This document shows positions 1-32,000 of a stretch of 32,000 nucleotides of DNA, piece after piece. The notes under the pieces were generated by a model, which worked only from the letters and a program-made list of their open reading frames with translations, did no database searches and was not told where the DNA came from. Made by a program: the position numbers and the translations under genes. This DNA is from an uncultured archaeon (GTDB taxonomy: Archaea > Asgardarchaeota > Thorarchaeia > Thorarchaeales > Thorarchaeaceae): assembly GCA_964354495.1 (NCBI GenBank), contig CAYHAA010000021.1, positions 8,418 to 40,417 of the forward strand. Reading direction: 5' to 3'. How positions within the stretch are numbered: the first letter of the stretch is position 1; each line of letters opens with the position of its first letter.

Positions 1-2309
1 TCACGCTGACTCGCATCTATAGGTCTGGCGTGTCAAGAACAATCAACCCCGCTGACACGAGTCAAATCGTCTATAGTGATGAATACGGAACAAGCACCTT
101 CCAGCATCTCCCCGACACTGACCAGACTCGGATTCTATCTGCTGATGGGTCCGATAATGGTACAATGACTCAGTTGGAGTACGTCCTCAATCTGAACAGC
201 ACAGATCTCAATGATGTTCCTCTGTTCAATGGGACCGACATTGTCTTTCCATTTGTCTTCATGTTCGGGTCCGGTGAAGAACTGAATGGGCTCCCTGTAC
301 AGCATACATACTGGACAGAGCCAGCCATGATTGAAGTCTTACCGAATCTGCCTCCCACAATGACCATTATCAGTCCTGAGGATGGCGCAACTATTGAATG
401 GATTGCATCACTGAAGCTGAATGCCACGAACGACTTTGTTGTGCAGGCATCCTACAAAATGGATAATGAATCTTGGGCTGATCTTCAGTACAACTTCAAA
501 TCGAAGATATGGGAAGCAGTTGTTGACTTGTCTATCTATGGGGAAGGTCCGCATATCTTCTCGTTCAATGCCACTGATCTCTCAAATGCAACAGGTATTG
601 CGTATCTCAATTTTGAGATAGATAGACCATTCTTCCCCCTCTTGGGAATGCGCATGGATGTATCACGTTCATTCATTGTCACTCCCAACTTTGGTTCACG
701 AGTGGTTGATACCTATACAATCAAGAATAACGGGTCGGTACCTATCAGCTCAATAGACATGTATCTCCCTGAGCAGTACGAATCGAATGTTATCGAATTT
801 GTGGCTGCAGATAATTCGGGTCATGACATCAGGGTTGTTCGATTGGAGAATGCTGATGGAATGATTCACTGGAGATTGCACTTCCCAGATGCAGTCAAGT
901 TCCAGGAGTCGTTCATCTTCAAGACGACAACATATATGCACAGTCTCTTCTATTTGATAGTTTCAAAAGACTATGAGTATAGACTTGAGTTCCTAAGATA
1001 CCCAACAGTTCCCTACGTACTGAACAAGGCGAATTTTGAACTCAACTTCGAGGGTGGTGGTTCACTAGTTCCGAATGAGGTAGTGCCCAATCTTCGGTTG
1101 ACCAATCTCGAACCTTTCACGGAAAACCTATTCGGCGTTAGTCTACGACTCTTCACCGAGAACATAATATCACGTCGGGCGACCAGAATCATTGTGGATG
1201 CATGGGGCTGGTTGACATACGAGGAAACCATCTCGCTGGAAAACACTGGTGGACAGGCCATTGCCACAATCCCATTGACCTTACCTGCATATTCAGCCAA
1301 TATCAAGATATTCGACCAGGTTGGCGCCCTAGCAACTTCGCAGACTCAGGCGGCTATTACAACGGGCGATTTCAATGAAACACGAGCGCTCACAATCAAG
1401 CTGGGAACAGATAGATTTGGTGCTGATGGTTTCAAACCAACATACAAATACACGTTCAAGGTAACGTATGTTGTCCAGGCAAGTGCCTATCAGAGTGCAG
1501 CCTCAGGGGGAATTCTGCTAGAACCTCCAATGGCGCTGCTTGGAGACATTCTGGTTCTCACCCATAGTTTGGATATTGTCTTCACAGCATCAGTAGTAGC
1601 CAATGATGCGACGGAGGGTTACAGGCGACTCTATGGTATCTTTGATACATCGTATAGTTACACTTTCGATAATAGAACCCAGCGGAACCCCGCAGAGATA
1701 TCTGTTGTCTATCAGAACACACTTGGCGCTGCAGCTAGGCCTGTTCTCTTCTCTCTAATAGTTGGCATCATAGCGGCACTCTATGTCTCATACAGAAAGG
1801 TCAAATTGCCTGAAGATGCTCTGGGAGCGAGCGCTCAATCAGATGAGCATGGTGAATCTGATAAAGTGAAGCAGGTGGGCGCACCTCCAGAACTTCTCTC
1901 CGACTTTGCCCAACTCTACTCAAGCAAGACAACTCTCAGTATTGATCTTGAGAAGCTCGATGCCGATAGAAGGAGAGGGAAGGTCAAGAAGCGAGAGTAC
2001 ATGATGCGCGACAGTGACCTGAAGAAGCAGATTGAGGTACTTGACCGTAGACTGCCCAGCGTGAAGGAGGAGCTCTCCCAACATGGCACACGGTACAGAG
2101 ATATGATTGCCCAGCTGGAACTTCAAGATGAACGAATCGAGGGCGCCAAGGCTGGTCTGCGTCAGCTCCTCATCAGGAAGAAGAAACAGAGAATTAGCCG
2201 CGCAGCCTTTGAGAAGTCCCGTCAGGACTACTTGAAGACGATTCAGAAGGCGCAGAGCGCTACTGATAGGATTCTCCTAACAATCCAGGAGGAAGCTGGA
2301 GAGGTCTAG
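1..2309 (+). CDS. Ribophorin I (OST1/RPN1)-like multidomain membrane protein, 5'-truncated by the window edge
   Basis: The frame is open back to the window start (acg ctg act...), so the GTG at 30 is probably not the true start. It has an Ig-like module (LPPTMTIISPEDGATI...GEGPHIFSFNATD), two ribophorin-like beta domains (VSRSFIVTPNFGSRVVDTYTIKN; RRATRIIVDAWGWLTYEETISLEN), one TM helix (PVLFSLIVGIIAALYVSY) and a charged helical cytoplasmic tail. Family assigned from memory, no search run. Confidence 0.72.
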   Translation, partial: TLTRIYRSGVSRTINPADTSQIVYSDEYGTSTFQHLPDTDQTRILSADGSDNGTMTQLEYVLNLNSTDLNDVPLFNGTDIVFPFVFMFGSGEELNGLPVQHTYWTEPAMIEVLPNLPPTMTIISPEDGATIEWIASLKLNATNDFVVQASYKMDNESWADLQYNFKSKIWEAVVDLSIYGEGPHIFSFNATDLSNATGIAYLNFEIDRPFFPLLGMRMDVSRSFIVTPNFGSRVVDTYTIKNNGSVPISSIDMYLPEQYESNVIEFVAADNSGHDIRVVRLENADGMIHWRLHFPDAVKFQESFIFKTTTYMHSLFYLIVSKDYEYRLEFLRYPTVPYVLNKANFELNFEGGGSLVPNEVVPNLRLTNLEPFTENLFGVSLRLFTENIISRRATRIIVDAWGWLTYEETISLENTGGQAIATIPLTLPAYSANIKIFDQVGALATSQTQAAITTGDFNETRALTIKLGTDRFGADGFKPTYKYTFKVTYVVQASAYQSAASGGILLEPPMALLGDILVLTHSLDIVFTASVVANDATEGYRRLYGIFDTSYSYTFDNRTQRNPAEISVVYQNTLGAAARPVLFSLIVGIIAALYVSYRKVKLPEDALGASAQSDEHGESDKVKQVGAPPELLSDFAQLYSSKTTLSIDLEKLDADRRRGKVKKREYMMRDSDLKKQIEVLDRRLPSVKEELSQHGTRYRDMIAQLELQDERIEGAKAGLRQLLIRKKKQRISRAAFEKSRQDYLKTIQKAQSATDRILLTIQEEAGEV

Positions 2310-2423
2310 ACAGGTTCAGTGTCCATCTAGACCCTCCTCGTTCTCTCTCTGTACAGAAAAGGGCCTCTTAGTAAGTCTTATCACATCACAGGAATTTCCT
2401 ATCTGTCCCAAAGAGGGGTTTCA

Positions 2424-3281
2424 ATGAAGAAGAGTAAACCTATCGATCGTCAGACAATTAGAGCTAGGGAGCTTTTGGATGACGAGTCTCTTGCTCTCGA
2501 GATGTATCAATATTTGACTGGCTCGCCAAGCGTGCAGTCATATCTCCGCAGTGCAAACCGTATGGCAGTGTCCAGATTGGGCTACACGGACCATGGCCCT
2601 GTTCATGCAGAAGTGGCAACTTGGTATGCACTAAAGACGTTTGACATCCTTGAGAGCACATTCAAGCCCAATGTAGTTGCTGAGGGCATTGGCGATCTTG
2701 ACGACGCGCGTCTTGTCGTACTCGCCTCGACCTATCTCCATGACATAGGTATGGTTGTCCATAGAAACGAGCACCAACAAGCCTCGGTTCAGCTTGCAAG
2801 TCCGATTCTCGAGTCCAAGTTGAATGACATATATGGCGATCCTGGGAAGGCAACTGATATTCTCTCTTTCATCTTTCACGGCATCTATGCCCATGATGAC
2901 GACACTCAGTGCCTCACCTTTGAGGCCGGAATCACCAAGATCGGTGACGGGTGCGATATGACGAAGGGTCGAACAGTAGTTCCCTTCCAGCAGGGGAAGG
3001 TCGATATCCATTCAGTCAGTGCAATGGCAATCAATGATGTCGTACTCTCGGCCGGTGATACTAAGCCTCTGCAAATCACTGTGGCTATGGATAATCCTGC
3101 AGGAGTCTTTCAGGTGCAGGCAGTCCTTGAGAAGAAGCTATCCACATCCGGCCTGAACGATTACGTCGATATTGATATCGAGGTCAACGGAGACCGTCTT
3201 GTGCTCTCTCACGTGAAGCGTCTCTTCAGGGTTGAGATGGCACAGCAAGAAGAGCCACTGAGCGTCAGAGAAAAAGAGTAA
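2424..3281 (+). CDS. HD-superfamily metal-dependent phosphohydrolase (COG3294-like)
   Basis: Motifs LGYTDHGPVH, YLHDIG, AHD, KIGDGCDMTKGR and DIHSVSAMAI. Confidence 0.85.
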   Translation: MKKSKPIDRQTIRARELLDDESLALEMYQYLTGSPSVQSYLRSANRMAVSRLGYTDHGPVHAEVATWYALKTFDILESTFKPNVVAEGIGDLDDARLVVLASTYLHDIGMVVHRNEHQQASVQLASPILESKLNDIYGDPGKATDILSFIFHGIYAHDDDTQCLTFEAGITKIGDGCDMTKGRTVVPFQQGKVDIHSVSAMAINDVVLSAGDTKPLQITVAMDNPAGVFQVQAVLEKKLSTSGLNDYVDIDIEVNGDRLVLSHVKRLFRVEMAQQEEPLSVREKE

Positions 3282-3375
3282 TGCGTCTTCTAGCTATCTC
3301 TCCATTGGAGCCTCAATGAGAACCATGACAGCCGAAAGAAGGGTACACTAGCTTTGGGGAAAGGCTAGAAAGAGG

Positions 3376-3451
3376 TGGTAGCCCCGGGAGGATTTGAACC
3401 TCCGTCAATGAGGCCAAAACCCACTATGCTGGACCGCTACACCACGGGGCT
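3376..3451 (-). tRNA. tRNA-Gln(TTG), CCA encoded
   Basis: Reverse complement folds as a cloverleaf: AGCCCCG/CGGGGCT acceptor stem, anticodon loop TT-TTG-GC, T-loop TTCAAAT, 3' ACCA. Length 76 nt. Confidence 0.95.
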
Positions 3452-3505
3452 GCAGCCATGGATTGCTTTGAATCCTACTTCAAGCTTATGGTGCTTTCTC
3501 GAAAA

Positions 3506-4363
3506 CTAAGAGTCATTATCTTCAGCTGCATGGATTCCTCTATCATTCAAAAATGTCGCGATGCTGCCATAATGAAACACCGCCGAAGGGAACTCAGAAA
3601 GACGCATATTGTTAATTATGAATTTCAAGGGATGCCTGAATTTCGTTGTAGTATCAACAAACTGTTTGCACTCGAAGAATTGCGCCACTTCAATGATATC
3701 CACATCAATACTCTGAAGTGCCACCACTTTCTCACTCGGTTCTATCTGAAGGAATAGGATTCTCCAGTGTTTTGAGAATGGATGTTTCAGAAGTTCGAGA
3801 TTCGGATCTGCTACCCACGTTATGGGATTACAAGTTTGGTTTGACATAGATTGCTTGCAGTTCTCGGCAGGTCCATTGCTTTCAGAAGTTCAGATTCCTT
3901 TCTGCCTCGGCAGCTGAAAGGTTTGAGAAAAGTCATACTAATGGGAGTATTTGCACTTTTCACTTCTGAAAACTCAATATCTGTTTCAGAATTCCACCGA
4001 GACTTCTTTTGAAAGGCGCTCCCTTCGTCTTTGGATACCTCCGAGTCTCAATCAAATCAATCGTGTCTTTCATAGTGATTGAGTAGATGGTTTTGGTGTT
4101 TTGGACCTGTTCTTCTCTTAGTTTAAGAAATGCAAGTATTATTATTCAAGTCCAGACAAAACGAACCATTCATTCACATTGGCACCCTCAAACATCTCTT
4201 GGATAATCACAGCAAGAAAGGTCGAGCAGTGAGTATCTCCCCACTCACCCCAAGGATATTCAATGCTATATTGTTTCCCAAAGACAAACCCCTGCACAGA
4301 CCTCCTTGTAGTCCTCCTTGATTTCGGAGAGAATTGGGAAACCCTGAGCAATCCTGATAGCAT
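3506..4363 (-). pseudogene. Probable degraded or frameshifted gene remnant(s), function unknown
   Basis: Short minus-strand ORFs (4363-4142, 3847-3506) are joined by a protein-like segment in a shifted frame (IIILAFLKLREEQVQNTKTIYSITMKD...). No family recognised. Confidence 0.3.
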
Positions 4364-4463
4364 AAGTACCGGGATTCATCTTTCTCTGCAAGTCATGCTT
4401 TCATTCAATATCTGCAGACTGCAAAGCATAAAGCTTATTTTGTATCAATATAATATATTCCTT

Positions 4464-4781
4464 ATGAATTCCGATAATCCAATCCCCGAGCTTGAATTCT
4501 TAGTGGCGTTAGAACGTACAGGCGCCCTTCGCCTTCTGGTTTCTCTCTTGCAGGGAGATAGATTCATCTCAGAACTGATACGGCGCCATGACAACCAAGG
4601 AATCGCATCGCAACCTGCATTGGAGAAGACCCGTACTGAACTAGTCAAAATTAGACTCATTGAGGAACATGAAGTGTTCAATGAACTGACCAGAAAGACA
4701 CGTCTCTATGTTGGGTTGACTCATAAGGGGAGAGAGGTGGCTGAAGGCATTCTGAAAGTTGCAGGAATTCTTTCAAATTAG
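4464..4781 (+). CDS. Winged helix-turn-helix protein (HxlR/MarR-like)
   Basis: ATG at 4464 follows an AT-rich TATA-like stretch. It shows a helical N-terminus (GALRLLVSLLQG) and a wing (RLIEEHEV...RLYVGLTHKGREVA). The longer ORF from 4263 is probably an artefactual extension. Confidence 0.7.
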   Translation: MNSDNPIPELEFLVALERTGALRLLVSLLQGDRFISELIRRHDNQGIASQPALEKTRTELVKIRLIEEHEVFNELTRKTRLYVGLTHKGREVAEGILKVAGILSN

Positions 4782-4851
4782 TATGGAAAAATGACACAGA
4801 TTCTCATTATGAGCTAAAATATTATGAATAGAAATCAACTCTTGATGAATC

Positions 4852-5067
4852 ATGTCTGAAAAGGGGTTAATGGAGCGGGACGGTCTGTTACGAGCGTTGC
4901 AAGATATCCTCGGTGAGATGGCAGACAAGATTGGCGAGCTTCCTGCTAAGTGCCAGATATGTCCCCCGATGAAGATACTCTCTGAATTTGCACTAAGACT
5001 CCGCAAAGCTGGACTTCAAGAGGAAGCTGAGGTCATAAAGAATGTCAGAGACTTCTACAATATCTAA
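4852..5067 (+). CDS. Small hypothetical protein (71 aa)
   Basis: Helical, protein-like composition with CQIC; follows the wHTH gene on the same strand. Confidence 0.5.
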   Translation: MSEKGLMERDGLLRALQDILGEMADKIGELPAKCQICPPMKILSEFALRLRKAGLQEEAEVIKNVRDFYNI

Positions 5068-5253
5068 ATCCTATTTACTTCTTTCATATATCACATCATC
5101 AACACTCGGATGTCCTGTGAGAATACTCGACAACGCATGGTCGGAGAATAAAGTAATAGAATTGAAATCCATCTTAAGAGAAGTGCTATCGTATGATTTC
5201 AAGGCATACAATAGCACACCACAATCAGTAAAGGAATATTCCAGATTCTACTA

Positions 5254-5775
5254 CTAGGAATCAGTCACGAAGATCCTTACGTGGAAGTCTCCGTAGCCTC
5301 CTTGACAGAATACCCATACTACAATATAGTTACCATTTAAGCCATCCCAGTATGCGTAATAACCGGAACTAGTAAATTGGGTGGTGCCAAGAACCTCGTC
5401 ATATCCTTCCTCACCATCATCTACCATTATACTTTGCCACATTTGAGCGAATACGTAGTGATTCCGGATAACTCCAATGGCAACATCGAGTTCGTCATCA
5501 ACCCATACCCACACCGAGAAATAGTGTGATGTGTGTGTCGTGTCAAAATCCTCTTCTTCCCAATGGAACCATACTCGTTCTTGAGATTGATTAAATGTTC
5601 CGTAATAATCATAGTACGAGTTAGGAGTCATGTCTTCATCTTGCTCAGCATATCCGATATATGTTCCCGGGACCCAACTTGGCCAAGTTGCTTGTACTGG
5701 CACTGCAATGAATGCAGTCAATACTGCAGCTAGAAAGAGTGAAGCGATTAAGTATTGGTGTTTTCGAATTTTCAT
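5254..5775 (-). CDS. Secreted acidic, aromatic-rich hypothetical protein
   Basis: Signal peptide (MKIRK...LFLAAVLTAFIAVPVQA) and a GGAGG Shine-Dalgarno at about -10. The mature part is W/Y/F/D/E-rich with a beta-type pattern. Confidence 0.75.
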   Translation of the reverse strand: MKIRKHQYLIASLFLAAVLTAFIAVPVQATWPSWVPGTYIGYAEQDEDMTPNSYYDYYGTFNQSQERVWFHWEEEDFDTTHTSHYFSVWVWVDDELDVAIGVIRNHYVFAQMWQSIMVDDGEEGYDEVLGTTQFTSSGYYAYWDGLNGNYIVVWVFCQGGYGDFHVRIFVTDS

Positions 5776-5791
5776 ATTTGAATTCCTCCTG

Positions 5792-5821
5792 CAATGCAGT
5801 AATATACTGCATACTGCATTG
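5792..5821. promoter_or_regulatory. Inverted-repeat operator candidate in a divergent promoter region
   Basis: CAATGCAGTA-N10-TACTGCATTG is a perfect 10 bp inverted repeat, just upstream of the SD of 5254-5775 and next to AT-rich TATA-like boxes. Confidence 0.5.
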
Positions 5822-5983
5822 AAGTATAGTATATATTAATCCTATTAAACATATTGAATACTACAGTTAATTACAGTATACAATTAAATCAGCAGTTTTT
5901 TTGAACGACATGGCTCCTGCAAAAACCTTAAGCACCTATTGTAGGAGCCACGACATAAAACAGAAAAGACATCATTGAGGAGT

Positions 5984-7732
5984 ATGGGACCATTGAGGAA
6001 GTATCCAATCATCATTTGCCTCTTGGTCGTACTGTTTCTGAATGCAGGTATTCAAAGTGGTAATGCTGATGTGACTTCACTTAGTTCAAATCACATGATA
6101 AAAAGCGATAGCCGCCTCTTTGACTGGGTACAGGAATTGCAGGAACACGCTCCTATCGTAGTTGCTGCCGACGATGACTTCGTTGTTCAAGGATGGGAAG
6201 GAAACGGGTCAGAGAGTAATCCCTTCATTATTGAGGAGATTGTGATTAGAGCACCATATTCCGCCATAATGATATCGAACACTACCAAACACTTCGAGAT
6301 TCGCAGATGTCTTTTCACCACAGAAAATCCTCCTGTTAGCGGAGGCCCAGCATTGAACTTCAGGAATGTGACAAATGGTCGTGTGGCCAGTTGCTTCATT
6401 AATGGAACATCGTATGGGGTAGTAGTCAGAAATTCCACAGATTGCCAATTCACTGATAATATCGTGTCTGATAATATGTTCGATGCATTTGTCTTTGAAT
6501 ACGGACAAGACATCCTTGTTGAGAATAACACAATCCATCACTCGAGTTCTGGAATTTCGTTGGAGGAGTCAACTAACTTTGCAATATGTGACAATCGTAT
6601 CTATGAGTGCTACAAAGGTATGTACCTGATCGATGTTCAGTCTTGCGATGTTCGAGAAAATATGGTCTGGAGAAGCAATATTGGAATAGATATGACGCGC
6701 GCACAGAGCGTCATCACGAACAATACTATCTACGGGAACACTAACATTGGTGTTCGAGCCAGCACAGGCATAGCATCAACTATGGTCTATGGAAATTGTA
6801 TTGGCTGGAATGGAGCAACAAATGCTCAGGATGATAGTAATTCTACCGAATGGGATGATGGTATTGACACTGGAAATTGCTGGAGTGACTGGCTTGGAAC
6901 AGGCAACTATTCGATTCCCGGAACTGCGGCAGGTCAGGATCGATGGCCGTTGCTTCTAGTCGATGATGTGACTCCAGTTGTTGACTCTCCGGATGATGTC
7001 GATTTTGAGTTTGGAATCAGAGGCAAGTCAGTGACATGGAATACGAGTGATGAATTTCCCTTGACCTACCAGATTTTGAGAAATGGTGAGGTGATAGAAG
7101 CGCAAACTTGGACCGGACAAACGCTGACTGTTCAATTGGAAGGCCTAGTTCCTAGAACTCATTTCTATATGGTTCGACTCTGGGATGCTCAAGGGAATTA
7201 TGTAACTGATCAGGTGTCTGTCATTATTGCAGAGGCAGAACCTCCGATGATTAACCACCCCCCTGATATACAGCATATTGTTGGTGATGTGGGGTACAAT
7301 ATTACTTGGATCCCAACGGATGCATACCCTGACCACTATGAAGTCTTTATCAACGGGACAGCACACGAATCAGGTGACTGGAACGGTTCTGAGATTGTAA
7401 TTCTTGTTGATGGCCTTGATGTCGGTGTGCATGATTATACTCTAGTAGTATATGATGTAATAGGACAGGAAACAATGGATACAGTATTAGTGGTAGTTTT
7501 CGCTTATTCCAATCCTCCTCCACCCAATTATCTTCTACAGGTGCTGTTTTACCTTGGTATCGGTGCGGTTGGTTTCATAGTTGCCTTTTCAATTCTCTAC
7601 ATAAGGAAACCATTCTTGAAACATATCAGAGATGAAGATGATTCTGTGGACAACGATGAGATCCAGGAAGCGATAAAGGAACTAGTTGCTGACAGAGATA
7701 TGAGCGCAGACTTCAGTGATAGTCACAAATGA
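5984..7732 (+). CDS. Cell-surface protein: signal peptide, NosD/CASH right-handed beta-helix, two Ig-like repeats, C-terminal TM anchor
   Basis: ATG at 5984 follows GAGGAG. Parallel beta-helix repeats (I.NN.I..N..GI), two P.I..P.D....G....W...D..P..Y repeats, and TM VLFYLGIGAVGFIVAFSILYI. Confidence 0.85.
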   Translation: MGPLRKYPIIICLLVVLFLNAGIQSGNADVTSLSSNHMIKSDSRLFDWVQELQEHAPIVVAADDDFVVQGWEGNGSESNPFIIEEIVIRAPYSAIMISNTTKHFEIRRCLFTTENPPVSGGPALNFRNVTNGRVASCFINGTSYGVVVRNSTDCQFTDNIVSDNMFDAFVFEYGQDILVENNTIHHSSSGISLEESTNFAICDNRIYECYKGMYLIDVQSCDVRENMVWRSNIGIDMTRAQSVITNNTIYGNTNIGVRASTGIASTMVYGNCIGWNGATNAQDDSNSTEWDDGIDTGNCWSDWLGTGNYSIPGTAAGQDRWPLLLVDDVTPVVDSPDDVDFEFGIRGKSVTWNTSDEFPLTYQILRNGEVIEAQTWTGQTLTVQLEGLVPRTHFYMVRLWDAQGNYVTDQVSVIIAEAEPPMINHPPDIQHIVGDVGYNITWIPTDAYPDHYEVFINGTAHESGDWNGSEIVILVDGLDVGVHDYTLVVYDVIGQETMDTVLVVVFAYSNPPPPNYLLQVLFYLGIGAVGFIVAFSILYIRKPFLKHIRDEDDSVDNDEIQEAIKELVADRDMSADFSDSHK

Positions 7733-7766
7733 GTGGTATCCTAGATAACACTTGGGTATCTCCAGG

Positions 7767-7784
7767 CACAATCTCGTGATTGTG
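7767..7784. terminator. Hairpin between convergent genes
   Basis: CACAATC-TCGT-GATTGTG, a perfect 7 bp stem. Confidence 0.3.
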
Positions 7785-7860
7785 AACAGAATCAAGAATG
7801 AACCTTCTTTCGGGTCGAGAATTACATTCTGATAAAGTGCAAGAAGTCGAAGAAGTGCTT

Positions 7861-8643
7861 TCACTCTGATTCTATGATTTGTCGGTAGACTCTTTCACAA
7901 TAGGAGAGAACCCTCAAACCGCCTTTTCGAAGGGCTTCAACATCAATCTCTGTATAGGCTGAAATCGCCTTATTGTACTTAATGGATTGCTTATCGATTA
8001 AACTCAAACCTGAATGAATTTGAGCTCTTCTAAGTACACCAACTCTTTCATATTCTTTCCTGATGTGATTATGTTGATGTTCGAAAAACCTGTGTGCAAG
8101 TTCTACTCTAGAATTCTTTCTGAATAGTCCATTATGTATTAGACAATCGACAGTGAATACTAAAGACATTGCAGTCCATAACTGATAACAGACTATATCA
8201 AGGAGGATTCTCTGTTCGATATAACTCAAAGATTCCTGGACTTGTTCTATTGATTGCCAAACTGAATTTGTGAAGGTATGGTGGAGCAATGGAACTTCCA
8301 CTTCTTCTCCAAATAAACGAATTCCATCCCGAAAGAATGTATACCAGTATGGATTCTGGATTCCTTGGATTGCAGCATCAAATTCCTTTTGGGTATATAC
8401 TTTCACATCTAGCAGTAGACGCTTGTTTCTTAGTATCTGAAGAGTACCTCTTACCACTTCCAATATTGTCTTTTTTTGACTTGTACCTGCTGAAATTAAA
8501 CAGAAATCAATATCACTATTTGAATCTGCATTCTGTGTAGCCCAAGAACCTCCGAGATATATCGATGAACAATATGGTTTGACACCATTTATGAATTGCA
8601 TAACATCAACGGGGAGTAAATTAGTGCTGTTCAATTTCCTCAC
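7861..8643 (-). CDS. Minimal nucleotidyltransferase (MNT) fused to a HEPN-like domain
   Basis: Pol-beta NTase motif IYLGGSWATQNADSNSDIDFCLI plus LDVKVYT. The C-terminal helical domain has a HEPN-like start (WQSIEQVQESL...IVCYQLWTAM) and Rx4H (RRAQIH). Start reassigned to GTG 8643 downstream of a TATA box; the upstream 85 codons of the called ORF are an alternate frame of the IS remnant. Confidence 0.75.
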   Translation of the reverse strand: MRKLNSTNLLPVDVMQFINGVKPYCSSIYLGGSWATQNADSNSDIDFCLISAGTSQKKTILEVVRGTLQILRNKRLLLDVKVYTQKEFDAAIQGIQNPYWYTFFRDGIRLFGEEVEVPLLHHTFTNSVWQSIEQVQESLSYIEQRILLDIVCYQLWTAMSLVFTVDCLIHNGLFRKNSRVELAHRFFEHQHNHIRKEYERVGVLRRAQIHSGLSLIDKQSIKYNKAISAYTEIDVEALRKGGLRVLSYCERVYRQIIESE

Positions 8644-8700
8644 GCTATGATATTCTATATTGATATAAAATATTATATACATAAGTCTTTCTATAGCTGC

Positions 8701-9220
8701 GGCTCTGTGAAAAGTCACCTCCCATCGCATTCTAGGAAGTTCAGTTGCTCGATGTTGTGAGGAGTCCCCTCGATCAGTAGTTCTCACCGCTGCTTTTTGG
8801 GTTTCCTCGACCTCAGGCTCCTGGTGAATCGCACCTTCAGCATCCCAAACATGGTTTCCACCAGACTCCTCCTTCCAAACTCGTTGACTCTCTTCCACTC
8901 CGCGGGGTCAGCTCGAAACTCCGGTATCAACTGTCCGTATGCTCAGTTATCTCTGGCGTTCATTCCCAGATTTCTCTTGGGCTCGATGGCTGGATATGCT
9001 CCCAAGTCGTGGATGAGCTGCACGTTCCTCTAGGAGATGTAGGCCTTGTCACCACAGACAGTTTCAAGCTCTTGATGCGGTACTCGTCGTAGGAGGGGGA
9101 CCAGTTCTCGTGCATCTCCTCTGGATCGAAATCGCATTCGGACTGCATGGATTATCAGGGTATCTGTGCTCACAGCTGCGCGGAGAGCTGTGAAACGCCA
9201 TTTCAACTTCTTCTTGAAAC
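8701..9220 (-). mobile_element. IS5-family (IS903-like) insertion sequence remnant, right-hand part
   Basis: Terminal GGCTCTGTGAAAAG at 8701 resembles IS903-group TIRs. A transposase remnant lies immediately inside. Confidence 0.75.
8715..9218 (-). pseudogene. IS5-family DDE transposase pseudogene, 5'-truncated, three internal stops
   Basis: Manual translation: FKKKLKWRFTALRAAVSTDTL...VCGDKAYIS*...N*...FGRRSLVETMFGMLKVRFTRSLRSRKPKKQR*ELLIEGTPHNIEQ... It contains the GDKAY and RRSLVETMFGMLK motifs. Confidence 0.85.
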
Positions 9221-9333
9221 GCCCAGACAGTCCTCACATATGGATATGGCGCATATGGCGCCTCTCTCACGGGAGCCTCGAGCCATCTCAGCTTGGATGT
9301 ATCTGTAGAATCGAGATGGAGAATGCCTCTCTC
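9221..9333 (-). pseudogene. Diverged fragment of a tRNA methylthiotransferase gene (homologous to 14961-15071)
   Basis: ERGILHLDSTDTSKLRWLEAP / +2 frameshift / VRGAICAISICEDCLG versus resident ERGILHLESTDVSKLRWLESPGKGVICTVPICEGCLG. Manual count gives about 86/111 identical nt. Confidence 0.85.
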
Positions 9334-10081
9334 CACGCATCTAATGATTGATGTTTCTTGGAAGAAATCCCGAATGCCCGAGGCAATATCACCTCTTGAG
9401 GGGTGACAGAGTAGAATGGGTGAATGCGATATCATGCTACGACGATGGTGAATACTCCAATGATGTCACTGCATCAAGTTGGGGACTGGATAGCGAGCCA
9501 AAGGCCTTTGTCGAGAGTGATGTGTTCGAAGCTGAAATGCTGTGGTTAGATGGTGATCTGGAAAACGCAAATCGATTCATTAGATGAGGCGACATTCAAA
9601 ATGAGCTACTCCAGATGGCCAAATGGTCAGGACTTGCAGATGTCTAAATCGCTTGGGGGGTTCTGTCGCTCTTGGAAACCTTCTTCAAGCGACACTCCAG
9701 AGGACATGCTCAATGCAAAAAGTGACTGGTATGGTTCTGAATCTTCATACGATGAGTTTCTTGGTTCTATTGTCCGGAAATATAGGCAAGCAATCTGGGA
9801 ATCATCATTGTGTCCTGCAAGGGAAGATGCATGCTGATGAGTAACTATTCTTTGATTTACTGGTTTCAGCAAGAAGATTGCTAAGGCTGAAACATATCAA
9901 GAAGATCCTATCAGTAATACTATCTCGTGTTAGAATTCCCATTGATACTACCGCAAGAGCATCGGGCCTACGATTCTCTTCAGTCATGTCTATTATCTCG
10001 GAATACACGTACTCAAGTGATTACGGCTTTGGAAACGAGTGAATATTCCCCTTTTTGAGAATCCCCGGGAGAGTAACTGAA

Positions 10082-10243
10082 GATAAGGTGTTCATCTGTG
10101 ATAATCATAGCCTAGATAGGGAACCAGAAGTAATCGTTGAAGATTAAGGAACTAAGGTTGTCTATCTCGTCATTTTTCCTCACTGTAGTCACAAGAATGT
10201 GATAAGCGAAACAATTCGTGATAAGTGTGGGGCATCATTGTAA
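10082..10243 (+). pseudogene. Degraded C-terminal zinc-ribbon gene remnant
   Basis: Reads DKVFICDNH...VIVED*GTKVVYLVIFPHCSHKNVISETIRDKCGASL*, resembling CxxC...CxxCGASL termini with lost cysteines and one internal stop. Confidence 0.35.
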
Positions 10244-10426
10244 ATGAGAATGGATGGGGGATGAAGACTTTGAAGGCATCAATCAGAAGATGTTCGGGAA
10301 AAGAAGATGACTGGCGTCAAAGAAGAAATGTACAGTCATGCTGAAATACCATTGCGAGCAATGACCAAAGACCTAGAAAGAGTACTTAATCATAAACGGT
10401 TTAGTGCCCCAAAATGCATGAACTCA

Positions 10427-10440
10427 ACACTACGGGGCTG
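10427..10440 (-). repeat. att-like copy of tRNA-Gln positions -1 to 13
   Basis: Minus strand CAGCCCCGTAGTGT versus tRNA CAGCCCCGTGGTGT. It lies 3 nt after the trm112 stop codon. Confidence 0.65.
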
Positions 10441-10443
10441 TTG

Positions 10444-10758
10444 TTAGGTAAGGCCAAAGGGTATGCCACTCTTCAAGATGTCGGTCGGTATATTCTTCTT
10501 CCATCTCTCAAGAAAGGCCGTTTCCTCTATCCGCTGCTTGCCATCCATCCGCAGATTGTCAGGAAGCATGCATGCTATCCCCTCGATGACCGGATACCAT
10601 CTACCACATTTTGGGCACCTGATCAATGCTTCGTCAATCTCTTCAACATCCTCTCCGTCTGATTCCAGATTATGGGACTTGTAGACCTCTAAGGTGAGAT
10701 CACTTCTGCAGTCACTCACCGGGCAGGCAAGGATGTCCATCAGCCAGCGTTTCATCAT
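10444..10758 (-). CDS. trm112: Trm112 family methyltransferase activator
   Basis: MMKRWLMDILACP...LIRCPKCGRWYPVIEGIACML is the Trm112 signature. GGAG SD lies before ATG 10758. Confidence 0.9.
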   Translation of the reverse strand: MMKRWLMDILACPVSDCRSDLTLEVYKSHNLESDGEDVEEIDEALIRCPKCGRWYPVIEGIACMLPDNLRMDGKQRIEETAFLERWKKNIPTDILKSGIPFGLT

Positions 10759-10901
10759 GATGTCACTCCTGTGGTATGATTCTGATTCGTCCGCTATCAC
10801 AAAAAAACGTTCTGGCTGGAGCGCTTAGGCCTTGTTTCACCCGAAAGCTATTTGGGCAAGAAGACTTGCCAGCAGGCCAAGTGTTCCCGGAGAAGAGTGC
10901 G

Positions 10902-12305
10902 ATGGAGTACAAACATCCTTGGATTCCGATTACCAAGACAACAGAGGAAGAAATGCTCACCTCTATTGGAAAGAAGAGCCTGGAGGACCTATTCTGCAAT
11001 ATTCCTGCTCAGTTCAGGGTCAAGCGTAATCTAGATCTTCCCGAATCCCATACTGAGTTCGATGTCACAAGAAGAATACAGGAACTCGCAGGCAAAAACA
11101 TGCCCGCCTCTGATGGCAATGTCTTCCTTGGATCTGGAGTCAGTATGCATTATATTCCGACAGTAGTACCTGCGTTGTCAGGCCGGTCCGAGTTCGTCAC
11201 ATCCTATACAAGTTACCAACCTGAGATAAGTCAGGGCATGCTACAGACTCTATTTGAGTATCAGAGTCTATTGGCCGAGATTCTACAGATCGATGTTGTG
11301 AACTCCTCTATGTACGACATGGCGACTGCAGTAGCAGAGGCAGCGCGGATGACAGCCCGAGTGAACAAGAACCGCACGAAATTCCTTGTCCCTGGCACAA
11401 TCAATCCGGAGCACTACAGGGTCATCCATACCTATACTGAGCCTGCTGGCATTGATGTCATCAAAGTGGATTTCGACAAGGGCACAGGGCTCATGTCGCT
11501 CTCGAACCTAGAATCAAAACTTGATGATGGTGTGGCTGGCGTCTACGTTGAGAATCCCAGTTATTTGGGATTCATCGAGACTCAAGTGGATGATATCGCG
11601 CGACTGGTACACGAAAAGAACTCCCTGTTTGTAGCCGGGGTCGATATTCTCTCCTTAGGGATTCTAAGGCCTCCTGGCGAATATGATGCAGACATCGTTG
11701 TTGCGGAGGGGCAACATCTTGGCTCACCTGTCAGCTACGGTGGCCCCTTACTTGGCATCTTCGGATGCAAGAATGACCGCAAGTTAGTCTACCAGATGCC
11801 AGGTCGTCTTGTTGGTATGACGCGGACACAAGAGGAGCCCTATGAGGATGGTTATGTTCTGACACTCAGTCCGCGAGAACAGCATATTCGCAGAGAGAAA
11901 GCGACAAGTAACATCTGCTCCAATCAGGCTCTTGCCGCAGTGACTGCAGCTATCTACATGTCAGTCCTTGGTCCCACTGGACTAGAGACCCTTGGAGAGA
12001 CCATTGCACAGAAATCCAACTATGCTGCCAAACGACTGGGCACTCTCACGGGTGTCAAGTCTCCTGCTATTGGTGAGTTCATCTGGAAGGAGTTTGTCGT
12101 GCAGTTTGAAGCTGGTATCACCGCAAGGCAAGTACATGAAAACTTGCTAAAACAGGGAATTCAGGGAGGAAAGATCCTGTCTGACGAATTTCCTGAGCTG
12201 GGCGAGTCAATGTTGTTCTGTGTGACTGAGATACACAGCCAGAAGGACATAGACACTCTGGTCAAAGCGGTTGAGGGAATTGTTGCAGAGGGAGGTGTAC
12301 AGTAA
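10902..12305 (+). CDS. gcvPA: Glycine dehydrogenase (decarboxylating) subunit 1
   Basis: Motifs FLGSG, TSYTSYQPEISQGMLQTLFEYQS, NSSMYD, SYGGP, REQHIRREKATSNICSNQAL. Start set at ATG 10902 (MEYKHPWIP). Confidence 0.95.
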   Translation: MEYKHPWIPITKTTEEEMLTSIGKKSLEDLFCNIPAQFRVKRNLDLPESHTEFDVTRRIQELAGKNMPASDGNVFLGSGVSMHYIPTVVPALSGRSEFVTSYTSYQPEISQGMLQTLFEYQSLLAEILQIDVVNSSMYDMATAVAEAARMTARVNKNRTKFLVPGTINPEHYRVIHTYTEPAGIDVIKVDFDKGTGLMSLSNLESKLDDGVAGVYVENPSYLGFIETQVDDIARLVHEKNSLFVAGVDILSLGILRPPGEYDADIVVAEGQHLGSPVSYGGPLLGIFGCKNDRKLVYQMPGRLVGMTRTQEEPYEDGYVLTLSPREQHIRREKATSNICSNQALAAVTAAIYMSVLGPTGLETLGETIAQKSNYAAKRLGTLTGVKSPAIGEFIWKEFVVQFEAGITARQVHENLLKQGIQGGKILSDEFPELGESMLFCVTEIHSQKDIDTLVKAVEGIVAEGGVQ

Positions 12306-13870
12306 TGAGTAGTCACCGTCCAGTTGATTCTGGTGTACGGCAAGCAAAGTGGATTGAACCGCTTCTCTTTGAGCGTTCTAGTCCTGGAGTCATTGCCCAT
12401 CAATTCCCTGTAGCAGAGGATGGCGTACGAAAAGCAGCAAGTCTCACCAAGATTCTTCCAAAGTCAATGCGGAGAACGACTCCTCCGAAGATACCTGAGG
12501 TGTCTGAACCAGATGTTGTTCGACACTTCACAAGGCTATCCCAGATGAATTATGCAGTCAGTCTAGGTACGTATCCCCTAGGAAGTTGCACCATGAAGTA
12601 CAATCCCGAGCTGAACAACTGGGCAGCCATGCAACCCGGGTTCTCTTGGCTTCATCCACTTCAGGATGTCTCCACAGCTCAGGGTGCTCTTGAGATGATG
12701 TGGGACCTTGAACACTGGTTGGGCGAGATCACAGGCATGGACGCGGTCACACTGCAGCCTGCAGCAGGCGCTCAAGGCGAGTGGACTGGTGTGATGATGA
12801 TGCGTGAGTATCATCGCTGTGTCACACACGAATGCGAACAGAGAAACGAGATGCTCATCCCAGATGCTGCACATGGGACGAATCCAGCATCTGCTGCCAT
12901 GGCTGGCTACAATGTTGTTGTGCTTCCTTCCAGCATGGAGGGGCTTGTCGATCTCGATGCTCTGAAGGCGGCCGCAGGCCCCAGAACCGCCGGACTGATG
13001 CTCACGAATCCCAACACAATTGGCGTGTTCGAGAAGAACATTGGCGAGATTGCAGGAATCGTTCATGATGCTGGTGGCCTCGTGTATTATGATGGAGCTA
13101 ACTTCAATGCAATCATGCACAAGGTCCGACCTGGTGACATGGGCTTTGATGTGGTTCATCTCAATCTCCATAAGACGTTCTCGACTCCTCATGGCGGCGG
13201 TGGCCCCGGAGCAGGTCCAGTGGGTGTCAAGAACAAGCTTGCTGAATTCTTGCCTGTACCCCGTATCATCAAGACCAAAGATGGATCCTTTGACTTGGAC
13301 TACGATAGGCCGAGATCCATTGGGAAGGTAAAGTCATTCTATGGCAACTTCGGTGTGCTGGTCAGAGCCTATGCCTATGTTTATTCACTCGGGAGGGAGG
13401 GTCTCAAGCGAGCCTCGGAAGTGGCGGTTCTCAATGCGAATTATATCGCCCACCATGTCAGAAAGATTCCTGGATTCACACTGCCCTTCTCTCAGGACGC
13501 TCCAAGGATGCATGAGTGCGTTATCTCTGCAGAAGAGCTGAAGGAAAAGACCGGAGTGACTGCGATGATGGTTGCAAAACGACTTCTAGATTTCGGAGTT
13601 CACTCTCCTACTGTGTACTTTCCTCTGATTGTGCCTGAGGCACTCATGATTGAACCAACAGAGACAGAATCGAAGCAGGAGCTGGACTATTTCATCGAGG
13701 CTCTCCGCCAGATATCCAAGGAGGCACATGAGACCCCCGACAAGGTCAGCAGTGCTCCGCATTCTACGGCAGTTCGCCATCTTGACGAGTACAGGTCTGC
13801 CCATCCCAAGACCCTCACATTGTCCTACAAGATGTATCAGGAGAAACTCGCAGCCGGAGATGAGGAGTAA
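12305..13870 (+). CDS. gcvPB: Glycine dehydrogenase (decarboxylating) subunit 2
   Basis: Motifs YPLGSCTMKYNP, QPAAGAQGE, AHGTNPASA, and PLP lysine in HLNLHKTFSTPHGGGGPG. Overlaps the gcvPA stop (TAATG). Confidence 0.95.
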   Translation: MSSHRPVDSGVRQAKWIEPLLFERSSPGVIAHQFPVAEDGVRKAASLTKILPKSMRRTTPPKIPEVSEPDVVRHFTRLSQMNYAVSLGTYPLGSCTMKYNPELNNWAAMQPGFSWLHPLQDVSTAQGALEMMWDLEHWLGEITGMDAVTLQPAAGAQGEWTGVMMMREYHRCVTHECEQRNEMLIPDAAHGTNPASAAMAGYNVVVLPSSMEGLVDLDALKAAAGPRTAGLMLTNPNTIGVFEKNIGEIAGIVHDAGGLVYYDGANFNAIMHKVRPGDMGFDVVHLNLHKTFSTPHGGGGPGAGPVGVKNKLAEFLPVPRIIKTKDGSFDLDYDRPRSIGKVKSFYGNFGVLVRAYAYVYSLGREGLKRASEVAVLNANYIAHHVRKIPGFTLPFSQDAPRMHECVISAEELKEKTGVTAMMVAKRLLDFGVHSPTVYFPLIVPEALMIEPTETESKQELDYFIEALRQISKEAHETPDKVSSAPHSTAVRHLDEYRSAHPKTLTLSYKMYQEKLAAGDEE

Positions 13871-13905
13871 CTTCTCTTCAGACCAAAAGAATTAGAGGTC
13901 AGTTC

Positions 13906-14292
13906 ATGCATAACAGAGTGATGATTCTCGAAAGAAAGGCAGGTCGTCACTCTATATTCCTTGAGGCAAAGGATGTTGGTAACGACCTCCTGATAACTAT
14001 CTACGGCGGAGATGAGCACCATCTTGGTGGAGTTTCTGTGGCATACGAGGCCAAGAGCCACTATAGAAACACCTCAACAGTGAGTATGAGCACCCTGACC
14101 TTTCCAGGCCACAAGGACTATCTGGTTTCAAACTCTGCTGCGGAGCAGATCTGCAAGGCTCTCAAGAGATCGACTGTTGTAACGACTGGGATCCATTACA
14201 ATAATGCGACGAAGGGCGAGATTGACGCCATCATCAAGGCTGTCGACTGGCTAACGAAGGAACTAATTTCGCACTATCAAAAGGCTGAATAG
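13906..14292 (+). CDS. LpdD-like / proteasome-assembly-chaperone-like small protein
   Basis: GNDLLITIYGGDEHHLGGVS, TFPGHKD and VVTTGIHYNNATKGEI match the LpdD-like family as I recall it. Confidence 0.65.
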   Translation: MHNRVMILERKAGRHSIFLEAKDVGNDLLITIYGGDEHHLGGVSVAYEAKSHYRNTSTVSMSTLTFPGHKDYLVSNSAAEQICKALKRSTVVTTGIHYNNATKGEIDAIIKAVDWLTKELISHYQKAE

Positions 14293-14323
14293 CACACCTT
14301 GAAAGGCGTCAGTGTGAAATCAG

Positions 14324-14605
14324 TTGCTCGTCAGATTCAAGTCCTTTGGACCGGTACGTAGGCTTCTTGGACACCAAGTGATAGAGGTGGATGTTCCGGA
14401 TGGCTCCACGGTCCTTCAGGTCATTCAAAAAGTGGTCGAACGGGGTGGAGAAGGTCTTCGGGACTTGGTGTTAGAGAACGGGAACGTTGGTGGCAATCTA
14501 ATCGTCATGCTCAACAAGAGGGACGTAGCTACTCTGGGTGGTACAGCAATTTCTGTCACAGAGGGCGACGAGGTGGCTCTGCTTCCTCACGTTCAAGGGG
14601 GTTGA
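14324..14605 (+). CDS. Ubiquitin-like beta-grasp protein (MoaD/ThiS/SAMP/Urm1 family)
   Basis: 93 aa, TTG start, V.FKSFG...L.G...IEV pattern, LIVMLNKRDV..L.G...L.EGDEVALLP and C-terminal diglycine (VQGG). Confidence 0.9.
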   Translation: MLVRFKSFGPVRRLLGHQVIEVDVPDGSTVLQVIQKVVERGGEGLRDLVLENGNVGGNLIVMLNKRDVATLGGTAISVTEGDEVALLPHVQGG

Positions 14606-14615
14606 GCAACACCTG

Positions 14616-15911
14616 ATGGCAATCTCATTCTATCTAGAAACCTATGGTTGCTCTCTGAATTCAGCTGATTCTGATGTCATGATTGGGCGCTTGAGAGAGA
14701 TCGATGCTCAGAGCGTGGAGGACATCGAACAATCAGATGTGGTCATTCTAAACACGTGTGGTGTGAAAGAACCCACTGAGGATCGGATTATACACAGGTT
14801 GGAAGAGCTAGGTGAAGGTACAAGACCTGTGATTGTGACGGGATGTCTGCCTAAGATCTCCCTTGCGCGAATTAGAGAGGCGATTCCTGACTATGCTGCA
14901 ATACTGGGCCCCCAAGCCACTGAATCCGTGAATGAGATAGTATTGAGAGTACTGAGCGGAGAGAGAGGCATTCTGCATCTGGAATCCACAGATGTGTCTA
15001 AGCTGAGATGGCTCGAGTCTCCCGGAAAAGGTGTCATCTGCACTGTCCCCATCTGCGAGGGCTGCCTAGGCAACTGCTCCTATTGCGCAGTCAAGTTTGC
15101 AAGGGGCCGGGTCAAGAGTCATTCGGAGATGGAGATCTGCCTTGCCATCCAGAAATGCACACGAGCTGGATACCGCGAAATTCGCCTCACATCTCAAGAT
15201 CTTGGAGCTTACGGCACTGACATAGGTAGTGACCTTGTTACATTGATGCGAAGAGTTGACGAGATACCGGGGCAACATATGTTCAGGCTTGGAATGTTCA
15301 ACCCGAATCTTGTTGCTGATTCTATTAGCGATCTTCTTCGCGTCATGAGGTCCGACCACTTCTTCAAGTTCTTTCATGTTCCTCTGCAGTCCGGTAGCGA
15401 CACGATTCTCCATGCTATGGGTCGGCTATATACCCTAAACGATTGGGAATGCATCATTAGGACAATCCGAGAGCACTTCAGTGATGCCACGATTGCAGCA
15501 GACATCATCGTCGGTTTTCCTGGTGAGTCTAAGGAAGACTTTGAGCTTACAATGGAAGCGATTCAAAGAGTACGACCGCCAATTGTCAATATATCCAAGT
15601 ATGGTGACCGCCTTGGCACAGCAGCATCCAAGTCCAGCAACAAGATAGAGACATCTGTGAAGAAACAACGAAGCCGTCGGCTCACGACGCTTGTGAACAA
15701 GATACAACTTGAGGACAATGAGTCCTGGGTGGGATGGTCTGGTCCAGTCATTGTCAGTGAGAGGGGATCACGAGGCGGCCTTCTCTGCCGGACCCCCTCA
15801 TACAGACCTATTATCATTCATGATGACTTACAGCTTGGGTCAATCATTGACGTACGAGTGACGAGAGCTGAACGGACTCATCTCATTGGCGAAACTATCT
15901 ATTCCGCTTGA
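14616..15911 (+). CDS. mtaB: tRNA t6A37 methylthiotransferase (archaeal MtaB/CDKAL1 type; UPF0004 + radical SAM + TRAM)
   Basis: Motifs FYLETYGCSLNSAD, NTCGVK, VTGCL, CEGCLGNCSYC, FHVPLQSGSD, DIIVGFPGES and a C-terminal TRAM domain. Start at ATG 14616. Confidence 0.88.
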   Translation: MAISFYLETYGCSLNSADSDVMIGRLREIDAQSVEDIEQSDVVILNTCGVKEPTEDRIIHRLEELGEGTRPVIVTGCLPKISLARIREAIPDYAAILGPQATESVNEIVLRVLSGERGILHLESTDVSKLRWLESPGKGVICTVPICEGCLGNCSYCAVKFARGRVKSHSEMEICLAIQKCTRAGYREIRLTSQDLGAYGTDIGSDLVTLMRRVDEIPGQHMFRLGMFNPNLVADSISDLLRVMRSDHFFKFFHVPLQSGSDTILHAMGRLYTLNDWECIIRTIREHFSDATIAADIIVGFPGESKEDFELTMEAIQRVRPPIVNISKYGDRLGTAASKSSNKIETSVKKQRSRRLTTLVNKIQLEDNESWVGWSGPVIVSERGSRGGLLCRTPSYRPIIIHDDLQLGSIIDVRVTRAERTHLIGETIYSA

Positions 15912-16896
15912 CCTCTATCTTGACGACCTTGCCCGTCTTGGTGCTCTCTCGCGCAGCCTCAACGATCTCGAGTGCAGTGAGCGCATCATCGATGCTCACT
16001 CTTGGCGTTTTCTTTGTCTTCACACAGACGGCAAAGTCATTGAGCACCTCTCTTACGGGCTCCCCATAGACTTTGATTGTTGCGCCTCGCTCAGGAAGCT
16101 TGATGGTATCGCCTGCAGCCATGGGCTCTTGGTCAAGGTGCTGTACCTTTATGATTTGACTGAACAGATCGAGCACCAATGACCCCTTGGTCCCTGAGAC
16201 ATCCATGTACCTTCTTCTACCTGTATACTGCCGTGATAAAAGGAAGACATGTTGGGCGCCAGATTCGAAGTCGACCATAACTGTGCCACTATTGTAGACT
16301 CCCCTCTCTATCTTGCTCTGGGCATACAGGTTCGCGTGGCCCTGACTGATACGCGCCATGATGTCAAAGTCATGTACGCCGATATCCTCGTATACATCAC
16401 CAAGGGATGATATCCTAGAAGGCTCAACAAAACCGCGACGATCGTGTATCACAGTTAACGGAGTACCGATAGCATCTGTCTGAATGAGGGACAAAGCTTT
16501 GCTTACGATGGGGTTGTATATTTCCGAATGTGATACTAGAGTGACAATTCCCCTCTTCTTGAGTATCTCAGCCACCCTCTTCCCATCCTCGAGGGAGCTT
16601 GCGAAGGGCTTCTCAATAAGCAACCCTCGAATTCCCTTATACTCCGAAGCTATCTGCTCCGTAATCGATGCGTGTGTTGAAGTGGGTGTAGAGATAACCA
16701 GAGCCGTCGGATTTGCATTTTCAATGAGGCTCTGAAAGCTGTCAAAGGCTGGGACATTGTACATCGTCGCAACCCTCTTGGCTGTTTCCTTGTCTGTATC
16801 AGCAATACCAACCAGGACACCCATATCACTGAGAATACGCGCATGGATGCTGCCCATATTCCCTGTGCCCACGATGCCAATCTTCAAGGACTTCAT
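15895..16896 (-). CDS. Gfo/Idh/MocA family NAD(P)-dependent oxidoreductase
   Basis: Rossmann motif KIGIVGTGNMG, then IEKP, DIGVHDFD and SGTKGSL. Confidence 0.9.
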   Translation of the reverse strand: MKSLKIGIVGTGNMGSIHARILSDMGVLVGIADTDKETAKRVATMYNVPAFDSFQSLIENANPTALVISTPTSTHASITEQIASEYKGIRGLLIEKPFASSLEDGKRVAEILKKRGIVTLVSHSEIYNPIVSKALSLIQTDAIGTPLTVIHDRRGFVEPSRISSLGDVYEDIGVHDFDIMARISQGHANLYAQSKIERGVYNSGTVMVDFESGAQHVFLLSRQYTGRRRYMDVSGTKGSLVLDLFSQIIKVQHLDQEPMAAGDTIKLPERGATIKVYGEPVREVLNDFAVCVKTKKTPRVSIDDALTALEIVEAARESTKTGKVVKIEVKRNR

Positions 16897-17111
16897 ATCT
16901 TTTCAATCCTGTCCGGCTGTGACTGCCTGCGTGCTTATCCTGCTTTATACATTACCATAGTTCCACTAATTGTACCTGAATCATTGATATATCAATTAGA
17001 GTGCATTTGGAACCCGAAAATCGTCGCCCGTTTGTATTATGACCTTATATCTCATGCAGTGCACTGATTGTCGTATCAAAGTACTACACCCACACCCTAT
17101 TTGGGAATCCT

Positions 17112-17363
17112 CAGAGTGTCACTGACTCTTTGACACTTGAATAACAACCCCTCCCTCGGACCCACCCGTGGACGCAGCATGGATCTGCCTCTATCGTGCT
17201 GTGGGTGGGTCCTCCCAAAATGCCCACGCCTCGTCTGAAGACTTGGTCTTCTGCTAACCCATCATCATGAAGGGAATAGGCGAGAATTCCTACTATCAGT
17301 TGTCGTGACAACAGCCGCTGTCCACAAGTTCATAAGGAGTCACTCTGCAGAAACGTACTGCAG
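17112..17363. ncRNA. Unidentified structured intergenic element (candidate ncRNA or MITE-like)
   Basis: Perfect 10 bp stem 17158-17167/17203-17212 with an inner 7 bp helix; hairpins 17237-17251 and 17299-17312; end-to-end pairing of 17112-17118 with 17341-17347; no credible ORF. Confidence 0.4.
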
Positions 17364-17492
17364 GTATACACGAAGCGAGAAGCGTTTTCTATAGTCGGAA
17401 TTGTCGAGACTCTTTTTTAGGGCATCGCAAATTTCACAGAAGCACACAGTAGTTTTGAAGACTTGCAAATCGCATTTAGCGAGTGAACAACA

Positions 17493-18074
17493 ATGAATTA
17501 TGACGAACAAGAGCCTATTGAGGCTACAGTGGCAGAACTAAAGCCACAGATGAAGAATGTCACCACTCATTTCAAGGTGATCAGTAAGGGCGAAGAGCGT
17601 GAGATTGAGTCCCGTAATGACGGAGCAACTCACCGTGTCTGTGATATCACTGTCGGTGATACGAGCGGAACTGTTCAGGTCCCTCTCTGGGATGAGGTTA
17701 TCGATAGCATCGAAGAAGGTGCTACCTACAATCTGACCAATGGATACACTGGTCTCTTTCGAGGTAACCTACGATTAAATGTTGGTAGGTACGGTAAACT
17801 CGAGAAGGCTGCAGAAGCCATCGAAGATGTCAACATGGACGTCGATATGTCCGCTGAAGAGCACGAAGATGACCGACCCCGTAGGAGCTATGGCGGCGGT
17901 GGCGGCTATGGCGGAGACCGACGTGGTGGTGGCGGTGGTGGCGGTGGCTACGGTGGAGATCGTCGCGGTGGCGGCGGTGGTTACAGTGGCCGAAGTAGCG
18001 GTGGCTACGGTGGAGATAGGCGAGGCAGTGGCGGCTACGGTGGTAGCGGCGGCGACAGGCGTCGCAGAGACTAG
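17493..18074 (+). CDS. ssb: Single OB-fold single-stranded DNA-binding protein with Gly/Arg/Tyr-rich tail
   Basis: TVAELKPQMKNV...VGDTSGTVQVPLWDE...LTNGYTGLFRGNLRLNVGRYG resembles crenarchaeal SSB and hSSB1. An acidic linker leads into GGYGGDRR repeats. Confidence 0.88.
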   Translation: MNYDEQEPIEATVAELKPQMKNVTTHFKVISKGEEREIESRNDGATHRVCDITVGDTSGTVQVPLWDEVIDSIEEGATYNLTNGYTGLFRGNLRLNVGRYGKLEKAAEAIEDVNMDVDMSAEEHEDDRPRRSYGGGGGYGGDRRGGGGGGGGYGGDRRGGGGGYSGRSSGGYGGDRRGSGGYGGSGGDRRRRD

Positions 18075-18115
18075 ATTCCAAACTTAGATACGATTTACAG
18101 CAGCAATAGCTGTTC

Positions 18116-18160
18116 GATTGTGGGTAATCAATAGTGATTACTCACAAATCCTTCTTTTTT
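18116..18160 (+). terminator. Hairpin plus oligo-T terminator after ssb
   Basis: GATT-GTGGGTAATCA-ATAG-TGATTACTCAC-A-AATC followed by CTTCTTTTTT. Confidence 0.55.
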
Positions 18161-18282
18161 AGTTCGAATATCTGAAACAAATCTTGGCACTTTTTCTCTC
18201 ATATCCCTATAGAACGGAATGGAGACAACGAGCAGATGGTGCTGAGGGTGAGTTTTGAGCTCGCGAAGACCAGAACCTTGTT

Positions 18283-18786
18283 CTATCCACACTCGTGGAT
18301 TATGATACTGTAGACGAACTGCACTGGTAGATTGAGCGGATGATCACTAATCTTGATGATCTGATACGGATATGTCATGACTGTCAGAAGAATACATCCT
18401 TCACCGGGATGCGTTTCGTCAATGTAGACCACATAATACTCGTCAGTCATAATGATGTGTGTGATGTTCGTCAAATATCCAGATGATTCACGTTCTCCTT
18501 GGAATACAGCAACAAGCATCGTTGAGGTGAAGTTGACGATTGGCACCTCTGGTATGGGGTCATGTCCACTGTACAGTTCTAGCCAGAGGCTCTCCCAAGC
18601 TGTTGCATTTGTAATAGTGAAATTGGCTCTCTGTTCATAATTGTAGCCTCCACCAGGGTCAATCACCTCGAATGATATCTCAGTGCCAGAGAGAAAGCCG
18701 AGGTTAGGTCCTGCCAGTACTAGAAAAGAGACCGCCAAGACAGCACAAACTGCAGTTCCTACAAGAGCTCTAGATAGAGTTTCCAT
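18283..18786 (-). CDS. Membrane-anchored PrcB C-terminal-like domain protein
   Basis: N-terminal hydrophobic anchor, then PIVNFTSTMLVAVFQGERESSGY...HPGEGCILLTVMTYPYQIIKI, matching the PrcB_C pattern. Confidence 0.7.
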   Translation of the reverse strand: METLSRALVGTAVCAVLAVSFLVLAGPNLGFLSGTEISFEVIDPGGGYNYEQRANFTITNATAWESLWLELYSGHDPIPEVPIVNFTSTMLVAVFQGERESSGYLTNITHIIMTDEYYVVYIDETHPGEGCILLTVMTYPYQIIKISDHPLNLPVQFVYSIIIHECG

Positions 18787-18924
18787 GGACTCCGCGCTCG
18801 TACGATATATGCCATGACGATATATAAAACAGTAATATCCTCTGCAACGCAGATTCGTACCACATGCTCAGCAGCAGGTAGGTCGTCTAGTGTTCTCTCT
18901 ACAGTCTTCTGACAGAAGCAATGA

Positions 18925-19562
18925 TGGTGCGGAGGGCGAGGTTTGAATAGAAGAATACGCCATCTTAATCAAGTGTAGGATGTTCTATTGATGGTGCCGC
19001 AATAGGAACACTTCATTGCTGTTCTACCATCCATCATCTCTAGAGGTGCACCGCAGTTTTCGCAGTGAAGGTATCTCTTGTCAAACGCCTTATCAATGCG
19101 CCTTGAATCTCTGGGAACTTTCTTCCTTGCTCTTCTAGCCGCTGACACCCTTGACACGCTTATGATGAGTGGACATAACGCAATAATCACGAAGAGGGCT
19201 CCCACAACCTCTGCAGTGTATACAATATCAGAATACAATCGGAGTTGGGGGTCATAGGTTGGCAGCGAGATGACTGCGATAATTCATTGTGTTGGAAATA
19301 AGACTGCACCACAGAGTTCATCGCCTAAACTGTCGGCAACAGAACATGTCTTAGAACAATAGCTGCCCATCCAGTCGTCGCTCTCAGTAGTACCACACCA
19401 TTTGCATCTCATCACCCTCTTCTTATCGACGGCAATGTAGTGCTTCTCTCTCCGCAATCAGACTCCCACTGAATGATATGTCTGAGATTTGATAAATTCT
19501 CCCTCTCCTCTATATGGTACCATTGGTTAGAAAAGAAAGTGGTGCGGAGGGCGAGATTTGAA
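18925..19562. mobile_element. Mini-island at the tRNA-Leu 3' end bounded by att-like direct repeats
   Basis: TGGTGCGGAGGGCGAGGTTTGAA (18925-18947) versus tRNA 3' end TGGTGCGGAGGGCGAGATTTGAA (19540-19562), 22/23 identical. Confidence 0.8.
18969..19412 (-). pseudogene. Zinc-finger / 2-TM / zinc-ribbon protein interrupted by an in-frame TGA (codon 43)
   Basis: ATG 19412 follows a GAGGGTG SD: MRCKWCGTTESDDWMGSYCSKTC...LFPTQ*IIAVISL... It continues in frame into ORF 18969-19238 (CENCG...CSYCG). TGA at 19284-19286. Confidence 0.7.
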
Positions 19563-19657
19563 CTCGCGGACCCCTACGAGATTTCCCTGAGGCACACAAA
19601 ATTGCCTTCATTAGGGACCTCAACCCTACGCCTTTGACCAGGCTTGGCAACCTCCGC
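19540..19657 (-). tRNA. tRNA-Leu(GAG) with a 30 nt non-canonical intron (19582-19611, position 43/44), CCA encoded
   Basis: GCGGAGG/CCTCCGC acceptor, TAGGG-TTGAGGT-CCCTA anticodon arm, long variable arm, TTCAAAT. BHB central helix TCCC/GGGA with 3 nt bulges; mature length 88 nt. Confidence 0.92.
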
Positions 19658-20242
19658 AGTAGAAGAGCTCATCCCATGAGGGTAATTCTCTCTCCCTTTT
19701 GCATCGGTGATAAGCATTTCTGTTGACGGTCCTCGCTGGGTGAAGATGCATCATTGAAGATCGTTGCACTTGTTGAAACAGCAACAGTTCTGCAAAAACG
19801 AGGGTTTCTGGAACAGAGGGAGTCACGATAAAGCGACAGTTCGATCTGTTCTCATGTGTTCGACTACTCTAATTAGCGAGTAGTACCGGCAAGCCACTCA
19901 AACAGGCTTGATTTTGTCCTGTTCTGTCTCTCTCTCTTGTTCTTCTTATCGTTCATTTTGTTTTTTCACCTTGTATCCATAAAGGTTCGTGAGAATATGT
20001 ATAAGGATGATGGATTCTGCACAGACTTCAGAACCATACTTTTGGAGAACTCTAAGGGCTTCCTTGTCCTGTGCCTTCCTCACCCTTCAAAACCGCTTCA
20101 GAAAGTAAACATGGGCTCCAACCACTCAAAAAGACTATGCGTGCGATTTACTCATATGTAAGTGATATGTTGTTCACGTGTGGTGGGTTGTATCATTGCG
20201 TTTGAGATTTCACCACTGCTTCTGGCACTTGAGGTGGAATGA

Positions 20243-20833
20243 ATGAAGTCGGAGCATGTGGTTATTGCTCTCTTCTTGTTGGCAGGCGTTATCAGCTTGT
20301 TCTACACTCCACATTACTTTTACGACGCAGTGGGACCTTTCGAACCAGAGGATACCGAATCCAGTATCTCAATTGCCCAAGGTGGCACACGGCTTATCAC
20401 TGTCTTTTACAATGACACTTAGCATAATCTGCCAATAGCAAACGCTACAATATCTGTCAACAACACTCGCCCGGACGTTGTAGAGGTCATATCAGCGCTT
20501 CCAGATCCGAATCGTACAGGATACTACATTGTTGCCATATGTGGCAAGACGCAAGGTACCGCATGGCTCACAGTATCTCTCAGCAAGTCAGGATATGATT
20601 TGCAGAGCTATACAGTTCAAGTCGAGGTGTTTCAATATTGGACCCCAGGGCCTCGCCCACCAACTTTCGGTTTGCCAGCTTTGCTCCTCGTAATCATTTG
20701 TGTTGTTTTCTATAATAGACGGTCCAAGAAGAGGAGGAGTGCAGAGAAGCCAGATGAAACATCTGCAGCCGAATCTTCCGAGCCCTCAATTACTCCAAAT
20801 GATGAAGAAGGCCTCAATGGAGAACAGATATGA
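20243..20833 (+). pseudogene. Surface/membrane protein with Ig-like segment, interrupted by an in-frame TAG (codon 60)
   Basis: GAGGTGG SD, then MKSEHVVIALFLLAGVISLF...VFYNDT*HNLPIANATISV..., continuing in frame into ORF 20600-20833 (TM LPALLLVIICVVFY). TAG at 20420-20422. Confidence 0.7.
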
Positions 20834-20836
20834 TGG

Positions 20837-20942
20837 TGGAGCCCCGGGTGGGATTCGAATTCGTGTCTTGATTCGAAATGGACCAAGAACCCACGGCGTT
20901 CTGCTTACGAAGCAGACGCTATAACCGCTAAGCCACCGAGGC
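20837..20942 (-). tRNA. tRNA-Thr(CGT) with a 30 nt T-arm intron (20860-20889, position 53/54), CCA encoded
   Basis: GCCTCGG/CCGGGGC acceptor, TCTGC-TTCGTAA-GCAGA anticodon arm. BHB-like central helix CGTG/CACG with bulges GGT and AAT; mature length 76 nt. Confidence 0.92.
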
Positions 20943-20971
20943 TCGACTGAGCGATGAGCCTCTCTAATCTC

Positions 20972-20987
20972 TAATAAAACTTTATCA
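20972..20987. promoter_or_regulatory. Back-to-back TATA boxes for tRNA-Thr (minus) and thiL (plus)
   Basis: TAATAAAA (minus TTTTATTA) about 30 nt upstream of the tRNA 5' end; CTTTATCA about 35 nt upstream of the thiL ATG. Confidence 0.5.
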
Positions 20988-21021
20988 TGAAGCCCAACTT
21001 CATCATATTGAGGTTCCCATC

Positions 21022-22014
21022 ATGAAGGCAGGTGAATTAGGCGAACGTGGTTTCATTGCCAGTGTACGCACTTACGTCAATATGGTCAAGGGTGCAAGAC
21101 TTGCTTTTGATGATGATGCGTCAGACTTTCCTATTACTGATGATCTGAATCTGGTTGTGAATATTGACACCTTTGTTCGTAAGACGGACTGGCTGCCAGG
21201 AATGACAGCGGCACAGGTTGGTCGGAAGACTGCGGTCATGACTCTGAGTGACCTTGCCGCAAAGGGGGCAAAGCCAGTTTCTACCATGCTATCCCTGTGT
21301 GTACCGGAGAACTATGATGCTGCGGAGGCAAGTGAGCTAGTCCGCGGTTTCTCTGAATATGGGCTCAAGGCTGGCATCCCACTGATTGGTGGTGACACGG
21401 GTATGGCCTCTGATATCGTTCTCACTGGAGTGGCGATGGGAACTGCGCCTCCCAACGGGATCATTGCACGCAATGGTGCAAAGGTTGGTGATATCGTAGC
21501 AGTCACTGGTCCTTTCGGACTCACGTCTGTCGCATATGAGATACTGCTTCGTGAGGGGGTGGCCGAACCGGAACTTCGCGAAGAGGCACTTCTCGCCGCC
21601 TACAAGCCCGCCATCAATCTCGATATTGTTGCCGCTCTTGCTGCGAGAGGTGCAGTGACTGCCTCCATGGATAGCAGTGATGGTCTGGGGATTACGCTGA
21701 ACACCATCGCAGAACAGAGCAAGGTCCGCTTTGTCATAGACCATCTGCCTGCTGCAAGAGGTATTGAGGAGTTTGCCCAGACCCACATGCTTGATGAGAT
21801 GAAACTTGTCATGCAGGGCGGTGAGGAGTTCCTACTTGCCATAACAATCCCTACGTCAAAGTATGAAGAAGCAAATGACATTGCACAGTCAAAACAAGTC
21901 CCACTGATGAAGATAGGCAGTGTCCGGAAGGGGAAGGGAGTAGTCTACCAATCCTCTGAGGGACAGGTTACCATTCCTTCATCAGGCTATGATAACTTCA
22001 AGGAATGGCGATAG
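21022..22014 (+). CDS. thiL: Thiamine-monophosphate kinase
   Basis: Motifs GELGERGFI, DDDAS, NIDTFV, SDLAAKGAKP, LIGGDT, GAKVGD, MDSSDGL and GGEEF. Confidence 0.93.
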   Translation: MKAGELGERGFIASVRTYVNMVKGARLAFDDDASDFPITDDLNLVVNIDTFVRKTDWLPGMTAAQVGRKTAVMTLSDLAAKGAKPVSTMLSLCVPENYDAAEASELVRGFSEYGLKAGIPLIGGDTGMASDIVLTGVAMGTAPPNGIIARNGAKVGDIVAVTGPFGLTSVAYEILLREGVAEPELREEALLAAYKPAINLDIVAALAARGAVTASMDSSDGLGITLNTIAEQSKVRFVIDHLPAARGIEEFAQTHMLDEMKLVMQGGEEFLLAITIPTSKYEEANDIAQSKQVPLMKIGSVRKGKGVVYQSSEGQVTIPSSGYDNFKEWR

Positions 22015-22035
22015 GTCTTAGATTGGTGATTGAGT

Positions 22036-23763
22036 ATGAAGGTGGATCGTGTCGCTCTAATCGATGGATATGTCGATGAGCCCACATGTCTTGGTGTTCC
22101 ACCATATGTCAGTACGTACCCTCGCTACATTGCGGGTGCAATCTGGACGAAGAGCCCATCCACGGAGATACTGTATCAGACAATAGACCAAGTTCGGGTC
22201 AGCTTCACAGCCGCGCAACGGCTCTGGGCAAAGACCAATCTCATCATCCTGATAGCTGGAATGATAGTCCCTGGCAAGTATGTCGGAGGGACCCCTATAT
22301 CGATTCGGGAGGCAAAGGAGCTCTTCTCATCACCTATCCTTGATCACATACCAAAGCTGCTAGTAGGGCCTTGGGCTCGATTTGGCTGCGGAATAGAGGG
22401 TGGAAGACTAGCTCTTGGGTCTGATGTGTTATCACCCCCATTCGAATTCATCGTGTCAGGAGACCCCGAGGTTGTAGTCAGCCAGGTTCTCGATGATGGC
22501 AACACGCTGGATTCCGCCGACTTGGGCATGGTCCGTTCAAGCTCTCAGGAGATTGAACACTTTATTGAGCGGGGCACACGCATAGTCACCCAGCATCCAG
22601 GGTTTGACAAGAACTATATCATCTGCGAGATCGAGTCGTATCGAGGCTGCCCCCGATTTCTCACAGGAGGCTGCTCCTTCTGCGTTGAACCTTCATACGG
22701 TGAACCTCAGCAGAGGGCTTATTCAGCAATCGCTCAAGAGATAGCGGCTCTCAGCAGTCTGGGCATACGCGCCTTCAGAATTGGTCACCAGGCAGACCTG
22801 TTCACCTACGGTTCCACAGAGATGGGTGAGGAGGAGTTTCCCAGACCTAACCCAGATGCAATAGAGCACTTATTCTCAACGATTCGTCATGCTGCTCCGA
22901 CTATTGAAGTGCTGCATATTGACAATGTCAATCCTGGTACTATCGCACGTCACCCCAAGGAGTCAACTGCTGTCGCTAAGATCATAATGAAGTACCACAC
23001 CCCGGGCGATGTTGCTGCGTTTGGCGTGGAGTCAGTGGATCCTGAGGTAATCCGCAGGAACAATCTCAAGGCCGATGCTGATGAAGTACTGGATGCGGTC
23101 CGTCTTCTGAATGAGGTGGGAAGGACGCGGCCGCCCTGGGGTCTTCCACATCTTCTCCCGGGTATCAATCTTCTCTATGGGCTCCCAGGGGAGAGCAAGA
23201 AGACGCTGGAGTACAATCTGGTCTTCCTGCAAGAGCTTCTCAAGGAAGGTCTTCTGGTTCGCCGAATAAACATCCGGCAAGTGATTGGACTTCCCGGGAC
23301 CCGGATTGTAGAAGAGAGAGCAGGAAGGATTAGAAGAAATGAGTTTTACAGGCATCGAGAAGAGGTGCGTGATACCATCGATGTTGAGATGATCAAGCGG
23401 GTCGCTCCTCTGGGCACGATTCTCGAATCGGCCTTCATTGAGGTTGACGAGGCCAATCATTACCTGCTACGACAACTAGGAACATATCCACTGCTTTGTC
23501 ATATGCCCAAAGGGAGAGAAGAAACAGGAAGACGGTCTGTCTTCGTTGTTGACCATGGACCAAGGTCTCTTACTGTACTCCCATATCCCTTCAAGATACA
23601 TCACGCATCTCTCTTGCAATGGAGGGTGATACCGGGGATTGGTGCAAAACGGGCAGTTCGCGTCAAAGGTGCGGAACATGTGGCGGACCTACAAAACCTC
23701 GAAGCGCAACTTGAGATGGAACTTCCAGATTGGTTTGTTCGGACACTCAACTTTGATCAGTGA
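22036..23763 (+). CDS. Archaeal radical SAM protein (COG1031-like) with C-terminal HhH
   Basis: IDGYVDEPTCLGVPPY N-terminus, GCPRFLTGGCSFC (Cx7Cx2C), IDNVNP, AAFGVES, NIRQV and IPGIGAKRA HhH. The GGTGA SD favours ATG 22036. Confidence 0.85.
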   Translation: MKVDRVALIDGYVDEPTCLGVPPYVSTYPRYIAGAIWTKSPSTEILYQTIDQVRVSFTAAQRLWAKTNLIILIAGMIVPGKYVGGTPISIREAKELFSSPILDHIPKLLVGPWARFGCGIEGGRLALGSDVLSPPFEFIVSGDPEVVVSQVLDDGNTLDSADLGMVRSSSQEIEHFIERGTRIVTQHPGFDKNYIICEIESYRGCPRFLTGGCSFCVEPSYGEPQQRAYSAIAQEIAALSSLGIRAFRIGHQADLFTYGSTEMGEEEFPRPNPDAIEHLFSTIRHAAPTIEVLHIDNVNPGTIARHPKESTAVAKIIMKYHTPGDVAAFGVESVDPEVIRRNNLKADADEVLDAVRLLNEVGRTRPPWGLPHLLPGINLLYGLPGESKKTLEYNLVFLQELLKEGLLVRRINIRQVIGLPGTRIVEERAGRIRRNEFYRHREEVRDTIDVEMIKRVAPLGTILESAFIEVDEANHYLLRQLGTYPLLCHMPKGREETGRRSVFVVDHGPRSLTVLPYPFKIHHASLLQWRVIPGIGAKRAVRVKGAEHVADLQNLEAQLEMELPDWFVRTLNFDQ

Positions 23764-23773
23764 TGAAACAGAA

Positions 23774-23883
23774 TGGCGGGCCCGGTGCGATTTGAACGCA
23801 CGGTTTCCAACTTAGAGGGCTGGCGCCCTGTTGACCAACATAATGCGCAAATTGCGCAATGTTCCTGGCTAGGCAACGGGCCC
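23774..23883 (-). tRNA. tRNA-Arg(TCT) with a 32 nt D-loop intron (about 23832-23863), CCA encoded
   Basis: GGGCCCG/CGGGCCC acceptor, CCAGC-CCTCTAA-GTTGG anticodon arm, TTCAAAT. Relaxed BHB GCCA/TGGT with bulges GGA and CAA; mature length 78 nt. Confidence 0.9.
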
Positions 23884-23986
23884 TGCAGTCCCCCTCTTTT
23901 TGGATAGGACATAAAGCTTTCCGATAGACCTCTCCCCTATTGTGATGTGGACTGCGCTGGAGTGAAGGTTTATTAGCATACAAAGT

Positions 23987-24003
23987 ACTTTGCAATACAA
24001 AGT
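23987..24003. promoter_or_regulatory. Palindromic operator candidate for the downstream wHTH regulator
   Basis: ACTTTG-CAATA-CAAAGT immediately after TATA-like TTTATTAG, with a second half-site ATACAAAGT upstream. Confidence 0.6.
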
Positions 24004-24022
24004 CAGTTGTTAGTGATAGAGA

Positions 24023-24655
24023 ATGAATGAAGAGTTGAAACTCAAATCGGTCGAAAGGGAGTCATTTCTTGAACTGATGCAGGATGGATTCACGGAAATT
24101 CTTGCAGGTATGATCTTTCTGGTATTTCCTGCCTTTTTCCTCGAACCAGGGTTCCTGTTTGTCTTCGTTATCTTTTATATCATTTTCATGCCTCAGGTCG
24201 TTGAAGCAATCAGGCAGAAGTATACATACCCTCGAATAGGATATGTGAAACTGCGTGAGGGTGCGCCTCCGAAACTCACACTCGAAATACCGGTCGCTGT
24301 GTTACTCATCTTCGTTACGATAATTGCTATTCTCTACATTGCGTCAATGGGCGTTATTGATAGACTCTTCATCATGAAATGGATGCCCGCTGTCTTTGGA
24401 TTCATCATGTGGGGTCCTTCACTCTACCTCAAGGATAAGACCGGCCAGAACAAGTACTATCTACCCGGAGCTCTCATGTCGCTAACAGGTGTAGTGATAT
24501 CAATCGCAGACTTCCTGCCAGCTGAAATCGAGACTTCAATCTTTATGAACGGTTGGGGACTAGCGTTTACCATCTTGGGCCTTGTACGCTTTCTTCTATT
24601 CATCCGGAAGTATCCCGTGGCTGGTAATCCGGAGGATGGCAGAAGTGAGCAGTGA
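24023..24655 (+). CDS. Multi-pass membrane protein
   Basis: About six or seven hydrophobic segments; internal KYTYPRIGYVKL motif typical of membrane partners of wHTH regulators. Confidence 0.8.
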   Translation: MNEELKLKSVERESFLELMQDGFTEILAGMIFLVFPAFFLEPGFLFVFVIFYIIFMPQVVEAIRQKYTYPRIGYVKLREGAPPKLTLEIPVAVLLIFVTIIAILYIASMGVIDRLFIMKWMPAVFGFIMWGPSLYLKDKTGQNKYYLPGALMSLTGVVISIADFLPAEIETSIFMNGWGLAFTILGLVRFLLFIRKYPVAGNPEDGRSEQ

Positions 24656-24959
24656 AGATAGCAATCATCCAATAGAGATTGACAAGCTCATTCATGAGCC
24701 GGCAAGACTGCAGATCATGGCACAGCTCTATGTCGTCGAAGAGGCAGACTTTCTCTTTTTGATGCGGAAGACTGGACTTACTTGGGGGAATCTCTCATCA
24801 CATATGAGCAGACTTGAAGCAGCAGGATACATTGAGATAAAGAAGGAGTTCCTGGACAAGAAGCCCCACACTATTCTTCGGATGACAGTCAATGGCAGAG
24901 CCGCTTTCGATGACTATCAAGCTGCGATAGGAATGGTCTTTGCTGACCTTCCTCGGTAG
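24645..24959 (+). CDS. Winged-helix transcriptional regulator (MarR/ArsR-like)
   Basis: IDKLIHEPARLQIMAQL...ADFLFL...TGLTWGNLSSHMSRLEAAGYIEIKKEFLDKKPHT. Start is GTG 24645 (GGAGG SD) or ATG 24636. Confidence 0.88.
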   Translation: MSSEDSNHPIEIDKLIHEPARLQIMAQLYVVEEADFLFLMRKTGLTWGNLSSHMSRLEAAGYIEIKKEFLDKKPHTILRMTVNGRAAFDDYQAAIGMVFADLPR

Positions 24960-25076
24960 GGACGAAGATGAGAAGCCGCCTCTCACCAACCGAGGTTTCC
25001 TGTGCTTGACACTCGGGCTCGCAATGATTTTCTTATGTGACTCAATGAGAAACCTCTCGGTCCTCTGTATACATTC

Positions 25077-25532
25077 CTACACAATGTATGAGATAGCCGC
25101 TGGCGCGATACCTAGGAGTCGGTAGTATACAGTGATCTGTCCTCGATGGTGAATGCTATGTTCTAGCATCTCCAAGATGATCTCCCCCACTGCTGCAGGA
25201 CGGCCGGAAGTCTTCATGATCCTTTTCAAGTCCAATGTTGATAGTCTGCTAGTGTATGCTCTCACCCTGTCAAAGACATCTCCGGCAAGCTGGATGATCG
25301 CCTTAGATGTAGTATAGGTCTTAAGGTTGTATGGAAGAGGTTCCCAGACACCAGTTACAACTCCCTTCATGTAGAACTCTACCGACCTCAGCAGGTGTAG
25401 CACCAACTCCCCAACTTCTCTACCCCCTGCGACAGGTCTGCTCATGATGTCGATGCCATTAAGCTGCTCTATCAGAGGCATTGTCTCTTCGAGGTGTCGT
25501 CTGATGGAGTCTTCGAGTAATTGACGCATCAT
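25077..25532 (-). CDS. DinB/YfiT-like metalloprotein
   Basis: RPVAGGREVGELVLHL and EMLEHSIHHRGQITVYYRLLGI, the DinB His triad pattern. Confidence 0.88.
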   Translation of the reverse strand: MMRQLLEDSIRRHLEETMPLIEQLNGIDIMSRPVAGGREVGELVLHLLRSVEFYMKGVVTGVWEPLPYNLKTYTTSKAIIQLAGDVFDRVRAYTSRLSTLDLKRIMKTSGRPAAVGEIILEMLEHSIHHRGQITVYYRLLGIAPAAISYIV

Positions 25533-25587
25533 TCCAGAACTCTCATCCTAGTAGAAGCGAAATCTGCTCAAAAGATGCTCGATGCAG

Positions 25588-26352
25588 CTACACGCCCCGA
25601 AGCCCCTCACAGAATGCTAGTATGTTCTCACCAAGGTCGTCGAAATTGTATCCTCCCTCAAGCAGAGCATATCTTCGGCCGTCACATCTCTCCATCGCAA
25701 AATCATGCATCAGCACACCAATCTGATGAAATGCCTCTGTTGAAAGGTTCTCTCCCCAATCATCCTCATACTCGTCAAACCCAGCGGATGCCACGATGAT
25801 ATCAACATCGGGTGAGTCGTCGAGGTGCTTCTTGACATTCGCCAGATACTGCCTGTCGCCATGCCCCTCTGGATTATAGATATGGAACTTCTTATCATCA
25901 CCAAGGATGTTGATGTTTCCATCACCTGTATGTAAGTCGAAATCCAAGATGAATGCGGAATCAATGAGCCCTCGAAGCCTCAGATCAATTAATGACACTG
26001 CGATATTGTTGAAGTAGCAGTAGCCCCAGTGTGAGCTCTGAGACGCATGATGACCGGGTGGTCGAATGAGGGCAAAGCATGGTTCACCCCTCACTGCGAT
26101 ATCTCCAGCCAGAATGGCTCCTCCAGCGGCAAGATAGGCCATCTTCCCAAGCAGCTCATCTCTCTCTATATCTTGAACTAGACTCATGGAGTGAGCTCTG
26201 AGTATCTGTTCTTTACTTGCAGGCTCTGGCTGAATGAACTTGTATTCTGGATGCTTGCTGAGTATCTCAACCGCAGACTCCAGTCTTCCTGGTTCTCCAG
26301 CGGGCGTATCATCGTATGACTGCAGCATCAGAGGATGATAGACAACCTTCAT
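25588..26352 (-). CDS. Compact Zn-dependent histone deacetylase family protein
   Basis: Motifs RPPGHHA, GYCYFNNIAV, LDFDLHTGDG, SAGFD and LEGGYN. Confidence 0.9.
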   Translation of the reverse strand: MKVVYHPLMLQSYDDTPAGEPGRLESAVEILSKHPEYKFIQPEPASKEQILRAHSMSLVQDIERDELLGKMAYLAAGGAILAGDIAVRGEPCFALIRPPGHHASQSSHWGYCYFNNIAVSLIDLRLRGLIDSAFILDFDLHTGDGNINILGDDKKFHIYNPEGHGDRQYLANVKKHLDDSPDVDIIVASAGFDEYEDDWGENLSTEAFHQIGVLMHDFAMERCDGRRYALLEGGYNFDDLGENILAFCEGLRGV

Positions 26353-26505
26353 ACTACCCCCTTGTGTGTTCTATCATTTGTGTCTGTGGGTGCAAGTTGC
26401 TGGTCGTTCAGCGAGCACAATAAAAAGAATTCAGTGGGCAGTACAGGCTCGCGGCCTGCCTGTCCAGTTTGTGTATGAGATTTGGAGTGAGCAAGGAGAA
26501 TAGAT

Positions 26506-26811
26506 CTAACCGAATAGACTTCCAAGTCCAGCGGTGAACTCTTCCTCTTTCTCTTCCTTCTTCTTCTCTTCCTTCTTGCCCTCAGCTGGTGCTGCTGCTC
26601 CGCCGGCTGCGGCTGGAGCTGCTGCTACTGGCATGGCGGCTGCACTCTTCAAGGCCTCATCGATATTGACGCCTTCAAGTGCGGCAAGCAACGCTTTGAC
26701 TCTGCCCTTGTCAGGTGTAGCACCTGCCGCGGTCAGAACATCTTCCATTGCCTTGGCTGACAGTTTTTGGCCAGTCTTGTGGAGCAGAAGTGCTGCGTAT
26801 ACATATTCCAT
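26506..26811 (-). CDS. rpl12: 50S ribosomal stalk protein P1 (L12)
   Basis: [11 protein letters not shown]..., Ala-rich hinge and C-terminal AGLGSLFG. Confidence 0.97.
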
Positions 26812-26831
26812 TGTTCTTACCTCTTGATTGT

Positions 26832-27842
26832 TTATCCAAACAGGCCTCCGATGCCTGCTACAGATTCTCCCTCTTCCTCGTCTTTTTCAGGCTTGGCTGA
26901 CTTTGCGGCTGCTTCAGCAGGAGCTTCAGCAACAGGTGCTGCAGCCTTGACATGACTCATGATTTCTGAGGGTATTGCGCTCGGATCCCTTGCTGATATT
27001 GCTGCCGCTAACGCGAATGCCTCTGAGTTCGCCTTGGAGAGGAACTGGTCTAGCATTTCTGGTACGAAGAATCCAATGTGTAGAGCCAGGCTCTTCGCTT
27101 CCATGTTTGCCTTAGCAATGATGAACGGAATTGTTTCCGCAGTTGGGAATCCGGTATTGACTGAAAGATTGATTGCAAGTTGATGACCCAAGATGACTTG
27201 ACTGAATAGTTCCTCAAGGTCAACCTCAATGCTGTCTGATGTGAGAACCTCACCATCAGCGTATGCTGCAATCAACTTGAGCTGCAGTTCTATTGGCTGA
27301 ATCCCAAGTCGGTTCAGCATCTGTGCCATCGCATTCGAAATGATGTTTCCGGCCTTGACAGCAACAGTATCATCAGTGATTTGAATTACACCACCCTTGA
27401 CGCGTGCTGGAATCTTCAGGCCTGCAAGTTCACTGATGAAGGGTCCTGGTGCAACTCCAGTGTTCATCGCTGGAATCAAGACATCGACTGGAGCAACTTG
27501 ACCGCCCTTTGCTGGTGCTGCTGCCTTGTTCTCACGAAGGAATTTGCTCAGAGCAAAGGGGTCCTGATCACTGAAGATAAACGCCACTGGTCCCTTGACA
27601 TACTTGGTCAAGTCCTTGACGTTCTTCTTCTTGGACATCTCCAGAGCTCGAATCATTAGGGTGTTTCTGGCCTTTTTGAGGACCGCTGACCCTCTCAGAC
27701 TGTCTCTGATTCCTCCAATCTGCTTTGCGCCTACGCCCTCAACGTTCACGAGACCAACCATTTTGCTCTCGTTGATGGCTGTGACAAGTTTTTCAACCAT
27801 GTCCGTCTTCCATTGAGGAATATGCTTCTCGTATACTGACAC
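26832..27842 (-). CDS. rplP0: 50S ribosomal protein uL10 (P0)
   Basis: [28 protein letters not shown] and C-terminal AGIGGLFG. Confidence 0.97.
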
Positions 27843-27856
27843 TTGGTATCACCGAC

Positions 27857-28513
27857 CTACCCAGATATCTCAATAACTGGTCCCATGGTCGTCTTGACCA
27901 TGATGTGGCTGATCCTCGCTTTGAATCCCTTACTCTCGACGAAGTTCAGGACAGCAGCGATATTATCTGCAATCTCTCTGTCACTCATCTTCTCATGACC
28001 CACTTTCACATGGAATGTGGGCGTGTTTCTCATTCTGATACGGACAGTCCGATGGTACTGACTCACTATCAGGTTCAGATCTGCCTGTGGTGGAAATGGA
28101 CGTGGCATTTTTCCTCTCGAACCGAGTGCCTGTCCTAGATAGCGACCTACTAGCGGCATTGCGTCTACCGCTGCGATGAAGTAGTCGTAGCTCTTTGCAA
28201 GCGTCTTCCTATCCCTTTTCTCTTCTCCAACCTTTGGGATATCCTCCTTAGATACGACGCGCTCGGCCCCAGCGGCAATTGCTTTCTCAGCAAACTCGCC
28301 GCCACCAATAGCACAGATCTTTGGCAGTGGATAGAGCGTGTTGGGGAGTACAAGCTCTTGGTTGATTCTGTTCTCAGGCTTAGATACGTCAAGTTCCCTC
28401 TTTCTGAAGTTGACAGCAAGGTCAAAACTCTGCTCGAACTTGATGTGCCTCTCAGTACCCTTTGTCCTGGCCTCAGTAACTGCTGTCTGTATATCCTCGA
28501 TTCTTATTGGCAT
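27857..28513 (-). CDS. rpl1: 50S ribosomal protein uL1
   Basis: KFEQSFDLAVNF, GRYLGQALGSRGKMP and KTTMGP. Confidence 0.96.
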   Translation of the reverse strand: MPIRIEDIQTAVTEARTKGTERHIKFEQSFDLAVNFRKRELDVSKPENRINQELVLPNTLYPLPKICAIGGGEFAEKAIAAGAERVVSKEDIPKVGEEKRDRKTLAKSYDYFIAAVDAMPLVGRYLGQALGSRGKMPRPFPPQADLNLIVSQYHRTVRIRMRNTPTFHVKVGHEKMSDREIADNIAAVLNFVESKGFKARISHIMVKTTMGPVIEISG

Positions 28514-28519
28514 GCACTA

Positions 28520-29020
28520 TCACTTCCTCAATGGTCCTTCTAGCTGGGCATCCCATTGTCCTCCGCGGACGTCACTCTGGAACTCCTTTGCGGTCTTTCC
28601 CTCGATTGTGACGCCCATCTGACCGCACGTTCCAGCTATTGTCAGGACTGCAGCCTTCATGGTCTGTGCTGAGAGATCATTTGCTTTTCCCTTTGCGATA
28701 TTCTTCAACTGATCTACGGTGAGATTGCCTATGATTGTGGCTTTTGGTGCTCCAGAGCCTTTTGGTGCTCCTACCTCTTTCAGTATCAATGCACTGGTTG
28801 GAGGTGTGCCCACTTCAATCTTAAAGCTCTTATCGTTCGGGTTGACTGTAATTTTCACAGGAACCTTCAATCCCGCAAAGGGCTGTGTGACCTCATTGAT
28901 TTTGGTCACGACTTGGAAGATATTGACACCTGTAGGTCCAAGAGCTGGACCTATGGGTGGTCCTCCGCTGGCCTTCCCACCTTCAACCATAGCTTCAACA
29001 GTAATTGGTTTTTCACTCAA
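28520..29020 (-). CDS. rpl11: 50S ribosomal protein uL11
   Basis: VEGGKASGGPPIGPALGPTGVN, VGTPPTSALI and GTCGQMGVTIEG. Start probably TTG 29020 (or GTG 29029), not 29062. Confidence 0.95.
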   Translation of the reverse strand: MSEKPITVEAMVEGGKASGGPPIGPALGPTGVNIFQVVTKINEVTQPFAGLKVPVKITVNPNDKSFKIEVGTPPTSALILKEVGAPKGSGAPKATIIGNLTVDQLKNIAKGKANDLSAQTMKAAVLTIAGTCGQMGVTIEGKTAKEFQSDVRGGQWDAQLEGPLRK

Positions 29021-29037
29021 TTCATTCACGACTCCTG

Positions 29038-29125
29038 ATGCAGTGCACTCGGGCGTACGCAACGCTTCCGATGGTATCGACCTGCAGGACAGAAGTCTTG
29101 CTATATCCAGTCAGGTCTACTGCAT
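29038..29125 (-). promoter_or_regulatory. Structured 5' leader of the rpl11-rpl1-rplP0-rpl12 operon
   Basis: ATGCAGT/ACTGCAT (29119-29125 with 29038-29044) and GACCTG/CAGGTC stems, downstream of a TATTAAG box near 29160 and directly abutting the SD. Confidence 0.45.
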
Positions 29126-29317
29126 TCGCTGTCACTTTTTTCACCCCGGACAATGGGCTTAATACCCATGTCAGATTAAGAGGATAGGCTCGCTCGTGTG
29201 AGTTCCTGTTTTAAGGCTTGCGACATAACAACATATGAGCTGGGCTGAGTCAGATTTCAGTTCACGCCTTTGTCCATCTCATCTGAAATTCGGATGCATC
29301 AAGAGACTGAGTTCGGA

Positions 29318-30016
29318 CTACTCGTCATCAGGTGGATGTGCCCAGAAAGAGTCCTCATCATCGAACTCATCAAAGGATGATGCTTTGACTTCCTCACCCT
29401 CTGCAGTAGTCACCTTTGGTGCTTCCTGCTTCACTGCTCTCTCAACAATCTTGGCAAAGTCTGCGTGAACCCTTACAGGTATCGTGTAAGGGCTATCTAG
29501 GAGCTCGAGGATGAGCTCTTCCTTCCCCGCATCTACACGTTGGACCTTTGCACGTTCTCCCTTGAATGGACCGGAGATGATCTCGACAACGTCGCCCTCG
29601 GAAATACCTTCTGCTGCTGGTGGCGGTGCCAAGAACCTGTCAATCTCGCTCAGGCTGACCTTTCCTCCGACCCGGCCACGTACATGGGGGACTCCGGAGA
29701 TAGCAATCTCGACATCCCTGAACTCTGTAGTTTCGATGAAGACGTAACCACGTAGGGTTTCAGGAACCAGTATTGCCTTGATTCTTCCAAGTAGTTGATT
29801 CTTCGAGATGAGTTTGGGCTCGCCATCCCTCTTCTCTCTCTTTTTGCAGCCCTTCATATGCTGCTTGGTCGCCTTCTCCGAGGAGAACTCCTCAGAGCAA
29901 AACGGACACCTCCAAACATCTCCTTCTCCAATCACAGCTGTTGTGATCAGATCTGTCACACTTCGTTCTTGTCCAATCGTTGTTCTCACGGCATAGATGC
30001 TTGTGGAGCTTTCCAT
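29318..30016 (-). CDS. spt5: Transcription elongation factor Spt5/NusG with a zinc-finger insertion and an acidic tail
   Basis: NGN motifs IYAVRTTIGQE and LRGYVFIE, KOW motif EGDVVEIISGPFKGERAKV. Lies between secE and rpl11. Confidence 0.95.
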   Translation of the reverse strand: MESSTSIYAVRTTIGQERSVTDLITTAVIGEGDVWRCPFCSEEFSSEKATKQHMKGCKKREKRDGEPKLISKNQLLGRIKAILVPETLRGYVFIETTEFRDVEIAISGVPHVRGRVGGKVSLSEIDRFLAPPPAAEGISEGDVVEIISGPFKGERAKVQRVDAGKEELILELLDSPYTIPVRVHADFAKIVERAVKQEAPKVTTAEGEEVKASSFDEFDDEDSFWAHPPDDE

Positions 30017-30127
30017 TTTTCTACACTTCCTATCAATCTTGATACTCTACTCTAAAGTTCGCAATAGGGATGAGGCTTGGCAGCATGAGCTGAGATTCAG
30101 CTGCAAGTACAAGGTATTGAAACTGAG

Positions 30128-30316
30128 TTATGTGGCTGTTGTGCCCCATGTGGCTGTGACCACTGTCATGATGACTTGGATTATGAAACTCACAATGCCC
30201 ACAAGGAACATTGCAAGGAGACTAATCTTTGTACTAGTCCAGAGTTCTGACCGAGATGGCTTTGTAGCCAATTTCAGAATCCTTCTGCTGTCGTTAATGA
30301 AGGAACTAATACCCAT
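30128..30316 (-). CDS. secE: Protein translocase subunit SecE/Sec61-gamma
   Basis: RRILKLATKPSRSEL followed by one TM helix; conserved position upstream of spt5. Confidence 0.92.
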   Translation of the reverse strand: MGISSFINDSRRILKLATKPSRSELWTSTKISLLAMFLVGIVSFIIQVIMTVVTATWGTTAT

Positions 30317-30414
30317 CTTGTCATCACGTCCCTATGGAATGCTGCTTGCGCAGCATGGGATTCGTGAGATTCTGAACTCGTTCTCTTTTAACATTTGCTG
30401 AGCATCCAAATGGA

Positions 30415-31542
30415 CTATGTCAACCGGGGAACGCCCAGATCGGTCCTGAGATCGTCCACTAGGGGAGCGAAAGGTTCAGCCTTGTCGAAGACGTAGGGTG
30501 AATTGACCCCTGACGCTATTATTGTGACACGAAGGCGGCCTTCGAGCTCCGGCATGATCAACGCTCCGTAGATTATCTCCGCCCCTGGATTCACCTGTTC
30601 AGTCACTAGTTCGATTACACGCTTCACCTCGAGAAGCTGCAGGTCCGCGTTACCGCTGACATTTACAAGGAGATTGCGTGCATTCTCAATCGACACATCA
30701 ATCAGTGGATTGCGCAGGGCATTGACTACTGCATCTTCTGCTCTATTCTCACCATCTGCCTCGCCGAGTGCAATGATTGACACTCCACCATTCTTCATTG
30801 TGGTTCTCACGTCAGCAAAGTCCAAGTTCACAAGGCCTGGCTTTGAGATTAGCTCTGCTATTCCCTTCACAGCCCTGACAAGGACTTCATCAGCAACCAT
30901 GAACGCCTCCGGCAGTGAGAGATCAGGAGCTATCTCCAGGAGTTTCTCATTTGGTATTGCGATAAGAGTATCAACATGCTCCATCAAGGCATTGAGTCCT
31001 CGAGTGGCGTTCTTCTTTCTGGTTGCGCCCTCGACCTCAAATGGCAGGCATACTATGGCCACTGTAAGAGCGCCATTCTCCTTTGCTGCCTTAGCTATAT
31101 GCGCCGCTGCACCGGTTCCTGTTCCACCACCCATCCCGGCTGTTATGAAGACGAGGTCTCCCCTTACCGTGTCTTTAATGCTGTCATATGTTTCAATGGC
31201 TGCGGCCTCTCCAATGTCCGGATTATTTCCAGCACCAAGTCCTCCGCAGGTCTCCCTACCCAAGAGTAGCTTGTGATGAGAGTTACAGAAGTACAGATCC
31301 TGTGCATCCGTATTCACTGCGAGAGTCTCTGCACCTTCGACGCCCACTTCCATGAGGCGGGTGATTGCATTGTTTCCCGCGCCACCAACGCCTACGACAA
31401 GGATTCTGGCATTGACAGACTCGAGCAGTTCTTCGAGTTCTTCATCGGTGGTAGCTGATTTGGGTACATTCTTTCCGCGTTTCATCTTCGGGTCGCGTCT
31501 TCCGCTTGTTGAACTAAGGGCTTCTTCTAATAATGGATGCAT
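30415..31542 (-). CDS. ftsZ: Cell division protein FtsZ (FtsZ1 type)
   Basis: VGVGGAGNNA, AVNTDAQDL, tubulin signature GMGGGTGTG, NLDFADV, and an archaeal N-terminal extension with DEEL. Start ATG 31542 (GTG 31551 is an alternative). Confidence 0.97.
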   Translation of the reverse strand: MHPLLEEALSSTSGRRDPKMKRGKNVPKSATTDEELEELLESVNARILVVGVGGAGNNAITRLMEVGVEGAETLAVNTDAQDLYFCNSHHKLLLGRETCGGLGAGNNPDIGEAAAIETYDSIKDTVRGDLVFITAGMGGGTGTGAAAHIAKAAKENGALTVAIVCLPFEVEGATRKKNATRGLNALMEHVDTLIAIPNEKLLEIAPDLSLPEAFMVADEVLVRAVKGIAELISKPGLVNLDFADVRTTMKNGGVSIIALGEADGENRAEDAVVNALRNPLIDVSIENARNLLVNVSGNADLQLLEVKRVIELVTEQVNPGAEIIYGALIMPELEGRLRVTIIASGVNSPYVFDKAEPFAPLVDDLRTDLGVPRLT

Positions 31543-31629
31543 ATTGACCACTCACATCTGACTACGAGTGTTATTATCCACGTATTATTTCAAGAAAAAG
31601 TAGAATACTACCCTGATAATACAAGGCGA

Positions 31630-32000
31630 TTACCTGTTTTTCCTCTGCTTGCTCACCGTTTTGAATGTCTTGAGAACGGAGTCTATCGAGATGTTGTGTT
31701 GACGTAGGAACCTTGCAGCCTCCTCTAGGGAGGGCTGTCCATTCTGCGCGCCCTGTTTTGTGATTGTCATTGCAGCCACGGCATTTGCCATGTTCAGTGC
31801 CTGCTCAATCCTCTCCGACCGGATCCATGCAGTGATGAATCCTGCTGCAAACGAGTCACCTGCTCCCATTGTATCCACAACCGGGACCTCGAAGATATTC
31901 GATGTACAATACTCGAATCCGTCTGTTGCGATGGCTCCTTTTGCTCCCATCTTGAGAATTACAATTCCGGGAAATGTCTTGGCAAACGCTCTGAGCTCAG
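31630..32000 (-). CDS. PfkB/ribokinase-family carbohydrate kinase, C-terminal part (5' end beyond the window)
   Basis: VILKMGAKG, VVDTMGAGDSFAAGF and ANAVAAMTITKQGA; the frame is open to the window end. Confidence 0.92.
   Translation of the reverse strand, partial: ELRAFAKTFPGIVILKMGAKGAIATDGFEYCTSNIFEVPVVDTMGAGDSFAAGFITAWIRSERIEQALNMANAVAAMTITKQGAQNGQPSLEEAARFLRQHNISIDSVLKTFKTVSKQRKNR

What the first reader, a model, noticed from the sequence alone, without database searches (positions are those of the whole stretch)
29792..29929. Classical-spacing C2HC zinc finger inserted into the Spt5 NGN domain
Between the first helix and second strand of the NGN domain is a ~45 aa insertion containing C-P-F-C-x12-H-x3-C (29846-29908) with the conserved aromatic (SEEF), followed by a basic patch (KKREKR). 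Typical archaeal Spt5 is only NGN plus one KOW, and zinc is supplied by the partner Spt4 (established). A built-in nucleic-acid-binding finger on a universally conserved elongation factor could be a lineage-specific innovation affecting non-template DNA or RNA contacts or Spt4 binding (inference).
Basis: partly seen in the sequence, partly recalled or inferred. Interest (0 to 1): 0.72.

Follow-up and report, generated by a model that had tools for sequence, protein, structure and literature searches.

The report
Zinc finger inside Thorarchaeal Spt5 factor
The only Spt5 transcription elongation factor of this Thorarchaeota genome carries a conserved, eukaryote-style zinc finger inserted in its polymerase-binding domain; every genus of the family has it, no other Asgard archaeon searched does, and its job is unknown.

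Summary
Window 29318-30016 (-) encodes the genome's only Spt5 (232 aa). About 44 residues (29-72) are inserted between NGN helix a1 and strand b2. They hold W-x-C-P-x-C-x3-F-x8-H-x3-C, a variable Lys-rich linker and a conserved strand.

The insert is found in 84 of 85 genomes and all 16 genera of the GTDB family. It is missing from the one sister-family genome searched and from 314 other Asgard genomes. The ligands are almost invariant; one genus has Glu for the last Cys. AlphaFold2 predicts a beta-beta-alpha fold at pLDDT 82-90.

Spt4 is retained. In this family alone, among those compared, it carries an 8-residue loop insertion that a predicted complex places beside the stem of the Spt5 insert.

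The finger is neutral to acidic, its helix positions vary, and it enters b2 at the end opposite the residue that touches upstream DNA in Pol II. I therefore favour a Zn-stabilised protein-contact or bracing surface next to Spt4 over a nucleic-acid reader. This is inference.

I found no published description. First-stage readers of this scan noted the same insert in other Thorarchaeota genomes.

In passing: rpoA' of this genome and of two other species in the family is interrupted by short inserts that break the frame or carry in-frame stops. These are candidate mRNA introns.

The parts
29318..30016 (-). spt5 gene (232 aa plus stop); the only Spt5/NGN gene in the genome
   Evidence: TIGR00405 146 bits (cut-off 69.95); PF03439 62.8 bits; PF00467 32.4 bits. 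A single NGN match in the whole genome. Model NGN against 3lpe_A: Z 15.3, rmsd 1.3 A over 84 residues.
29933..30016 (-). NGN strand b1 and helix a1 (aa 1-28)
   Evidence: Aligns to residues 4-24 of P. furiosus and M. jannaschii Spt5. AF2 DSSP: E6-12, H17-30.
29801..29932 (-). lineage-specific insertion (aa 29-72)
   Evidence: Absent from the sister-family Spt5 L047 and from solved archaeal Spt5. Present in 84/85 family genomes. pN 0.12 against saturated pS 0.78 within the genus.
29846..29917 (-). classical beta-beta-alpha C2HC zinc finger core (aa 34-57; ligands C37, C40, H53, C57; core W35, F44, T50)
   Evidence: The motif is conserved. AF2 gives strands 34-36 and 43-44 and helix 47-56 at pLDDT 82-90. 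Sub-threshold Pfam C2H2 hits at E 5e-4. Matches to PDB classical fingers.
29822..29845 (-). Lys-rich variable linker (aa 58-65, KKREKRDG)
   Evidence: Linker charge (aa 58-72) is positive in 14 of 16 genera (+1 to +7), 0 in g26 and -3 in g28. Its length varies.
29801..29821 (-). conserved E-P-K-L-[IV]-S-x segment, predicted extra strand 68-71 (aa 66-72)
   Evidence: P67 and S71 are invariant in the 16 genus representatives. AF2 strand E68-71, pLDDT 81-84.
29627..29800 (-). rest of the NGN domain (aa 73-130): b2 79-83 (predicted Spt4-pairing edge), R89, b3 with E95, R113, a3
   Evidence: R89 and R113 correspond to human K222 and R246 by an offset of +133 and an equal spacing of 24 residues (PMC10482750).
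29438..29605 (-). KOW domain (aa 138-193)
   Evidence: PF00467 match at 140-166. Aligns to archaeal Spt5 KOW.
29321..29437 (-). acidic C-terminal tail (aa 194-232, net charge -10) ending in D-S-F-W-A-H (aa 222-227, nt 29336-29353)
   Evidence: F224 and W225 are invariant in 22 sequences. The tail is absent in the sister family. pLDDT is below 50.
30128..30316 (-). secE upstream of spt5 (conserved ftsZ-secE-spt5-L11-L1 string)
   Evidence: PF00584 at E 7e-8. L11 lies at 28520-29062.

Best explanation
Shown: the housekeeping Spt5 of the family Thorarchaeaceae gained, in the family's stem lineage, a roughly 44-residue module in the a1-b2 loop of its NGN domain. The module is a classical beta-beta-alpha finger with C2HC ligands, followed by a variable Lys-rich linker and a conserved short strand. 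It has been kept under purifying selection in all 16 genera. Spt4 is retained, and in the same family it carries an 8-residue insertion in the loop before its helix a4. A predicted heterodimer keeps the canonical b2-edge and a1/a3 interface. That model puts the first residues of the Spt4 loop against Spt5 residues 76-77, which form the C-terminal stem of the Spt5 insert. Inferred: the two insertions arose together. They build a new Zn-stabilised surface at the end of the NGN-Spt4 sheet that points away from the upstream-DNA contact (R89, counterpart of human K222). This surface most likely braces the Spt4/5 heterodimer, serves as a docking site for another protein on the elongation complex, or both. 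Sequence-specific reading of DNA or RNA is less likely. The Lys-rich linker may make loose electrostatic contacts with nucleic acid or with the protein's own acidic tail.
For: Gene identity and single copy. Distribution: 84/85 family genomes in 16/16 genera; the one sister-family genome searched and 314 other Asgard genomes show only the flanks, lying next to each other. Among 1.84 billion cluster representatives, only two of the 150 best hits listed (P0022 and the truncated P0122) cover the insert. Ligand and core conservation. Selection: pN 0.12 against saturated pS 0.78. Fold: beta-beta-alpha at pLDDT 82-90. Spt4 is kept in 80/86 genomes, all 16 genera and 23/23 high-quality genomes. The Spt4 loop insertion is in all 15 aligned family sequences and absent in the sister family and 4 other Asgard. 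Pfam match length is 195-201 nt in the family, against 174-189 nt in all but one of the 150 highest-scoring matches listed, all from outside the family. Predicted complex: ipSAE 0.67 against a best control of 0.02. That mark was reached by 58 of 80 solved complexes and 2 of 110 mismatched pairs. The runs agree in at least 84% of contacts and the partner's pLDDT is at least 83. My own alignments were used and Zn rode along, so the counts hold only roughly, and like complexes are solved, so the pass may come from memory. Interface: Spt5 5, 7, 17-18, 21, 25, 28-29, 76-77, 79-86, 95, 122, 125-126, 128-130; Spt4 29-38, 44, 47-51, 53-54, 64-65. This agrees with M. jannaschii Spt4/5, where the sheets meet edge to edge, Spt4 a4 lies against NGN a1 and a3, and Ser39 contacts Glu46 (PMC2896526). 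The finger is neutral to acidic with variable helix positions and conserved E31, D33 and E42. Human K222 (upstream DNA) and R246 (non-template strand) map to R89 and R113 (offset; PMC10482750).
Against: No residue of the finger proper (34-57) is named in the confident interface of the predicted complex. No partner protein has been identified. The co-occurrence of the two insertions is a single evolutionary event, so it carries little statistical weight. The DNA-distal placement rests on strand topology and on a mapping to human Spt5, not on coordinates of an RNAP complex. Spt4, NGN and KOW line the DNA-exit path in Pol II (PMC6150629), so a tethered finger with a Lys-rich linker could still reach DNA. 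One genus (3 species) has Glu in place of the fourth ligand. Zinc binding itself is untested.
Confidence: 0.42

Rival explanations
1. Nucleic-acid contact module. The finger together with the Lys-rich linker reaches the upstream duplex, the non-template strand or the nascent RNA. It would extend the open archaeal DNA-exit path, much as the eukaryote-specific KOW1 insertion helps close the tunnel in Pol II.
For: The linker is net positive in 14 of 16 genera, up to +7. In Pol II, Spt4, NGN and KOW1 surround upstream DNA, and the archaeal tunnel is expected to be incomplete (PMC6150629). The finger's best sequence matches are DNA- or RNA-binding C2H2 fingers and zf-C2H2_jaz. The only other C2HC finger of this spacing in the genome sits on a Zc3h12a-like NYN RNase.
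Against: The finger is neutral to acidic (median -1, down to -5). Helix positions -1, +2, +3 and +6 are variable and often acidic. E31, D33 and E42 are conserved. The linker is neutral in g26 and acidic in g28. The insert enters b2 at the end opposite R89, the counterpart of the upstream-DNA contact.
Confidence: 0.25
2. Structural accretion only. The finger is a self-folding Zn knot that was tolerated in a permissive loop. It now stabilises the NGN fold or the Spt4 interface and has no partner or ligand of its own.
For: The a1-b2 loop is an insertion hot spot. Unrelated inserts of 30 to about 160 residues sit there in Heimdallarchaeota, Thermoproteota and other archaeal Spt5. The surface residues of the helix vary. 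One genus lost the fourth Cys.
Against: The insert is retained in every genus, with W35, P38, F44, H53, P67 and S71 invariant and conserved acidic surface residues. Its pN is only about 2.6 to 2.8 times that of the NGN core. Spt4 shows a co-occurring change.
Confidence: 0.22
3. Artefact: a mis-assembly, a wrong frame or a chance motif.
For: None found.
Against: The same insert occurs in 84 genomes and in hundreds of independently assembled metagenome proteins. The frame is open and the protein aligns along its full length.
Confidence: 0.01

Closest known systems
Archaeal Spt5 (TIGR00405; M. jannaschii and P. furiosus Spt4/5, PDB 3LPE, 3P8B, 3QQC, 8OKI)
   Same: NGN plus one KOW. secE-spt5-L11 synteny. 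A single housekeeping copy. The conserved Glu (E95) and the b2 edge for Spt4. NGN core superposes at rmsd 1.3 A. The clamp coiled-coil target in Rpo1N is nearly identical to that of the sister family.
   Different: A 44-residue finger-containing insert in the a1-b2 loop and a 39-residue acidic tail ending in DSFW. The solved proteins have a loop of about 8 residues here and no tail.
Classical C2H2/C2HC beta-beta-alpha zinc fingers (Pfam zf-C2H2_4, zf-C2H2_jaz; C2HC variants such as the FOG-type and MYST/MOZ fingers, PDB 1M36)
   Same: The full consensus aromatic-x-C-x2-C-x3-F-x5-psi-x2-H-x3-C. A predicted beta-beta-alpha fold. Cys as last ligand, as in the protein-binding FOG and MYST fingers (that comparison is from my own knowledge).
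   Different: A single finger embedded inside another domain of a prokaryotic core transcription factor. Scores lie below the Pfam gathering cut-offs. There is no conserved base-reading helix. Homology to any particular eukaryotic finger family is not shown.
Bacterial NusG with an extra domain inside the NGN (Aquifex aeolicus 1M1H/1NPP, Thermotoga maritima 2XHC)
   Same: A lineage-specific domain nested in the NGN of the universal elongation factor, with the core NGN fold preserved (Z 11-12.6).
   Different: The inserted fold is different and much larger, with no zinc. It occurs in bacteria, which have no Spt4. Whether the insertion site is the same was not tested here.
Other archaeal Spt5 with inserts in the same a1-b2 loop (Heimdallarchaeota P0124; Thermoproteota P0177/P0185; P0146, P0152, P0158, P0249)
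   Same: The same permissive loop, with lineage-specific gain.
   Different: The inserts are unrelated in sequence: helical, KOW-like, or up to about 160 residues. P0185 has its own Cys/His pattern. None matches the Thorarchaeal finger.
Spt4 zinc ribbon and Elf1: zinc modules that sit on the elongation complex in trans
   Same: Small Zn-stabilised modules next to the NGN domain on the cleft. Both are also encoded in this genome.
   Different: They are separate polypeptides with a four-Cys ribbon fold. Here the finger is in cis, has a C2HC beta-beta-alpha fold, and adds to Spt4 rather than replacing it.

Membership tests
Archaeal Spt5 (TIGR00405) | NGN domain | tested here: met
   PF03439 62.8 bits (cut-off 22.4), split by the insert. 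Model against 3lpe_A: Z 15.3, rmsd 1.3 A, 84/84 residues.
Archaeal Spt5 (TIGR00405) | A single C-terminal KOW domain and a whole-protein equivalog score | tested here: met
   PF00467 32.4 bits (cut-off 22.3). TIGR00405 146 bits (cut-off 69.95).
Archaeal Spt5 (TIGR00405) | Heterodimer with Spt4 through the b2 edge and the conserved Glu | tested here: inconclusive
   Prediction only: ipSAE 0.67 against a best control of 0.02. The mark was reached by 58/80 solved complexes and 2/110 mismatched pairs. Run agreement is at least 84% and partner pLDDT at least 83. The pass may come from memory of solved Spt4/5. Spt4 is present in the genome.
Archaeal Spt5 (TIGR00405) | Binds the RNAP clamp coiled coil and stimulates elongation | not testable with these tools
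   The coiled-coil sequence of Rpo1N is conserved between the family and its sister family. No functional test was possible.
Classical C2H2-type (beta-beta-alpha) zinc finger | Consensus aromatic-x-C-x2-4-C-x3-F-x5-psi-x2-H-x3-5-(H/C) | tested here: met
   W35-x-C37-x2-C40-x3-F44-x5-T50-x2-H53-x3-C57. Conserved in 164 unique sequences.
Classical C2H2-type (beta-beta-alpha) zinc finger | Beta-hairpin plus helix fold | tested here: met
   AF2 with a 93-row alignment: strands 34-36 and 43-44, helix 47-56, block pLDDT 82-90. This is a prediction, not a structure.
Classical C2H2-type (beta-beta-alpha) zinc finger | Score above a Pfam gathering cut-off | tested here: not met
   Best scores are zf-C2H2_jaz 20.7 bits (cut-off 22.6) and zf-C2H2_4 20.8 bits (cut-off 27). 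Whether a lone finger commonly falls short in this way was not tested. I therefore describe it as finger-type by motif and predicted fold, not as a proven member of a Pfam family.
Classical C2H2-type (beta-beta-alpha) zinc finger | Binds one zinc ion | not testable with these tools
   Needs metal analysis of the purified protein.
FOG/MYST-type C2HC protein-binding fingers | Cys as fourth ligand with H-x3-5-C spacing | tested here: met
   H53-x3-C57 in 15 of 16 genera, one of them with x4 spacing. Genus g19 has Glu.
FOG/MYST-type C2HC protein-binding fingers | Sequence homology to those families | tested here: inconclusive
   zf-MYST E 0.033 and MOZ finger 1m36 E 0.26. Too weak to decide.

The most novel reading that the evidence does not exclude
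The Spt5 finger and the co-inserted Spt4 loop form a new docking platform on the Thorarchaeal elongation complex that recruits a lineage-specific co-transcriptional partner, for example a chromatin, RNA-processing or repair factor. Together with the acidic Trp-containing C-terminal tail, this would be an independent archaeal parallel to the way eukaryotic Spt5 acquired regulator-binding modules.
Probability: 0.2. Interest if true: 0.75.

Novelty: new variant of a known kind. Interest (0 to 1): 0.5.

Why it matters
Spt5/NusG is the only transcription factor conserved in all cellular life, and archaeal Spt5 is usually treated as a minimal NGN+KOW protein. Here an Asgard family has built a classical, eukaryote-style zinc finger into the NGN domain, and its Spt4 partner changed at the neighbouring position. 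This shows that the core elongation factor was remodelled by domain accretion within Asgard archaea. It gives a defined, deletable module (residues 29-72 of Spt5 and the 8-residue Spt4 loop) with which to test what extra surfaces on Spt4/5 do. It also adds a rare prokaryotic case of the beta-beta-alpha finger. If the module recruits a partner, it would be a simple model for how eukaryotic Spt5 became a recruitment hub.

Tried and rejected
1. The first AF2 run used only 22 close relatives and gave a poor model (mean pLDDT 61). I replaced it with a 93-row alignment.

2. The predicted complex names no residue of the finger proper (34-57) in its confident interface. This says nothing either way about a finger-Spt4 contact.

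3. I looked for a donor or paralogue of the finger. In the genome itself there were only E 0.2-0.6 hits with the insert as query. One other C2HC finger turned up through Pfam. Across 400 Asgard genomes there were only weak hits (E 8e-4 or worse) in unrelated proteins, among them a 67-aa finger protein (L059) and a RadA-like protein (L058). No origin can be named.

4. The ESM Atlas feature search with residues 28-78 gave no usable hit.

5. dN/dS could not be estimated because synonymous sites are saturated (pS 0.69-0.89). Only pN and the pN/pS ratio are reported.

6. I searched the clamp core and coiled coil of Rpo1N for a third co-occurring indel and found none specific to the family.

7. The '1 TGA' flagged inside the Spt5 match of genus g23 is simply the stop codon after a shorter tail, not recoding.

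8. The ribosomal P1 stalk tail encoded in the window ends ...[13 protein letters not shown]. It does not share the Spt5 DSFW motif, so I dropped the idea that the tail mimics the stalk.

9. For the rpoA' inserts, the RNA contigs of two metatranscriptomes do not cover the site, so splicing is untested. The fold energy is not better than that of shuffles (z 0.61).

10. Seven literature searches and the papers I read found no description of a finger in Spt5.

Full report
**Observation.** The minus-strand ORF at window 29318-30016 encodes 232 residues.
- It lies in the conserved string ftsZ (30415-31551), secE (30128-30316), spt5, L11 (28520-29062), L1 (27857-28513).
- It scores 146 bits on the NCBIfam Spt5 equivalog TIGR00405 (cut-off 69.95). 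It carries Pfam Spt5-NGN (62.8 bits) and KOW (32.4 bits).
- Against solved archaeal Spt5, residues 6-26 align to residues 4-24, and residue 79 aligns to residue 33 (P. furiosus) or 30 (M. jannaschii). About 44 residues are therefore extra between helix a1 and strand b2.
W35, F44 and T50 sit at the aromatic and hydrophobic positions of the classical finger consensus.
- These are the only three cysteines in the protein.

**Organism and copy number.**
- Named database relatives are Candidatus Thorarchaeota MAG proteins.
- The window is contig 21 of a 3.3-Mb genome that is 97.7% complete.
- The genome has one NGN match only, one Spt4 gene next to rpoE' and S24e, and an Elf1.
- The finger-bearing protein is therefore the housekeeping Spt5, not a paralogue.

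**Distribution.**
- With the whole protein as query, 84 of 85 other genomes of the same GTDB family match over residues 1 to about 228. This covers all 16 genera.
- The two exceptions are one 92%-complete genome with no match and one whose gene is split across contig ends.
- The only genome of the sister family in the order has a 164-aa open frame that aligns without the insert and without the tail.
- With the first 100 residues as query against 400 Asgard genomes, full-length matches occur only in the family (84/85). Elsewhere only the flanks (3-28 and 78-97) match, and where both were found they lie a few codons apart.
- A profile search of 1.84 billion cluster representatives listed its 150 best hits. 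Only one full-length and one truncated representative cover the insert.
- The simplest reading is a single gain in the stem of the family.

**Conservation.**
- In 22 sequences spanning the 16 genera, W35, C37, P38, C40, F44, H53, P67, N73, L75, G77 and R78 are invariant. C57 is at least 90% conserved.
- In 164 unique sequences, CxxC and P are in 164, and W and F in 163. One further metagenome sequence that fell outside the motif search has Tyr for His.
- The fourth ligand is Cys in 163 of the 164 (one with x4 spacing); the exception is the g19 representative. All three g19 species, two of them checked separately, have Glu.
- Within the genus, synonymous sites are saturated (pS 0.69-0.84). Non-synonymous divergence is 0.12 in the insert, 0.04 in the NGN core, 0.03 in KOW and 0.28 in the tail.
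- The insert is therefore under clear purifying selection, though looser than the core.

**Fold.**
- With a 93-row alignment, AlphaFold2 gives mean pLDDT 80.
- The insert has block pLDDT 82-90, with strands 34-36 and 43-44 and helix 47-56. That is a beta-beta-alpha finger. An extra strand follows at 68-71.
- The NGN core superposes on M. jannaschii Spt5 NGN with Z 15.3 and rmsd 1.3 A over all 84 residues, skipping the insert.
- Pfam C2H2 models hit the finger at E about 5e-4 but below their gathering cut-offs. The best PDB sequence matches are classical fingers.
- In this genome the Spt5 finger is the top match to zf-C2H2_4 and the only match to zf-C2H2_jaz.

**Spt4.**
- Spt4 is found in 80 of 86 family genomes, in all 16 genera and in 23 of 23 high-quality genomes. 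The finger therefore did not replace it.
- The family's Spt4 has an 8-residue insertion (consensus L-P-G-R-x-P-x-[ED], plus one more residue). It sits just before the D-P..S N-cap of helix a4.
- It is present in all 15 aligned family sequences, including the deepest genus. It is absent from the sister family and from four other Asgard lineages.
- As a proxy, the Pfam Spt4 match spans 195-201 nt in the family. In all but one of the 150 highest-scoring matches listed, all from outside the family, it spans 174-189 nt.
- In M. jannaschii Spt4/5 the two sheets join edge to edge. Spt4 Ser39, the N-cap of a4, contacts Spt5 Glu46, and a4 packs on NGN a1 and a3 (PMC2896526). The Spt4 insertion is thus in the loop leading into the heart of the interface, and the Spt5 insertion follows a1 directly.

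**Predicted complex.** I folded Spt5 1-135 with Spt4 and two Zn.
- The score was ipSAE 0.67 against a best control of 0.02.
- That mark was reached by 58 of 80 solved complexes and 2 of 110 mismatched pairs.
- The runs agree in at least 84% of contacts, and the partner's pLDDT is at least 83.
- My own alignments and a riding ligand were used, so these counts hold only roughly. Spt4/5 complexes are solved, so the pass may reflect memory of them.
- The useful part is the contact list. Spt5 b2 (79-86) pairs antiparallel with Spt4 29-35. E95 meets Spt4 49-50. Residues on a1 (17-29) and a3 (122-130) touch a4.
- Spt4 residues 36-38, the start of its inserted loop, lie beside Spt5 76-77, the stem of the Spt5 insert.
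- The finger proper is not named in the confident interface, which is not evidence either way.

**Where the insert points (inference).**
- Human Spt5 K222 contacts the upstream duplex, and R246 faces the non-template strand (PMC10482750).
- The phmmer alignment to 5oik_Z has an offset of +133. The two residues are 24 apart, the same as Thor R89 and R113. They therefore map to the b2-b3 turn and to b4.
- The insert enters b2 at residue 79, the opposite end of that strand. The distance is about 20 A by strand geometry.
- This is the end where E95, the protein's N-terminus and the Spt4 loop insertion also lie.
- Both lineage-specific insertions therefore cluster at the DNA-distal end of the composite NGN-Spt4 sheet.
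- Caveat: Spt4, NGN and KOW1 line the DNA-exit path in Pol II, and the archaeal tunnel is thought to be open (PMC6150629). A tethered module could still reach DNA.

**Chemistry of the finger.**
- Across the 16 genera the finger (34-57) has a net charge of -5 to +3 (median -1).
- E31, D33 and E42 are conserved.
- The helix positions that read bases in classical fingers are variable and often acidic.
- The linker is Lys-rich in most genera, up to +7. It is neutral in g26 and acidic in g28, and its length varies.
- This does not fit a conserved nucleic-acid-reading finger. It does fit a structural or protein-contact module with a loosely constrained charged tether.

**Context in other archaea.**
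- The a1-b2 loop is an insertion hot spot.
- Heimdallarchaeota Spt5 (P0124) has a helical insert of about 60 residues there.
- Thermoproteota Spt5 clusters (P0177, P0185, P0255) have inserts of roughly 50 to 120 residues, one with its own Cys/His pattern.
- Other metagenomic Spt5 carry a KOW-like segment (P0146) or about 160 residues (P0158, P0249).
- The Thorarchaeal case is one of several independent accretions. Among the 150 best hits listed, it is the only one with this finger.

**Literature.**
- Seven full-text searches, and my reading of the 2026 survey of elongation-factor domains, found no description of a zinc finger in Spt5. That survey scanned 218 Asgard proteomes with domain HMMs. 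The Asgard ribosomal-cluster paper and an archaeal transcription review also say nothing of it.
- Most subscription-journal papers are not held, so this is not proof of novelty.
- First-stage readers of this scan noted the same insert in at least seven other Thorarchaeota genomes. No follow-up report was shown to me.

**Verdict.**
- The best-supported reading is a family-wide, Zn-stabilised module that arose together with a loop insertion in Spt4. Together they form a new surface beside the Spt4 interface at the DNA-distal end of the NGN domain. This surface probably serves bracing, protein docking or both (confidence about 0.4).
- A nucleic-acid contact through the Lys-rich linker remains possible (about 0.25), as does a purely structural accretion (about 0.2).
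- It is a new variant of a known factor and of moderate interest.

**Side observations.**
- While looking for co-varying changes in the RNAP clamp, I found that rpoA' of this genome carries a 30-nt insert with two in-frame stops. Removing it restores the conserved ...YPIDSGIMD... sequence.
- The same insert, 29/30 identical, sits at the same site in one other species of the genus, whose flanks are only 85% identical. It is absent from 22 other species.
- Two independent metagenomes carry it as DNA without a single difference.
- A species of another genus has a 65-nt, frame-breaking insert inside the clamp coiled-coil codons (SHK|LIDII). It has a hairpin with the same ATTTC loop and is absent from a congener.
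- These look like mRNA introns in an essential gene. Splicing is untested.

Noticed in passing
L113:1615-1644 (-) = G000:C3:191999-192028, outside the window: rpoA' (Rpo1N) of this genome is interrupted by a 30-nt insert with in-frame TAG and TAA between ...DEDGYPID and SGIMD. Exact removal restores the sequence of insert-free congeners. The same insert (29/30 identical) sits at the same site in G007, whose flanks are 85% identical, and is absent in 22 other species of the genus. DNA contigs of two independent metagenomes carry it with no differences. The minimum-energy fold is bulge-helix-bulge-like: a 5-bp exon-intron helix, 3-nt bulges on opposite strands and an inner hairpin. Its energy is not better than shuffles. 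It occurs once in the genome. It is a candidate mRNA intron in an essential gene; the RNA contigs did not cover the site.
   Followed up: partly
L106:2203-2267 (+) = G042:C1, genus g15: This is a second rpoA' interruption in another genus. A 65-nt, frame-breaking insert lies inside the codons of the clamp coiled coil (SHK|LIDIIRINQ), which is the Spt5 docking site. It has a long hairpin and a GGTG-ATTTC-CACC hairpin with the same loop as the 30-nt insert. The flanking exon sequences pair with each other. It is absent in congener G045. The recent preprint on Asgard tRNA introns does not mention mRNA introns.
   Followed up: partly
L051:1501-1701 (-) = G000:C36, Spt4 gene: The family's Spt4 has an 8-residue insertion before the N-cap of helix a4. 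It is absent in the sister family and in four other Asgard lineages. It co-occurs with the Spt5 finger, and the predicted complex places it next to the finger's stem.
   Followed up: yes
window 29321-29437 (-); motif at 29336-29353: The Spt5 acidic C-terminal tail (net -6 to -16 across genera) ends in an invariant D-S-F-W-[AS]-[HRK]. Twenty-six of 142 other archaeal Spt5 representatives also have acidic tails, up to about 150 residues. Several end in a similar Trp/Phe motif such as ...DDDW-A-K-F... or ...DVFSEFF (Heimdallarchaeota). This looks like a widespread short linear motif of unknown partner. The sister family lacks the long tail.
   Followed up: partly
P0124, P0146, P0152, P0158, P0177, P0185, P0249, P0255 (proteins): The a1-b2 loop of NGN is an insertion hot spot in other archaea. 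It holds a helical insert of about 60 aa in Heimdallarchaeota, inserts of roughly 50-120 aa in marine Thermoproteota clusters (193 and 93 members), a KOW-like segment, and inserts of about 160 aa. P0246 instead has two CxxC pairs N-terminal to the NGN.
   Followed up: partly
L101:538-1032 (+) = G000:C46: This is the only other classical-spacing C2HC finger found in the genome (C-P-H-C-x12-H-x3-C). It sits at the N-terminus of a Zc3h12a-like NYN ribonuclease domain (PF11977, E 6e-11).
   Followed up: partly
L034, L064, L065 (Spt5 of genus g19: G049, G050, G051): All three species of one genus have Glu in place of the fourth zinc ligand (H-M-K-K-E). The rest of the finger is intact.
   Followed up: yes
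L058 (G255:C7), L059 (G375:C322): These were weak hits to the finger elsewhere in Asgard genomes. One is a RadA/Rad51-like protein with an N-terminal C-x2-C...H finger-like segment. The other is a 67-aa protein made of one C2H2 finger plus a Lys-rich tail, with the same layout as the Spt5 insert and 41% identity over 40 aa at E 0.002.
   Followed up: no
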